NCBI GenBank assembly: GCA_030698465.1
Contig: JAUYJZ010000014.1
Location: 1 to 41,646, forward strand
Length of the DNA stretch: 41,646 nucleotides
From: a bacterium
GTDB lineage: Bacteria > Patescibacteriota > Minisyncoccia > Minisyncoccales > UBA10102
Direction of reading: 5' to 3'
The number at the start of each line of letters is the position of its first letter. Position 1 is the first letter of the stretch. Both the position numbers and the translations under genes were made by a program. This document shows, in pieces, positions 1-41,646 of the stretch. The notes below the pieces were generated by a model. The model searched no databases and was not told the origin of the DNA. It saw only the letters and a list, made by a program, of their open reading frames with translations.

Positions 1-6
1 AGATTC

Positions 7-1260
7 ATGGCGAATTGGAAAATTCAAGATATTGCTCCTCCCAAAAAGTTTAAAAAACAAGTGGAGGAGCCCTTAAAAGAACCGGAACCTCAAAAACAGG
101 GTAACCGAAAGAAAACCCAACTGCCAAGATGGTTTAAAAGGGGATTCCTGCCGTTTCTTGTGTTGCTAGTATTTGTCTTTGGCACGGTACACGTTTTTTT
201 CGCTACGGCTGAGGTTGTTGTGCGACCCCAAACCAGGCAAGTAAAGCTCTTGGAGTCTGTTTCAGCTGAGGTGGGGAGACAGCGTCTAGACAAGGAGGAA
301 CTCATTCTCCCGGCCCGCACTCTGACAGTGGAGAAAAGGGCAACCCGTTTGTTTGATGCTTCCAGTACGACCATAAAGGAAGATCGGGCAAAAGGAATCA
401 TCCGTGTCTATAATGCCACCGATTCCGCAAAGACCCTGGTCGCCCAGACCCGTTTTGTGTCAGAACAGGGGATTCTGTTTCGCACTACTTCACGCATCAC
501 CATTCCAGGATCGAGCGAGGAGAGAAAACTCGTTCCTGGGTTTCTTGATGTTGAGGTGGTGGCCGCTGAACCTGGCGAGGAATACAATATAGGGGCTTCC
601 AATTTTTCCCTTCCTGGTCTTTCGGGTTCTGTCTTGTTCACGGCAATCTATGGGGTGTCCACGGCCCCCATGACCGGAGGTTCGGAGCGCGAGATATCTG
701 TTGTTTCGCAAGACGATATTGAAAAAGCAAAACAAGCGCTGATTGGAGAACTCACCATGAAAGCTGCAAATGAACTGCTCAGCCAAGTGCCAGAATACAT
801 GATAGCAACCGAGGATTCCATTGTCGTGGAGGTGAGTGAAGCATCATCCCTGGTGGAGGCCGGAGCTGAACTAGATCAGTTCAATGTAACAGTTTCCCTG
901 AATGCCGTTGCATATCTTTTCCCTCGGGCCGATGTAGATACACTGGTGGAAACCTTTCTTGCCAGCGAGCTTGGTGAAAAAGAGCGCGTTCCTAACGACA
1001 AGACGAGGATTAGCTTTCAGCAAATTACCGTGGATACAGACACCGTCACCTTACAGCTGAGCATTCAGGCTACCCTGTATCAATATACAGATCCCACAGA
1101 GTTAAAGATTAAGCTTCGAGGCAAGTCTGAAAAAGAGGCCAACGATATTCTTACTTCATATGTCGGCCTCAAAGAAGCCAAGCTCTCCCTGTGGCCCTTT
1201 TGGATCTCATCTGTCCCAGGAAACGTGGATAAGTTGAAGATTGAGGTCATTGTTGACTAA
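7..1260 (+). CDS. membrane-anchored hypothetical protein (Lys-rich N-terminus, one TM helix, large extracytoplasmic domain)
   Basis: 417-aa ORF. It has a hydrophobic segment FLPFLVLLVFVFGTVHVFFATA after a basic N-terminus. I recognised no family by eye. Confidence 0.55.
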   Translation: MANWKIQDIAPPKKFKKQVEEPLKEPEPQKQGNRKKTQLPRWFKRGFLPFLVLLVFVFGTVHVFFATAEVVVRPQTRQVKLLESVSAEVGRQRLDKEELILPARTLTVEKRATRLFDASSTTIKEDRAKGIIRVYNATDSAKTLVAQTRFVSEQGILFRTTSRITIPGSSEERKLVPGFLDVEVVAAEPGEEYNIGASNFSLPGLSGSVLFTAIYGVSTAPMTGGSEREISVVSQDDIEKAKQALIGELTMKAANELLSQVPEYMIATEDSIVVEVSEASSLVEAGAELDQFNVTVSLNAVAYLFPRADVDTLVETFLASELGEKERVPNDKTRISFQQITVDTDTVTLQLSIQATLYQYTDPTELKIKLRGKSEKEANDILTSYVGLKEAKLSLWPFWISSVPGNVDKLKIEVIVD

Positions 1261-1281
1261 ATGAATTTTCTTTGGTACACT
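1253..1281 (+). promoter_or_regulatory. sigma70-like promoter upstream of infA (TTGACT-17 nt-TACACT)
   Basis: The hexamers and the 17-nt spacer were read directly. The -35 box overlaps the stop of the upstream ORF. Confidence 0.45.
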
Positions 1282-1300
1282 TGATACCGCGATTTCACAC

Positions 1301-1525
1301 ATGACAGATAACAAACCAGATGAACTTCTCATGCAGGGGGAAGTGCTTGAAACTCTTCCAAGTCTCAAATTTCGAGTGCGCCTTGAGGATGGAAGCTTAG
1401 TGCTGGCATATCTTGCTGGAAAATTGAGAAAGTTTAAAATCCGTATCCTGGCGGGGGACAAGGTTTCCGTTCAGATGACCCCGTATGATAAAACTCGAGG
1501 AAGGATAGTGTATCGGAACAAATAG
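1301..1525 (+). CDS. infA: translation initiation factor IF-1
   Basis: 74 aa with an S1-like IF-1 sequence ([43 protein letters not shown]). It sits in the conserved position before rpmJ-rpsM. Confidence 0.95.
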
Positions 1526-1544
1526 CGAGGTGTAGCACCGAGCT

Positions 1545-1644
1545 ACCCCGCCCTCTATGCTGTATGTTTATGGATAATTCACTGAGAGATACATCTTCTT
1601 TTGCGAGTTGTCAACATAGGTACATAGAGTTTAGAGGGCGGGGT
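1545..1644 (+). repeat. long-range inverted-repeat bracket A (ACCCCGCCCTCT ... AGAGGGCGGGGT, 12 bp perfect, 76-nt loop) in the infA-rpmJ spacer
   Basis: Both arms were read directly. An alternative register CTCTATG/CATAGAG is also possible. Confidence 0.7.
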
Positions 1645-1669
1645 TCATTCGCTTCATAATATTCAGCTC

Positions 1670-1786
1670 ATGAAGGTTCAATCAACGATAAAAAAGATAT
1701 GCAAGGATTGCAAGATTGTAAAACGGGAAGGAACGCTGTATGTCATCTGCAAGAAAAACCCCAAGCATAAACAGAGGCAAGGGTAA
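1670..1786 (+). CDS. rpmJ: 50S ribosomal protein L36
   Basis: 38-aa ORF not in the ORF track: [38 protein letters not shown]. It has the canonical L36 Cys pattern and position. Confidence 0.9.
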
Positions 1787-1809
1787 AATCACAACTGCTT
1801 GTGATTTTA
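1784..1809 (+). other. hairpin containing the rpmJ stop codon (11-bp stem TAAAATCACAA/TTGTGATTTTA, loop CTGC)
   Basis: Read directly. There is no separate U-tract beyond the stem. Confidence 0.5.
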
Positions 1810-1858
1810 CGGATTTGCGCGTCAAGCGTCCCCGCTTGACAATAATGCAAATCCCGGG

Positions 1859-1903
1859 CCTGCTTTGGAAAACCGCTGAAAGCAAATCGTTTTTCAAAGC
1901 AGG
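1859..1903 (+). promoter_or_regulatory. 45-nt imperfect hairpin in the rpsM leader (CCTGCTTTG...CAAAGCAGG)
   Basis: 9-bp outer stem plus inner GAAAACCG/CGTTTTTC pairing. It lies 24 nt upstream of the rpsM ATG. The position matches where alpha-operon leaders are autoregulated in other bacteria. Confidence 0.3.
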
Positions 1904-1926
1904 TGCATAACACTATATAAACAATT

Positions 1927-2316
1927 ATGCCCAGATTAGCCGGAGTAGAAATCCCAGACAAAAAACAGATTAGGGTCGCCCTGACCCATATCTTTGGTAT
2001 TGGAGAAATGAGCAGTGGAAAGATTCTTCAACAAACCAAGATTAATCCACAAAAGAAAGCAGGAGAGTTAACCACGCAAGAATTGGGTGTGCTCCGGGAC
2101 ATTATTGAAAAAGGGTTTAAGATTGAAGGTGACTTGAGGCGGGAAGTCATGACAAATGTCAAGCGGCTCAAGGATATTAACTCTTGGCGTGGTCTGCGCC
2201 ACCAAAAGCGTCTCCCAGTCCGAGGACAGCGGACAAGCACGAACACCAGGACCATTCGGGGAAACGTGAGAAAAACCGTGGGATCGGGAAAGAAGCCCGC
2301 AGCTAGCCCAACATAA
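1927..2316 (+). CDS. rpsM: 30S ribosomal protein S13
   Basis: MPRLAGVEIPDKK... is a typical S13 N-terminus, and the operon context fits. Confidence 0.97.
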   Translation: MPRLAGVEIPDKKQIRVALTHIFGIGEMSSGKILQQTKINPQKKAGELTTQELGVLRDIIEKGFKIEGDLRREVMTNVKRLKDINSWRGLRHQKRLPVRGQRTSTNTRTIRGNVRKTVGSGKKPAASPT

Positions 2317-2331
2317 TCAAGATGAATTAAT

Positions 2332-2763
2332 ATGGGAAAGAAACGAGTGATTACAAAAGGAGAAGCAGTTCCCAGTACAGGAGTTTCAGCCGCAAAGACG
2401 GTCTCAAAGGGGAGAACCTTTAAAGACGGCAGGGTGAATATTTATTCTTCCTATAACAACACCTTGATTTCTTTGGCCGACGGACAAGGAAATGTTGTGT
2501 TTACCACATCAGCTGGCGCAGTTGGATTTAAGGGAACAAAGAAATCAACCCCCTTTGCCGCTTCCAAGGTTGCAGAGACCCTATCTGATGTTGCGAAAGC
2601 AAGAGGAGTGGAACGCATTGCGATTATCCTGCGGGGCATTGGTCCTGGAAGGGAATCTGCCTTGCGGTCCCTGGGGACCAAAGGGTTTGAGATTCAGTCT
2701 ATTCGAGACGTTACTCCTGTTCCTCACAACGGACCCCAGTTAAAAAAAGTGAGACGCGTTTAA
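2332..2763 (+). CDS. rpsK: 30S ribosomal protein S11
   Basis: S11 signature (NNTLISLADGQGNVV...SAGAVGFKGTKKSTPFAA). Confidence 0.97.
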   Translation: MGKKRVITKGEAVPSTGVSAAKTVSKGRTFKDGRVNIYSSYNNTLISLADGQGNVVFTTSAGAVGFKGTKKSTPFAASKVAETLSDVAKARGVERIAIILRGIGPGRESALRSLGTKGFEIQSIRDVTPVPHNGPQLKKVRRV

Positions 2764-2782
2764 TGATAAATTTTATTAATAA

Positions 2783-2863
2783 AATTTTCAGTTTCCCCCG
2801 TGTCGGAAATTATTCAAAACCGAGGGTTTTGAAAAGAGGGGGGTCGGGGGAAACTGTGTGATC
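2783..2863 (+). repeat. structured ~80-nt repeat, copy 1 (outer stem CAGTTTCCCCCG/CGGGGGAAACTG, inner hairpin TTCAAAACC-GAG-GGTTTTGAA)
   Basis: Near-identical copies lie at 37599-37681 and 37741-37823. This copy fills the rpsK-rpsD spacer and ends 3 nt before the rpsD ATG. Confidence 0.85.
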
Positions 2864-2865
2864 AT

Positions 2866-3390
2866 ATGCAAAAAGGTGTAGTACGAAAACGACGCCCAAC
2901 CCCGCAGTCTGAATACGGAAGGCAACTGCAGCAAAAGCAAGATTTGAAAGCGCAGTATAATCTTAGAGAAAAGCAGATGAAGAACTATGTAAAGGAGGTA
3001 CTGGGAGGGGCCAGTCACGGAAACTCTCCAGAGTTGTTTTTACAAAAGCTTGAGAGACGTTTAGACAATGTGGTGTTCCGAGCCGGATTTGCTCCAACAC
3101 GAAAGCAAGGTCGTCAAATGGTTTCCCACGGACACTTTCTGGTGAACGGCAGGAAAGTAGATATCCCTTCTTTTGAAGTGAAACGAGGAGATATTATTTC
3201 TCCCCGTCCCTCTTCCATGGAGCGAACCCTGTTTAAAAACACTTTGCTTGGGTTGAAGAAATATGAGGCTCCTTCCTGGATTCAGCTTAACAAAGAGAAA
3301 CCAGAGATTACCATAAAGCTGCTTCCCACATTGGCGGAAGCTGCCCCCTCGGTCGAAATTCCTCTCATCTTTGAGTTTTACTCCAGATAA
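2866..3390 (+). CDS. rpsD: 30S ribosomal protein S4 (N-terminally short form, 174 aa)
   Basis: SEYGRQLQQKQ..., LERRLDNVVFRAGFAPTRKQGRQMVSHGHFLVNGRKVDIPS (S4 domain) and C-terminal EFYSR. An in-frame TGA about 36 nt upstream prevents a longer N-terminus. Confidence 0.93.
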   Translation: MQKGVVRKRRPTPQSEYGRQLQQKQDLKAQYNLREKQMKNYVKEVLGGASHGNSPELFLQKLERRLDNVVFRAGFAPTRKQGRQMVSHGHFLVNGRKVDIPSFEVKRGDIISPRPSSMERTLFKNTLLGLKKYEAPSWIQLNKEKPEITIKLLPTLAEAAPSVEIPLIFEFYSR

Positions 3391-3401
3391 TCAAAAAATA
3401 T

Positions 3402-4205
3402 ATGATTCCACTTTCAAAATCAACAAAAATAATTTCGAGCAAAGGAGACCGGGGCACTTTTGAGATTGAAGCCCTGTATCCTGGGTACGGTTACACAGTG
3501 GGCAACAGCTTACGAAGAGTCCTCCTCTCTTCTTTGGAGGGGGCCGCTGCCACGCAGGCAAAGATTAAAGGAGCTCCTCATGAGTTTTCAACACTTCCTG
3601 GCATGAAAGAAGATGTTTTGAGTCTTTTGCTTAATTTAAAGCAAATTCGCTTTCGCCTTTTTGAGCAGGGGCCCGTAACTGTAACTCTCAAGGTGAAGGG
3701 CATAAAAACAATTACCGCCGGGGATTTTAAACCCCCAAGCCAGGTAGAGATTGTGAACAAGGATTTGGTTTTAGCTCACCTAACCGACAAATCCGCGGAA
3801 TTGGAAATCGAGATTCAGGTAGGAAAAGGAGTTGGATATGAGGTGGCAGAATCCCGCAGAAGAGGAAAGGAGGAAATCGGCACTATTTCCCTGGATGCTA
3901 TTTATGGCCCTGTAAAAAAAGTGAGTTATCGGGTGGAGCAAATGCGCGTTGGAGATCGCACTGACTTTGACCGGCTTATTTTGGAAATTGAGACCGATGG
4001 CACCCTAAACCCAGAAGCTGCTTTAAAGGAAGCCTCAAGCATCTTGGTGAAACAGTTTGAGATTGCTGGAGAAGGATTAAAAACTGAGGAAGTAAAACCC
4101 GAAGAAAAGCCAAAAGTCAAGAAAAAAGTTGCCTCATCGGCGACCCGCCGAGGAGACGGGAAGCCGGCTGTAAAGAAAAAGGCAGCTGTGAAGAAAAAGA
4201 AATAG
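3402..4205 (+). CDS. rpoA: DNA-directed RNA polymerase alpha subunit (NTD only, Lys-rich C-terminal tail)
   Basis: Alpha-NTD sequence (GYGYTVGNSLRRVLLSSL...) in the expected operon position. There is no alpha-CTD; the protein ends in KPAVKKKAAVKKKK. Confidence 0.93.
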   Translation: MIPLSKSTKIISSKGDRGTFEIEALYPGYGYTVGNSLRRVLLSSLEGAAATQAKIKGAPHEFSTLPGMKEDVLSLLLNLKQIRFRLFEQGPVTVTLKVKGIKTITAGDFKPPSQVEIVNKDLVLAHLTDKSAELEIEIQVGKGVGYEVAESRRRGKEEIGTISLDAIYGPVKKVSYRVEQMRVGDRTDFDRLILEIETDGTLNPEAALKEASSILVKQFEIAGEGLKTEEVKPEEKPKVKKKVASSATRRGDGKPAVKKKAAVKKKK

Positions 4206-4209
4206 GTAT

Positions 4210-4557
4210 ATGAAAAAGAGGATTCGCAAACGAACGTTTTCAAGAAAGGCAGGGCCCAGAAAGGCGCTGTTTAAGAGTCTTTTACGTTCGTTACTGCAAA
4301 AAGAGAAGATTGAGACAACCTTAGCCAAGGCAAAAGAACTCTCCCCGGCCGCTGACAAGCTCGTGACCAAGGCCAAAGGAGGAGGTATTGCAGCGCAAAG
4401 ACAACTGGCCGCAATCCTAGGGGTGGACTCTGCAAGGAAGCTTATAGGAGAGGTTGTTCCTCGATACCTGGAAAGGAAAGGTGGTTATACCCGTATCACA
4501 AAATTGAGACCTCGGAAATCAGACAGCGCAAAGCGTGCAATTATTGAATTTGTATGA
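4210..4557 (+). CDS. rplQ: 50S ribosomal protein L17
   Basis: L17-like sequence following rpoA (canonical order). Confidence 0.93.
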   Translation: MKKRIRKRTFSRKAGPRKALFKSLLRSLLQKEKIETTLAKAKELSPAADKLVTKAKGGGIAAQRQLAAILGVDSARKLIGEVVPRYLERKGGYTRITKLRPRKSDSAKRAIIEFV

Positions 4558-4910
4558 ATAAAGAACGAGAAAGCCATATCGTAAATGCACAAGGACGCCC
4601 TCTAGGTCGTTTGGCAGTTGAAATAGCAGATCTTTTGCGCGGCAAGCGAAAGGGGGACTTTGCTCCGCACAAAGACGTGGGGGATTTTGTGACCGTTCAG
4701 AATTTTAAGAAAGTGCGTTTTACCGGACAAAAGGCTCTCCAAAAGCAGTATTTTCGTCATTCCGGATACTTAGGGAACCTGCATACGGCAACACTTGGAG
4801 AGCTATTTGAAAAACAGCCCCAGGAGGTGCTTAGAAAAGCCGTATGGGGAATGCTTCCAACAAATAAGCTCAGGCCTCGGCAAATAAAGCGATTGAAGGT
4901 TGAGCTCTAA
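4554..4910 (+). CDS. rplM: 50S ribosomal protein L13
   Basis: GRPLGRLAVEIADLLRGK...HSGYLG motif. ATGA overlap with rplQ. Confidence 0.93.
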   Translation: MNKERESHIVNAQGRPLGRLAVEIADLLRGKRKGDFAPHKDVGDFVTVQNFKKVRFTGQKALQKQYFRHSGYLGNLHTATLGELFEKQPQEVLRKAVWGMLPTNKLRPRQIKRLKVEL

Positions 4911-4915
4911 AAAAA

Positions 4916-5371
4916 ATGGCAACAAAGAAACCCACAAAAACAAAAAAGGTGACACCAAAGCAAGCTCTGAAAAAGGAAGAAGGACGCTATTGGGCCGCCA
5001 CCGGAAGAAGGAAGACGGCCGTGGCAAGAGTGCGGATTGCAGTTGGGAAGAAGAGTGATTTTATTGTAAACCGAAAACCCTTTGATGAGTATTTTCAGGA
5101 TCCTGAATATCGCATCATTGCAAAGGAAGCTTTAGAAAAGGCGGCCCTTGGGAAAAACTTTGAGGTCAGCATTTTGGTCCGTGGTGGCGGGATGCGAGCT
5201 CAAGCTGAAGCTACGCGTCATGCATTAGCCCGTGCCTTGGTGGAATGGGATAGCTCTATACGAGAGCAGATGAAGACCCTTAAGTTCTTAACCCGAGATC
5301 CTAGGATGAGAGAGCGAAAGAAATTTGGATTAAAGAGAGCCAGAAGGGCCAGACAATGGAGAAAGCGTTAG
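4916..5371 (+). CDS. rpsI: 30S ribosomal protein S9 (Lys-rich N-terminal extension)
   Basis: GGGMRAQAEATRHALARAL ... C-terminal KFGLKRARRARQWRKR. Confidence 0.95.
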   Translation: MATKKPTKTKKVTPKQALKKEEGRYWAATGRRKTAVARVRIAVGKKSDFIVNRKPFDEYFQDPEYRIIAKEALEKAALGKNFEVSILVRGGGMRAQAEATRHALARALVEWDSSIREQMKTLKFLTRDPRMRERKKFGLKRARRARQWRKR

Positions 5372-5377
5372 CCCTTC

Positions 5378-6769
5378 CTATCTTAGCCGTTCTGAAACCG
5401 AGAAGGCACCCCCTGACAAGACATAGAGGGTGCCTTTTTCGTTATCAAAATAGAGTTTTGGGCTTGAGAATTCAGCAATGTCTGCAATGTTGAGCCGGTC
5501 TCGATTGTCAATTTCGCTTACTCGTATGTTACCTCCTAAAGAAAACAGGAGGTAGTTAGAACCAACCCACAAGAGCTCATCAATGGGCATTGAGAATCGG
5601 GTAAGGAGGATAAGGTCGCTTGCCTGGCGCTGAGGTTGCTCTGTTTCTTCCTTTAAAAATAGTACCCAGAGTTCCGACTGATTTTTAATTGCAACCCTGG
5701 TTCCGCCTGAAGCCACCTTTATTTCAGAAACTGGGGAAAGAATTTCTCGCCGGATTGATGAACCGCGCTCATGCAGGAAAAGCGAGGCATCTTCTTTAAG
5801 AAGAATTGAGTCACCAGCGATAAAGAGAACGTAAGAAGATTCGCCCTTGGGCACAAAAAGCGATGCCTGAAACTTTTGAGCCTCGCTTTTTGAAGTAAGA
5901 TCCTGCTGCCATAGGTTGCCGTCATTGGCCAGCCAGGTGACGGAGTTGCCATGGGTGATAAAGCTCAACACATTGTTTGCAATGGGCAAGGCAGCTTCTT
6001 TCTTGAGATATTCTGCAGAAAAGAGCACCTGGGTTTCGTTGAGGAATTTGGTAAAGAGCACTTGCCCTGAGGCCGCAGGAGAAAATTGGATATTCTCAAT
6101 GTTTTGCCCGAGATATTCCAAGCTGCAGGGTTCTTTTGAACAGGGTTGACTGGAAGTAATATCATGGACCTCGCGAATAATCAGTCCTGTTCTTTCACGC
6201 TCTATCAGGAAATGTTTGGAGTCTTGGGCCCAGGAAACATTGAGAATTTCATCTTTTGATTGTTCCACCAGAGGCTCTTTTCCCAAGGTTTGTAGGTTCA
6301 AGAGAGTAAGTTCCCAGGGCAAGCCGTCTTTTTGCTCTAAAAGTAGGGCGTATCGTTGGTCAGGAGAAATCCAAAAGTCCACAATTGCGTCTGCGAGTTG
6401 CTGGAACATGGTTTCCTTTTTGAATAAAAGCACATACTTTGCTTCCTCAACCTGACGTTCTTTTACCTCAAGGATTTTTTGCCAAGAGTGGTATCCTTCC
6501 TTTGCAATTTCCACAAAGTAGTTGCCAGGGAAAAAGTTTTTTGTGAGAGCGGAACCAAAGAGAAAATCAGTCCTTTTTACGAGGTTCTCATCAATGAGAA
6601 TATCTGCTCTTGTGGGGACGACTTTAAAGTAGAAAGCACCTGTTTGAGTGATTCGCATTGCCTTAAAATCAATTCGATAGCCCTGAGAATACAATGCAAA
6701 AGAAGGGGCTAATACAAAAAAAAGGCTAAGAAGTAAAAAAAACAATAAAGTTCGTTGGCGTCTGGTCAT
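5378..6769 (-). CDS. membrane-anchored PEGA-domain protein with a beta-propeller-like C-terminal region
   Basis: N-terminal TM helix, then a PEGA-like segment (ADILIDENLV...FFPGNYFVEIAKEGYHSWQKILEV). Confidence 0.6.
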   Translation of the reverse strand: MTRRQRTLLFFLLLSLFFVLAPSFALYSQGYRIDFKAMRITQTGAFYFKVVPTRADILIDENLVKRTDFLFGSALTKNFFPGNYFVEIAKEGYHSWQKILEVKERQVEEAKYVLLFKKETMFQQLADAIVDFWISPDQRYALLLEQKDGLPWELTLLNLQTLGKEPLVEQSKDEILNVSWAQDSKHFLIERERTGLIIREVHDITSSQPCSKEPCSLEYLGQNIENIQFSPAASGQVLFTKFLNETQVLFSAEYLKKEAALPIANNVLSFITHGNSVTWLANDGNLWQQDLTSKSEAQKFQASLFVPKGESSYVLFIAGDSILLKEDASLFLHERGSSIRREILSPVSEIKVASGGTRVAIKNQSELWVLFLKEETEQPQRQASDLILLTRFSMPIDELLWVGSNYLLFSLGGNIRVSEIDNRDRLNIADIAEFSSPKLYFDNEKGTLYVLSGGAFSVSERLR

Positions 6770-6790
6770 ACTTGTTGAGTATACGCCAGT

Positions 6791-6819
6791 TTGACAAAAT
6801 AGGAAAGATAGGGTATTGT
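6791..6819 (+). promoter_or_regulatory. sigma70-like promoter (TTGACA-17 nt-TATTGT) for the Nudix gene
   Basis: Read directly. It is followed by an AAGGAGG Shine-Dalgarno sequence and an in-frame GTG. Confidence 0.5.
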
Positions 6820-6858
6820 TTCACATACAAACTTTTAGAGTTAGAGAAGGAGGATGAA

Positions 6859-7404
6859 GTGCATCATACAGGGTTGTTTACGGTTGGAGTCTTTGGGCTG
6901 ATTTTTCGACAGGAAGACGGTAAACTTCTCCTAAAAAGAAGACCTCCAAGTATCTCGCAGCCTGGGAACTGGGATCTTCCAGGAGGAGGTATCTCTCCGA
7001 CACTTTCTGGAGAACTTCCAGGCTTTGGAGAAGATTACTTTTTGGCGGAGTGCATCCGCGAGGTAAGAGAAGAAACAGGGCTCGAGGTTATTAATCTTGT
7101 TCTGCGTTCTAGGGTGAGGATATATGTAGTACTCAGTACGAATGAGCAAGATCCTCGTCACATTGGTGATATTGCCCTCGCCATTCCCATGAGAATTCCT
7201 GTCGGGGCTTCTGACGAACCCCAGGACTGCGAATTCCAATGGGTTTCTCCCGATGATCTTCAGGTGCTTGCACAACGGGAAAATGGGAACAGATTGGTTG
7301 GAGGGGTGGGAGGCCGCCACTGGAGGATGTGCGTGGAGGGATTTAGAGAGTACTCCTCGAACGGGGGTTTCCGAGGCCAAACCTCAACTTTTGATCTCGC
7401 CTAG
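6859..7404 (+). CDS. NUDIX hydrolase
   Basis: Nudix box GNWDLPGGG...ECIREVREETGLEV. The ORF track starts at 6772 (TTG), but a GTG at about 6859 lies 5 nt after AAGGAGG. Confidence 0.8.
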   Translation: MHHTGLFTVGVFGLIFRQEDGKLLLKRRPPSISQPGNWDLPGGGISPTLSGELPGFGEDYFLAECIREVREETGLEVINLVLRSRVRIYVVLSTNEQDPRHIGDIALAIPMRIPVGASDEPQDCEFQWVSPDDLQVLAQRENGNRLVGGVGGRHWRMCVEGFREYSSNGGFRGQTSTFDLA

Positions 7405-7415
7405 TTCTTTTCGTA

Positions 7416-7463
7416 GGCGCCTTTCTTCTCTTTTAAGAGGGGACTGGCGCCTTTTTCTTTTAT
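7416..7463 (+). terminator. intrinsic terminator after the Nudix gene
   Basis: GGCGCC...GGCGCC compound hairpin followed by TTTTTCTTTTATT. Confidence 0.6.
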
Positions 7464-7501
7464 TGCAAAACAAGAGGATTTCAGCTAGAATACGATCACA
7501 C

Positions 7502-7565
7502 GGTTCCTCCCGACCCCACTCTTTTAGAACCTTGCGGTTCTAATATTTCCACCACGGGAAGAACC
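7502..7565 (+). repeat. long-range inverted-repeat bracket F (GGTTCCTCCCG ... CGGGAAGAACC, one mismatch) enclosing hairpin AGAACC-TTGC-GGTTCT
   Basis: Shares CCCGACCCC (left) and CCACCACGGG (right) with bracket B at 14535-14658. Confidence 0.55.
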
Positions 7566-7566
7566 G

Positions 7567-7586
7567 AAATTTTGTAAACAAAATTT
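7567..7586. promoter_or_regulatory. 9+2+9 perfect palindrome AAATTTTGT-AA-ACAAAATTT just upstream of murA (candidate operator)
   Basis: Read directly. It ends about 10 nt before the murA ATG (7597). Confidence 0.35.
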
Positions 7587-7596
7587 GGAAGACCAT

Positions 7597-8874
7597 ATGG
7601 AGAAATTTGTTATCCGTGGAGGAAATCGCTTGGAAGGTGAAATTGATGTGAGAGGGGCAAAAAATGCCGCCTTTCCCATTTTGGCCGCCACCATTCTTAC
7701 CAATAAGGACTGCGTTATTCGCAACCTCCCTTTAATTGAGGATGTGTTTCGTATGCTTGAGATATTAGAGAGTATGGAGGCTAAAGTGGAGTGGATAGGT
7801 AAAAGAGCGGTGCGCATAAACACGCGCAAACTGAATCCAAGTACTGTGAACAAAGAAGCCATTTTGAGGTTCCGTGGTTCGGTCCTCTTGTATGGTCCCT
7901 TGCTTGCCAGGTTTGGCGCAGTACGCCTTCCTTTGCCTGGAGGAGACATTATTGGAGCCCGTCCCATTGATACCCATCTGGATGCATTCTCACAGCTCGG
8001 GATTGTGATAAAACCATGGCGCCAAGGATATGAACTACGCTTTTCTGGGAAAGTGAAAAACAAGATTATTGTATTAAACGAATTCTCGGTCACGGGAACT
8101 GAAAACCTTTTACTGTTTTGTGCTGCTTTAGGAGAGCGTGTCGTGGTGAAGATTGCAGACATGGATTACCAAGTGCAGGAATTAATTCACGTGCTCCAAA
8201 AGATGGGCTCCTGGGTGAGGGTTTCGGGCCTTCATGAGATAACCATACAGGGAACAAAACAACTTAAGGGATTTTCCCACACCATTATCCCGGACCCCAT
8301 TGAGGCAGGCACTTTTATTGCTCTTGCCATTGGAACCAAAGGGAAGGTATTGGTGAAAAATGTCCCTTTGCGATTCATGACATTCTTTTTAAAGAAGCTG
8401 CGTGATTTTGGGGCAAAGATTGAGATTACAAATGAGAAAGGAGGCATTGGAACCGTTATGGTTTCTCCTGCGGGCAAGCTTGTGATAGATAAGATACAGA
8501 GTTTGATTTATCCGGGCATTCCATCAGATCTACAATCGGTCTTGGGTGTGCTGGCAACCCAGAGCAAGGGCTCTACGCTCTTGCATGACCCTTTGTACGA
8601 AGGCAGGTTAAAGTATTTGGAAGAGTTAAACAAGATGGGAGCTGAAATCTACTTTACCGATCCCCACCGAGCAATCATTAACGGCCCCACCACCCTAAGG
8701 GGAACCAATCTTGGCACGTTTGACCTCAGGGGAGGTGCGGCCCTTATTCTGGCTGCTTTAATGGCAGAAGGAAAAAGCACGATTACTAACATCTACCAGG
8801 TGGACAGAGGATATGAGAGAATAGAAGAGCGTCTGCAAAAACTTGGAGCTGATATTACACGTGTTGTCAACTAA
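7597..8874 (+). CDS. murA: UDP-N-acetylglucosamine 1-carboxyvinyltransferase
   Basis: Full-length MurA similarity (GAKNAAFPILAA..., PGGDIIGARPID, DRGYERIEERL). The ORF track starts at 7585 (TTG); the first ATG is at 7597. Confidence 0.95.
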   Translation: MEKFVIRGGNRLEGEIDVRGAKNAAFPILAATILTNKDCVIRNLPLIEDVFRMLEILESMEAKVEWIGKRAVRINTRKLNPSTVNKEAILRFRGSVLLYGPLLARFGAVRLPLPGGDIIGARPIDTHLDAFSQLGIVIKPWRQGYELRFSGKVKNKIIVLNEFSVTGTENLLLFCAALGERVVVKIADMDYQVQELIHVLQKMGSWVRVSGLHEITIQGTKQLKGFSHTIIPDPIEAGTFIALAIGTKGKVLVKNVPLRFMTFFLKKLRDFGAKIEITNEKGGIGTVMVSPAGKLVIDKIQSLIYPGIPSDLQSVLGVLATQSKGSTLLHDPLYEGRLKYLEELNKMGAEIYFTDPHRAIINGPTTLRGTNLGTFDLRGGAALILAALMAEGKSTITNIYQVDRGYERIEERLQKLGADITRVVN

Positions 8875-8875
8875 C

Positions 8876-9889
8876 ATGGGACTCTTTATCTCAAAAATCG
8901 GCATTGATTTGGGCACCAAAAACTCTTTGGTGTTTGTGCCTAAAAAAGGTATCGTACTCAATGAGCCCACGGTTGTTGCGGTTTCCCTGGCTGACAACAC
9001 CATTTTGGCAGTAGGGGAGGCTGCAAAGGAAATGACAGGGAGAACTCCAGACACCATACGCGTGTATCGACCCATGAAAGATGGAGTTATTTCCGATTAC
9101 CGGGTTACCCTGGCTATGCTTCGATATTTTTTAAAAAAGGTAGTGCCAAGATATCAGTTTTTTAAACCCGAAGTGTTAATTTCGGTTCCAGCTGGCATTA
9201 CATCCACGGAACGAAGAGCGGTGATAGAGGCTACCACCAAGGCCGGCTCCCGTGCCGTCTATGTTGCAAAAGAACCCATTTTGGCAGCTATTGGAGCTGA
9301 AATTCCAATCAACTCCACTTCAGGACATATGATTGTGGACATTGGAGGAGGAACCACCGAGGTTGCGGTCATCTCTTTAGGAGGAATTGTTGCTTCCTCA
9401 TCTTTGAGGGTGGCAGGAGACAAGATGGATCAGGCAATCTCAGAATATGTGAAGCGCAAATACAATCTTGCCATTGGAGAAAATATGGCAGAAGAGATAA
9501 AAATCAAGATTGGCTGTGCCCTTCCTTTGAAACCCGAACTCACTTGCGAAGTACGGGGGCGGGACCTTGCCCAGGGACTTCCGAAAAATATCAAGCTTGT
9601 TTCCACGGAAATTGCACAGGCGTTACAGGAACCCTTGCAGGAAATTGTCATGGTTATTAAATCCTTGCTTCGAGAAACTCCGCCCGAGCTTTCAGCTGAC
9701 ATCATGGACAAAGGCATGATTATTTCAGGAGGTGGCGCCTTGCTTAAAAATCTTGACCAGCTTATTTCCCAGACTACGGGAGTCCCATGCTTTTTGGCCG
9801 GAGACCCCTTAACGTGCGTTGCCAGGGGAGCTGGAGCAGTATTGGACAATCTTGAAGTATACAAGAGAAGCATCATGGTCAAAAGATGA
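8876..9889 (+). CDS. mreB: rod-shape/actin-like protein MreB (paralog 1)
   Basis: IGIDLGTKNSLVF, DIGGGTTEVAVISLGG, ISGGGALL motifs. The start ATG lies 1 nt after the murA stop. Confidence 0.92.
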   Translation: MGLFISKIGIDLGTKNSLVFVPKKGIVLNEPTVVAVSLADNTILAVGEAAKEMTGRTPDTIRVYRPMKDGVISDYRVTLAMLRYFLKKVVPRYQFFKPEVLISVPAGITSTERRAVIEATTKAGSRAVYVAKEPILAAIGAEIPINSTSGHMIVDIGGGTTEVAVISLGGIVASSSLRVAGDKMDQAISEYVKRKYNLAIGENMAEEIKIKIGCALPLKPELTCEVRGRDLAQGLPKNIKLVSTEIAQALQEPLQEIVMVIKSLLRETPPELSADIMDKGMIISGGGALLKNLDQLISQTTGVPCFLAGDPLTCVARGAGAVLDNLEVYKRSIMVKR

Positions 9890-10596
9890 AACATCTAGAA
9901 TTGTTAGAGCGCGCATATGCACAGGAAAAGCTTGCTCATGCCTACCTTTTCTCTGGGAATGACAAGGCAGAGAAGGAACGGGTAATAGAGGGGTTTGTCC
10001 AGCTTTTGGTCGGCCCTCAAAAGAATCTGATTCAAGGGGATGTTGTAAATGTGAGTCCGGAAACAAATGAAATCACGATAGGGCAAATACGAAACCTTAA
10101 AAAACAGCTAAGCCTCAGCTCTTGGTTCTCCCCATTTCGAATCGGGATAATTCGATCTGCAGAAGCTATGAACCAAGAAGCTCAATCGGCATTCTTAAAG
10201 CTTTTGGAAGAACCAAGAGGGGATGTGATTCTGCTTTTGGAAGTCCAGCATTCCTCGCTGCTTTTAGATACCATTCGTTCTCGCACCCAGGAGTTGAGAA
10301 TGTATCGTTTTGACTCTCCACAAAAAGAAGTAGCCGGTCTGCTTCCAAAATTAAAAGGTACCTCACTTGCAGATCGCTTTGGCATTGCAGAGCGTGAGAG
10401 TCAAGATCCAAAGGCGCTCTATGAAACCTTGCTTAAAATTCAGCGGGAGGCACGAAGTCAACTTCTTGGTGAATTGCAGGAAGGAAGAGCGGAATCCTTG
10501 AGGATTCTGAAATGCATTGCAGAAGTTCTTTCCTCGCTGCGGGTAACACAAGTAAATGCCAGGTATGCCGCCGAGCGCGTTCTCCTGGAATTGTGA
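9886..10596 (+). CDS. holB: DNA polymerase III delta-prime-like clamp-loader subunit (short form)
   Basis: AHAYLFSGNDKAEK (degenerate P-loop), SAFLKLLEEP, TIRSRTQ sensor motif. Confidence 0.75.
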   Translation: MKHLELLERAYAQEKLAHAYLFSGNDKAEKERVIEGFVQLLVGPQKNLIQGDVVNVSPETNEITIGQIRNLKKQLSLSSWFSPFRIGIIRSAEAMNQEAQSAFLKLLEEPRGDVILLLEVQHSSLLLDTIRSRTQELRMYRFDSPQKEVAGLLPKLKGTSLADRFGIAERESQDPKALYETLLKIQREARSQLLGELQEGRAESLRILKCIAEVLSSLRVTQVNARYAAERVLLEL

Positions 10597-10598
10597 AT

Positions 10599-11153
10599 AT
10601 GGTAAAGGGAATCCTTGAAAAAATAAAGCCGGAATTTGTTAATGCAGTGGAATTCTTTCGTCATGAAGCGGCGAAAATTCGGACCGGCCAGGCAAGCCCT
10701 GCCTTAGTAGAGGATGTTTTGGTTGATATTGCAGGGCAACAGCTTCCGATAAGGCAGTTGGGAGGAATTTCTCTGCCTGAACGGCGTCAAATTTTAATTC
10801 AACCCTGGGATACTTCATATCTGGGTCCTATGGAAAAAGCCCTTCTCAAGGCTTCTTTGGGAACCTCTCCTGTGGTTGAGGGGAAAGTGTTGCGCATCAC
10901 TTTACCTCAAGTGACGCAGGAATACCGCCAGACTCTTCTTAAACTCTTGGCAGAGAAAGCAGAGCTATCAAAACAAACCCTAAGAAAATGGAGGGATGAA
11001 GCATGGGGAGAAATCCAGGAAAGTGAGCGAAGAGGCGATATCAGAGAAGATGATAAATTCAAGGGCAAAGAAGAGCTCCAGCGCCTTGTGGATGAATATT
11101 CTGGTAAGGTAGATGAACTTGTAGAGAAAAAGAAAAAAGAGGTTGAATTATAG
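10599..11153 (+). CDS. frr: ribosome recycling factor
   Basis: RTGQASPALVEDVLVD...ITLPQVTQEYR. The ATG is at 10599, inside the longer tracked ORF. Confidence 0.93.
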   Translation: MVKGILEKIKPEFVNAVEFFRHEAAKIRTGQASPALVEDVLVDIAGQQLPIRQLGGISLPERRQILIQPWDTSYLGPMEKALLKASLGTSPVVEGKVLRITLPQVTQEYRQTLLKLLAEKAELSKQTLRKWRDEAWGEIQESERRGDIREDDKFKGKEELQRLVDEYSGKVDELVEKKKKEVEL

Positions 11154-11156
11154 ACC

Positions 11157-12245
11157 ATGGCCCTTTTCATTGTTTTGCTAAGTTTCCTTGCCTTAATTGT
11201 TCTTCACGAACTTGGGCATTATTTTTTTGCTAAAAAATACGGGGTAAAAGTAGAAGAGTTTGGCATTGGACTTCCGCCTCGATTGATTGGAAAAAAGATA
11301 GGGGAGACTATATATTCCTTAAATCTTCTTCCCTTGGGTGCTTTTGTGCGTTTGGAAGGGGAGGAACAAGCCCTGCCTGGTCCCCGAAGCTTTAGCACAA
11401 AGCCCATATGGCAAAGAATGGTTATCGTGGCGGCAGGGGTTGTTGCCTTTTGGCTAGTAGCTTTCCTTATTTTTACCGGCCTTGGTGCAACAACCGGAAT
11501 TCCAACTGGAATTGGGGACGAAGAAACAGCCGGTGTGGCAAATCCCATAGTACAGATTCTCGGAGTGGCAAAAGGGTCTCCAGCGGAATCAGCAGGTCTT
11601 GAACTGGGAGATAGTATAGTAAAAATGACCGAGGTGGATTCGGGTGTTTCGCTTGAGCCCACCAAGGTACAGGAAGTCCAGTTCTTTACCGATAGTGCCG
11701 AGGCAAAAGAGATTCTTCTTTTGGTGAAGAGAGGAAATGAAACGAGAGAAATTGTCTTAGTGCCGAGAGCTGACCCTCCAGCTGGCGAGGGTGCCATGGG
11801 AGTTGCCTTGGTGCGAACCGGTCTGGTGAAGTATACCTGGTGGAAATCCCCCTTGCGCGCTCTTGAACGAACCTGGGCCTTAACCTTTGAGATTGTCCGC
11901 AATCTCCTGGGTTTGATTTTCAATCTGGCACAGGGAAAGGGAGTGCCAAGTGGTGTTGAAGTCATGGGCCCGGTAGGTATTGTTCAAGTCCTAACTAACT
12001 CTTTTTCCTTGGGCATAGCCCAATTTCTCTCTTTCTTTGCGGTTCTCGCTGTCTACCTTGCTATATTTAACGCTTTGCCTATTCCTGTGGTGGATGGAGG
12101 CAAACTACTGTTTTTGGCTATTGAAGCTGTTCGAAAGAAGCCCGTCCCTGAGTTTGTGGAACAGCGGCTTTCTGCGGTGGTATTCGTCCTCTTGATAACC
12201 TTGATGATTTGGGTAACCATAAAGGATATTGCACGCATTTTATGA
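11157..12245 (+). CDS. rseP: RseP/RIP-type M50 site-2 metalloprotease with PDZ domain
   Basis: HELGHYFFAKKYG (HExxH), multiple TM segments, PDZ-like middle region, LPIPVVDGG. Confidence 0.88.
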   Translation: MALFIVLLSFLALIVLHELGHYFFAKKYGVKVEEFGIGLPPRLIGKKIGETIYSLNLLPLGAFVRLEGEEQALPGPRSFSTKPIWQRMVIVAAGVVAFWLVAFLIFTGLGATTGIPTGIGDEETAGVANPIVQILGVAKGSPAESAGLELGDSIVKMTEVDSGVSLEPTKVQEVQFFTDSAEAKEILLLVKRGNETREIVLVPRADPPAGEGAMGVALVRTGLVKYTWWKSPLRALERTWALTFEIVRNLLGLIFNLAQGKGVPSGVEVMGPVGIVQVLTNSFSLGIAQFLSFFAVLAVYLAIFNALPIPVVDGGKLLFLAIEAVRKKPVPEFVEQRLSAVVFVLLITLMIWVTIKDIARIL

Positions 12246-13477
12246 AACAATCAGAACTGTTCAGTAAAACTCAGAGATCTTTCCCCAAAAATGAAGAAAG
12301 CGTGAACGCCCAGCTTCTCTTGAGGGCGGGCTATGTAGAGAAACTCATGGCGGGGGTTTATTCGTATCTGCCTTTAGGTCTTCTGGTTCTCCGCAATATT
12401 GAACGGATTGTTCGAGAAGAAATGAATGCCCTGGGCGCCGTCGAGGTGCTCTTGCCTTCATTGCATCCAAAGGAGAATTGGCAGACAACGGGCAGATGGA
12501 AAACCATGGATGACCTGTATAAGCTCAAAGACCGGGGTGGGCGGGAATTTGCGTTGGCTGGAACTCATGAAGAAGTTATTGTCCCTTTGCTTAAAAAGTT
12601 TGTGAGTTCATATAAGGACTTGCCCTTGGCGGTGTATCAGATTCAAAACAAGTTTCGCGATGAACTTCGAGCAAAGTCGGGCTTGCTGCGGGGAAGAGAA
12701 TTTTTAATGAAAGACCTATACTCTTTCCATGCCAACGAAAACGATATGCTCCAATACTACGAAAAAGTAAAAGTGGCATATCGAAACATCTTTTCTCGAG
12801 TCGGATTAAAGGCTATTGAGACCGAGGCGAGCGGAGGAACCTTTTCTGACTTCTCTCATGAATACCAAGTGCTTACCGAGGCCGGGGAAGATGAAATCAT
12901 CTATTGTGCAGGTGGGGACTATGCAGCTAACGCTGAAATAAGCCAGGCGAAAGAAGGCAAGCAATGCGACCTTGGACACGGGCCCTTAAAGAAGGCAAAA
13001 TCCATTGAGGTGGGGAACATTTTTCCCTTAAAAGACAAATACTCAAAGGCGTTTAATCTTTCTTTCAAGGATGAGAAGGGAAAGGAGCATTTGGTACAGA
13101 TGGGATGTTATGGCATTGGCCTGGGAAGATTATTGGGAACCATTGTTGAGGTGCATCATGACAAAGGAGGTATTGTCTGGCCCAGCGAAGTTGCTCCCTT
13201 TCAGATTCACCTTCTTTCTTTGTCAGGCGGGGAAAAAGCAGCAAAAAGAGCATATGAGGAATTGCAGGCAAAGGGGATTGAAGTGTTGTTTGACGACCGG
13301 GAGGCGAGCCCTGGAGAAAAGCTGACTGATGCGGACCTCTTGGGCATACCCCTTCGGTTGGTGTCGTCTGAAAAGACAGCCTCCAGTGATTCCTTTGAGG
13401 TAAAAAAAAGAGATGAGGAGAAAATTGAATTGGTAAAGAAAAAGGATTTGGTAAGCTATCTTTCAAGGCCCATATGA
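12242..13477 (+). CDS. proS: proline--tRNA ligase (short bacterial form without the INS editing domain)
   Basis: Class II motifs (FRDELRAKSGLLRGREFLMKD; GCYGIGLGRL). ATGA overlap with rseP. Confidence 0.92.
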   Translation: MKQSELFSKTQRSFPKNEESVNAQLLLRAGYVEKLMAGVYSYLPLGLLVLRNIERIVREEMNALGAVEVLLPSLHPKENWQTTGRWKTMDDLYKLKDRGGREFALAGTHEEVIVPLLKKFVSSYKDLPLAVYQIQNKFRDELRAKSGLLRGREFLMKDLYSFHANENDMLQYYEKVKVAYRNIFSRVGLKAIETEASGGTFSDFSHEYQVLTEAGEDEIIYCAGGDYAANAEISQAKEGKQCDLGHGPLKKAKSIEVGNIFPLKDKYSKAFNLSFKDEKGKEHLVQMGCYGIGLGRLLGTIVEVHHDKGGIVWPSEVAPFQIHLLSLSGGEKAAKRAYEELQAKGIEVLFDDREASPGEKLTDADLLGIPLRLVSSEKTASSDSFEVKKRDEEKIELVKKKDLVSYLSRPI

Positions 13478-14535
13478 AAAAGCTGCTGCGAAAACTCATG
13501 TCATATCTGGGCCAGGATATTGCCATTGATTTAGGTACGGCAAACTCTTTGGTGTACGTGCGGGGGAAAGGGATTGTTATCCAGGAACCCTCTGTTGTGG
13601 CTGTGAATCAAAAGACCGGGCAGATTCTAGCCATTGGAGCTGAAGCCAAAAACATGGTGGGAAGGACTCCATCTCATATTGTGGCAACCCGCCCTCTAGT
13701 AAAGGGAGTGATATCGGACTTTGAGGTGACAGAACAGATGCTTCGGTATTTCATCAACAAGGTGGCGCGGAGAAAGTTCCTATTTTCTCTGGGACCGAGA
13801 GTTATCGTGGGCATTCCTTTTGGGGTAACAGAGGTGGAAAAGAAAGCGGTCCGAGATGCCACCCTCAATGCCGGAGCTCGAGAAGTCTACCTTATCGATG
13901 AACCCATGGCAGCTGCCATTGGTTCCAGGCTTTTGGTGCAGGAAGCTGGAGGAAATTTTATTGTGGATATTGGAGGCGGGACCGCCGAGGTAGCCATTAT
14001 ATCTTTGGGGGGTATTGTAACTGCAAAGTCCCTGCGGGTTGCGGGAGATAAATTGAATGAAGATATCATTCAATTTGCGCAAGATGAATACAAACTCTTA
14101 ATTGGCGAGCGAACTGCAGAGGGCCTAAAGCTTGGCATTGGCTCTGCCCATCCTTTAAAAGAGAAAAAAGAGATGCCTTTGCGTGGCCGCAATCTGGTGT
14201 CTGGACTCCCTGAGGAAATCCTGGTGTCAGATACTGAAATTCGGAGAGCCATGGAGCGTTCCGTGCGGCAAATCGTGGGAGAAATCAAGGCTGCCGTGGA
14301 GCAGACGCCTCCTGAACTGTTGGCAGATATCATGGAAAAGGGCATTTATCTTTCGGGCGGAGGAGCTTTATTGCGGGGTCTTGATCTCCTTATCTCAAAG
14401 GAAACCAAGATACCCACGGCTATCGTAGAAGATCCTTTAACGGCCGTGGTGAGGGGAGCTGGTATGGTTTTAGAGAATCTTGATGAACTACAGGATGTAT
14501 TGGTAGAAACAGAAGATTTAGAACCACCGCGATGA
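13474..14535 (+). CDS. mreB: rod-shape/actin-like protein MreB (paralog 2)
   Basis: IAIDLGTANSLVYV, DIGGGTAEVAIISLGG, LSGGGALLRG. ATGA overlap with proS. Confidence 0.92.
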   Translation: MKKLLRKLMSYLGQDIAIDLGTANSLVYVRGKGIVIQEPSVVAVNQKTGQILAIGAEAKNMVGRTPSHIVATRPLVKGVISDFEVTEQMLRYFINKVARRKFLFSLGPRVIVGIPFGVTEVEKKAVRDATLNAGAREVYLIDEPMAAAIGSRLLVQEAGGNFIVDIGGGTAEVAIISLGGIVTAKSLRVAGDKLNEDIIQFAQDEYKLLIGERTAEGLKLGIGSAHPLKEKKEMPLRGRNLVSGLPEEILVSDTEIRRAMERSVRQIVGEIKAAVEQTPPELLADIMEKGIYLSGGGALLRGLDLLISKETKIPTAIVEDPLTAVVRGAGMVLENLDELQDVLVETEDLEPPR

Positions 14536-14658
14536 ATTTTACCCCGACCCCCAATTTTAAGTAATGTGCCGGTGCGATTTTAACGCTCGGCAGGGACGCC
14601 TCGCTAAATCGCCCGTCAAAGTACAGCAGTTTACTTTGACCCACCACGGGGTAAAATT
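14535..14658 (+). repeat. long-range inverted-repeat bracket B (AATTTTACCCCG ... CGGGGTAAAATT, 12 bp perfect) enclosing two internal stems
   Basis: Internal stems are GCGATTT/AAATCGC and GTCAAAGTA/TACTTTGAC. The left arm starts at the mreB stop and the right arm ends 11 nt before the gatC ATG. Confidence 0.7.
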
Positions 14659-14669
14659 ATTCTACAAAT

Positions 14670-14966
14670 ATGATTGAAAAAAAACAAGTACAACATATCG
14701 CACAACTTGCTCGCCTTACATTGAATGAAAAGGAAGAGGTGCAATACCAACAAGATTTGTCTCAGATTCTGGACTATTTTGATATTCTTCAGAAAGTGGA
14801 AACTAAAAGCATAGTTCCCATGACTCATGCGGTTCCCCTTGAGAACGTTGTGCGTGAAGATATTCCAAAACGCGAAAAAGCCGATGTTGTTTTAAGGATG
14901 ACTCAGCTTATGCCAATCCTCAAAGACGGATTCTTGAAGGTAAAAACGATTCTTTCTTGGAAATGA
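14670..14966 (+). CDS. gatC: Asp/Glu-tRNA amidotransferase subunit C
   Basis: VQHIAQLARLTLNEKE... is a typical GatC sequence, directly upstream of gatA. Confidence 0.9.
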   Translation: MIEKKQVQHIAQLARLTLNEKEEVQYQQDLSQILDYFDILQKVETKSIVPMTHAVPLENVVREDIPKREKADVVLRMTQLMPILKDGFLKVKTILSWK

Positions 14967-16375
14967 CCATTGCAGAACTTAGTATTGAAAAGGCGCAGGA
15001 AGGGCTTCTTTCAAAGGAGTTTTCTGCATTGGAATTTCTTGAGGAGGCCCTGAGAATTGTAGAAGAAAAAGAACCAAATCTTCACGCCTTTTTGACTCTT
15101 ACTCCAGAGCTTGCAAAGGAAGCAGCAAAAGTCACAGACGAGAAAATCGCAAAGGGCCAAAAGCTCCTAGCGCTTTCTGGCATTCCTTGCTCTGTGAAGG
15201 ACGCAATCTTGGTTCAAGGGGTGCGATGCACTGCGGCCTCCCGCATGCTGGAAAACTACATTGCCCCCTATGATGCTTTTGTGACTAAAAAAATAAAAGA
15301 GGCAGGAGTCAGCATCATGGGGAAAACTAACATGGATGAGTTCGGCATGGGAGCTTCCACAGAAAACTCCTCGTTTGGACCAACCACAAATCCTGTGGAT
15401 CCAAAGCGCGTCCCAGGAGGTAGCTCCGGGGGATCGGCAGTTTCAGTGGCAAGTTCTGAATCCATGATTTCTTTGGGTGAGGACACGGGTGGGTCTATTA
15501 GGCAGCCCGCATCCTTTTGCGGTATTGTGGGGTTAAAGCCAACCTATGGAGCGGTTTCAAGAGCCGGCATCATTTCCTTGGCATCTTCTTTGGATCAGGT
15601 GGGCTCCTTGGCAAAGAGTGCAAGGGATGCTGAAATTCTATTTCAGGTTATTCAAGGAAAAGACCCTAAAGATGCCACAAGTATTTCACCTCCCACGACG
15701 AGAAAAAAGATGAATATGAAAGAACTTCGGATTGGAATCCCCAAAGAATATTTTGCAAAAGGCTTGGACACAGATGTAAAAAAGGTTGTGGAAGGTGCCA
15801 TCCAGAAGTTTGAACAGGCAGGAGCCTCCCTTGTAGAGGTTGAACTGCCCAGTGTTGAGTATGCCCTAGCTGCCTACTATGTCATTAATACCTCTGAAGC
15901 TTCATCAAATCTGGCCCGATATGATGGTGTTCGTTACGGTTTACACCAAGAAGCCTCGAATTTATTGGGAGAGTACTTAGATTCTCGCGGGGCTGGGTTT
16001 GGTAAAGAGGTAAAGCGCAGAATTATGCTGGGCACCTATGCTCTTTCCGCAGGATACTATGACGCCTACTATGTGAAAGCCCAGAAGGTACGTTCACTGT
16101 TAAAGCAGGATTTTGAACGAGCCTTTTTAAAGGCAGACGTTCTCATGGGTCCCACGTCTCCGGTCCTGCCTTTTCGGTTTGGCGAGCGAACAAAAGATCC
16201 CTTGGCCATGTATTTGATTGATATCTATACTGTTCCGGTAAACTTGGTGGGACTTCCAGCAATCTCTCTGCCAGCGGGAACCGTGGGGAATCTCCCTGTG
16301 GGATTACAGGTTATTTCTCCCGCGTTTTCGGAGGACCTGTTATTTTCTGTGGGCAAAATGTTAGAGAAGCTGTAG
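14957..16375 (+). CDS. gatA: Asp/Glu-tRNA amidotransferase subunit A
   Basis: Amidase signature GGSSGGSAVSVA...GEDTGGSIRQPASFCG. Confidence 0.95.
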   Translation: MEMTIAELSIEKAQEGLLSKEFSALEFLEEALRIVEEKEPNLHAFLTLTPELAKEAAKVTDEKIAKGQKLLALSGIPCSVKDAILVQGVRCTAASRMLENYIAPYDAFVTKKIKEAGVSIMGKTNMDEFGMGASTENSSFGPTTNPVDPKRVPGGSSGGSAVSVASSESMISLGEDTGGSIRQPASFCGIVGLKPTYGAVSRAGIISLASSLDQVGSLAKSARDAEILFQVIQGKDPKDATSISPPTTRKKMNMKELRIGIPKEYFAKGLDTDVKKVVEGAIQKFEQAGASLVEVELPSVEYALAAYYVINTSEASSNLARYDGVRYGLHQEASNLLGEYLDSRGAGFGKEVKRRIMLGTYALSAGYYDAYYVKAQKVRSLLKQDFERAFLKADVLMGPTSPVLPFRFGERTKDPLAMYLIDIYTVPVNLVGLPAISLPAGTVGNLPVGLQVISPAFSEDLLFSVGKMLEKL

Positions 16376-16473
16376 ACCCCGCACTATTTTAATCATTCTT
16401 ATTTCGTATATTCTTTATTTATCGCAGTTCTTTGTTTCTCTTCAATACATTGCAAACGAGAATAGTGCGGGGT
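16376..16473 (+). repeat. long-range inverted-repeat bracket C (ACCCCGCACTATT ... AATAGTGCGGGGT, 13 bp perfect, 72-nt AT-rich loop)
   Basis: The left arm begins on the nucleotide after the gatA stop. It shares ACCCCGCAC with bracket D and with the mini-element at 37220. Confidence 0.7.
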
Positions 16474-16478
16474 AGACT
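16450..16478 (+). promoter_or_regulatory. promoter-like TTGCAA-17 nt-TAGACT, 8 nt upstream of ATG 16487
   Basis: Read directly. It overlaps the right arm of bracket C. Confidence 0.35.
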
Positions 16479-16486
16479 GAAAAAAG

Positions 16487-17005
16487 ATGGACATCTTATT
16501 TCAAACACTTTCTGCAATCAATAACCCTGGGCTTCAGCAAGCCTTAACGCCCTACCGCTGGATTTTGGGTATCGTGGGCGCTCTTTTATTGCTATTTTCT
16601 TTATATATACTGGCGCGTACAATGTGGCTGAAGTTTTCTTTGCTATTTGACCTTACCGAGTTTTTTACCTTTCGTCCGTATGGTCTACGGCGCATGACCG
16701 GAAAGTGGCAGAAGATTCAGCAACGCTTGGGAACCGCAAATGAGGCAGAGTACAAGCTTGCTATTATTGAAGCGGACGGTTTGCTTAATGATATTTTGCT
16801 GCGTATGGGATTTCGCGGCGAAACCCTGGGAGATAGGCTAAAGACGCTTACACCTGCTATTATTCCTAATCTCAACGATGTATGGCAGGCGCATCAGACC
16901 CGGAACAACGTGGTCCATGACCCTGATTACCGCCTACCCTTGGGGGAGGCACAAAAGACACTCGCAATCTACGAGCAGGCCTTTGGCAATCTCGATTTGA
17001 TTTAG
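16487..17005 (+). CDS. hypothetical membrane-anchored protein
   Basis: 172 aa. It has one TM segment (WILGIVGALLLLFSLYILA) and a helical C-terminal domain. Confidence 0.5.
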   Translation: MDILFQTLSAINNPGLQQALTPYRWILGIVGALLLLFSLYILARTMWLKFSLLFDLTEFFTFRPYGLRRMTGKWQKIQQRLGTANEAEYKLAIIEADGLLNDILLRMGFRGETLGDRLKTLTPAIIPNLNDVWQAHQTRNNVVHDPDYRLPLGEAQKTLAIYEQAFGNLDLI

Positions 17006-17784
17006 GTATTACGTATAAGTCCTTCGATCCAGCCGTGTATCTTTCTTCGTAGCGAGGTTCCTTGTTTGACTGTAATGCGCAGAGTTCCCATATAGGTTTC
17101 GGGATGTGGGTAGATTTTGTTTGGCTTTGTCTTAATAATCGTAGTTTTTGTAAATTGGTGGAATGGAATTCTGGTAAGTTTAGACCAATAGCTTTCAATT
17201 TCCGGGATTCGCTTTTGATGCAATTTATTTACTTTTATATGGAGTGTAATCCGCTCTTTAGAAATCTTGCAAATTTCTTTAAACCATTTCAATATCAGAA
17301 GGATAAGTTTTGGATCTGAGTTTGTGAACCCAACTTGTTCGCCCCCAGGATAGGTGTATCCTTCGCTCCAGTACATCCCCACACCAAGGATAAAAAGATC
17401 CCGCTCGGTCAAAACGCCAATTTCCTTTATTGATTTCTTGCGAAGGAAAGCAGTCTCTATTATTCGCGAACCGGCTCGTTTGGCCTTGGCGCGCTTACTA
17501 CCTTTGATCTCTCCGGAAATTTCTCGTTTCTTCAATCGCGTTCTTTGTGCGGGTGTAAGTTTTATATCCTTTGACCACATACTGAGCGATCCACCTTTTT
17601 CTATTTTAAGTCGTTTAGCAATCTGACTAAAACTAAAACCAGCTCGGCGTAATCGCTGGACACGAGTTTTTTGAAGAGAGGCCAATTTTTGCATACTTGT
17701 TGCGGGAGCCGGAATTGCACCGGCGTCGCAAGGTTCTTTCTCTACCTTTTGTTTCCAAAAGGAATGGACTATCCCATTTCCCAT
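17002..17784 (-). CDS. HTH + LAGLIDADG-type homing-endonuclease-family protein (free-standing)
   Basis: N-terminal HTH (RRAGFSFSQIAKRL) and a single LAGLIDADG-like motif (LFILGVGMYWSEGYT). An alternative start is the ATG at 17694. Confidence 0.65.
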   Translation of the reverse strand: MGNGIVHSFWKQKVEKEPCDAGAIPAPATSMQKLASLQKTRVQRLRRAGFSFSQIAKRLKIEKGGSLSMWSKDIKLTPAQRTRLKKREISGEIKGSKRAKAKRAGSRIIETAFLRKKSIKEIGVLTERDLFILGVGMYWSEGYTYPGGEQVGFTNSDPKLILLILKWFKEICKISKERITLHIKVNKLHQKRIPEIESYWSKLTRIPFHQFTKTTIIKTKPNKIYPHPETYMGTLRITVKQGTSLRRKIHGWIEGLIRNT

Positions 17785-18040
17785 TCGGGAATCCCCATTA
17801 TAGTCTCTGAACCTTCTCGCCTGAGGCGAACTTGGCTGCTGATTGCCAAATCCCTCCTTATTTTTAACCGTTCACGCTCATTCTTGCGAATCACGTTGTA
17901 GGAAGAAGGGCTCTTATGGTTTTCCAGCAATTTCGGGGATTTTCATCAAGATGTTTCCATCTTGCGCCACACGTTTGTATGGGCCTCGCATGGTACTACT
18001 CCACTATCCCGCATACCTAGTATATCCAAAAAAGAAGCGC

Positions 18041-18069
18041 TTGTAAAGATTGACATTTTAGAATATAAT
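18041..18069 (+). promoter_or_regulatory. promoter TTGTAA-17 nt-TATAAT upstream of the tRNA pair
   Basis: Read directly. The -10 box ends 11 nt before the tRNA 5' end. Confidence 0.5.
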
Positions 18070-18080
18070 ATGCATCATGC

Positions 18081-18152
18081 GGCTGCGTAGCTCAGTGGCA
18101 GAGCAAAGGACTCATAAGCCTTAGGTCAGTGGTTCGAATCCACTCGCAGCCA
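18081..18152 (+). tRNA. tRNA-Met (anticodon CAT; elongator-like, could be tRNA-Ile2 if lysidinylated)
   Basis: Hand-folded cloverleaf: acceptor GGCTGCG/CGCAGCC, D-stem GCTC/GAGC, anticodon loop CTCATAA, T-arm AGTGG-TTCGAAT-CCACT. CCA is not encoded. Confidence 0.85.
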
Positions 18153-18168
18153 CAAGGACTGAATATAT

Positions 18169-18244
18169 GCGGGCGTAGCTTAGCCTGGTTTAAAGCGCTT
18201 CCCTGTCACGGAAGAGATCGCCGGTCCAAATCCGGTCGCCCGCG
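18169..18244 (+). tRNA. tRNA-Asp (anticodon GTC)
   Basis: Acceptor GCGGGCG/CGCCCGC, anticodon stem-loop CTTCC-CTGTCAC-GGAAG, T-arm GCCGG-TCCAAAT-CCGGT, discriminator G. Confidence 0.88.
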
Positions 18245-18308
18245 CAATTTATTGCAATAAATTGCGCGAGGCTCGCCTCAAAGAGGCGGCCCGCGCCTAT
18301 TGCTATAT

Positions 18309-18554
18309 ATGAATTCTTATACTATTTACATATTAACGAGTATAAAAATTCCAAAAACATACGTTGGTTATACATCTAATCTTGCAAGGCGTTTGCGCGA
18401 GCATAATGCTGGACGCGTCAAAGCTACAAAACATTTTTGTCCATGGAATCTATTGCATAAAGAGATTGTTACTTGCTTAAGTAAAGCAAAAAAGCGAGAG
18501 CAATATTGGAAAAGTGCGGCTGGAAGAAAAAAACTCAAACTCTTTTTTGGGTAG
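18309..18554 (+). CDS. small GIY-YIG (URI-domain) nuclease-family protein
   Basis: YTIYIL...TYVGYTSNLARRLREHN...KKREQYWK pattern. The ATG is at 18309, inside the tracked ORF 18300. Confidence 0.8.
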   Translation: MNSYTIYILTSIKIPKTYVGYTSNLARRLREHNAGRVKATKHFCPWNLLHKEIVTCLSKAKKREQYWKSAAGRKKLKLFFG

Positions 18555-18610
18555 GATCGTATCATTTTGTGTTTGACGAAATTTTTCGATAACCAGTCAG
18601 CGGACTTTGC

Positions 18611-18639
18611 TTTACATATTTTTTTTGTTTTGGTAGAGT
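18611..18639 (+). promoter_or_regulatory. promoter TTTACA-17 nt-TAGAGT (TGG extended -10)
   Basis: Read directly, upstream of the PRTase gene. That gene also has an AAGGAAGGTG Shine-Dalgarno sequence. Confidence 0.45.
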
Positions 18640-18683
18640 ACAGGCAGTTATTTTAACGATGCTTCAGTAAAGGAAGGTGTCTC

Positions 18684-19346
18684 ATGGCAAACTCCCTAAA
18701 CAGGTTTGAAGAAGAGATTGGCACTGCTGTTTTTGATTCAGGAAGGGTGAGTTTTGGGGAAGTTCTTTGGCATGTGCATAGGGCGCATCCTGAACTAGAA
18801 TTGCCGCCAGCTCCTATATTTATTGATTTGGGTGCTCTGCCGCCAGAGCTTGTCATTAAAATAGGAGAAAATCTGCACAGAAAAGCCGTTCAAGAAAATA
18901 TACGCTTTGAAAGGGTGGCTGGGGTTCCAACCGGAGGCAATGGTTTTGCAGAAGCATTTTGTATGGTAGACCAGGGGAATACGTCTCGACTGCTTACATT
19001 GCAAAAGGAAGGCCAAAGAATTCTGGGCCCGGTTCAGGGATTTTATCAACCACACAATATCGTCTTGCCGGTGGAAGACGTCATCACAACTGGCGCTAGC
19101 ACGCTTGAGGCGATTGAGGTTTTTGGAGCGGAAAATTGCATTGTGCATGATGTAATGGCCGTTATTGATTATGAGTTAGGAGCGGCCCAACGCCTCAAGA
19201 CAGATGATTTAACCCTCCACCGTATCTTTCCGATCTCACAGTTGCTCGGTTTGTGGCTTGAGAAGAAAAGAATCACTATGGGGCAATACGATAAGGTAAT
19301 GGCAGTTTTGAATACCATAAGAACAAAACTAATGCCAAGTTCGTAG
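18684..19346 (+). CDS. type I phosphoribosyltransferase, orotate-PRTase-like
   Basis: PRPP-binding loop IVLPVEDVITTGAST. Adjacent to pyrB. Confidence 0.65.
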   Translation: MANSLNRFEEEIGTAVFDSGRVSFGEVLWHVHRAHPELELPPAPIFIDLGALPPELVIKIGENLHRKAVQENIRFERVAGVPTGGNGFAEAFCMVDQGNTSRLLTLQKEGQRILGPVQGFYQPHNIVLPVEDVITTGASTLEAIEVFGAENCIVHDVMAVIDYELGAAQRLKTDDLTLHRIFPISQLLGLWLEKKRITMGQYDKVMAVLNTIRTKLMPSS

Positions 19347-19402
19347 TAGCTCTTTTGCTCGATTTTCTTACCCCAAAGGCTCCTTAAGTGGAGCTAAACA
19401 AA

Positions 19403-19439
19403 ACCGCCAGGCACTCAGTCTGGCGGTCTTTTCTTTTCT
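19403..19439 (+). terminator. intrinsic terminator (ACCGCCAG-9 nt-CTGGCGGT + CTTTTCTTTTCT)
   Basis: Read directly. Confidence 0.7.
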
Positions 19440-19499
19440 GAAGAAGTATGATATAAGTTTTTTAGGTCTTTTAACCCAAAAAAAAGAGGAGGGAATCCT

Positions 19500-20444
19500 A
19501 TGGCAGCATTTCAAGGCTTTCCCCACGTGCTTGAAACCCAGCAATTCACCCGAAAATGGCTCGAAGAAAAACTCTTCCCGCTAGCTCGTGAGAAGCGGTT
19601 GTCGGTTCAAGCCCGATATGAAGATATTCCCACCTTGCTACGAGGGAAGGGGATGGCAACTCTTTTCTATGAACCAAGCACGAGAACTAGACTTTCGTTC
19701 GAAACAGCTATGCATCGCCTAGGAGGATGGGTTGTCTCTACAGAAAATGCCAGTGAGTTTTCTTCCGCGGTAAAGGGTGAGACCCTTGAAGACACGATTC
19801 GGGTGTTGAACGGCTATCGTCCAGCTGTGATTGTTTTGCGGCACCCCGAAGAAGGAGCTGCAAAAAGGGCTGCTCGCATATCCGAAGCAGCAATCATTAA
19901 CGCGGGAGATGGAACGGGTCAACATCCTACACAGGCTCTCTTAGATATCTTTACTATTCAAGAAGAGATTGGGAGAATTGACAATATTTCAGTGGCTCTA
20001 GTGGGGGATCTTGTACTTGGAAGAACAGTTCATTCTCTCGTGTATCTTCTTGGAAAGTTTATTAACGTACGTCTGTTCTTGGTGTCTCCTCCAAATCTTC
20101 GAATGAGAAGCGATATCAAAGAGTATCTGGCACAGCATGATATTTCGTTCACCGAACATACCGATCTAAGAACTGTTGCTTCTCAAGTAGATGTTATTTA
20201 CCAAACACGTACCCAAACAGAGCGGGGGTCATCTCTTGCAAAAGCTCAACCGGAAGACATATTTTGCATGGTAGATGCGCAAATTCTCAACTTGATGCAT
20301 CCCCATTCCATTATTATGCACCCCTTGCCCAGGAATGAAGAGATCAGCCCAGAAGTGGATAAAAACCCTCGAGCCGCATACTTTAGACAAGCGCAGAACG
20401 GTCTCTACGTACGTATGGCATTGCTTCAGATGATTCTGGGGTAA
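19500..20444 (+). CDS. pyrB: aspartate carbamoyltransferase catalytic chain
   Basis: STRTRLSFE, HPTQALLD, HPLPR motifs. Strong GAGGAGGG Shine-Dalgarno sequence. Confidence 0.9.
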   Translation: MAAFQGFPHVLETQQFTRKWLEEKLFPLAREKRLSVQARYEDIPTLLRGKGMATLFYEPSTRTRLSFETAMHRLGGWVVSTENASEFSSAVKGETLEDTIRVLNGYRPAVIVLRHPEEGAAKRAARISEAAIINAGDGTGQHPTQALLDIFTIQEEIGRIDNISVALVGDLVLGRTVHSLVYLLGKFINVRLFLVSPPNLRMRSDIKEYLAQHDISFTEHTDLRTVASQVDVIYQTRTQTERGSSLAKAQPEDIFCMVDAQILNLMHPHSIIMHPLPRNEEISPEVDKNPRAAYFRQAQNGLYVRMALLQMILG

Positions 20445-20449
20445 AGCCC

Positions 20450-20490
20450 AGTCCGCAACACCTTTGGTGCTCTGCGGACTTTCTTTTTCT
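20450..20490 (+). terminator. intrinsic terminator (AGTCCGCA...TGCGGACT + TTCTTTTTCT)
   Basis: Read directly. Confidence 0.7.
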
Positions 20491-20504
20491 GGGGATAACT
20501 GGGG

Positions 20505-20533
20505 TTGATTTCCCCTCTATTTTAAGGTAAAAT
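20505..20533 (+). promoter_or_regulatory. promoter TTGATT-17 nt-TAAAAT, 11 nt upstream of the pheS ATG
   Basis: Read directly. Confidence 0.5.
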
Positions 20534-20544
20534 AGATATGGCGT

Positions 20545-21675
20545 ATGAAACTTGAAATTGACTCTTCAGAAGAGCTGGAAATACGGAAATCACTAGAGAA
20601 AAGAGGGGATCCAGAGGCAAAAAGAATGCTTCGGTTTTTGAATATGCCGGATTTATCGCGCACACCCGACAGTCCGCTTGGCGCAATCATAGAACGGGTG
20701 AAAAAAGTGCCTGTGCTGAAAAACTTTGACGACATTAAGATCCCTGAGATTGTTTCGACCCATGTTCTTTTCGATCTATTTAATATGCCTCCTGGTCACC
20801 CGGCTCGCAGCAAATCAGATTCTTATTATGTAGATGAGGGGCACATCCTGATAACCCACGACACAGTGATGTGGTATTTCTATTTGAACCACCCCGATGT
20901 AAAGAAAAAGATCGAGAACGGTGAAGACCTGGGGGTCATCTGTTACGCCAAAGTCTACCGCAAAGACGAAATAGACAGAAAGCACATGAACGTTTTTCAT
21001 CAGTTTGGTGGACTTTATTTGGTGCGCGACGAACAAAAGACTCTGACCATCGAGGATTTGAAAAACGCCCTTACCGAAATAGCACAAAGTATTTTCGGTA
21101 AAGATATAAAGATCCGTTTCAACCCGGACAATTTTCCCTACACGGATCCCAGTTTAGAAATGGAGATCGAGATAAACGGCCAGTGGATTGAGATGCTGGG
21201 CTGCGGTATGGCCCGTAAAAGCGTTTTGGCCAATTTCGGTCTTACTGGATACCACGGCTGGGCGTTTGGCTTCGGGCTTGAACGCATGGCCATTGTCAGT
21301 ATGAGCCTTCCTGATATCCGACTTTTATGGTCAGAGGATCCCCGGGTAAAAAAACAGTTAAAGCTTGGGAACTCTTTTGTTCCGGTAAGCAAATACCCTC
21401 CCATTACTCGCGATATTTCATTTGTTGTTGATAAGGACTTTGTTCCTAATAACTATTTTGACTTGATTCGGGATATTGGCGGAGATTTAGTTGAGGAAGT
21501 CCAACTTCTTGATAACTATGAAGATGCAAAGAAATTTGGGCTAGGCAAAATAAGTTATACCTATCGCATAGTCTATCGAAGCAACGAGAAAACATTGGTG
21601 AGCAAAGAGATTGACCTGCTCCAGGACGAACTGTACAAGCAAACCGCTAAACAATTTAGTGCCGTGCTTCGTTAG
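20545..21675 (+). CDS. pheS: phenylalanine--tRNA ligase, single-chain form (PheS-type catalytic core fused to a C-terminal FDX-ACB anticodon-binding domain)
   Basis: Catalytic motifs (PPGHPARS, VYRKDEIDRKHMNVFHQ, GWAFGFGLERMA). The C-terminus (SKYPPITRDISFVV...IGGDLVEEVQLLD...YRIVYRS) follows the pattern of mitochondrial FARS2. No pheT follows. Confidence 0.9.
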   Translation: MKLEIDSSEELEIRKSLEKRGDPEAKRMLRFLNMPDLSRTPDSPLGAIIERVKKVPVLKNFDDIKIPEIVSTHVLFDLFNMPPGHPARSKSDSYYVDEGHILITHDTVMWYFYLNHPDVKKKIENGEDLGVICYAKVYRKDEIDRKHMNVFHQFGGLYLVRDEQKTLTIEDLKNALTEIAQSIFGKDIKIRFNPDNFPYTDPSLEMEIEINGQWIEMLGCGMARKSVLANFGLTGYHGWAFGFGLERMAIVSMSLPDIRLLWSEDPRVKKQLKLGNSFVPVSKYPPITRDISFVVDKDFVPNNYFDLIRDIGGDLVEEVQLLDNYEDAKKFGLGKISYTYRIVYRSNEKTLVSKEIDLLQDELYKQTAKQFSAVLR

Positions 21676-21695
21676 TCCGAAGGATAAAATATACT

Positions 21696-23624
21696 ATGGC
21701 AACAAAAAAGAGCGCAAATCTCGAATACGGAGCAAAAGACATCGTGGTGCTTGAGGGCCTGGATCCCGTGAAAAAGCGTCCTGCAATGTATATTGGTTCT
21801 ACAGGTCCTGACGGTCTGCATCATTTGGTGTGGGAGGTTTTGGATAACTCCATTGATGAGGCCATGGCAGGATACGCAAAGAACATTGAGGTATCTTTGC
21901 TTTCTGGAAACCGCGTACAGGTTATTGATGACGGACGAGGGATCCCCATTGAAAAGCACCCCCAGACCAAGAAATCTACGCTGGAAACCGTAATGACCAT
22001 TTTGCATGCGGGCGGAAAATTCGGTGGAAAGGCATATCAGGTTTCAGGTGGGCTTCACGGGGTAGGAGTCTCTGTGGTTAACGCCCTTTCTATCTACTTG
22101 AAAGCCGAGGTATGTCGCGACGGTTTTCACTACCAGCAGGAATATACACGAGGCGTGCCCAAGGGTCAGGTAAAAAAGGTGGGAAAGTGCAAGGGGTCTG
22201 GCACACGGATTCTTTTTGAGCCAGATATTGATATTTTCAAGGAAATTAAGTTTGATGCAAGACTCATCCTCAATCATTTGCGCCAGCAGGCCTATCTCAC
22301 ATCTGGCACCAAGATTACTCTAGTGGATGCCAGGGAAAAGGAAAAGAAATCTTATACCTTCTACTTTGAGGGTGGTCTTGCTTCTTATATTCCCTATCTC
22401 GTTAAAGGAAGAGTTCCAAAACACGAAACCGTCTTTTATGTAAAGGGCGAGAAGGAAGGCATGGTAGCAGAGGTTGCCTTTCAATACACCGAAGAGTTTG
22501 AGATTATGGAGGAGAGTTTTGCCAATAACATCTATACTCCAGAAGGGGGAACTCACCTCACGGGATTTCGTTCTGCTCTGACAAGGACCTTAAATGACTA
22601 TGCAAAAAAGAACAATTTTCTAAAAGGAGAAGAACCTCTTACCGGGGACGACGTTAGAGAGGGCATGACCGTTGTGGTTTCGGTGAAAATCCGGGATCCT
22701 CAATTTGAAGGACAAACCAAGGCAAAGCTTGGAAACCCGGAAGCTAAAAACGCGGTAGAAAGCGTCACCGCCGAGGCCCTTGAGGACTACTTGGAGCGCA
22801 ATCCTCTGGATGCACGGTCCATCATTGAAAAATCTCTCCTTGCTTCCAAAGCCAGAAAGGCAGCAAAGGCAGCCCGTCAAACCGTACTCCGAAAGGGAAT
22901 ACTTGAGGGCTTGGCTTTGCCAGGAAAATTAGCTGACTGCACCTCCAAAGACCCAGAAGAGTCAGAGCTCTACATCGTAGAGGGGGAGAGTGCTGGAGGC
23001 TCAACAAAGCAAGCTAGGAACCGGTGGTTTCAGGCGGTCTTGCCCTTGAGAGGAAAAATACTGAATGTGGAACGCGCTCGCCTAGACAAAATCCTAACCT
23101 CAAAAGAAATCCGTTCTCTGGTTATTGCGTTGGGAACCGCCATTGCAGAGGATTTTGACATCGAAAAGATTCGTTACCAGCGCGTTATCATTATGACCGA
23201 TGCCGATGTGGACGGATCTCACATCCGGGCCCTGCTTCTAACTCTCTTTTACCGATACTTTAAGCCAATAATTGAACGGGGATATCTGTATATCGCTCAA
23301 CCCCCTTTGTATCAAATCCAGCAGGGCAAAAACATTCAATATGCCTTTTCTGATGGAGAGCGCGACAAAATCATTTCCCAACTCGCAAAACAAAAGAGCA
23401 GCTCGGGAACGAACGTACAGCGATACAAGGGTTTAGGTGAAATGAACCCGGAACAGCTGTGGGAAACCACTATGAATCCGGGTAATCGAGTCTTGTTCCA
23501 GGTCACCATAGAAAGCGCCAGGGAAGCGGATAAGATTTTTGACATCTTGATGGGAGATGAGGTCTACCCAAGAAAGAAGTTTATCCAGACCTATGCCAAG
23601 AGCGTTAAGAATTTGGATATCTAA
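21696..23624 (+). CDS. gyrB: DNA gyrase subunit B
   Basis: GHKL ATPase and Toprim motifs (LEGLDPVKKRPAMYIGST, EGESAGGS, IMTDADVDGSHI). Confidence 0.97.
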   Translation: MATKKSANLEYGAKDIVVLEGLDPVKKRPAMYIGSTGPDGLHHLVWEVLDNSIDEAMAGYAKNIEVSLLSGNRVQVIDDGRGIPIEKHPQTKKSTLETVMTILHAGGKFGGKAYQVSGGLHGVGVSVVNALSIYLKAEVCRDGFHYQQEYTRGVPKGQVKKVGKCKGSGTRILFEPDIDIFKEIKFDARLILNHLRQQAYLTSGTKITLVDAREKEKKSYTFYFEGGLASYIPYLVKGRVPKHETVFYVKGEKEGMVAEVAFQYTEEFEIMEESFANNIYTPEGGTHLTGFRSALTRTLNDYAKKNNFLKGEEPLTGDDVREGMTVVVSVKIRDPQFEGQTKAKLGNPEAKNAVESVTAEALEDYLERNPLDARSIIEKSLLASKARKAAKAARQTVLRKGILEGLALPGKLADCTSKDPEESELYIVEGESAGGSTKQARNRWFQAVLPLRGKILNVERARLDKILTSKEIRSLVIALGTAIAEDFDIEKIRYQRVIIMTDADVDGSHIRALLLTLFYRYFKPIIERGYLYIAQPPLYQIQQGKNIQYAFSDGERDKIISQLAKQKSSSGTNVQRYKGLGEMNPEQLWETTMNPGNRVLFQVTIESAREADKIFDILMGDEVYPRKKFIQTYAKSVKNLDI

Positions 23625-23630
23625 TGCAAG

Positions 23631-23659
23631 TTGACATTTACCAGATTTGTGAGTATAGT
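23631..23659 (+). promoter_or_regulatory. near-consensus promoter TTGACA-17 nt-TATAGT directly in front of secE
   Basis: Read directly. The -10 box ends 2 nt before ATG 23662 and 8 nt before ATG 23668. Confidence 0.6.
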
Positions 23660-23661
23660 TT

Positions 23662-23859
23662 ATGACTATGAACCCATTTTCAAGAGTTGGGACATTCCTC
23701 CGAGAATCTCGGGGAGAAGCAAGAAAGGTGGACTGGCCAACCAGACAAAAAACATTCCAGAATACCATTCTGGTGATTGTGTTTTCTGTTGTGGTTGCCG
23801 TATTCCTGTCTACTTTTGACCTTTTATTCACCAACCTTTTGGAGAGGTTTGTGCTTTAA
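23662..23859 (+). CDS. secE: preprotein translocase subunit SecE
   Basis: EARKVDWPTRQ plus a single C-terminal TM helix, upstream of nusG. The true start may be the second ATG (23668). Confidence 0.85.
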   Translation: MTMNPFSRVGTFLRESRGEARKVDWPTRQKTFQNTILVIVFSVVVAVFLSTFDLLFTNLLERFVL

Positions 23860-23863
23860 TACC

Positions 23864-24409
23864 ATGCCAAAACAGCAGACAATCACAGATCGGAACTGGT
23901 ATGTTATTCATACCTATTCTGGATACGAGGATGCCGTGGCCAGGTCTTTAAAACAACGGATTGAATCTTTGAATATGGAAGACAAGATTTTCCAGGTCTT
24001 GGTTCCCAAAGAAAAAAAGATTAAGATTAAGGGAGGGAAACGAAAAAACGTGGAAGAGAAAATCTATCCCGGGTATGTGCTGGTGGAAATGATCGTGACC
24101 GATGACTCCTGGTATGTGGTCCGCAACACTCCCAACGTCACTGGATTCGTGGGATCCGGAACTACCCCAATCCCGGTTTCAAAAGAGGAGATAGATTCTT
24201 TGAAAGGGCGTATGGACCAAGAGGCCCCTCAATATGACATTAGCGTCAAAGAAGGGGATGCGGTTAAGATTGTGGACGGTCCATTCAAGGACTTTGACGG
24301 CAAAGTCTCAGAGATTGACCTGGAACGGGGCAAAATAAAGGTATTTGTAAATATGTTTGGCCGGGACACTCCTGTAGAATTGGATTCCCTGCAAATTCAA
24401 AAACTCTAA
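23864..24409 (+). CDS. nusG: transcription termination/antitermination factor NusG
   Basis: WYVIHTYSGYEDAV (NGN domain) and a KOW C-terminus. The ATG is at 23864, inside the longer tracked ORF. Confidence 0.95.
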   Translation: MPKQQTITDRNWYVIHTYSGYEDAVARSLKQRIESLNMEDKIFQVLVPKEKKIKIKGGKRKNVEEKIYPGYVLVEMIVTDDSWYVVRNTPNVTGFVGSGTTPIPVSKEEIDSLKGRMDQEAPQYDISVKEGDAVKIVDGPFKDFDGKVSEIDLERGKIKVFVNMFGRDTPVELDSLQIQKL

Positions 24410-24462
24410 TATGAACCATTCGCTTCGCTCAGAACCATATATTTCTCATTAACATTCGAACT

Positions 24463-24885
24463 ATGGCAAAAAAGATAAAGACAATCATCAAGTTGCATAT
24501 TAAGGGAGGGGAAGCCACTCCAGCTCCTCCCGTGGGACCGGCTTTGGCACCTCATGGATTGAACATGGGCGAGTTTTGCGCCAAGTTTAATGATGCTACA
24601 AAGGAGATGAAAGGATTTAAGATTCCTGTAGATATTATCGTATATGAGAACCGCAGCTATGATTTTAAGGTTCATCAGCCCCAGGCCTCAGAACTGTTGA
24701 AACGAGCGGCTGGCGTTGAAAAAGGTTCTGGTACTCCAAATAAGACAAAGGTGGCAAAGATAAGTAGGGGGCAGCTTGAGGAAATTGCCAAGCAAAAGAT
24801 GGCAGACCTCAATTGCGATACCCTGGCTGCAGCCTCCAAAACCATAGAGGGCACCGCAAAAAGTTTAGGTATTTCAGTTGAATGA
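24463..24885 (+). CDS. rplK: 50S ribosomal protein L11
   Basis: KLHIKGGEATPAPPVGPALAPHGLN is the canonical L11 N-terminus. Confidence 0.97.
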   Translation: MAKKIKTIIKLHIKGGEATPAPPVGPALAPHGLNMGEFCAKFNDATKEMKGFKIPVDIIVYENRSYDFKVHQPQASELLKRAAGVEKGSGTPNKTKVAKISRGQLEEIAKQKMADLNCDTLAAASKTIEGTAKSLGISVE

Positions 24886-25454
24886 TACTCTCAGACCACG
24901 ACATTAAGACTGCGATCCACGAGGGGAAAATCACTATTTCTCCGGCTCCCAACTATGATGAGCAGTTGGGGCCTTGCTCTTTGGATCTTCACCTGGGAAA
25001 CGTCATGAAGGTATTCAAAACGGCTTCCTATCCTTATCTTGATTTAAAGAGGAACATAAACTTTGAAGAGCTCATGGATGAAATCACGGTGAACGATGGG
25101 GACCCCTTTGTTTTGCAACCAGGCGCCTTTGCGCTGGCAATTACCAAAGAAGAGTTCTCACTACCAGACGATATCATGGGGCGCTTGGATGGAAGAAGTT
25201 CTCTTGGTCGGCTCGGTATCGTGGTGCATTCTACTGCGGCTCGTTTTGATCCAGGGTGGCAGGGGCGAGCAGTTATGGAATTGGGAAATCTTGGTCCCAG
25301 TCCAGTCATCTTGTACGAGGGTATGCGAATCTGTGCCCTCACCTTTGAAACACTTACTTCGCCTGCCGAAGAGTCCTATTCCAAAAGCGCCAAGCGAAAG
25401 TATTCCAAGCAAGAAAAGCCTCAGGCAAGCAAGATCAACAAGGAGTTTAGTTAA
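24882..25454 (+). CDS. dcd: dCTP deaminase
   Basis: [28 protein letters not shown] motifs. ATGA overlap with rplK. Confidence 0.88.
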
Positions 25455-26389
25455 AATCCACCCACAACTGTAACCTCTCCTTTGATGGGAGGATGCGGTT
25501 CATAGTTAAGAAGTTTAAAATCGTCGAACACAAACTCGTCGATATTTTTTTTCTCCGGATTAATATGTATGACAGGAAAAGGCTTGGGTTCTCGTTTCAG
25601 TTGCTCCTGGACCTGATCATAATGATTGGAATAAATGTGCGTATCTCCAAGCACGTGAACAAATTCTCCGGGTTTGTACCCGGTCACCTGAGCAATAATA
25701 ATGGCCAAAAGGGCATAGCTGGCAATGTTGAAGGGCACACCTAAAAACATATCGCAAGATCTTTGATAGAGCAGGAGATCAAGTTTTTCATTATTGGTTA
25801 CCCGCAAATGAAACATAGTATGACAAGGGGGGAGAGCCATTGACTGCCCTAGGAGCGCCATCTCGTATACAAATTCAGGATTCCACGCAGAGACAATATA
25901 GTGTTTGCGGTCTGGGCGTTCCTTGAGCTTTTCAATTGCCCAGGCAAGCTGGTCTATTTCTCTTCCGTCTGATGCCTTCCATTTTCTCCATTGACGGCCA
26001 TATACGGGCCCCAACTCACCCCAGTCCTTGGCAAAGGCGGCATCTTCCCTGATCTTTGCTACAAACTGCTCTTGCGTCATCTGGGGTGTCTTTCCGGCCT
26101 CGGAGGCCTTCTTGTATGGCTTGTAGGCCCATTCATCCCAGATATGTACGTCATTGTCTACTAAGTACTTGATATTTGAATCTCCCTTTAGAAACCACAA
26201 GAGCTCATGGAGAATACCTCTGAAAAACACCTTCTTCGTGGTTAAAAGGGGAAGCCCTTGCTCCAAGTCAAAGCGCATAATACGGCCAAACACCGATTTT
26301 AGCTCAATGCCCGTGTTGAATTCGTGTTTGATATCCCCATTTTCGAGGATGTCCCGGAGAAGGCTGAGATATTGGTATTCGGGATGCAT
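25451..26389 (-). CDS. thyA: thymidylate synthase (ThyA, long form with insert)
   Basis: [37 protein letters not shown]. Confidence 0.95.
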
Positions 26390-26395
26390 TATGAT

Positions 26396-26404
26396 ACTAT
26401 ATCA
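26396..26404 (-). promoter_or_regulatory. extended -10 element TGATATAGT, 6 nt upstream of the thyA ATG (minus strand)
   Basis: Reverse complement read directly: GGCTCTTGATATAGTATCATA-ATG. Confidence 0.4.
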
Positions 26405-26428
26405 AGAGCCAAACATTCTCGCAAACCC

Positions 26429-26932
26429 ATGACTACATTTATCATCGCAGCCATAACCGCAGACGGCTTTATCGGAAAGAATTCAAGTCATCTGGCTGAC
26501 TGGACCAGCAAGGAGGACAAGCGTTTTTTTGTGGAAATGACCAAAAAAGCGGGGGTTGTTATCATGGGCCAGAATACCTTTGAAACCATTGGAAAACCCC
26601 TTCCTGGGCGCCTCAATATCGTGTATTCCAGGGACAAACAGCACGAAGGGGTGGAAACCACGCAAAAGCCTGCACAAGAGCTTCTGGATGACCTCAGGGG
26701 TCGTGGATACCAGGAAGTTGCCATTGGTGGGGGTGCCACTATCTACACCATGTTTTTAGAGCAAAAACTGGTAGACAAGCTCTATTTGAGCATTGAACCA
26801 GTTTTATTCGGGAAAGGCATCACCCTGTTTAACAAAGAATTTGATACGAAGCTTGAATTGGTATCGGTAAAGAAACTCGGTGAGCAAACCGTATTACTAG
26901 AATATAACGTACTAAAAACTTACTCTCAGTAA
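26429..26932 (+). CDS. dihydrofolate-reductase-family protein (RibD C-terminal-like)
   Basis: FIIAAITADGFIGK...VIMGQNTFETIG...AIGGGATIY. Divergent from thyA. The ATG is at 26429, inside the tracked ORF 26324. Confidence 0.78.
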   Translation: MTTFIIAAITADGFIGKNSSHLADWTSKEDKRFFVEMTKKAGVVIMGQNTFETIGKPLPGRLNIVYSRDKQHEGVETTQKPAQELLDDLRGRGYQEVAIGGGATIYTMFLEQKLVDKLYLSIEPVLFGKGITLFNKEFDTKLELVSVKKLGEQTVLLEYNVLKTYSQ

Positions 26933-26969
26933 GTTATCCACACCTTACCGAGAGTAAGGATGAATATAT

Positions 26970-27509
26970 ATGGTTTTGGGAATTAAAGAATTGCACCGAC
27001 TGGTCAAAGAACAGAATCTTGTTACCAATCTTTCGGAGCGAGAACTGGAAAATCCTGAAGGAGCTGGGTTTGATTTGAGAATAGGGGAGTTATATGAGAT
27101 TTCTGGGCAGGGTTTTTTGGGCGTTACAGAGCGAGAAACTCCAGAGATGAAGCTTGTGGCAAAATATGAAGAAGGCAAAACCATTGAAATCCAGCTCAAA
27201 CCGAATGTCTACTACTTAATGAAGACCATGGAGGACGTAAACATGCCAGAAAATCTTCTGGCTATTATGACCCCTCGCTCTACTTTGTTCCGTTCTGGCG
27301 TCTATATCTTTGGAGGGCAGGTTCCTCCTGGATATAAAGGAGGGTTAAATATGGGCATCTACAACTATCGAAATACTGACTTTCGCCTGGAAATAGGTTC
27401 AAGAGTGGTGCACATCATGTTTTTTGAAGTAAAAGGAGAGGGGAATCTCTATCGCGGACAGTGGCAAGACGGAAGAGTCACAACCGACCAGAAAGAAACT
27501 CAGATTTGA
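26970..27509 (+). CDS. dCTP deaminase/dUTPase-fold paralog with divergent active-site motifs
   Basis: PRSTLFRSGV and GGQVPPGYKGGLNMGIYN align by eye to dUTPase/Dcd motifs. Confidence 0.65.
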   Translation: MVLGIKELHRLVKEQNLVTNLSERELENPEGAGFDLRIGELYEISGQGFLGVTERETPEMKLVAKYEEGKTIEIQLKPNVYYLMKTMEDVNMPENLLAIMTPRSTLFRSGVYIFGGQVPPGYKGGLNMGIYNYRNTDFRLEIGSRVVHIMFFEVKGEGNLYRGQWQDGRVTTDQKETQI

Positions 27510-27571
27510 CCCTTTCATTTATTTTTGCTACTAGGTATTTAGAACTATCCTAGCGTTTGTGGAGGTGCACC

Positions 27572-28009
27572 TTGAAACCCCATATGGAGTCTCTGATGGC
27601 GTCAGAAGAGATTGCGTTTTTCCGCCTTATTGAACGGCTGATGCACGATACACCAGAAGTAGATCTCGGGGTAGATCGCCAGGGGTATGAGATTTTGGTT
27701 TCATGCCATATGGTTTGTCGTGCGTTGGCGCAATTGTTCCCACAGTTGGAATGCCAAGATGGTTATTTTGCCCGTGAAGGCATAGAACATTCCTGGCTTA
27801 CCTGGGAGAGAGATTTTATTATTGATGCATGCCCAGTGGCCATGGTGGGCGGACCCATTATGGTAGACTGTCGTTATTTTACGACTCCGTGGCAGTATCT
27901 GTATCAACCTTCCAAGGAGCGTTTTACTTGTCTTGATGCCCCAGATTTTCCAAAACACATTGAAAGGGTTACTGAGGCAATGCGAAGTGTATTCCAGGTG
28001 GCGGCGTGA
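27572..28009 (+). CDS. hypothetical protein with a Cys...His-x-Trp...Asp pattern (possible transglutaminase-like/papain-like fold)
   Basis: GGAGGTG Shine-Dalgarno sequence 6 nt before an in-frame TTG at 27572 (tracked ORF starts at 27557). Motifs SCHMVCRAL, EHSWLTW, IIDA. Confidence 0.45.
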   Translation: MKPHMESLMASEEIAFFRLIERLMHDTPEVDLGVDRQGYEILVSCHMVCRALAQLFPQLECQDGYFAREGIEHSWLTWERDFIIDACPVAMVGGPIMVDCRYFTTPWQYLYQPSKERFTCLDAPDFPKHIERVTEAMRSVFQVAA

Positions 28010-28035
28010 CGATGTCACGCCGCTTTTTTCTTTTT
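28001..28035 (+). terminator. intrinsic terminator (GCGGCGTGAC-GAT-GTCACGCCGC + TTTTTTCTTTTT)
   Basis: Read directly. The stop codon of the upstream ORF lies inside the 5' arm. Confidence 0.8.
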
Positions 28036-28059
28036 CAAAATTCCTTTATAATACGGATT

Positions 28060-29511
28060 ATGAACTATATTCCCACCATTGGACTTGAGATTCATGCTGA
28101 GCTAAAAACCAAGAGCAAGATGTTCTGCTCTTCTCTCAACGACCCTTTAGAGCAACATCCCAATGTTAATGTCTGCCCTGTCTGCATGGGACATCCTGGA
28201 ACCCTGCCGGTTGCCAACAAGGCTGCTATAAAGAAAGTTCAGAAGGTTGGGCTGGCCTTAAACTGTACTCTTGCCCTGTTTTCCAAGTTTGACCGAAAGA
28301 ACTACTTTTACCCAGACCTTCCCAAAGGATATCAAATTTCTCAATACGATCTGCCTTTCTGCAAGGAAGGATATCTTGATATTGAGGGAAAACGTATCCA
28401 TATAACCAGGATTCATCTGGAAGAAGACACGGGAAGGCTTTTGCATCCCAAAGGTACTGATTATTCTTTGGTGGATTTCAATCGGGCCGGAGTCCCCTTG
28501 CTAGAGCTGGTCACAGAACCCGATATTACAACAGGGGAGGAGGCAAGAAAATTCGCACAGGAATTCCAGGTGCTCTTGCGCTATCTCGCAGCATCTGAAG
28601 CTAATATGGAGAAAGGACAGATGCGGGTAGAGGCAAACGTTTCTGTGAGACCTGAGGAGCAAGAAGAACTCGGAACTAAGGTAGAGGTTAAAAACCTCAA
28701 CTCGTTTCGCTCTGTAGAGCGAGCCATTGCCTTTGAGATTTCCAGGCAATCTCAAGTTCTAGAATCAGGACAAAAAGTTATCCAGGAAACCCGAGGTTGG
28801 GACGACACAAAAGAGCAAACATTTTCTCAGAGAGAAAAGGAAGAGGCACACGACTACCGGTATTTCCCGGAACCAGACCTTCCTCCCTTTCGCTTCACTA
28901 AGCAAGAGTTTGAAGAACTGAAAGCCGAGCTTCCTGAACTTCCTTGGCAAAGAAGAGAACGCTTCGTGCGTGAATACAGCCTTGGAATGAAAGAAACAGA
29001 GGTGTTTGTCCAGCAAAAAGACATGGGGGAATACTTTGAAAAGGTTGTTTCAGAGCTTGGTCCAGATTTGGCTCCAGAGAAACTACAAAAACTCACCAAA
29101 CTTTCTGCCAACTACATTCTCACGGATTTAATGGGGCTTTTAAAGGGGGCTTCGGTCAATGGAGAGGATTTTCTCATTACCCCAGAAAACTTTGCAGAAC
29201 TCGTTTTGTTAATTGAAAAAGAAGAGATATCAAGCGCCATTGCAAAACAAGTCTTAAAAGAAATGTTTGCCAGGGGAGGAGATCCCTCCCAGATTATTGA
29301 AGAGAGGGGATTGACCCAGATAATTGACGAAACTGCTATTCAAAAGATGGCAAAAGAGATTATTGAGACCAACCCTAAAGCGGTAGAGGACTACAAAAAA
29401 GGTAAGGGGAATGCCCTGCAGTTTTTGGTAGGCCAACTCATGGCTAAAACCAAAGGCACGATAAACCCTGAAACCGCCCGCAGCATATTAGAGAGCCTTC
29501 TGAAAACTTAA
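28060..29511 (+). CDS. gatB: Asp/Glu-tRNA amidotransferase subunit B
   Basis: IGLEIHAELKT...CPVCMGHPGTLP. The ATG at 28060 is preceded by TATAAT (28047-28052). Confidence 0.95.
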   Translation: MNYIPTIGLEIHAELKTKSKMFCSSLNDPLEQHPNVNVCPVCMGHPGTLPVANKAAIKKVQKVGLALNCTLALFSKFDRKNYFYPDLPKGYQISQYDLPFCKEGYLDIEGKRIHITRIHLEEDTGRLLHPKGTDYSLVDFNRAGVPLLELVTEPDITTGEEARKFAQEFQVLLRYLAASEANMEKGQMRVEANVSVRPEEQEELGTKVEVKNLNSFRSVERAIAFEISRQSQVLESGQKVIQETRGWDDTKEQTFSQREKEEAHDYRYFPEPDLPPFRFTKQEFEELKAELPELPWQRRERFVREYSLGMKETEVFVQQKDMGEYFEKVVSELGPDLAPEKLQKLTKLSANYILTDLMGLLKGASVNGEDFLITPENFAELVLLIEKEEISSAIAKQVLKEMFARGGDPSQIIEERGLTQIIDETAIQKMAKEIIETNPKAVEDYKKGKGNALQFLVGQLMAKTKGTINPETARSILESLLKT

Positions 29512-30381
29512 CCGAACTAAGTTTTCAGCTTCTCTTTGGTTCTTTACCCAGTGAATGCGTGGGTCTTTTTTAAACCAGGTCATTTGGCGACGGGCAAAAT
29601 CTTGAGTTGCTTTTAATGTCTTTTCAATCATTTCTTGCCTTGTAATCTTTTTTTGAAGATATTGGGAAACTTCTCGATATTCGAAACCAAAACTCTCAAT
29701 TCTTTTCCAGGACAATCCCTGCTTTCGGAGTTCCTTAATCTCGTTAAGGAAACCGTGCTTGAGCATTAGTAAAAAACGCTTTCTAATTTTCTGTTGAAGT
29801 ACTTGTGGCGATTTTTTGATGCCAATGAATAGTGATGGGTAGGGGAGTGAATCTTTTTGCAAGCTCGGCACGGGCTTTCCCGTAATCAGTATAATCTCTA
29901 AGGCGCGAATGAGACGTCTTTTGTTTTTTTGTTCTATAGTTCTTGCCCGATGCGGATCGAGCTCTTTGAGTTTTTTGTAGAGTTCATTAATACTCAATTT
30001 CCCCAACTCTTTTCTAAGTTTCGTTTGTGGCCTCACTTCAGGCATAATCCAGCCATCCACCACGGCATAAACATACAAAGGACTGCCACCTACAAGAAAG
30101 GGGAGTCTGCCTCTTTTATGAATTCCCAGGATTGCTTTTCGCGCTTCTTTTTGATACCGAGCTACCGTATATCTCTTTTTTGGAGAAGCAACGCTCAAAA
30201 GATGGTGCGGTATTCTTCGCATCTCTTTTCTTGTCACCTTTCCAGTTCCAATATCCAGGCCCCTGTATACTTGTCTAGAATCAGCAGAAACAATCTCACC
30301 AGAGAACCTCTTTGCGAGTTTTATAGCTAACTCACTTTTCCCCGATGCCGTAGGGCCTAAAATTACGATTAATTTTTTCAT
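29488..30381 (-). CDS. miaA: tRNA dimethylallyltransferase
   Basis: GPTASGKS P-loop, SADSRQVYRGLDIGT. The 3' end overlaps gatB by 24 nt (convergent). Confidence 0.93.
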   Translation of the reverse strand: MKKLIVILGPTASGKSELAIKLAKRFSGEIVSADSRQVYRGLDIGTGKVTRKEMRRIPHHLLSVASPKKRYTVARYQKEARKAILGIHKRGRLPFLVGGSPLYVYAVVDGWIMPEVRPQTKLRKELGKLSINELYKKLKELDPHRARTIEQKNKRRLIRALEIILITGKPVPSLQKDSLPYPSLFIGIKKSPQVLQQKIRKRFLLMLKHGFLNEIKELRKQGLSWKRIESFGFEYREVSQYLQKKITRQEMIEKTLKATQDFARRQMTWFKKDPRIHWVKNQREAENLVRLSFQKAL

Positions 30382-30440
30382 AGATATAGCGAGATGCCAC
30401 TATACCAAAATAGCTCATATAAACAATGAAGGTCAAACGA

Positions 30441-30572
30441 GGTATGCCGCTCTCCGGGAAGCTTTCGGAGGCGGTTTGGCATGGTTCCCGCGAAAGCGGG
30501 ACAAACCGCCGAGAACGCAAGCCCCAAAATCTCGCTGGGATTTTGAGGGCTGATTCCCGAGAGTGGCATACC
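30441..30572. ncRNA. candidate 132-nt structured RNA / bracket element (three-way junction); strand uncertain
   Basis: P1 is GGTATGCCGCTCTCCGGGAA/TTCCCGAGAGTGGCATACC (19 bp, one G-T, one bulge). P2 is GGCGGTTTG...CAAACCGCC with TCCCGC-GAAA-GCGGGA. P3 is AGCCCCAAAATC...GATTTTGAGGGCT. Confidence 0.45.
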
Positions 30573-30577
30573 GAGTG

Positions 30578-32164
30578 CTAATGGACTTCCTCGCGCTTCT
30601 CACGGAGGAACGATCTCCACTGTTCCAGGAATTCAATGAACACCTGAAAAGGAATCTCAATTAAGAAGTTGAAAATAACAATGAGGATATTATACTTTGC
30701 AACCTGCCGCGAGAGCCATCTTCCTGTGTGGATAATGGGCAAAGAGAATAGGTCGAATATGGTATAGAGGAATCCCTGCTTTTCTTTCCCGATCAAGAGC
30801 TCTCTTCCCCGCTGCCTAATTTTTGTCCCGCCAAACGCTACCAAAGAGACAAAGAAGAGAAAAATAATGATGGAAAGCAGGCTGAAATCCAGTTTCCAGA
30901 GCCCCCAGGAAATCAAACCGAATGAAAAGAGAAAACTCAAGAGGTATAGGATGGAAATAAAGCCTTCAAGCAGGGGGCGCTTGCGCCGCGGCACTGGTAT
31001 CTCTAGCCGGTCCTCCCCCCTTTTTCCATATACTATCTTCATGACCTCCATCATGAGGCGCTGAAAGTTCTCTTCTGTTGTGGTTTTCGTACTCAAGACA
31101 AGCAGCAGCATGAGTAGAGGAGGGATTGTAACACTTAGGAAAAGAACTGTCTGGCTAAAATCCCCAGTCACATACTTATCTAGGGGAATTTCAATAGCAA
31201 AGGCAACCAATACCTTAGTGAGGAGAACGGAAATAGTACTGTAAAAGGCAGCCCTGCGCATTTTACCTCCGAGTTTTTGCAGGCGGGAGGCATAGTTCTC
31301 TTGCACTGCATTTTCCATGGCAGCAGGATCTGAGCTGAACTGTTCAAAATCCGTTGGATGAGCGCTAAGGATATCTCCGATAATCAAATACGAAGAATCA
31401 TACTTTTCCATAAGCTGGTAAAAGCGTTCACCAAAGGAGTGATGAATGACAACATACAGTTCGTTCTTTATCTTTGGAAGCTGCGAAGCCAATTGTTGAA
31501 GGGTTACAGATGCAGGTTCCCTCCAGTCCTGGTACTTTTGCTCCAGCAGATGATGGATGATGGTGGCCTCATCAAGCTTGAATAACGCTCGCTGTACGGC
31601 AACGGAGATTTGGAGATTCCTTTCTCCCTCTTCCATGTCGCCTCCATTCTGAAGCTGCACCCTTTCTTTCATGTCGTCTATCATGAATTGGATAAGGGCA
31701 CGCTCTCTAATGGGAGGGGCTAGAGTTTCTTCAATTTCAGAAGCCGCAACGCCAAGCAACCACATTCGCAATTCTGCCAGCATCTTTTCTGCTCCATCCT
31801 GGGGACTGTGCTCCAGCAAATAGAAGTATTTTTCAACGATTCTCTGGATTTCAGTTATCTTTGTGATTGGGATGCGCTCATTGGGGAAGTGACCACCTCG
31901 GACGAGTTCCTGCACAAAGGGTTCGGCGAAATCTTCTTTTGTCCCCAAAAGCATCCTGCGTTTCAAGATACGCTCAATAGCAGTCTTTCTGAGCAAATGC
32001 TCTTCCCGCCAATCCACAACACCCCGTATTTTCTCGTAGAAGGAGGCAACTTTGGCAGCAACCTCATCCACAGTAATTGTGGGGACCCCTTCTATGGGCT
32101 GCAGACTCTCATACCATCTCTTGTATTCCGCAGACAGCTTTTTTACATCAAGTGGCAGTTCCAT
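30578..32164 (-). CDS. conserved-looking multi-pass membrane protein of unknown function
   Basis: 528 aa. A roughly 300-aa soluble helical N-terminal region is followed by about 6 hydrophobic segments. Confidence 0.6.
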   Translation of the reverse strand: MELPLDVKKLSAEYKRWYESLQPIEGVPTITVDEVAAKVASFYEKIRGVVDWREEHLLRKTAIERILKRRMLLGTKEDFAEPFVQELVRGGHFPNERIPITKITEIQRIVEKYFYLLEHSPQDGAEKMLAELRMWLLGVAASEIEETLAPPIRERALIQFMIDDMKERVQLQNGGDMEEGERNLQISVAVQRALFKLDEATIIHHLLEQKYQDWREPASVTLQQLASQLPKIKNELYVVIHHSFGERFYQLMEKYDSSYLIIGDILSAHPTDFEQFSSDPAAMENAVQENYASRLQKLGGKMRRAAFYSTISVLLTKVLVAFAIEIPLDKYVTGDFSQTVLFLSVTIPPLLMLLLVLSTKTTTEENFQRLMMEVMKIVYGKRGEDRLEIPVPRRKRPLLEGFISILYLLSFLFSFGLISWGLWKLDFSLLSIIIFLFFVSLVAFGGTKIRQRGRELLIGKEKQGFLYTIFDLFSLPIIHTGRWLSRQVAKYNILIVIFNFLIEIPFQVFIEFLEQWRSFLREKREEVH

Positions 32165-32168
32165 ATAA

Positions 32169-33938
32169 TTATGCTCCCTCCTCCAATTCTTTCTTCACGA
32201 GACTTGCAAACTCAGCCACACTCATTAACCCCAAATCTCCTTTGCCCCGTTTTCTCGGAGCTACCGCAGCTTTTGCCATTTCCTTTTCTCCCACAACCAA
32301 AAGATAAGGGATTTTCTGGGTTTCACCTTCTCGAATCTTTTTTCCCAACGTCTCATTCTCGTCTCGAATGACAATGCGCAGGGAAGGGGAGAGAAGACGC
32401 AGTTGTTCTACAACCTTCTTTGCATAGTCTGTGAATTTGTCTGAAACAGGAAGAATCCATGCCTGTTCTGGGGAAAGCCATAAAGGGAAGGCGCCTCCGA
32501 AATGCTCAATCAAGATACCAAGAAATCGCTCTGTGGAACCCAAAATGGCACGATGCAGCACAACGGGGCGCAGTTTTTTTCCTTTTTGGTCCACGTATTC
32601 AAGGGAAAATCGCTCCGGCAGATTCATATCCAGCTGCACAGTAGAAAGCTGCCATTCCCTATTCAAAACATCCTTGAAGATGAAATCGAGTTTGGGGCCG
32701 TAAAAGGCGGCTTCTCCAACGCCTGCTTTCTGCTTCCACCCGCGCTTTTTCACAAGCCGCGAGAGTATTTTTTCAGACTCCCTCCATATTTTTTCAGATC
32801 CAATGTATTTTGTTTTTGCTTTGGGATCCCGGGTGGAAATCCTGACCCAGAAATCCTTGAATCCAAATTTAAGATATGCGGCCTCAATCATATCAAACAT
32901 GAGGTTCAGCTCTTCTTCAATTTGATCTGGGCGCAAGAAAACATGGCAATCGTCCTGTGTCAAAGAACGAACTCGAGTAAGGCCAGAGAGCTCTCCTGAT
33001 TTCTCATAGCGATAATTGGTGGTTGTCGCGGTCCAGCGCAAGGGAAGTTCACGCCAGGAATGAGGAATGCCTTTATAGAGCATCATGAAATGGGGGCAAT
33101 TCATGGGTTTCAAATAATAGTCTGCCTCCCCCTTGAGCTTCATGGCAGGATACATGGCATCAAACTTATCTAAGTGACCAGATATGCGATACAACTCGCC
33201 CTTGGTGATATGCGGAATCCAAATGGGATGATACCCATTTTCCTCTTGAAGAGTTGTGATGTATTGCTCCACAATGCGGCGCAATAAGGCACCCTTGGGA
33301 TAGAACATGGGGAGTCCGGGCCCCACTTCATCTGCAATAGAAAAAAGTCCGAGTTCTTTTCCGAGTTTTCGGTGGTCGCGCTTTTTCGCCTCTTCCTGCT
33401 GCCAAAGATACTGCTCCAGCTCCTTTGTGGTCTGAAAAGCAGCTCCGTACACCCTTTTGAGCATTGGATTCTTTTCATCCCCTCGCCAGTAGGCTCCCGC
33501 CACATGGGTAAGCTTGAAAGCATCCAGGGGAAGTTCCCTGGTGTTTTTAATATGTCCTCCGCGGCATAGGTCCAAAAACACATCTCCGGTCCAGACCATG
33601 CCAACTTTTCCTACTTTCTTTTCCCGGGAAAGATCTTTGATAAGCTCAACCTTAAAGGGTTGCTTCTTTTTTTTAAAGTATGCTGCAGCTTTCAATACAG
33701 GCCAGAGTTCTTTTTTGAATGCGAGGTTTCTCATGGCAATTCCGCGCATTTCTTTTTCTAGTTTTGGCAGGTCTTTCTCTGAAATATCAATGTTTTTAAA
33801 ATCGTAATAGAAACCATTCTCGATAACCGGCCCAATCCCAAACTGCGCTTTTGGATAAAGCTTTTGTACTGCTGAGGCCAGCAGATGTGCAAAGGAGTGC
33901 CGTATATTGTCTAAAGATTCTTGCTTCACCCCGCACAA
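32169..33938 (-). CDS. thrS: threonine--tRNA ligase (no N-terminal TGS domain)
   Basis: RHSFAHLL editing-domain motif near the N-terminus, AGAYWRGDEKNPMLKRVYG, class II core. The start is uncertain (TTG 33938 or GTG 33929). Confidence 0.92.
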   Translation of the reverse strand: MCGVKQESLDNIRHSFAHLLASAVQKLYPKAQFGIGPVIENGFYYDFKNIDISEKDLPKLEKEMRGIAMRNLAFKKELWPVLKAAAYFKKKKQPFKVELIKDLSREKKVGKVGMVWTGDVFLDLCRGGHIKNTRELPLDAFKLTHVAGAYWRGDEKNPMLKRVYGAAFQTTKELEQYLWQQEEAKKRDHRKLGKELGLFSIADEVGPGLPMFYPKGALLRRIVEQYITTLQEENGYHPIWIPHITKGELYRISGHLDKFDAMYPAMKLKGEADYYLKPMNCPHFMMLYKGIPHSWRELPLRWTATTTNYRYEKSGELSGLTRVRSLTQDDCHVFLRPDQIEEELNLMFDMIEAAYLKFGFKDFWVRISTRDPKAKTKYIGSEKIWRESEKILSRLVKKRGWKQKAGVGEAAFYGPKLDFIFKDVLNREWQLSTVQLDMNLPERFSLEYVDQKGKKLRPVVLHRAILGSTERFLGILIEHFGGAFPLWLSPEQAWILPVSDKFTDYAKKVVEQLRLLSPSLRIVIRDENETLGKKIREGETQKIPYLLVVGEKEMAKAAVAPRKRGKGDLGLMSVAEFASLVKKELEEGA

Positions 33939-34007
33939 AATTAAATTTATTATCGCCTTAACTTTCCCGTAAAAATTGCTATTGTTTTGCGCAATTTTGT
34001 GCGGGGT
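33928..34007. repeat. long-range inverted-repeat bracket D (ACCCCGCACAAAATT ... AATTTTGTGCGGGGT, 15 bp perfect, 50-nt loop)
   Basis: One arm abuts the dnaE stop (34008-34010). The other arm contains the candidate thrS start codons. Confidence 0.7.
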
Positions 34008-37000
34008 TCACGTTACCTCTTGAAACTCTTCAACTTCTTCTGCGACAAATTTCTTTATGCCTTGGTACTGATTTACCCTCCCCGCAACCAAGACAATCTT
34101 ATTCTCTTGAAATAGAGTGGGGTATTTTTCAATGACTGAAGGGAATACTACCACCTCTATCTTTGCGGTCAAATCCTCAAGGCCCAAAAAAAGCATGGGT
34201 TTTCCACTCTTGGTGATGATACGCTTGATAGAAGAGATAATGCCTCCAATACGGATTCGAGAGAAGGGCGCTCCTGCAGTTTGCCGCACTGGCTCCTGGT
34301 TCATGATTTTTGCAATAGAAAATGCTTTTTTCTCCAAAAGATTCTTTAAACTATCCAATGGATGAGAACTCACATAGAGACCTAAAAGCTCTTTTTCCCA
34401 CAAAAGTTTCTGGTTCTCATTTGTAGCTTCAGCGTCCTGTAAAGGGAGTTGTGGAGTAGATTGCTCCGCTTTTGCAAACAGAGATTGCTGGGCACCGTTT
34501 TGCACCTTAAAACTCTCTCGGGCAGCCTGCAAAAGGCGTTCCAAATTAAAGAGCAGCTTGTTTCGGTCAGCAAACACATCGAAAACTCCGGTTTTGATAA
34601 GACACTCCAGCGATTTTTTGTTTAGATTGGTGGAGCTAATACGGGAAATAAAGTCTTGCATGCTGTGATACGGGCCGGTTTTCTTTCGTTCTGTAATGAT
34701 GGCTTCCACAATACCTTCTCCCACATTTTTTATCGCTAAGAGTCCAAAGCGAATTTGATTTTTTTGAGGCACCACAGAAAAGTTGCTGAAACTCTCATTA
34801 ATATCCGGAGACAGAACCTCAATTCCCATCTTTTTTGCCTCTTCAATCAAAAAAGCAATGCGTTCTATATCGTTTCGTTCTGCGGTCAGAAGGGCGGACA
34901 TGAACTCCACAGGATAATGGGTCTTAAGCCAGGCGGTTTGATAGGCAATGGTAGCATATGCTGCAGAATGTGATTTATTGAACCCATATCTGGCAAAGGG
35001 TAAAACCCACTCCCAAATTTTATCGGCAATCCCTTTTTGAATTCCGTTATCAATCATACCTTTTACAAACTTCTCCTTTTGTTCCATTAAGAGTTCCATA
35101 ATCTTTTTCCCCACGGCTTTTCGAAGCACATCTGCTTGAGCTAAGGAAAACCCGGCCAGATCTTGCGCAATCTTCATGACCTGTTCTTGGTAAATGCAGA
35201 TTCCTTGGGTATTTTCCAGGATGGGCTTTAATTTTTCGTGAAGGTAAGAAATCTTCTTTCTCTTATGCTTTCTAGCAATGTATTCGGGAATAAGCTCCAT
35301 AGGACCTGGGCGATACAAGGCAATCATGGCAATGATATCTTCAAACTCCGTGGGCTTTAATTCTCTAAGATATCTTCGCATACCTTCTGACTCAACCTGA
35401 AATATTCCAATTGTGTTTGCATCCTGAAAGAGTTTATAGACCGCAGGGTCGTCTTGTGGGATTTGGTCAATGTCAACGTTTTTTCCATAAATGACATAGA
35501 TACGCTTTAGGGTATCCTCTATAACAGAAAGGTTTTTCAAGCCCAGAAAATCCATCTTCAAGAGCCCCAGGTCTTCAATGCTGTGCATTTCATACTGAGT
35601 CACGATGTTTTCATCGTTTTGCGTAGGATGCTGCAGGGGCACCATAGAGTTTAATGATTGGGCTGCAATCACCACCCCGCAAGCGTGCGTGGAAGCGTGC
35701 CTCGCCACTCCTTCCAGTTTTTGAGCAAGATCAATCAAGCGCTTCGCCTTTTCATCCGTGTCGTACAACTCTTTAAATTCTGCAACCTGCTCTAGGGTCT
35801 GCTGCAACGTATGGCTAAAGGGAATCATCTTTGCCACCCGGTCGCAATAGCTATATTCGTACCCTAGGGCGCGTCCCACATCTCGGATGACGGCTCTGGC
35901 AGCCATGGTTCCAAAGGTGATAATTTGGGCAACTCGGTCGTGACCATATTTTTCTGCAACATACTGAATAACCTCATCCCTCCGATAGTCGGCAAAATCC
36001 AAATCAATATCAGGAAGAGAAACCCTTTCTGGATTGAGGAATCGTTCAAAGAGCAGGTTGTACTGCAAAGGATTAATATTCGTGATTTTCAAAAGGTAAG
36101 CAACCAGAGATCCGCCCACCGAACCTCTTCCGGGTCCCACCACAATACGCTTTCCCTTTGCCCAGTTCACAAAATCTTGCACAATAAGAAAGTAAGGAGC
36201 AAACCCGGTTTGGCGAATCACACCCAACTCAAATTCTAGACGCTTTGCGGCTTCTGGGTTTTTTTGTAACTCAGGTCTCGCCTTGAGCCCTTCCAAACAG
36301 AGTTCTCGCAAATACTCATCTGCTTTCTTCCCATCTGGGAGGGGAAAGACCGGGAGACGGGTTACCCCGAGCTCCAGTTCAAAGTTACACGCTTTTGCAA
36401 TGAGTCCTGTATTTGTGACGCTTTCTGGAGCGTCCGAGAAAAGTTCTTCCATATCACGCTGACTCTTCAATGAAAAATCATCTGCGGTTAAAGTTAGGCG
36501 TTCTGGATCGTCAGGACGGGCACCGGTATTGATAAGCATTAAGATGTCTTGAGCTTCTGCATCCTCTGGTCGCAGATAATGGGAATCAGCAGTAGCCACC
36601 ACGGGAATACTCAATTTCTTTGAAAGCTCAAGTAGGCCTTGGTTCACGATTTTTTGCTCAGGGATATTGGGATGCTTTTGGAGTTCTAGATAGAAATTCT
36701 CTTTCCCGAAAATTTCCTGGTATCGCAAGGCCACTTCCTCTGCTTCCTGTTTCTTTTTTGCTCGAAGGAGTCTCGGGATTTTTCCATTCAAGCATCCTGA
36801 TAAAGCAATGAGACCTTCGGCATGCTCTTTCAAGAATGCTTCGTCCACCCGGGGTTTATAATAGAAGCCCTTGAGGTGCCCTGCAGTGAGAATCTTCACA
36901 AGATTTTTATATCCTTCCTGGTTTTTCACCAGAACAACCATATGATAAATAGTATCATCAATCTTAGGCCGCTTTTGATCCATTGATTCAAAAGCAAGGT

Positions 37001-37208
37001 AGATTTCAGATCCCAAGATGGGCTTGATACCCTTCTCTTTAGCCTTCTTGTAGAACTCTACGGCACCATATAAGTTTCCGTGGTCGGTAAGAGCAATAGA
37101 ATCCATGCCAAGCTCCTTTACCCTATCTAAAAGCTGGTCTATTTTGGGCAGACCGTCTAATAATGAGTAGTGTGAGTGCGTATGTAAATGGGTAAATTGC
37201 TGACTCAT
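34008..37208 (-). CDS. dnaE: DNA polymerase III alpha subunit
   Basis: 1066 aa. PHP domain HLHTHSHYSLLDG, polymerase core, C-terminal OB region. Confidence 0.97.
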   Translation of the reverse strand: MSQQFTHLHTHSHYSLLDGLPKIDQLLDRVKELGMDSIALTDHGNLYGAVEFYKKAKEKGIKPILGSEIYLAFESMDQKRPKIDDTIYHMVVLVKNQEGYKNLVKILTAGHLKGFYYKPRVDEAFLKEHAEGLIALSGCLNGKIPRLLRAKKKQEAEEVALRYQEIFGKENFYLELQKHPNIPEQKIVNQGLLELSKKLSIPVVATADSHYLRPEDAEAQDILMLINTGARPDDPERLTLTADDFSLKSQRDMEELFSDAPESVTNTGLIAKACNFELELGVTRLPVFPLPDGKKADEYLRELCLEGLKARPELQKNPEAAKRLEFELGVIRQTGFAPYFLIVQDFVNWAKGKRIVVGPGRGSVGGSLVAYLLKITNINPLQYNLLFERFLNPERVSLPDIDLDFADYRRDEVIQYVAEKYGHDRVAQIITFGTMAARAVIRDVGRALGYEYSYCDRVAKMIPFSHTLQQTLEQVAEFKELYDTDEKAKRLIDLAQKLEGVARHASTHACGVVIAAQSLNSMVPLQHPTQNDENIVTQYEMHSIEDLGLLKMDFLGLKNLSVIEDTLKRIYVIYGKNVDIDQIPQDDPAVYKLFQDANTIGIFQVESEGMRRYLRELKPTEFEDIIAMIALYRPGPMELIPEYIARKHKRKKISYLHEKLKPILENTQGICIYQEQVMKIAQDLAGFSLAQADVLRKAVGKKIMELLMEQKEKFVKGMIDNGIQKGIADKIWEWVLPFARYGFNKSHSAAYATIAYQTAWLKTHYPVEFMSALLTAERNDIERIAFLIEEAKKMGIEVLSPDINESFSNFSVVPQKNQIRFGLLAIKNVGEGIVEAIITERKKTGPYHSMQDFISRISSTNLNKKSLECLIKTGVFDVFADRNKLLFNLERLLQAARESFKVQNGAQQSLFAKAEQSTPQLPLQDAEATNENQKLLWEKELLGLYVSSHPLDSLKNLLEKKAFSIAKIMNQEPVRQTAGAPFSRIRIGGIISSIKRIITKSGKPMLFLGLEDLTAKIEVVVFPSVIEKYPTLFQENKIVLVAGRVNQYQGIKKFVAEEVEEFQEVT

Positions 37209-37219
37209 ATTGATGAATG

Positions 37220-37271
37220 CACGCCTGCCCCGTACCGAACCGAGGGTTCTGGTGCGGGGTGGAGATGCGTG
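37220..37271. repeat. miniature variant of the structured repeat (CCCCGTACCGAACC-GAG-GGTTCTGGTGCGGGG inside CACGC/GCGTG)
   Basis: Shares the 11-mer AACCGAGGGTT with copies 1 and 3. Its right arm is the complement of ACCCCGCAC found in brackets C and D. Confidence 0.6.
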
Positions 37272-37273
37272 AA

Positions 37274-37562
37274 CCCCCCACCACTTTTACGTGAGTTCAA
37301 TGGAGTTGCTAATTCGTTTTTTGAGCTCTGCATAGGAATTTTTGAATTGCTTCAATTTTGATTCTCTCGTGCGCGCGTCTTTCTCTGATTGATAAGCTTC
37401 ATAGTAGACCAACACAAGAGGAGTTCGATATTTTGTAGATTTGTTGAGACTTTGATTATGCTCGTTAAGACGTTTTCGGAGGTCATTGGTTGATCCTATA
37501 TACAACCTACCATCTTTCTTACTTTTCAATACATAAACATAAAACATGAAAGTGGTGGGGGG
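37274..37562. repeat. 14-bp perfect inverted repeats (CCCCCCACCACTTT / AAAGTGGTGGGGGG) exactly bracketing the GIY-YIG ORF
   Basis: Left arm 37274-37287 touches the stop codon. Right arm 37549-37562 starts 2 nt beyond the ATG. Confidence 0.8.
37287..37547 (-). CDS. small GIY-YIG (URI-domain) nuclease-family protein
   Basis: FYVYVLKSKKDGRLYIGSTNDLRKRLNEHN...ARTRESKLK is the classic GIY-YIG pattern. Confidence 0.88.
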   Translation of the reverse strand: MFYVYVLKSKKDGRLYIGSTNDLRKRLNEHNQSLNKSTKYRTPLVLVYYEAYQSEKDARTRESKLKQFKNSYAELKKRISNSIELT

Positions 37563-37598
37563 TGAATTTTCCCATGAAAGCGTAAAATTTGTAGGACA

Positions 37599-37681
37599 AA
37601 TTTTCAGTTTCCCCCGTGTCGGAAAAATCTTAAAAACCGAAGGTTTGTAAAAGAAGGGGGGTCGGGGGAGACTGTGTGACC
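37599..37681 (+). repeat. structured ~80-nt repeat, copy 2 (most diverged)
   Basis: CAGTTTCCCCCG...CGGGGGAGACTG (U-G wobble on + strand) with inner TTAAAAACC-GAA-GGTTTGTAA. Confidence 0.8.
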
Positions 37682-37740
37682 GTTTTCATTGTATAATATT
37701 CCTATGCAAAGTTCAAAGGGCATTGAAAATCTGCATTCGC

Positions 37741-37823
37741 AGATTTTGGGTTTCCCCCGTGTCGGAAATTATTCAAAACCGAGGGTTTTGAAAAGAAGGG
37801 GGGTCGGGGGAAACCCTGTGATC
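37741..37823 (+). repeat. structured ~80-nt repeat, copy 3
   Basis: GGGTTTCCCCCG...CGGGGGAAACCC (compensated outer stem). The inner hairpin is identical to copy 1. It overlaps the rnhB start region. Confidence 0.85.
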
Positions 37824-38435
37824 GTGGCTGGAGTAGACGAGGCGGGACGAGGCCCCTTGGCGGGTCCCGTGGTTGCCTGCGCCCTAGTTATCTTAACTAA
37901 GCGCGCGATGCCGAATCGAGAATCAAGAGCTTTTAAGTCTCACCCGGGAATACTCAAGGATTCAAAGCAGCTTACCCCAAAACAGAGAGAAGAATGGTAC
38001 CGCTTTTTTCTGCATAATCCTAATATTCAATGGGGGATTGGAAGGGTATCAGAGCGAGTCATTGACCGCATAAACATTTATCAAGCGACCCGTCTTGCCA
38101 TGGAACGTGCGGTCTGGAATCTTTCAAAAAAAGTTGCTCTCAATTTTCTGTTTATTGATGGAAATATGCGTATTACAACCTCTATTCCTCAAAAAGCCGT
38201 GGTGCGAGGGGATGAAAAGATTCAGCTTTGCTCAGCAGCCTCCATCGTTGCCAAGGTCACCCGAGATCATATAATGATGCGCTACCACAAGCAATATCCT
38301 CGATACGGCTTTGACAGGCACAAGGGATACGGCACGGTACTTCATCTGGCACGATTAAAAAAATACGGACCTTGTTCAATCCATCGAAAGACCTTTTCTC
38401 CCATCAATACCTTAGCCAGTCTAAGGAATCCTTAG
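37818..38435 (+). CDS. rnhB: ribonuclease HII
   Basis: AGVDEAGRGPLAGPVV catalytic N-terminus. The tracked ORF starts at 37689, but the first ~43 codons read through repeat copy 3. GTG at 37818 or 37824 are the likely starts. Confidence 0.85.
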   Translation: MIVAGVDEAGRGPLAGPVVACALVILTKRAMPNRESRAFKSHPGILKDSKQLTPKQREEWYRFFLHNPNIQWGIGRVSERVIDRINIYQATRLAMERAVWNLSKKVALNFLFIDGNMRITTSIPQKAVVRGDEKIQLCSAASIVAKVTRDHIMMRYHKQYPRYGFDRHKGYGTVLHLARLKKYGPCSIHRKTFSPINTLASLRNP

Positions 38436-38446
38436 CCTGGCTAAGG
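38410..38446 (+). other. 37-nt hairpin containing the rnhB stop codon (CCTTAGCCAGTCTAAGG-AAT-CCTTAGCCTGGCTAAGG), no U-tract
   Basis: Read directly: 16 bp with one T/C mismatch. Confidence 0.5.
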
Positions 38447-38488
38447 ATCTCTTGCAGGAGTGAGGGTTTTCTGCTAGGGTAGGATATT

Positions 38489-38776
38489 ATGGCGGTACCA
38501 AAACAGCATCGCTCCAAGAGTCGTCAAGGCCAAAGGAGAATGCATATCTATTTAAAAGGAACTTTAACGATACCTTGCCCAAAATGCGGCAAGGCGACTT
38601 TGGGGCACACAATGTGTGAAAGTTGTGGATTCTATCGCAAAAGAGAAGTCATAGATGTTCTCGGCAAATTAACCAAGAAAGAACGAAAGGCAAAAGAAAA
38701 GGAAATGGCCTCCCAGCAGGGAAGCAAGCCACGGGGGGAGCTTTCACCAGAAGAACTTTCGAGGCCCACAAGGTAA
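38489..38776 (+). CDS. rpmF: 50S ribosomal protein L32 (Zn-ribbon form with ~35-aa charged C-terminal extension)
   Basis: MAVPKQHRSKSRQGQRRMH plus CPKCG...CESCG. Confidence 0.9.
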   Translation: MAVPKQHRSKSRQGQRRMHIYLKGTLTIPCPKCGKATLGHTMCESCGFYRKREVIDVLGKLTKKERKAKEKEMASQQGSKPRGELSPEELSRPTR

Positions 38777-38782
38777 CCCTCT

Positions 38783-39208
38783 ATGGCATCCCGGCACCTA
38801 TCCCGTTCCATTGCTATGCAAACCCTATATGAGTGGGACTTTTCAGGCCAAAAAGGTGATATTTCATCTCTTGCGGAAAAGAATATTAAAGAGTTTGGCC
38901 CGGGTTTGGAAGATGTAAACAAGGACTTTATCCGAACACTGGTTACAGGAGTATTAAGACACCGCACCTCCATTGACCAGATTATCGTAAAAGCGGCCCC
39001 AGAATGGCCCTTGGACCAAATTACCATGGTGGACCGCAATGTCCTGCGTCTAGGACTCTTTGAGCTTTTATACGGCAATAAGGAAGAGGTTCCACCCAAG
39101 GTTGCCATTAACGAGGCCATTGAACTGGCAAAGAACTTTTCCGGGGAATCTTCCGGCAAGTTCGTGAACGGGGTATTGGGAACGGTATTTCGAGAATTAG
39201 AAACATAG
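38783..39208 (+). CDS. nusB: transcription antitermination factor NusB
   Basis: [13 protein letters not shown]...INEAIELAK...FVNGVL. Confidence 0.9.
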
Positions 39209-39316
39209 GAAACGAAATGAACCCCGTACTGAAAATTAGACCGTGCTGTTTCTCGCCAAAACACATCATTTAATCCATTATGAAGTCATCAAACCAAACA
39301 CCAACAATGGTCGCAT

Positions 39317-40054
39317 ATGTCGCACGTCAAGAGAAGTCTAATTTCTAGTACCGGGATGAACGACATTGAAGAGTTTGAAAAAGAAACCGACATTGTTTTT
39401 AAAAACAAAGACCTCTTAAAGCAAGCATTCACCCATCGCTCTTATTTAAACGAGAATCCGGGCTTTGATCTCCAGCATAACGAGCGCATGGAATTTTTAG
39501 GAGACGCGGTATTAGAACTTGTGGTGACCGAGTACCTCTACGAGCAGCATCCCGACAAACCAGAAGGGGAACTGACCACCTGGAGAGCCGCCCTGGTAAA
39601 CGCCAGAATGCTGGCGATTGTGGCAAAAGATTTGCAGCTTGGAGATTATTTACTCTTGTCGAAAGGTGAAACAAGGGAAACTGGTAAGGCAAGAGACTAC
39701 ATCTTAGCTAACGCTACAGAAGCCCTTATCGGAGCTCTCTACCTTGACCAAGGGTTAAAAATATGTCACAAGGTTATTGAGCGATACATCCTAAGCAAAC
39801 TGCCAGAGATTTTAAAGGAGAAACTCTTTGAAGATGCCAAGTCCCGTTTCCAGGAGCTTGCCCAAGAAAAGACCGGTATTACTCCAAACTACCAGGTATT
39901 GGCAGAATGGGGTCCAGATCACGAAAAACACTTTAGGATGGCAGTCCTTGTGGGGAAAGACGTGATGGCAGAAGGAGAAGGAACTTCAAAACAAGAGGCA
40001 GAACAGGATGCGGCAAGAGCTGCATTAGAAAAACATGAAAAAAATTGGGGTTGA
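39317..40054 (+). CDS. rnc: ribonuclease III
   Basis: NERMEFLGDAVLELVV signature plus a C-terminal dsRBD. An alternative start is the ATG at 39356. Confidence 0.92.
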   Translation: MSHVKRSLISSTGMNDIEEFEKETDIVFKNKDLLKQAFTHRSYLNENPGFDLQHNERMEFLGDAVLELVVTEYLYEQHPDKPEGELTTWRAALVNARMLAIVAKDLQLGDYLLLSKGETRETGKARDYILANATEALIGALYLDQGLKICHKVIERYILSKLPEILKEKLFEDAKSRFQELAQEKTGITPNYQVLAEWGPDHEKHFRMAVLVGKDVMAEGEGTSKQEAEQDAARAALEKHEKNWG

Positions 40055-40075
40055 AGCAAACTGCTTTGCTTCAAC
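40050..40075 (+). other. hairpin containing the rnc stop codon (11-bp stem GTTGAAGCAAA/TTTGCTTCAAC, loop CTGC)
   Basis: Read directly. It has the same loop and flanking AA-CTGC-TT context as the rpmJ hairpin. Confidence 0.5.
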
Positions 40076-40153
40076 AGGCACTTTAGGCGAAGCTCCTGCG
40101 GAGCCGTAAAAAAGTGCCCCGGGCTCAAATTAAAATATTTATAATCTAGAACT

Positions 40154-40597
40154 ATGCTAACCATACGACTACAACGAAAAGGAAAAAAGAACCAGCCATT
40201 CTTTAAGATAATAGTGACAGAAGAGAAAAGATCCTCCACAGGAGGCCGCTTTGTAGAAGAGTTGGGATTCTACAACCCTCTCACCAAGGAAAGATCTCTG
40301 AAAGGGGATAGGGCAAAATACTGGATGTCTGTTGGAGCAAAACCCTCAGATACCGTATACAACATGCTGGTAACAGAGAGTATAATTGAAGGAAAGAAAC
40401 GCCCCCAGCACAAGAAATCCAAGAAAAAGCAGCTCATCGAGCCTGAACGGCCTGAGGCAGAAGCTGCTCCTCAGCCAAAGGCTGATCAGCCTCCGGCTGA
40501 AGCTCCTGTAGCTGAAACTCCACCTCCCATAGCTCTTAACGAACCAAAGAAAGAGACTACCGAGGGTATTGACCCTTCACCTCTCCAAGGGAGGTGA
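40154..40597 (+). CDS. rpsP: 30S ribosomal protein S16 (Pro/Ala/Glu-rich C-terminal extension)
   Basis: MLTIRLQRKGKKNQPFFKIIV... The ATG is preceded by TATAAT (40140-40145) at 8 nt. Confidence 0.95.
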   Translation: MLTIRLQRKGKKNQPFFKIIVTEEKRSSTGGRFVEELGFYNPLTKERSLKGDRAKYWMSVGAKPSDTVYNMLVTESIIEGKKRPQHKKSKKKQLIEPERPEAEAAPQPKADQPPAEAPVAETPPPIALNEPKKETTEGIDPSPLQGR

Positions 40598-40601
40598 AGG
40601 G
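40573..40601 (+). other. hairpin containing the rpsP stop codon (CCCTTCACCTC-7 nt-GAGGTGAAGGG), no U-tract
   Basis: Read directly: 11 bp perfect. Confidence 0.5.
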
Positions 40602-40630
40602 TTGACAAATCCTAAGTTCTATGCTATACT
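40602..40630 (+). promoter_or_regulatory. consensus-like promoter TTGACA-17 nt-TATACT
   Basis: Read directly. It lies 18 nt upstream of ATG 40649. Confidence 0.6.
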
Positions 40631-40648
40631 ACTACCATACAATGAAAT

Positions 40649-41008
40649 ATGGCTGTCAGTATAGGAGAGGTACTGACTTTTAAACGAAGACAATCTGAAT
40701 TAACAGGCAGCTCTCTTCATAAAGGAGGGCTGCCTGTTCGTTTAGACGAACAAGTACCTATAAGTCCTGACCGATATGGCAGGCTTGGACAGGAGATCTT
40801 TGAGATGCATAAGAATCAGATTGGGGCACGGCATGTAGCAAAGGCGCGGGGCTTAATGCCTCGCAATGGCGAAAAGATACTTTCTGACGGAAGTATCATC
40901 ACCAACACACAGATCCTGTACGACAGAGAACAGGGCATAGTGGAAGGAACCGCCAAGAACGGTACTTTCTTTCAAATTGCCGTCCCGCTCTCAGCCATAG
41001 GTCTCTAG
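40649..41008 (+). CDS. hypothetical protein (119 aa)
   Basis: The ORF lies downstream of a strong promoter and is followed by a 13-bp hairpin. No family recognised. Confidence 0.45.
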   Translation: MAVSIGEVLTFKRRQSELTGSSLHKGGLPVRLDEQVPISPDRYGRLGQEIFEMHKNQIGARHVAKARGLMPRNGEKILSDGSIITNTQILYDREQGIVEGTAKNGTFFQIAVPLSAIGL

Positions 41009-41018
41009 AGGACCAGAG

Positions 41019-41057
41019 GGGTGAGCTTGCTCAAACATCTGTCAAGCAAGCTCACCC
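41019..41057 (+). other. 13-bp hairpin (GGGTGAGCTTGCT-13 nt-AGCAAGCTCACCC) after ORF 40649-41008
   Basis: Read directly. There is no clear U-tract. Confidence 0.45.
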
Positions 41058-41114
41058 TTCCATTAAGTCCATAATACGATGCAACTTTATATCGTGGACT
41101 GAAAGGAGGAAAAA

Positions 41115-41351
41115 GTGAATAACCCCTTGTCCTTTCAAATCCTCTTGCAGCAATTGCGAGATGAGAATCCAATTACCGTGGAGATAAATCGTGGTTTTTC
41201 AAGGACTCTGTTCTATGAAAACAACAAATACTATGAGCAAACCCCCGGAGGAAGAAAGGAAATCTCTCTGGAGGAAGCTCAAGGATATCTCCGCGTCATG
41301 ATAGCTCGCTGGCGTCGAGAACAACGCCAGCGTCAAAGGGAGAAGAAGTGA
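41115..41351 (+). CDS. hypothetical protein (78 aa, Arg/Gln-rich C-terminus)
   Basis: GTG start 6 nt after an AAGGAGGA Shine-Dalgarno sequence. Confidence 0.5.
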   Translation: MNNPLSFQILLQQLRDENPITVEINRGFSRTLFYENNKYYEQTPGGRKEISLEEAQGYLRVMIARWRREQRQRQREKK

Positions 41352-41442
41352 GTTAGACTATTTCAACGACTCCTTCTTCTCCTATCTCTTAAGCTCAAAA
41401 CATTGTTGTGAGTTTAAGAGATTAAAAGTACCTTGAAAACCT

Positions 41443-41486
41443 AATCAGTACAATAACCTAACAATTGTTAGAAAATTGTACTGATT
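41443..41486. repeat. 44-nt nested palindrome (AATCAGTACAAT ... ATTGTACTGATT enclosing TAACAATTGTTA)
   Basis: Read directly: 12-bp perfect outer arms. Confidence 0.6.
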
Positions 41487-41646
41487 TTCCATGGCGGCGA
41501 AATGGACATTAGCCAGAAACACTCAGAACGAATGAAAGATTTGGAGTGAAAGACAAGTGTTAGTGTTCATCTCGCCGCTTCGGAAATAGAGTTCAGAGGT
41601 GCTCTTGCAAAAGATAGAATCTCTCCCTTGCCCGCCATAGCTTTAG

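Follow-up and report, generated by a model that had tools for sequence, protein, structure and literature searches.

The structured repeat preceding rpsD was most probably one copy of a selfish mobile element that is non-autonomous and has a folded hairpin as its unit. The window (the whole stretch of DNA analysed, 41.6 kb) contained five copies, three on the plus strand and two on the minus strand, and the conserved core was found in more than 120 metagenome loci and three CPR genomes, mostly as a circular permutation. Judged by analogy, the element would resemble MITEs, REPs and Rickettsia palindromic elements (RPEs). The genomes of CPR/Patescibacteria are small and are thought to be poor in repetitive DNA; yet in some lineages this ORF-less hairpin was as dense as one copy every 2.6-8 kb. 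It occupied essential genes and an RNase P RNA, and filled the same conserved sites in distant genomes.

The sequence-only reading had reported three full copies of about 80 nt, all on the plus strand (2783-2863, 37599-37681 and 37741-37823). These three were recovered at those positions, and the covariance model (R1) added two diverged minus-strand copies and one fragment. The unit was longer than had been proposed; its full form here was about 100 nt and consisted of an AT-rich 5' hairpin (P0), the core, and a TGTGAYCR tail. The copies and their parts are listed below, with the genes flanking copies 4 and 5 named by Pfam.

2764-2865, plus strand: copy 1, whole inserted unit (R1 85 bits; synteny with L130-L135)
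2768-2787, plus strand: P0 of copy 1, AAATTTTATT/AATAAAATTT
2789-2799 with 2846-2856, plus strand: outer stem of copy 1
2800-2812, plus strand: junction of copy 1, GTGTCGGAAATTA
2813-2833, plus strand: apical hairpin of copy 1, loop GAG at 2822-2824
2838-2845, plus strand: first G-run plus TC of copy 1
2857-2865, plus strand: tail of copy 1, TGTGATCAT
7492-7586, minus strand: copy 4, diverged member in the spacer between a NUDIX gene (plus strand) and aroA (plus strand, ATG 7597); R1 match at 7496-7570 (47.3 bits, E 4.8e-9); junction GUGGUGGAA, apical loop GCAA
7567-7586, minus strand: P0 of copy 4
7492-7500, minus strand: tail of copy 4, TGTGATCGT
14530-14662, minus strand: copy 5, larger diverged member filling the mreB-gatC spacer (R1 27.2 bits, E 2e-4); outer stem AAUUUUACCCC/GGGGUAAAAUU, junction GUGGUGG, GGGGGUCGGGG, branched interior
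37223-37258, plus strand: probable remnant or miniature copy, GCCTGCCCCGTACCGAACCGAGGGTTCTGGTGCGGG, with partial model matches at 37237-37249
37583-37682, plus strand: copy 2, whole inserted unit (R1 74.7 bits)
37584-37604, plus strand: P0 of copy 2, AAAATTTGT-AGG-ACAAATTTT
37605-37615 with 37664-37674, plus strand: outer stem of copy 2, with one U-G pair; apical loop GAA
37675-37682, plus strand: tail of copy 2, TGTGACCG
37726-37824, plus strand: copy 3, 99-nt unit, in frame after rnhB codon 7
37726-37747, plus strand: P0 of copy 3
37748-37758 with 37806-37816, plus strand: outer stem of copy 3
37817-37824, plus strand: tail of copy 3, TGTGATCG

The three plus-strand copies had a mean column identity of 87%, and the 19-mer GTTTCCCCCGTGTCGGAAA occurred three times in the window (0 expected). 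The single-nucleotide indels reported between copies were found again, copy 1 having lost 1 nt compared with copies 2 and 3. In the probable remnant, CCCCG/CGGGG arms enclosed the apex AACCGAGGGTT, and reading-frame reconstruction against L136 placed it inside the displaced ancestral 5' end of dnaE; this call is weak, because the 9-mer alone would be expected about 0.3 times by chance.

On comparison with syntenic sequences, copies 1, 2 and 3 are insertions, since the matching sites of relatives were empty. Copy 1 filled exactly the interval from the rpsK stop to the rpsD ATG, which was 102 nt in the window and 1-19 nt in L130-L135 (TAA-T-ATG in L132). Copy 2 had no counterpart in L136 and L138, in which the dnaE and rnhB starts were 30 nt apart; the empty site was CATGGATACG^TTATTTCATTG and the filled site was CATGAAAGCG[insert]TTTTCATTG. 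For copy 3, the empty site of L138 was ...AAGCGGATTG^TGGCTGGA, and the filled site of the window and L136/L137 was ATTG[99 nt]TGGCTGGA. The corresponding RnhB N-termini were MQSSKRIVAGIDE in P0123 and MQSSK.IENLHSQILGFPRVGNYSKPRVLKRRGVGGNPVIVAG in P0121 and P0128. The insertion of the window copies was precise, with an ambiguous target duplication of at most 0-2 nt, and their left flanks (TAA, GCG, TTG) had no common target tetranucleotide.

The ancestral start of rnhB was ATG 37704, with an extended -10 box (TGTATAAT) at 37690-37697. All copies had been described as lying directly 5' of start codons; this applied to copy 1, but copy 2 lay upstream of the rnhB promoter, and copy 3 lay downstream of this leaderless-type promoter, inside the rnhB ORF. 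Copy 3 was in frame and contained no stop codon; its predicted peptide, if translated, would be GFPRVGNYSKPRVLKRRGVGGNPV. The element also breaks assemblies and misleads annotation: a 4.3-kb Logan contig of the same organism ended inside copy 1, and the 243-aa RNase HII annotated by NCBI reads through copy 3.

Judged from protein identities, occupancy of the rnhB and rpsK/rpsD sites departs from phylogeny. The rpsK/rpsD site was also filled in the distant L139 (S4 69.5%) and was empty in the closer L132, L130, and L134 (S4 80-85%). The rnhB site was filled in the window and L136 (RnhB 63% identical) and was empty in the closer L138 (73%). Copy 3 was 99-100% identical to the L136 element, while the flanks were about 70% identical.

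Folding reproduced the architecture first described. The three plus-strand copies each had an outer stem of 11-12 bp, an asymmetric internal loop, and an apical hairpin of 9 bp whose loop was GAG or GAA (folding energies of -27 to -37 kcal/mol; z-scores of -2.1 to -3.7). The conserved core consisted of a (C)n/(G)n-closed helix, an asymmetric junction, and a second hairpin with AACC-loop-GGUU at its end; the two strands of the junction read GUG-NN-GGAA and (G)n+1-UC. In 80 of 91 copies, the first G-run varied in length with the C-run. GNRA tetraloops capped P2 in 24 of 84 copies, and GCGAAGC was present in P4 of 18 of the 84. Of the copies, 90 had the permuted topology and 18 the window-type topology, the two being circular permutations of each other. 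Every unit opened with a hairpin that lay between A and T runs. The conservation seen for GTGTCGG and ACCGARGGT was partly an ascertainment effect of the search patterns used. No ORF was seen inside the element, and no ORF-bearing form was found.

Both helices covaried strongly. In 16 window-type and 36 permuted homologues, 95.6% and 98.8% of the cells were paired, compared with 74% and 84% in 500 shuffles, and 76 and 98 cells were altered on both sides, compared with 25 and 32. None of the 500 shuffles matched the observed values, and slid registers collapsed. The compensatory stem changes seen between the window copies were thus borne out on the larger set. A T-G pair taken as a wobble of plus-strand RNA was present as the single U-G pair of copy 2, but it did not extend to a trend: G-U pairs made up about 0.4% of stem cells (2 of 576, and about 8 in roughly 1,700), and the minus strand folded equally well or better (z-scores of -5.9 and -6.4). 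The apex C-GAG/GAA-G and the P4 GCGAAGC fit the cGNAg DNA mini-hairpin motif. Scarce G-U pairs, equal folding of both strands, antisense copies, and cGNAg-like loops are pointers to folding at the DNA level. Pairing of the junction UCGG with the apex CCGA in a pseudoknot was rejected, as L081, L059, and L057 alter one side only; copy 4 appeared to compensate it (GUGG with CCGC).

Half of the more than 120 metagenome loci lay directly downstream of a tRNA gene and were flanked by a duplicated tRNA 3' end. Direct repeats of 12-49 nt flanked 31 of the 42 copies linked to a tRNA and 14 of the other 46 (null control 0). At the tRNA-linked copies (31 of 42), the exact repeat of at least 12 nt started in the T-loop and extended at least as far as the 3' end of the tRNA, which stayed intact. 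At least 16 tRNA species plus non-tRNA sites were used, each with a matching repeat. The repeat-to-repeat distance was 119-286 nt, which leaves no room for an integrase gene. The element also carried an inverted copy of the repeat start. A spacer separates the left repeat from the core, and the idea that it is a full inverted target copy was only partly true (median 41% of the repeat); inverted copying exceeded a z of 3 at only 10 of 44 loci and generally covered only the first 8-13 nt. Many tRNA-linked copies sat after a terminator-like hairpin. The flanks GGATTCGAAC / GGTTCGAATCC had suggested tmRNA, a tRNA-like RNA, SRP RNA, or 5S rRNA. These were rejected because the upstream tRNA was intact and the flank duplicated its 3' end; no acceptor pairing exists.

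The core junction with its covarying helices spanned Saccharibacteria, Jorgensenbacteria, and Wildermuthbacteria-like genomes. L139 had six copies on a 15.5-kb contig (four on the plus strand and two on the minus strand, with all genes on the plus strand), the rnhB copy of L136 was its only one, and about 48 kb of closer relatives contained zero copies. One copy, in another organism, was located in a linker of an RNase P RNA, and that RNA still scored 117.8 bits. The neighbours were unrelated (metG, aroA, gatC, tRNA genes, and RNase P RNA). All-against-all clustering of the ORFs within 4 kb of about 115 loci revealed no transposase, integrase, or reverse transcriptase near the element, no recurrent partner protein (only housekeeping genes clustered), and no cognate autonomous IS with matching ends. 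The core pattern had no matches in IMG/VR, which was scanned for phage carriage. tRNA-adjacent copies lay on the strand of the tRNA in 59 of 63 cases and on the opposite strand in 4, and copies between co-directional genes were sense in 26 cases and antisense in 8. The sequence-only reading had held that copies in random orientation relative to genes would speak for a DNA-level repeat; two of the five window copies and two of the six L139 copies were antisense to the flanking genes, and a DNA-level repeat is therefore favoured.

The statement that the repeat matches no known RNA family agreed with the Rfam scans of the window and the permuted loci. Rfam 15 at gathering thresholds detected only a group I intron and two tRNAs in the window; at E up to 10, the region of copies 2 and 3 yielded nothing but miRNA noise, at most 15 bits. 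With E up to 1, the best match among eight permuted loci was IMES-3 (24.7 bits, threshold 55), which spanned only the apical hairpin plus flank and was judged to be a chance match. No Rfam model of the self-cleaving ribozyme classes matched at E up to 10. No earlier description was found in the literature searched, although absence there is not proof of novelty.

The element was compared with known mobile repeats. It was like MITEs in its ORF-less units of about 100 nt and in its multiple copies (five in the window and six in L139). Its inverted repeat of 11-12 bp is the outer stem, outside which P0 and the TGTGAYCR tail extend, and unlike MITEs it had no short target-site duplication of fixed length. 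Correia/CREE, ERIC, and the pneumococcal RUP/BOX/SPRITE repeats were likewise small, non-autonomous, and multi-copy, with inverted-repeat arms. These repeats often lie immediately upstream of genes, are co-transcribed, and show lineage-specific expansion (PMC10969869). By features alone, RPEs were similar as ORF-less palindromic repeats of about 100-150 nt in the reduced genomes of host-dependent bacteria. RPEs occur in RNA genes as well, which is paralleled by the copy inside an RNase P RNA. Protein-coding genes are not destroyed when RPEs insert into them in frame (PMC10969869); here one such case was documented, the 99-nt copy in rnhB. The element differed from RPEs in host phylum, in its conserved asymmetric junction and circular permutations, and in its strong tie to tRNA 3' ends with target duplication.

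At the ends of IS200/IS605, in REP/BIME-RAYT systems, and at integron attC sites, the enzyme recognises a folded hairpin with unpaired or extrahelical bases and not the primary sequence; the helices covary, and insertion occurs without target duplication. The near-absence of G-U/G-T pairs in the element fits such single-stranded DNA hairpin sites. REP/BIME sequences are 20-40-nt imperfect palindromes with a GTAG head, and the RAYT gene is flanked by REPs; by contrast, the element consensus had no GTAG head and no RAYT was nearby. It also differed from attC sites, having no R''/R' boxes (RYYYAAC/GTTRRRY), and by inspection stem ends such as CAGTTTCCCCC/GGGGGAAACTG did not fit; no Y1 transposase, RAYT, or IntI was found near the element. 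Tyrosine integrases have the T-loop sublocation of tRNA genes among their target sites, and the direct repeat of the element begins in the T-loop. The element differed from tRNA-targeting integrative elements in that the whole "island" was about 120-290 nt without an integrase, and in the range of its targets (at least 16 tRNA species and non-tRNA sites) and the inverted repeat-start copy.

Under the mobile-element interpretation, the element would be moved within a genome by a trans-acting enzyme recognising the folded hairpin and the unpaired junction. The substrate would most likely be single-stranded DNA, by analogy with IS200/IS605 ends, REP/RAYT, and integron attC. Between genomes, it may spread by homologous recombination through highly conserved flanks where it tends to survive, such as tRNA 3' ends, the rpsK/rpsD junction, and the rnhB 5' end. 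Effects on host genes would be by-products: copy 1 would uncouple rpsK and rpsD, and copy 3 might either add 33 residues to the protein or be skipped by restarting translation at a GTG. A small mobile structured element had been among the initial suggestions, and it is this one that the empty and filled sites, the copy number on both strands, the direct repeats elsewhere, the lack of an ORF, the covarying helices, and the absence of an Rfam match support. Against it stand the failure to find a mobilising enzyme or an autonomous relative, the lack of a target-site duplication at the window copies, and the variable long direct repeats with an inverted target start at other copies; we know of no transposition mechanism that yields this. 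Conservation of the junction across classes together with permutation typifies a functional RNA fold more than a transposon end. The tRNA co-orientation (59 of 63), the sense bias (26 versus 8), and the GNRA loops (24 of 84) also count against it, and near-identity across genomes could mean purifying selection for a host function and not recent transfer. To our knowledge, no transposition mechanism explains an invariant asymmetric junction, permutation, T-loop-linked duplication, and an inverted target copy with no enzyme. This combination could thus be a sign of an undescribed pathway of mobilisation or of a new functional nucleic-acid fold.

Rather unlikely, though the strongest competitor, is that the core is a functional structured RNA that also moves, either a small ribozyme of a new kind that cleaves or integrates itself or a ("punctuation") signal for RNA processing, carried on a retroelement- or intron-like unit and functional on the strand described in the sequence-only reading. 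Hammerhead and twister ribozymes occur naturally in circularly permuted forms and in multiple copies, and are associated with mobile elements (PMC3088659); the element shares with them two permuted topologies, a compact multi-helix core, and invariant junction nucleotides. The invariant asymmetric junction and covarying helices across CPR classes, the GNRA tetraloops on P2, co-orientation with tRNA genes (59 versus 4), and tolerance inside RNase P RNA (117.8 bits) and rnhB agree with such an RNA. The variable-length direct repeats resemble the footprints of target-primed reverse transcription, and the match of G-run and C-run lengths (80 of 91) hints at tertiary or alternative pairing. However, there was no ribozyme or other Rfam match even at E up to 10, no cleavage site could be assigned, and no strand-specific wobble signal was present, G-U pairs being essentially absent despite about 100 double substitutions. 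The reverse strand folded as well or better (z of -5.9 and -6.4), antisense copies were common, and copy 3 was in frame and stop-free, as if translated and not removed. No reverse transcriptase lay within 4 kb of about 115 loci, and natural variants contradicted the junction-apex pseudoknot. Less probable still is that the core of about 70 nt is a new class of catalytic or self-integrating RNA, circularly permuted like hammerhead and twister. Such a core would drive its own homing-type insertion beside conserved hairpins, for example tRNA T-arms, with part of the target copied in direct and inverted orientation; if true, it would be the smallest known homing RNA element, specific to CPR bacteria.

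That selection keeps the element at conserved sites as a DNA or RNA module useful to the host, with constraint and not transfer behind the near-identity between genomes, appears improbable. Such a module could be a transcription terminator or insulator, a hairpin that stabilises mRNA, or a signal for recombination or uptake. The units start with a hairpin between A and T runs, a terminator-like hairpin precedes many tRNA-linked copies, and copy 3 was 99-100% conserved against flanks of about 70%; SPRITE, Correia, and ERIC repeats provide precedents, as they can serve as terminators or RNase targets (PMC10969869). On the other hand, terminator and promoter scans at the copies gave nothing above shuffled expectation, the 5' hairpins are weak because they are AT-only, close relatives lack the element at the same sites, and copy number varies enormously among related genomes. 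A cis-regulatory mRNA leader of rpsD and rnhB, whether an RBS-sequestering switch, a riboswitch, or an operator for an r-protein or other protein, is the least credible explanation and very unlikely, and the switch and protein-binding leader proposed at first found no support. Copy 1 does abut the rpsD ATG, with a G-run 15 nt upstream of it, one C-run faces two G-runs, so that two alternative pairings are possible, and the sense bias is moderate. But the insertions were lineage-specific, the element being missing from the orthologous leaders of close relatives (rpsK-rpsD 1-19 nt). Copy 3 lay within the rnhB ORF, past the promoter, and copy 2 before that promoter; the neighbours were unrelated (metG, aroA, gatC, tRNAs, RNase P RNA), some copies were antisense, and no Rfam cis-regulatory family matched.

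RNase HII adjacency recurred in three to four loci, probably due to synteny. A peptide search for further in-frame insertions returned one protein, P0241, which led to L139.

The three plus-strand copies of the hairpin repeat were present where the sequence-only reading had placed them, with a mean column identity of 87% in the alignment; a 19-mer of the 5' arm occurred exactly 3 times (0 expected). Each folded into an outer stem of 11-12 bp, a large asymmetric internal loop and a 9-bp apical hairpin. The stem differences noted between copies were genuine (CAG/CTG versus GGG/CCC; TTC/GAA versus TTA/TAA), as were the single U-G pair in copy 2 and, for the indels, a 1-nt deletion in copy 1. The covariance model R1, built from 16 window-type homologues and run without filters over the window, recovered these three copies (75-85 bits) and added two on the minus strand, so that the earlier inventory was correct but incomplete.

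Copies of the element in the window (z in parentheses, reverse complement)
2764-2865, plus strand: copy 1, apical loop GAG, -32.3 kcal/mol, z -3.7 (z -5.9)
37583-37682, plus strand: copy 2, apical loop GAA, -27.0 kcal/mol, z -2.1 (z -2.7)
37726-37824, plus strand: copy 3, apical loop GAG, -36.8 kcal/mol, z -3.3 (z -6.4)
7496-7570 (R1 match), minus strand: copy 4, diverged, 47.3 bits, E 5e-9
14530-14662, minus strand: copy 5, diverged, R1 27.2 bits, E 2e-4
37223-37258, plus strand: probable 36-nt remnant, apex AACCGAGGGTT

Copy 4 had the layout of the other copies (AT-rich 5' hairpin, core, tail TGTGATCGT), with the junction GUGGUGGAA and apical loop GCAA; copy 5 was larger and branched. They lay between NUDIX and aroA and between mreB and gatC, respectively, and were antisense to their neighbours because the flanking genes are all on the plus strand.

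The contig belongs to an NCBI MAG, and its closest named relatives were Candidatus Wildermuthbacteria. Every copy in the window is read as an insertion, with site comparisons given for copies 1-3. The distance from the rpsK stop to the rpsD ATG was 1-19 nt in the syntenic contigs L130-L135 (RpoA 75-80% identical) and 102 nt in the window, which holds copy 1; the empty site of L132 read CGCGTGTAA-T-ATGCAAAAAGG. Copy 2 was absent from the related contigs L136 and L138, in which only 30 nt separated the start of dnaE from that of rnhB. The true rnhB start is the ATG at 37704, preceded at 6 nt by an extended -10 box (TGTATAAT). For copy 3, the empty site in L138 read ...AAGCGGATTG^TGGCTGGA, and a 99-nt unit stood at exactly this point in the window and L136/L137. 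This unit was in frame within rnhB and stop-free, and the NCBI annotation is therefore a 243-residue read-through RNase HII. No target duplication beyond 0-2 ambiguous bases was visible at the window insertions. From the comparison of empty and filled sites, the inserted unit ran from a 5' hairpin (P0) through the core to the tail TGTGAYCR; P0 followed the pattern AAAWYTNN-loop-NNARWTTT and its arms covaried across copies.

The public RNase HII annotations P0121 and P0128 (243 and 241 residues; window 37704-38435) read through the element, and homologues without the insert had about 195-215 residues. In the interval 37690-37706, and likewise in L136 and L138, the extended -10 box lies only 6 nt before the ATG and no Shine-Dalgarno sequence was present, which suggests that the rnhB mRNA is leaderless. 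A similar TGGTATAAT directly preceded an ATG in another contig, L002.

The rnhB site was filled in the window and L136 (RnhB 63% identical) and empty in L138 (73%), and the rpsK/rpsD site was filled in the window and L139 (S4 69.5%) and empty in L132, L130 and L134 (80-85%). Site occupancy was not in line with relatedness. The rpsK/rpsD copies of the window and L139 shared their P0 type, and the element was about 92% identical between them. Against L136, the window element was 99-100% identical and the surrounding DNA about 70%, the identity falling off over some tens of bases on either side. We infer that the element spread horizontally, and recently, into conserved sites; homologous recombination via conserved flanks would be the most economical route, and strong purifying selection is the alternative explanation of the near-identity. 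The 15.5-kb contig L139, with all genes on the plus strand, carried six copies (4 plus, 2 minus; one cut by the contig end), the rnhB copy was the only one in L136, and a search of about 48 kb from closer relatives found none. A Logan contig of the window organism terminated inside copy 1. The behaviour of the element is that of a mobile repeat that recurs in a homing-like way.

Among GTDB species genomes, a scan found one Jorgensenbacteria MAG and two Saccharibacteria MAGs with window-type copies, and a metagenome scan matched at least 120 loci; among the matches listed, 90 were permuted, 18 window-type and 4 nested. The permuted order was 5'-P1 - (G)n+1 UC - [P2 hairpin starting (G)n ... ending (C)n] - GUGUCGGAA - [P3 hairpin ...AACC GAG GGUU...] - GGAG - [P4] - GACG - P1'-3'. 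By comparison, the window type had P2 open at the loop end, lacked P1 and P4, and had AAGAA joining P3 to the G-run. The compensatory pairing claimed for the three copies extended to both topologies: paired cells amounted to 95.6% in 16 window-type sequences (74.1% in shuffles) and 98.8% in 36 permuted sequences (84.4%), and cells changed on both sides numbered 76 (24.7 in shuffles) and 98 (31.6), with 0 of 500 shuffles as high in any of the four comparisons. Slid registers all collapsed in both types. Copies found by models rather than by search patterns had the junction GUG-NN-GGAA, the apical loops GAG, GAA, UAG, GUG, GAC, GAGA, GAGU and GCAA, and a constant GGGGUCGGGG; part of the apparent invariance is therefore ascertainment.

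In the nested forms (L017 4950-5080, L069/L080 and L086), a permuted core stood within a window-type outer stem (GCAAGCCCCC ... GGGGGCUUGC), with two G-blocks per unit; they are either an element inserted into an element or a larger ancestral architecture. Permuted and window-type copies also occurred together on one contig, about 1 kb apart or less, in L015/L066 (8016-8087, plus; 9071-9128, minus) and in L075 (1510-1578 and 1637-1703), whose window-type copy had a 22-nt flanking direct repeat that is also the 5' half of a terminator-like hairpin.

Among the matches listed, 59 of 127 followed a same-strand tRNA gene within less than 200 nt, and only about four lay on the strand opposite to the gene; the tRNA species involved numbered at least 16. 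The order at these sites was intact tRNA, terminator-like hairpin, a segment antisense to the T-loop/T-stem of the tRNA (the P1 5' strand), core and P4, and an exact duplicate of the 3' end of the same tRNA, mostly 14-24 nt and beginning in the T-loop. Flanking direct repeats of at least 12 nt were found in 31 of 42 tRNA-linked copies, 14 of 46 others and none in the control, among the matches listed (longest 49 nt), and the P1 5' strand repeated the initial 8-13 nt of the right-hand repeat in inverted orientation. An RNase P RNA in L029 contained a window-type copy in the unpaired stretch that links its P2 and P4 3' strands, and still scored 117.8 bits. No ORF was present inside any copy examined, no recurrent protein family was found among ORFs within 4 kb of about 115 loci, and an IMG/VR scan with the core pattern gave no matches.

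The sequence-only reading had offered an RBS-sequestering switch, a protein-binding leader or a small mobile structured element. Both regulatory readings did not hold up against the empty sites, the position of copy 3 in an ORF, the unrelated neighbours and the antisense copies; the third was supported by the empty sites and multiple copies. A non-autonomous mobile structured element is the best-supported interpretation, and a single-stranded-DNA hairpin may serve as its substrate, in the way known from IS200/IS605 ends, REPs and attC sites. In its behaviour the element resembles MITE-like repeats, among them Rickettsia palindromic elements (PMC10969869). It lacks defining features of each compared family: it has no fixed target duplication (MITEs), no GTAG head (REPs), no R boxes (attC sites) and no cognate enzyme among the ORFs within 4 kb of about 115 loci. 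The long flanking repeats of variable length, together with the inverted copy of the target start, are not known to be produced by any described transposition mechanism. The repeat had not been recognised as a known RNA family, and no earlier description of it was found in Rfam 15 or in the literature, which is not proof that none exists.

A ribozyme, retroelement or other mobile functional RNA is the main rival and is considered improbable. Pointers to RNA were the conserved asymmetric junction, the circularly permuted core, the co-orientation with tRNA genes and, among the matches listed, GNRA tetraloops capping P2 (24 of 84 copies) and an excess of sense copies between co-directional genes (26 sense, 8 antisense). 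Pointers to folding at the DNA level were the near-absence of G-U pairs (2 of 576 cells in the alignment A4; about 8 of roughly 1,700 in a wider count), the equally good folding of both strands and the frequent antisense copies. Even with some 100 double changes that preserve pairing, G-U cells were no commoner than A-C cells or the remaining mismatches. The apex C-GAG/GAA-G and the P4 sequence GCGAAGC (18 of 84 copies among the matches listed) match cGNAg mini-hairpins, which are unusually stable in DNA, and also point to DNA. The first G-run was one longer than the C-run in 80 of 91 copies among the matches listed, so the two G-runs facing one C-run, noted earlier as a possible switch, are a conserved feature with no sign of switching; this relation, with few independent changes behind it, could reflect an alternative helix or a G-G-C triplex.

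Other features of the window
37287-37547, minus strand: GIY-YIG nuclease gene, 86 residues (Pfam PF01541, E 4e-18)
17745-17999, minus strand: complete group I intron (Rfam 72.6 bits, E 1e-16)
1545-1644: inverted repeat of about 100 nt (ACCCCGCCCTCTATGCTGTATGT / ACATAGAGTTTAGAGGGCGGGGT, 87% complementary)
8897-8982 and 13519-13604; 9802-9855 and 14430-14483: mreB-like direct repeats

Positions 37209-37830 form a hot spot for insertions. The GIY-YIG gene lay within a 289-bp cassette (37274-37562) whose 14-bp terminal inverted repeats (CCCCCCACCACTTT / AAAGTGGTGGGGGG) match perfectly and which has a TGAA duplication of 4 bp. L136 and L138 lack this cassette, which has gone into the first codons of the ancestral dnaE. 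That ancestral 5' end, whose orthologue in L136 is MEKFTHLHVHS, was displaced and broken (37209-37273 and 37563-37577; MGKF|THLH...VHSSI*), and the present start at 37208 had a second, synonymously diverged copy of the motif (MSQQFTHLHTHSHYS). The group I intron overlapped a minus-strand ORF of 260 residues (17002-17784) at the ORF's 5' end and adjoined plus-strand tRNAs (18081-18152 and 18169-18244). The inverted repeat separated infA from a small rpmJ gene (about 1670-1786), had no counterpart in L139, and may represent either a leader or a further structured insertion. Two paralogous mreB-like genes, 4.6 kb apart, shared the direct repeats (71-74% identical), with copy 5 of the element lying after the second gene.

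Follow-up and report, generated by a model that had tools for sequence, protein, structure and literature searches.

The hairpins with ACCCCGC ends that enclose gene spacers in this genome are very probably mobile palindromic DNA insertions, whose copies without an open reading frame (ORF) would be stripped-down forms of ~300-bp elements that carry a GIY-YIG nuclease gene. The window, meaning the whole stretch of 41,646 nucleotides that was analysed, is one contig (C66) of a 517-kb genome of the Patescibacteria (CPR), which comprises 74 contigs, is ~92% complete and has 46% G+C. Gene identities were assigned by Pfam (mreB, gatC, gatA, dnaE, thrS, infA, rpmJ and miaA). An earlier note on this DNA had described six inverted repeats around intergenic spacers, and all six were found where it had placed them:

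1545-1644, no strand assigned: ORF-less element of 100 nt between infA and rpmJ, nearly all hairpin

7502-7565, minus strand: 64-nt copy of a second hairpin-repeat family (family P), not of the ACCCCGC family

14535-14658, minus strand: family-P-type shell with a nested second repeated module, situated between mreB TGA and gatC ATG

16376-16473, no strand assigned: ORF-less element of 98 nt with the arms ACCCCGCACTATT / AATAGTGCGGGGT

30441-30572, no strand assigned: separate multi-helix structure of 132 nt between a gene of an unknown family and miaA

33928-34007, minus strand: 80-nt copy of family A between the dnaE stop and thrS

The arms are perfect at 16376-16388/16461-16473 (13 nt), 33928-33942/33993-34007 (15 nt) and 14535-14546/14647-14658 (12 nt). 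At 1545-1567/1622-1644 they are perfect over 13 nt and reach 87% over 23 nt, at 30441-30457/30556-30572 they reach 88% over 17 nt, and 7502-7565 pairs by 5 + 5 bp flanking one mismatch. All six folded much more stably than their own shuffles (z -3.9 to -10), with -26.3 kcal/mol for 16376-16473 (z -5.95), -51.8 kcal/mol for 1545-1644 (z -10) and -71.4 kcal/mol for 30441-30572 (z -6.9). The genome-wide scan that the earlier note had proposed was carried out for perfect repeats (arm length 12 nt or more, loop length 40-130 nt), with 20 dinucleotide-preserving shuffles as control. It returned 31 repeats, while the shuffles averaged 3.3 and none had more than 6. Some 3-6 of the 31 are therefore expected to be chance inverted repeats in AT-rich spacers. 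As an account of these hairpins, chance is practically dismissed by the excess over the shuffles, by termini common to ~35 copies and by families that can be aligned. ACCCCGC occurs 10 times in the window, with 3.0 expected.

No run of T follows any of the arms when the sequence is read directly, and the repeats were rightly said not to have the form of intrinsic terminators. With Rfam at gathering thresholds, none of the hairpins in the whole window was matched; the only hits were two tRNAs and a group I intron. For the region 30380-30640, searched at E up to 1, no family and only one chance miRNA match were obtained. The idea of a single class for all six had to be given up, as the ACCCCGC terminus is present in three only (1545-1644, 16376-16473 and 33928-34007). 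The proposed position of one arm at the upstream stop codon held for four of the six. It is exact for gatA (TAG ending at 16375, arm beginning at 16376), dnaE (TGA at 34008-34010, arm ending at 34007) and mreB (TGA overlapping position 14535), and nearly exact at 30572, where the arm lies 5 nt from the stop codon. It did not hold for the arm at 1545, which begins 19 nt past the infA stop, or for that at 7502, which begins ~98 nt past the nearest upstream stop.

The repeats at 7502-7565 and 14535-14658 are assigned to a second hairpin-repeat family, and 30441-30572 is unrelated. On the minus strand, 7502-7565 has the termini CCCG^TGGTGG...GGGGT^CGGG (^ marks a junction), and near-identical copies lie on contigs C48 and C53. 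By BLAST, family P is also present in the window at 2783-2863, 37599-37679 and 37750-37823, with the termini CCCCCG...CGGGGG. The interior of 14535-14658 matches C23, C37, C38, C70 and several sites in the congener G004, one of which (G004:536596-536750) is a split family-P copy. The structure at 30441-30572 has no ACCCCGC ends, and its partial relatives lie at C8:1060-1148 and G004:17760-17813.

The A[C/T]CCCGC termini of the remaining three repeats are common to ~35 elements in the 517-kb genome. A terminus search identified 23 elements ending in A[C/T]CC.[G/C]C[A/C]C with at most 2 mismatches over the first 13 nt of their arms. Family T, with 6 copies of 136-139 nt, is additional to these 23. 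Two long members of 291 and 311 nt carry a gene. The ORF-less copies measure 29-139 nt, share no conserved ORF among copies and have perfect arms of 13-16 nt that start with A[C/T]CC.G. Among them are family A (80-81 nt), to which 33928-34007 belongs, and hairpins of 29-37 nt with ACCCCGCACATAA arms; short hairpins number at least 7. Singles and pairs also occur: 16376-16473 has a sibling at C17:1539-1635, and 1545-1644 has a relative at C8:5521. Family A has 10 copies here and 1 in G003, and none in G001, G002, G004 or 400 genomes of the class.

Three members in the window had not been listed before:

37227-37260, no strand assigned: short hairpin of this kind with imperfect pairing, GCCCCGTACC...GGTGCGGGGT, seen by direct reading of the sequence and lying between the start of dnaE and the GIY-YIG element

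37273-37563, minus strand: gene-bearing member of 291 nt with perfect 15-nt ends ACCCCCCACCACTTT / AAAGTGGTGGGGGGT, upstream of dnaE

39221-39357, plus strand: 137-nt copy of family T with the layout ATGA^ACCCCGTACTGAAAATTAGAC...GTCTAATTTCTAGTACCGGGAT^GAACGAC

Evidence for insertion comes from target duplications and empty sites, which bear out the suggestion in the earlier note that the repeats could be footprints of a DNA-level element. Of the 23 elements, 21 lie between direct repeats of 2-3 nt (~1.4 expected by chance). Element flanks were projected onto the complete 671-kb genome of G004, whose flanking genes are ~72% identical at the DNA level to those here. Sixteen clean empty sites were obtained, namely 10 of ORF-less elements (including a 29-nt hairpin), 5 of family T and that of the gene-bearing 37273-37563. 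The element 16376-16473 follows directly on the gatA TAG, 13 nt before the next ATG (16487), and AG is duplicated at 16374-16375 and 16474-16475. The spacer reads GTAG[98 nt + AG]ACTGAAAAAAGATGG here and is empty in G004 (GTAA^ACTGAAAGAACATGG) and G001 (GTAG^AATGAAGAAACATGG). For C5:3502, C27, C43, C68 and C71, the counterpart in G004 is a plain ATGA stop/start overlap. The empty site of 39221-39357 in G004 is aagaATGAAcgacattt; at the sixth family-T site, G004 holds an element of a different subfamily on the same ATGA. Between infA and rpmJ, the spacer has 144 nt here and ~7 nt in G004. The earlier note had named orthologous spacers without conserved pairing as grounds for refuting its idea, and the spacers of the relatives do lack the pairing, because the element is absent altogether.

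The reconstructed target is T^NN^A with NN duplicated, for example GCGTGAATTTT. The duplication may be counted as 2 nt or 4 nt, since the terminal A/T can be assigned to the element or to the target, and single cases favour opposite lengths (C58:5762 for 2 bp, L049 and L060 for 4 bp). At C58:5762, two convergent genes of G004 share a CTAG in their stops. In the present genome, TA is duplicated there, and the terminal A and T of the element rebuild TAA on both strands. Elements without a duplication are 1545, where the flanks show no clean repeat (CT/TC), as well as C8:5521, L041, L061 and L067.

The bracketing from stop to start is explained by this target and by the element ends, which rebuild TGA and [A/G]TG. 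Insertions lie mostly at a TGA^A that belongs to a start codon or to an ATGA in which stop and start overlap, and most copies sit on [A/G]TGA^A (10/10 in family A, 5/6 in family T, C27, 37273 and the copies in G039). At the left junction, the first A of the element keeps the stop codon (T-NN, or TA+A). At the right junction, the terminal [A/G]T of the element and the duplicated G rebuild [A/G]TG-A at the exact old position. This can be followed at 33928-34007, which on the minus strand runs from the dnaE stop through GTGA^ACCCCGCACAAAAT...ATTTTGTGCGGGGT^GAAG to thrS. The final GT of the element and the flanking G form the only start codon where ThrS of the relatives begins, and the N-terminus of ThrS, aligned with relatives, starts at the rebuilt GTG. 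In the congener, the dnaE-thrS spacer is 58 nt shorter and has a plain ATG start. The rebuilt ATG at 39221-39357 is likewise the start of the downstream ORF. With ~90% of the genome coding (a crude estimate), the surviving insertions will be those at gene boundaries, and where a spacer has only 0-15 nt, a T^NN^A word would usually be a stop codon plus A. A dedicated host signal is unnecessary to explain the placement.

Elements also lie in frame within type IV pilin genes, where inserts of 85+2 or 64+2 nt occupy the codons for Phe-Thr (T^TT^A or T^TC^A). Gly-Ala-Gly is encoded by their end GGTGCGGGGT, which therefore rebuilds the canonical G^FTLIE cleavage site. The leaders are lengthened by 22-29 residues through these insertions, compared with the plain leader MSQKQKG^FTLIE of the orthologue in G004.

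The gene-bearing form obeys the same insertion rule. Full-length members have 250-320 bp and a single GIY-YIG gene of 76-95 aa; the ORFs of the two long members of this genome have 86-95 aa. The content of 37273-37563 is only the ORF of an 86-aa GIY-YIG nuclease (37287-37547, minus strand), with PF01541 over residues 1-71 (Pfam, E 4.3e-18). GA is duplicated on both sides and the empty site in G004 is GGAGATGCGTGAATTTTTCCATGG. The second long member, C16:897-1207 (311 nt), has the same kind of perfect ends, which are the ends of the ACCCCGCACATAA hairpins, and its sole ORF is again GIY-YIG (PF01541, E 8e-15). G004 contains a 253-nt gene-bearing and a 62-nt gene-less element with identical 16-nt ends, and in the 253-nt element the ATG lies inside the left arm and the TAG inside the right arm. 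The arms of 1545-1644 (ACCCCGCCCTCTATGC...) match those of a GIY-YIG-bearing element in G004. In G039, two 305-nt GIY-YIG elements are 100% identical at unrelated loci, one of them between rplN and rplX. Their identity begins and ends at the inverted ends and each has a GA duplication, so that the pair may be regarded as near to a recorded move as genomes alone permit.

Perfect bracketing repeats of at least 12 nt were present at 13 of 31 sampled small GIY-YIG loci in the order and at 12 of 28 across the phylum, where ~0.001 per locus is expected by chance on our own estimate. They begin with (A)CCCC. With crude ORF calling, the downstream host ORF was co-oriented with the nuclease gene at 20 of 24 bracketed loci. 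GIY-YIG copies without bracketing repeats make up 2 of 6 here and ~55% of the sampled loci in relatives. The nearest solved structures to the nuclease are the UPF0213 proteins 1ywl and 1zg2 (E ~5e-5), and its NCBIfam matches are sub-threshold only. Neither 41 relatives nor 400 genomes of the class yielded a gene-bearing partner for family A, and none with identical ends was found for family T in any genome searched.

The closest published system is Ssn/NTS (SRM). In single-stranded DNA, Ssn proteins, which are small GIY-YIG nucleases of one domain, bind a hairpin repeat and cleave next to it (PMC11893778). Their genes are flanked by hairpin repeats in a layout like that of insertion sequences and are enriched in small-genome symbionts (Chenal et al. 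2025, PMC11893778). Both systems have a single-domain GIY-YIG protein of ~90 aa (about 90-100 aa in Ssn, 86 aa here), a gene flanked by hairpin-forming inverted repeats, and dispersed, mostly extragenic repeats in many copies. They differ in that the Ssn gene lies between two complete hairpins, whereas the gene here is framed by the two arms of a single long hairpin, neither arm being self-complementary. The Ssn clade is cd10448 of CDD, and the nuclease here may differ from it also in its nearest solved relatives, the UPF0213 proteins. The published SRM motif (HGTCWY..YYVSBRH..WNVSBRG..RNCYNB) has one match in the genome, at none of these elements, and is not enriched, as shuffles gave 0-4 matches (mean ~1.6). 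The Ssn paper reports no insertion polymorphism or target duplication (PMC11893778), while both are known here, from sequence alone.

Candidates for the enzyme that moves the elements were sought with four Pfam transposase families. DDE_3, which is IS630-like with 2-bp TA duplications, and DDE_Tnp_1 are both absent from this genome. The one rve-type insertion sequence was rejected because its ends (TGATACACCC) are unrelated. The three RAYT-like Y1 genes (C4, C47 and C32) were rejected as well, being flanked by their own, different palindromes. With the four families, no DDE or Y1 gene carrying ACCCCGC-type ends was found, and Y1_Tnp had no match in G039. The sole protein of the partner with the same ends is the GIY-YIG nuclease, and this is no recognised transposase. 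The 2-nt 3' overhangs produced by GIY-YIG enzymes such as I-TevI and Eco29kI are consistent with the 2-bp duplication. As no conventional candidate from the four families shares the ends, the overhangs fit and Ssn offers a precedent, the nuclease could be the mobilising enzyme of its own unit and of the gene-less derivatives, a proposal for and against which we find the case evenly balanced. It would recognise the hairpin that the two element ends form and cleave the target with a stagger of 2 nt. Against this counts that the 86-aa single domain has no obvious DNA-binding part.

The main rival to the nuclease as mover takes the hairpin itself for the mobile or target unit, moved by other means such as a RAYT-like Y1 enzyme or an unknown host process. 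The GIY-YIG genes would then have homed in secondarily, with the inverted ends as half-sites. Homing-endonuclease genes are established to reside within their own recognition sites, and hairpins of 29-31 nt with the same ends were inserted alone with a duplication (C58:5762). The juxtaposed ends of C16:897-1207 equal such a hairpin, three Y1_Tnp genes are present in the genome, and families A and T are without a gene-bearing partner. We nevertheless consider this course of events unlikely. The Y1 genes carry their own palindromes, and IS200/RAYT-type transposition is established to leave no target duplication. G039 gave no Y1_Tnp match, yet it has two identical gene-bearing copies with fresh GA duplications at unrelated sites. 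Finally, the empty site of 37273-37563 contains no hairpin, and the whole unit therefore arrived at once.

Some features point to constraint on the elements in place. Across 11 copies of family A, the arms show 100% identity and the interiors 69% on average; a search for a conserved inner helix gave only 3 weak pairs (73% paired), too little to propose one. The orthologous 62-nt element, compared between this genome and G004, kept its arms paired through a compensatory change from C-G to A-T, and it is apparently flipped relative to its flanks between the two. Families A and T have a single orientation relative to the flanking genes (16/16). As pure selfish decay would not predict invariant arms together with a fixed orientation, these features suggest some constraint in place, and a function of the RNA or of single-stranded DNA is possible. 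These signs may mean that the machinery needs intact ends and that active lineages are long-lived. They may also result from template switching, which corrects quasi-palindromes, or from a strand-specific single-stranded-DNA mechanism or host selection on an mRNA stem. Such a stem would push the insert out, so that the rebuilt start would come to lie beside the upstream stop or ribosome-binding site. Operons would then tolerate such insertions, and the retained pairing could be explained as well. The earlier note had likewise thought of a terminating ribosome being brought close to the downstream start.

Another reading takes the hairpins for host-selected RNA structures that arose in place, as an ordinary part of operons, and serve translational coupling, RNase III processing or 3'-end protection, roles which the earlier note had considered. 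The stable closing stems, a start codon at the stem base, the invariant arms, the pairing retained by compensatory change and the orientation of families A and T would all agree with such structures. We regard an origin of this kind as highly improbable. Orthologous spacers of congeners are without hairpins and their flanks abut precisely, with the 2-bp duplication. The same ends enclose a nuclease gene, copies lie within pilin coding sequence, and copy numbers reflect lineage-specific bursts (10 here, 0-1 in congeners). There is also no match to an Rfam family. As an account of origin, the RNA signal is contradicted; an RNA role may exist as a secondary (exapted) consequence of insertion.

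Among known repeats, bacterial MITEs such as the Correia elements of Neisseria, RUP and ERIC are short non-coding elements that have terminal inverted repeats as well as a target-site duplication. They occur in many copies, intergenic within operons, and long hairpins can form in their transcripts, those of Correia elements being substrates of RNase III. The MITEs known to us derive from insertion sequences that encode DDE transposases. Apart from a partner that encodes a known transposase, every structural feature of MITEs is found here, as the elements are short, lack a conserved ORF, have terminal inverted repeats, target duplications and empty sites, and form multiple dispersed families. 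The ORF-less copies would be non-autonomous, MITE-like derivatives. They differ in that the only partner sharing their ends encodes a GIY-YIG nuclease, in the target T^NN^A and in ends that rebuild stop and start codons.

Rickettsia palindromic elements (RPEs) insert in frame into coding sequences, as do the inserts of 85+2 and 64+2 nt in the pilin leaders, and we know of no mover for them. Mycobacterial MIRUs are tandem direct repeats at the stop/start overlaps of operons that preserve the overlapping codons, a seat which is shared by the elements here. Neither RPEs nor MIRUs are known to have a gene-bearing form with the same ends, and MIRUs are not palindromes. For the copies in pilin genes, invertible phase-variation switches were rejected, as these units show duplications and empty sites at other loci. 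Integron attC sites were rejected on the same grounds, and also for the lack of a GTTRRRY core and the housekeeping nature of the flanking genes.

REP/REPIN sequences with RAYT, a Y1 transposase, are dispersed intergenic palindromes with a single small gene flanked by its own repeats (PMC3337134). The likeness lies in the small gene with its own palindromes and in the single-stranded hairpin as the likely recognised form. The differences lie in another enzyme fold and in the lack of a target duplication after REP/RAYT and IS200-type movement. In the present genome, the RAYT-like genes carry other palindromes, and no Y1 transposase is flanked by the repeats described here. A published description of these elements was not found in literature searches on GIY-YIG elements, GIY-YIG proteins in Patescibacteria, MITEs in CPR or UPF0213/COG2827.

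Our best explanation, which we regard as very probable, is that 16376-16473, 33928-34007, 1545-1644, 37227-37260, 39221-39357 and ~30 further hairpins of the genome belong to one family of small palindromic mobile DNA elements. Counted against it were the partnerless families A and T, the unbracketed GIY-YIG copies, the elements without a duplication, the ambiguous duplication length, the invariant arms and the fixed orientation. A more far-reaching reading is tentative and somewhat less probable than not. The 86-aa GIY-YIG nuclease would be the only protein of an autonomous transposon of ~290 bp outside the recognised classes. It would recognise the hairpin of its own ends and cut T^NN^A with a 2-nt stagger. 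The ends would have evolved to rebuild stops, starts and the prepilin site, so that the element and its gene-less derivatives colonise essential operons of ultra-small genomes and leave them intact, and the stem would keep translation coupled. If this reading is true, the transposon would be smaller than any known autonomous element.

Genomes of CPR/Patescibacteria have ~0.5-1 Mb, are ~90% coding and are commonly regarded as offering selfish DNA little room. In this one, ~35 copies of one superfamily and a second hairpin family lie within ribosomal-protein, replication and tRNA-charging operons, where the elements persist because their ends restore the interrupted codons. For annotation, this means that start codons are often mis-called through the elements, and for assembly that some contigs end in them. 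The elements also have a bearing on the expression of operons in CPR/Patescibacteria. If the nuclease is indeed the mover, they would represent a new, minimal kind of transposon and would give a natural role, beside the recently described Ssn nucleases, to the small uncharacterised GIY-YIG proteins, which form a very large family.

A 62-nt element at C8:5521-5582 is orthologous to one in the complete genome of the congener G004 (C1:88282-88343), and a compensatory change from C-G to A-T has kept its arms perfect. Because the two copies align better in the orientation opposite to the flanks, the element may have been flipped in place. At C72:11673-11809, a gene-less element of the 136-139-nt family lies at a start-codon site. 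The orthologous ATGA site in G004 is also occupied, namely by an 80-nt element with an unrelated interior and the arms CCCCTGTTAGAAGTT. Two elements have hit this one site independently.

In-frame elements were found in the leaders of type IV pilin genes at the following loci:
C16:3976-4060, element in a pilin leader
L032, L033, L035 and L039, individual loci with such elements

The affected leaders are 22-29 residues longer, and the inserted elements rebuild the G|FT cleavage site. At C22:8668, an element carrying a small GIY-YIG nuclease gene lies directly against the codons for FTLIE in a different pilin gene.

A second hairpin-repeat family with a CCCCCG...CGGGGG shell and a length of ~68-80 nt is present in numerous copies in both this genome and G004. 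Its outer stem is variable, with compensatory changes. The copy at 14535-14658 contains an extra nested module that is itself repeated. The window holds this family and further structures:
2783-2863, 37599-37679, 37750-37823, 7502-7565 and 14535-14658, second hairpin-repeat family
30441-30572, multi-helix structure of 132 nt, fold -71 kcal/mol (z -6.9)
1783-1810 and 40050-40075, 28-nt hairpin family, with at least 20 other genome sites
40572-40602, ACCCTTCACC... hairpins
26919-26958, CTTACTCTCGGTAAG hairpins

The multi-helix structure is flanked by a gene of unknown family and by miaA; it had no match in Rfam, and partial relatives were located at C8:1060-1148 and G004:17760-17813. The 28-nt hairpins have a 12-bp stem, a 4-nt loop and the consensus GCCAAAAGCAAA-N4-TTTGCTTTTGGC. 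The only conventional insertion sequence seen in the genome (C63:5916-6992) encodes an rve-type transposase of 346 aa and has 10-nt ends TGATACACCC.

Two features lie close to tRNA genes:
17745-17999, minus strand, group I intron match (Rfam RF00028, 72.6 bits, full length)
~18310-18553, plus strand, small GIY-YIG ORF without bracketing repeats

The intron match overlaps the start of an ORF at 17002-17784 (minus strand) and is ~80 nt away from tRNA-Met (18081). Immediately before the GIY-YIG ORF lies tRNA-Asp, whose 3' end is overlapped by a perfect 28-nt palindrome (18241-18268). A similar copy of this ORF at C68:6423-6656 is likewise tRNA-adjacent.

Transposase ORFs of the RAYT-like Y1 (HUH) type, 229-265 aa long, are present at three loci of the genome:
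C47:2526-3245
C4:13208-13897
C32:622-1419

The genes of C47 and C4 each lie between their own palindromes; the C47 gene, for example, has AGAGCAGGGAC-N-GTCCCTGCTCT on either side. The Y1 genes and their palindromes constitute a separate REP/RAYT-type system within a 0.5-Mb genome.

What the first reader, a model, noticed from the sequence alone, without database searches (positions are those of the whole stretch)
20545..21675. Mitochondrial-type single-chain PheRS in a bacterium
Bacterial PheRS is normally an (alpha-beta)2 enzyme encoded by adjacent pheS-pheT. This 376-aa protein joins a PheS-type catalytic core directly to a C-terminal domain: SKYPPITRDISFVV...NYFDLIRDIGGDLVEEVQLLDNY...ISYTYRIVYRSNEKTLVSKEI. 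That domain matches the FDX-ACB anticodon-binding domain pattern I recall for human mitochondrial FARS2 (SKYP..I.DISF...FYDLVRTIGGDLVE.V.LID...YRITYR..ERTL). The core also tracks FARS2 closely (FPYTDPSLEMEI..G.W.E.LGCG; PDIRL.W.ED.R). No pheT follows; gyrB is next. The N-terminal coiled coil of bacterial PheS is missing.
Basis: partly seen in the sequence, partly recalled or inferred. Interest (0 to 1): 0.62.

Follow-up and report, generated by a model that had tools for sequence, protein, structure and literature searches.

The report
Single-chain mitochondria-like PheRS in CPR bacterium
This ultra-small (Parcubacteria/CPR) bacterium most likely charges tRNA-Phe with a one-chain enzyme built like the mitochondrial one, sitting exactly where relatives keep the usual two-subunit pheS-pheT genes, which contradicts the textbook view that this enzyme form exists only in organelles.

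Summary
Window 20545-21675 (+) encodes a 376-aa protein with a PheS-type class II core (residues 43-271) joined to a full FDX-ACB anticodon-binding domain (282-376). Human mitochondrial PheRS is the best match by sequence (1e-58) and by predicted fold (TM 0.80, whole chain).

It is the only PheRS-like gene in this ~0.52 Mb genome, which has no pheT and no B3/B4 editing domain. Among 61 relatives, 16 genomes have the single-chain gene and 43 have pheS-pheT; none has both. Same-genus genome G004 has pheS-pheT directly upstream of gyrB-nusG-rplK-dcd, and the window has the single-chain gene in that slot.

The gene is under strong purifying selection (dN/dS 0.06). Catalytic and G34-binding residues are kept, and tRNA-Phe(GAA) is the same in both genome types.

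In trees, bacterial single-chain enzymes form a clade that is sister to all sampled eukaryotic organellar PheRS, not nested in it. A convergent-fusion topology is rejected (AU p = 2e-5).

At least 560 species-level genomes carry it. NCBI calls most copies "hypothetical protein", and I found no paper describing it.

Verdict: real, very probably the housekeeping PheRS without editing, and a new bacterial variant of a known enzyme type. Activity, oligomeric state and direction of transfer are untested.

The parts
20545..21675 (+). Single-chain PheRS gene (376 codons plus stop)
   Evidence: ORF; domains; sole PheRS-like gene of the genome; dN/dS 0.057 against the G005 ortholog.
20545..20670 (+). 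Short N-terminal helical region (residues 1-42) in place of the ~100-residue PheS coiled coil
   Evidence: No PF02912 hit. The TIGR00468 alignment starts at model position 72 = residue 43. The AF2 model shows helices 8-19 and 23-33 at pLDDT >90.
20671..21357 (+). Class II catalytic core of PheS type (residues 43-271)
   Evidence: PF01409, 182 bits. Contains motif 2 V137-Q153 (VYRKDEIDRKHMNVFHQ), F197-S203 (FPYTDPS), G219-C220-G221 and motif 3 G238-R247 (GWAFGFGLER). These are invariant or nearly so in 45 homologs.
21358..21387 (+). End of the PheS-type C-terminal tail (...KQL) plus a ~5-residue linker (KLGNS) to the FDX-ACB domain
   Evidence: Aligned with G004 PheS C-terminus ...EDIRLFYTKDLRFLQQF* and the start of G004 PheT B8 ...YQAIPRFPAVLRDLA. 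This is the junction expected from a deletion inside an adjacent pheS-pheT pair.
21388..21672 (+). FDX-ACB (B8-type) anticodon-binding domain, residues 282-376
   Evidence: PF03147 matched over its full length. R289-D290-I291-S292-F293 and Y340-R341...R345 are conserved with human mt-PheRS NDISF / YRITYR. PMC7540514 reports that an Asp, a stacking Phe and an Arg of this domain read G34.
20505..20533 (+). Promoter-like site TTGATT-17-TAAAAT, 12 nt upstream of the ATG
   Evidence: This is a consensus match only and no more frequent than in shuffled sequence, so it is weak.
21696..23624 (+). gyrB, the conserved downstream neighbour that defines the 'pheST slot'
   Evidence: In G004, pheS-pheT ends 5 nt before gyrB. 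All 4 canonical loci fetched and about 27 of 36 single-chain loci phylum-wide have gyrB immediately downstream.
17005..20444 (.). Variable upstream flank: LAGLIDADG gene (-), tRNAs, GIY-YIG gene, PRTase, pyrB
   Evidence: Synteny with G004 and G005 breaks here. pyrB is absent at this place in both, and the PRTase is present only in G005.

Best explanation
The gene encodes the cell's only, housekeeping phenylalanyl-tRNA synthetase, a one-chain enzyme of the design known from mitochondria. The PheS-type class II core makes Phe-AMP and transfers Phe to tRNA-Phe. The C-terminal FDX-ACB domain, homologous to domain B8 of PheT, reads the GAA anticodon, chiefly G34, through the conserved Asp290/Phe293/Arg341-345 surface. 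As in human mt-PheRS, the enzyme is expected to rest in a closed state and swing the anticodon domain open to bind tRNA. There is no beta subunit and no B3/B4 editing site, so Tyr-tRNA-Phe cannot be proofread by this enzyme, and accuracy must rest on the synthetic site. The gene replaced pheS-pheT in place, upstream of gyrB, and has been exchanged laterally among Patescibacteria. Shown here: the architecture, the fold prediction, sole-copy status, mutual exclusivity with pheST, positional replacement, purifying selection, presence of an ordinary tRNA-Phe, and the sister-clade position. Inferred, not shown: catalytic activity, monomeric state, the open/closed cycle and the lack of any editing.
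For: Domains. Best PDB sequence match is human mt-PheRS across both domains. AF2 model with pLDDT 93 and pTM 0.88 superposes whole-chain on apo human mt-PheRS (TM 0.80, rmsd 3.4 A); bacterial PheS matches the core only (TM ~0.54). No pheT, no other PheS and no B3/B4 in the own genome. G005 (98% complete, 4 contigs, fetched whole) has only the single-chain gene and a full set of 45 tRNAs including tRNA-Phe(GAA). Among relatives, 16 genomes have the single chain and 43 have pheT over the cutoff, with no overlap (Fisher p = 9e-15). In the phylum sample, 25 of 401 genomes are single-chain; 24 of these 25 lack B3_4, against 14 of the other 376 (p = 1e-27). Same slot as pheS-pheT upstream of gyrB. 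dN/dS is 0.057 and 0.081. Catalytic motifs and anticodon-contact residues are conserved: for the human residues. tRNA-Phe is the same in both genome types (G34 A35 A36, A73). The own genome has tRNA-Phe(GAA), with a group I intron.
Against: There is no biochemical evidence of any kind. The protein misses NCBI's curated cutoffs for pheS_mito (226 vs 258), pheS (166 vs 237) and SrmL (221 vs 300). The window's subclade carries Ile in place of a widely conserved Arg in the L-R-T-H motif (residue 103), as do 26 of 120 close homologs. The main CPR clade has FPY where other PheRS have FPF. The own assembly is 92% complete in 74 contigs, so absence in this genome alone would be weak; the argument rests on the relatives. 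Relatives of the protein in five larger non-CPR genomes coexist with canonical pheT, so the family is not always the sole PheRS.
Confidence: 0.88

Rival explanations
1. It is an accessory PheS-related ligase with another job (like NCBIfam's 'PheS-related mystery ligase SrmL'), and the real pheS-pheT simply lies in an assembly gap.
For: The SrmL model scores 220.7 bits, nearly as high as pheS_mito. The own assembly is 92% complete. In five non-CPR genomes (Oligoflexia-type, 1.7-3.6 Mb) close relatives coexist with a canonical pheT.
Against: The SrmL cutoff of 300 is not met by this protein, by any of 401 Patescibacteria genomes, by 124 genomes of the other phylum, or by 14 controls. Complementarity with pheST is perfect across 59 classifiable relatives, including G005 at 98% completeness in 4 contigs. 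The gene sits in the pheST slot. Without it these genomes would have no PheRS at all.
Confidence: 0.05
2. The CPR enzyme is a convergent, independent fusion of CPR's own PheS and the PheT B8 domain, unrelated by descent to the mitochondrial fusion.
For: The junction is what a deletion within an adjacent pheS-pheT pair would give, and such a deletion could happen more than once. The gene lies in the pheST slot.
Against: All single-chain proteins form one clade against canonical PheS+B8 (support 100/100). The tree that unites bacterial single-chain with CPR canonical sequences is 115 lnL units worse (p-AU 1.7e-5). CPR and mitochondrial forms share derived states in both domains: R(K/R)D.ID, PDIRL.W, SKYP..DISF, YRI.YR. 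Caveat: only 8 canonical outgroup sequences were used, and long branches are involved.
Confidence: 0.04
3. The gene was acquired by CPR bacteria from a eukaryote (nuclear FARS2-type gene) or from a virus, so it is a secondary import and not a bacterial lineage of its own.
For: The closest characterised relatives are eukaryotic. Mito-type genes also occur on phage-like contigs that could act as vectors. The gene is clearly mobile among CPR.
Against: The bacterial clade (100/97) is not nested within the eukaryotic clade (100/99), which includes animals, fungi, an alveolate and a euglenid. Transfer from crown eukaryotes is therefore not supported; transfer from a stem lineage cannot be excluded. 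Occupancy of the pheST slot across many families fits an origin in place better. A tree with CPR canonical PheS next to all single-chain forms is not rejected (p-AU 0.45).
Confidence: 0.12
4. The contig is contamination (for example organellar or eukaryotic DNA binned into the genome).
For: The estimated contamination of the bin is 5.7%.
Against: The whole window is collinear with same-genus genome G004, with about 77-90% protein identity in most flanking genes, and with G005. The coding style is bacterial, with gyrB, nusG, rplK and dcd adjacent.
Confidence: 0.01

Closest known systems
Mitochondrial/organellar monomeric PheRS (human FARS2, PDB 3CMQ/3TUP; NCBIfam TIGR00469 pheS_mito; 'PheRS-M' in AARS Online, PMC11580382)
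   Same: One chain made of the PheS catalytic module, the complete PheS C-terminal tail, a short linker and the FDX-ACB (B8) domain. No beta subunit and no editing domain. Shortened N-terminus. Shared derived motifs in both domains. Whole-chain predicted fold at TM 0.80 to the closed apo form.
   Different: It is encoded in a bacterial chromosome as the only PheRS, with no targeting peptide. It lacks the ~30-residue insertion of the human enzyme. It scores below the TIGR00469 cutoff (226 vs 258). It belongs to a separate bacterial clade that is sister to the eukaryotic one. Its substrate is an ordinary bacterial tRNA-Phe.
Canonical bacterial (alpha-beta)2 PheRS, pheS-pheT (TIGR00468/TIGR00472; e.g. 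PDB 1PYS, 3PCO)
   Same: Homologous catalytic core (about 30% identity to CPR PheS) and homologous anticodon domain (about 30% identity to PheT B8). Same genomic slot upstream of gyrB. Same tRNA-Phe.
   Different: It lacks PheT domains B1-B7, including the B3/B4 editing site and the catalytic-like module needed for the heterotetramer. It has no PheS coiled coil. It falls below both curated cutoffs. The review PMC3275996 states that neither alpha nor beta alone is active in the canonical enzyme and that the heterotetramer is conserved in all known prokaryotes.
NCBIfam NF051887 'PheS-related mystery ligase SrmL'
   Same: The model is 349 positions long and aligns across both the core and the FDX-ACB part of the window protein (positions 36-346), so the architecture appears to be the same.
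   Different: The score is 220.7 against a cutoff of 300. No genome I searched reached the cutoff, so I could not obtain a true SrmL sequence for comparison. The name implies a protein of unknown function, which I assume (untested) coexists with a normal PheRS. Here the protein is the only PheRS.
Single-chain relatives in larger non-CPR bacteria (Oligoflexia-labelled MAG GCA_019694465.1, protein MBX7144632.1, and four others)
   Same: Same architecture. About 40% identical to the window protein. They nest inside the bacterial single-chain clade.
   Different: Those genomes (1.7-3.6 Mb) also keep a canonical pheT. There the protein is an extra copy of unknown role and does not sit next to gyrB.

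Membership tests
Monomeric mitochondrial-type PheRS (TIGR00469 / PheRS-M) | PheS catalytic module and FDX-ACB anticodon-binding domain in one polypeptide | tested here: met
   PF01409 at residues 43-271 plus PF03147 at 282-376, matched over its full length.
Monomeric mitochondrial-type PheRS (TIGR00469 / PheRS-M) | Curated whole-protein HMM cutoff (258.35 bits) | tested here: not met
   226.1 bits. Some other CPR members just pass: P0121 264, L022 260, L023 270.
Monomeric mitochondrial-type PheRS (TIGR00469 / PheRS-M) | Whole-chain fold as in PDB 3CMQ | tested here: met
   AF2 model (pLDDT 93) gives TM 0.79-0.80 and rmsd 3.2-3.6 A over about 386 columns to 3cmq, 5mgh and 8p8x. This rests on a prediction, not an experimental structure.
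Monomeric mitochondrial-type PheRS (TIGR00469 / PheRS-M) | No beta subunit or B3/B4 editing domain in the compartment/genome it serves | tested here: met
   No pheT and no PF03483 hit in the own genome or in G005. 24 of 25 single-chain genomes lack B3_4.
Monomeric mitochondrial-type PheRS (TIGR00469 / PheRS-M) | Phylogenetic position inside the eukaryotic organellar clade | tested here: not met
   It falls in a bacterial clade (100/97) that is sister to the eukaryotic clade (100/99).
Monomeric mitochondrial-type PheRS (TIGR00469 / PheRS-M) | Active as a monomer; charges tRNA-Phe | not testable with these tools
   Needs enzyme assays and SEC-MALS or native mass spectrometry.
Bacterial PheS alpha subunit (TIGR00468) | Curated cutoff 237.45 bits; N-terminal coiled coil; adjacent pheT partner | tested here: not met
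   165.9 bits. No PF02912 hit. gyrB follows the gene and there is no pheT in the genome.
SrmL, PheS-related mystery ligase (NF051887) | Curated cutoff 300 bits | tested here: not met
   220.7 bits. The best Patescibacteria score is 270.
Class II aminoacyl-tRNA synthetase, PheRS subclass | Motifs 2 and 3 and the Phe-pocket residues (FPF/T.PS segment, GxG, GxAFGxGxER with the pocket Ala) | tested here: met
   R139, D141, H147, F151-H152-Q153; F197-P198-Y199-T200-D201-P202-S203; G219, G221; W239-A240-F241-G242...R247. All are invariant or nearly so in the family. One variation: Tyr199 where other PheRS have Phe.
FDX-ACB anticodon-binding domain (PF03147) | Residues that read G34 in human mt-PheRS (an Asp, a stacking aromatic and an Arg; PMC7540514) | tested here: met
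   D290, F293 and R341/R345 align with the human NDISF and YRITYR motifs. D290 and R345 are invariant across the bacterial clade. The paper's residue numbers could not be mapped one-to-one onto my reference numbering, so the assignment is by motif.

The most novel reading that the evidence does not exclude
The single-chain PheRS is a bacterial invention, made once by a deletion that removed pheT domains B1-B7 from an adjacent pheS-pheT pair (in Patescibacteria, the pair upstream of gyrB). On this reading the eukaryotic mitochondrial enzyme (FARS2/Msf1) and the copies on phage-like contigs descend from that bacterial lineage. The mitochondrial enzyme would then be neither a eukaryotic chimera nor an alphaproteobacterial inheritance. 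A corollary is that a sizeable branch of Bacteria lives without any PheRS editing.
Probability: 0.3. Interest if true: 0.85.

Novelty: new variant of a known kind. Interest (0 to 1): 0.7.

Why it matters
Reviews state that the (alpha-beta)2 PheRS is conserved in all known prokaryotes and that the monomeric form is confined to mitochondria, where it is called the only monomeric class II core enzyme (PMC3275996). Here a free-standing bacterial lineage uses that design as its only PheRS, and at least 560 species-level genomes carry a relative.

This matters for four reasons.
- It gives a bacterial sister group to FARS2. The origin of the mitochondrial enzyme becomes testable by phylogeny instead of being assumed.
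- It gives natural examples of bacteria with no PheRS proofreading. They are useful for studying how much translational accuracy a minimal cell needs and how the synthetic site compensates.
- It offers a compact (376 aa), probably monomeric, bacterial PheRS for genetic-code engineering and for structural work on FARS2 disease variants.
- It exposes an annotation gap. NCBI labels most of these essential genes 'hypothetical protein', and genome-completeness or metabolic surveys that look for pheT will wrongly score these genomes as lacking PheRS.

Tried and rejected
- **Locating true SrmL (NF051887) sequences for the tree.** No genome reached the cutoff: 0 of 401 Patescibacteria, 0 of 124 genomes around the Oligoflexia-type MAG, and 0 of 14 controls. 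A literature search for 'SrmL' returned only unrelated acronyms.
- **tRNA-Phe by default aragorn on the own genome.** It found none. BLAST with the E. coli tRNA-Phe found nothing, and a search with the B. subtilis tRNA-Phe hit only other tRNAs. The gene was found only after fetching G005 whole and using its tRNA-Phe as the query. The own copy had been missed because of a group I intron.
- **Co-evolution between PheRS type and tRNA-Phe.** Rejected, because the tRNAs are the same in both genome types.
- **G057 as a single-chain genome.** I first counted it as one. Its only hit is a 120-aa FDX-ACB fragment at a contig end, 31% identical to the window protein, which is more like a PheT tail. It is now counted as unresolved, as is G012 (neither type found).
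- **A stand-alone tRNA-binding-domain protein as a trans partner specific to single-chain genomes.** The candidate is own-genome C46:8037-8267. Rejected as specific, because the same small gene occurs mostly in canonical-PheST relatives.
- **Mapping the residue numbers of PMC7540514 (Asp364, Phe366, Ser375, Arg414) onto the FARS2 precursor sequence.** The offsets were inconsistent, so I argue by motif only.
- **Literature searches for any prior description of a bacterial single-chain PheRS.** Searches found none. Subscription-only papers and the AARS Online web pages were not searchable.

Full report
**Observation.** The ORF at 20545-21675 (+) exists as described and encodes 376 residues. Pfam finds the PheS-type class II core (PF01409, residues 43-271, 1.5e-53). 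It also finds a complete FDX-ACB domain (PF03147, residues 282-376, profile positions 1-94 of 94, 1.5e-24). Among solved structures the best sequence matches are all human mitochondrial PheRS, at 1e-58 and 202 bits. The alignment runs through the core, the linker and the FDX-ACB domain. Bacterial PheS chains reach at most 128 bits and PheT chains at most 28 bits. gyrB follows at 21696. No PheS coiled-coil domain is detected, and only 42 residues precede the core.

**Is it the cell's PheRS?** The window is contig C66 of a 517-kb, 74-contig genome estimated at 92% complete.
- A pheT model finds only the FDX-ACB tail of this gene and a small stand-alone tRNA-binding domain.
- The PheS core model finds only this gene above threshold.
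- The B3/B4 editing domain is absent.

One fragmented genome proves little, so I asked the same questions of relatives. Of 61 genomes of the same genus, family and order, 16 carry the single-chain gene and 43 carry a pheT above NCBI's cutoff, each with a PheS-type core match next to it. None has both, and two are unresolved (Fisher p = 9e-15). The split runs through the window's own genus: G000, G001 and G003 are single-chain, while G002 and G004 have pheST.

I fetched G005 whole (630 kb, 4 contigs, 98% complete; its protein is 90% identical to the window's). tblastn with canonical PheS and PheT finds nothing there except the single-chain gene.

In an even sample of 401 genomes of the phylum, 25 have the single-chain type, separated from canonical PheS by a clean score gap. 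Of these 25, 24 lack any B3/B4 domain, against 14 of the other 376 (p = 1e-27).

**Positional replacement.** The whole window is collinear with G004 (same genus, one contig) and with G005. In G004, pheS (138533-139564) and pheT (139569-141620) lie directly upstream of gyrB-nusG-rplK-dcd. In the window and in G005 the single-chain gene occupies exactly that place. All four canonical loci I fetched, and about 27 of 36 single-chain loci from many families of the phylum, have gyrB immediately downstream. The single-chain gene is thus a positional replacement of pheS-pheT.

**Lateral exchange.** Several comparisons with G000 disagree with taxonomy.
- Same-genus genomes G001 and G003 have gyrB at 86-87% identity but PheRS at only 65-66%.
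- G005, from another genus, has PheRS at 90% and gyrB at 80%.
- Members of other families of the phylum have PheRS at 68-70% with gyrB at 54-61%.
- Between G000 and G005, PheRS has dS 0.86 and dN 0.05, whereas the adjacent gyrB has saturated dS and dN 0.16.

The gene has therefore been exchanged laterally among Patescibacteria, probably by recombination in the conserved flanks. The recombination route is my inference.

**Functional integrity.**
- dN/dS is 0.057 and 0.081 against the two closest orthologs.
- Motif 2 (V137-Q153), the FPYTDPS segment, G219-C-G221 and motif 3 (GWAFGFGLER, with the pocket Ala240) are invariant or nearly so in the family.
- In the anticodon domain, D290, F293 and R341/R345 align with the human NDISF and YRITYR motifs. 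PMC7540514 reports that an Asp, a stacking Phe and an Arg of this domain read G34, and that losing the Asp abolishes activity.
- An AlphaFold2 model (pLDDT 93, pTM 0.88) superposes over the whole chain on apo human mt-PheRS (TM 0.80). It fits less well on the open tRNA-bound state 3TUP (TM 0.60). Bacterial PheS matches the core only.

**The substrate.** G005 has one tRNA-Phe(GAA) with G34-A35-A36 and A73. The window's own genome has it on contig C33, interrupted by a 214-nt group I intron in the anticodon loop (aragorn with introns allowed; Rfam RF00028 at 60.6 bits against a gathering score of 50). tRNA-Phe sequences do not differ between single-chain and pheST genomes. G005's is 97% identical to those of pheST genomes G008 and G027. 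The replacement needed no change in the tRNA.

**Mechanism.** The most likely working is that of mitochondrial PheRS. One chain activates Phe and transfers it to tRNA-Phe, and the FDX-ACB domain selects the tRNA by G34 after a closed-to-open swing. There is no post-transfer editing. The architecture, residues and predicted fold are shown here. Activity, monomeric state and the conformational cycle are inferred from the human enzyme (PMC3275996; PMC7540514).

**Relationship to known families.** NCBIfam places the protein between three models without passing any: pheS_mito 226 against 258, SrmL 221 against 300, and pheS 166 against 237.

A search of 1.8 billion cluster representatives finds only 222 clusters at E <= 1e-30. 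I built a tree of 89 sequences with a site-heterogeneous model, using canonical PheS+B8 from CPR and non-CPR bacteria as outgroup.
- All single-chain proteins form one clade (100/100).
- That clade splits into a bacterial clade (100/97) and clade B (100/99).
- The bacterial clade holds the CPR sequences, a lineage readable only with TGA recoded, and five proteins from larger Oligoflexia-type genomes.

Clade B members that could be named are human, Schistosoma, three fungi, Vitrella and Euglena. All nine clade-B proteins tested pass the pheS_mito cutoff. Two lie on phage-like contigs.

The bacterial enzymes are therefore a sister lineage of the eukaryotic organellar PheRS and are not nested within it. 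An independent (convergent) fusion in CPR is rejected (delta lnL 115, p-AU 1.7e-5). The two groups also share derived states in both domains.

**The junction and the origin question.** The protein carries the complete PheS C-terminal tail, five residues, and then the start of B8. A deletion inside an adjacent pheS-pheT pair would leave exactly this. A tree in which CPR canonical PheS groups with all single-chain forms is not rejected (p-AU 0.45). With only eight canonical sequences this test has little power. The direction of transfer, bacteria to the eukaryote ancestor or the reverse, stays open.

**The rival 'accessory paralog' reading.** This reading holds for the five non-CPR genomes, which keep a canonical pheT as well. 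It does not hold for CPR, where the single-chain gene is the only candidate PheRS.

**Spread and prior knowledge.** The record titles name many Parcubacteria lineages and Doudnabacteria. Sources call the protein 'hypothetical protein' (NCBI) or 'PheRS alpha chain' (JGI). Full-text searches found no paper describing a bacterial single-chain PheRS. The standard review says the heterotetramer is conserved in all known prokaryotes. Earlier notes of this scan on other genomes reached the same reading. I treat them as leads, and the points I used were re-tested here.

**Verdict.** The feature is real. It is very probably the housekeeping, editing-free PheRS of this bacterium. It is a bacterial variant of an enzyme type so far described only for organelles, with open and testable implications for the origin of FARS2.

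Noticed in passing
Own genome contig C33:~3793-4079 (locus L143:1501-1787); outside the window: tRNA-Phe(GAA) is interrupted by a 214-nt group I intron in the anticodon loop (Rfam RF00028, 60.6 bits). Relatives G029 (250 nt) and G010 (247 nt) have the same. Default tRNA scans miss the gene.
   Followed up: partly
L053:8001-9065 (Logan SRR32456865 contig, 160 kb) and L146:1961-3007: Short (348-354 aa) mito-type PheRS genes that pass the pheS_mito cutoff lie among tightly packed, co-directional, mostly unannotated genes next to a PcfJ-like gene, with a dNMP kinase and a dCMP deaminase nearby. These look like huge-phage contigs carrying a single-chain PheRS.
   Followed up: partly
L147:6001-7245 (GCA_019694465.1, Oligoflexia-labelled MAG) and L150, L152-L154: Five of 124 genomes of that phylum (1.7-3.6 Mb) carry a single-chain PheRS relative in addition to a canonical pheT. 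These proteins nest inside the CPR clade, and their role is unknown.
   Followed up: partly
L054:8001-9371 / L055:154-1524: A 456-aa single-chain PheRS at the base of the bacterial clade is readable only if TGA is read as an amino acid. This suggests a code-25/4 lineage (perhaps Gracilibacteria or Absconditabacteria) also uses this enzyme type.
   Followed up: no
window 20851-20853 (residue 103): The window protein and 26 of 120 close homologs have Ile where other PheRS have the Arg of the L-R-T-H motif (ILITHD vs ILRTHD/T). The main CPR clade also has FPY where other PheRS have FPF (Tyr199). Whether either change affects Tyr discrimination is unknown.
   Followed up: partly
window 17005-20444: The flank upstream of the PheRS slot is the only break in synteny with G004 and G005. 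It holds a LAGLIDADG gene, tRNAs, a GIY-YIG gene, a PRTase and a pyrB that neither relative has at this place. Homing endonucleases beside a laterally replaced gene may not be a coincidence.
   Followed up: no
Own genome C46:8037-8267 (L002) and relatives: CPR canonical PheT proteins start at about model position 157, so they lack the N-terminal B1/B2 domains (as PMC5370408 noted). Many genomes of both PheRS types carry a separate 105-160-aa tRNA-binding-domain gene matching PheT positions 40-125.
   Followed up: no
G028:C7:578-1699 and G028:C3:100683-101804: One relative carries two single-chain PheRS genes (68% and 66% identical to the window protein). This could be a duplication, a second acquisition, or the bin's 3% contamination.
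   Followed up: no
G351: One single-chain genome has a weak stand-alone B3_4 hit (E = 1e-8). It might be a free-standing editing-domain relative.
   Followed up: no
G005:C1:37340-37579 (L116): tRNA-Phe and the neighbouring tRNA-Gly of G005 have T-loops reading TCCGA, with C at the near-universal U55 position.
   Followed up: no
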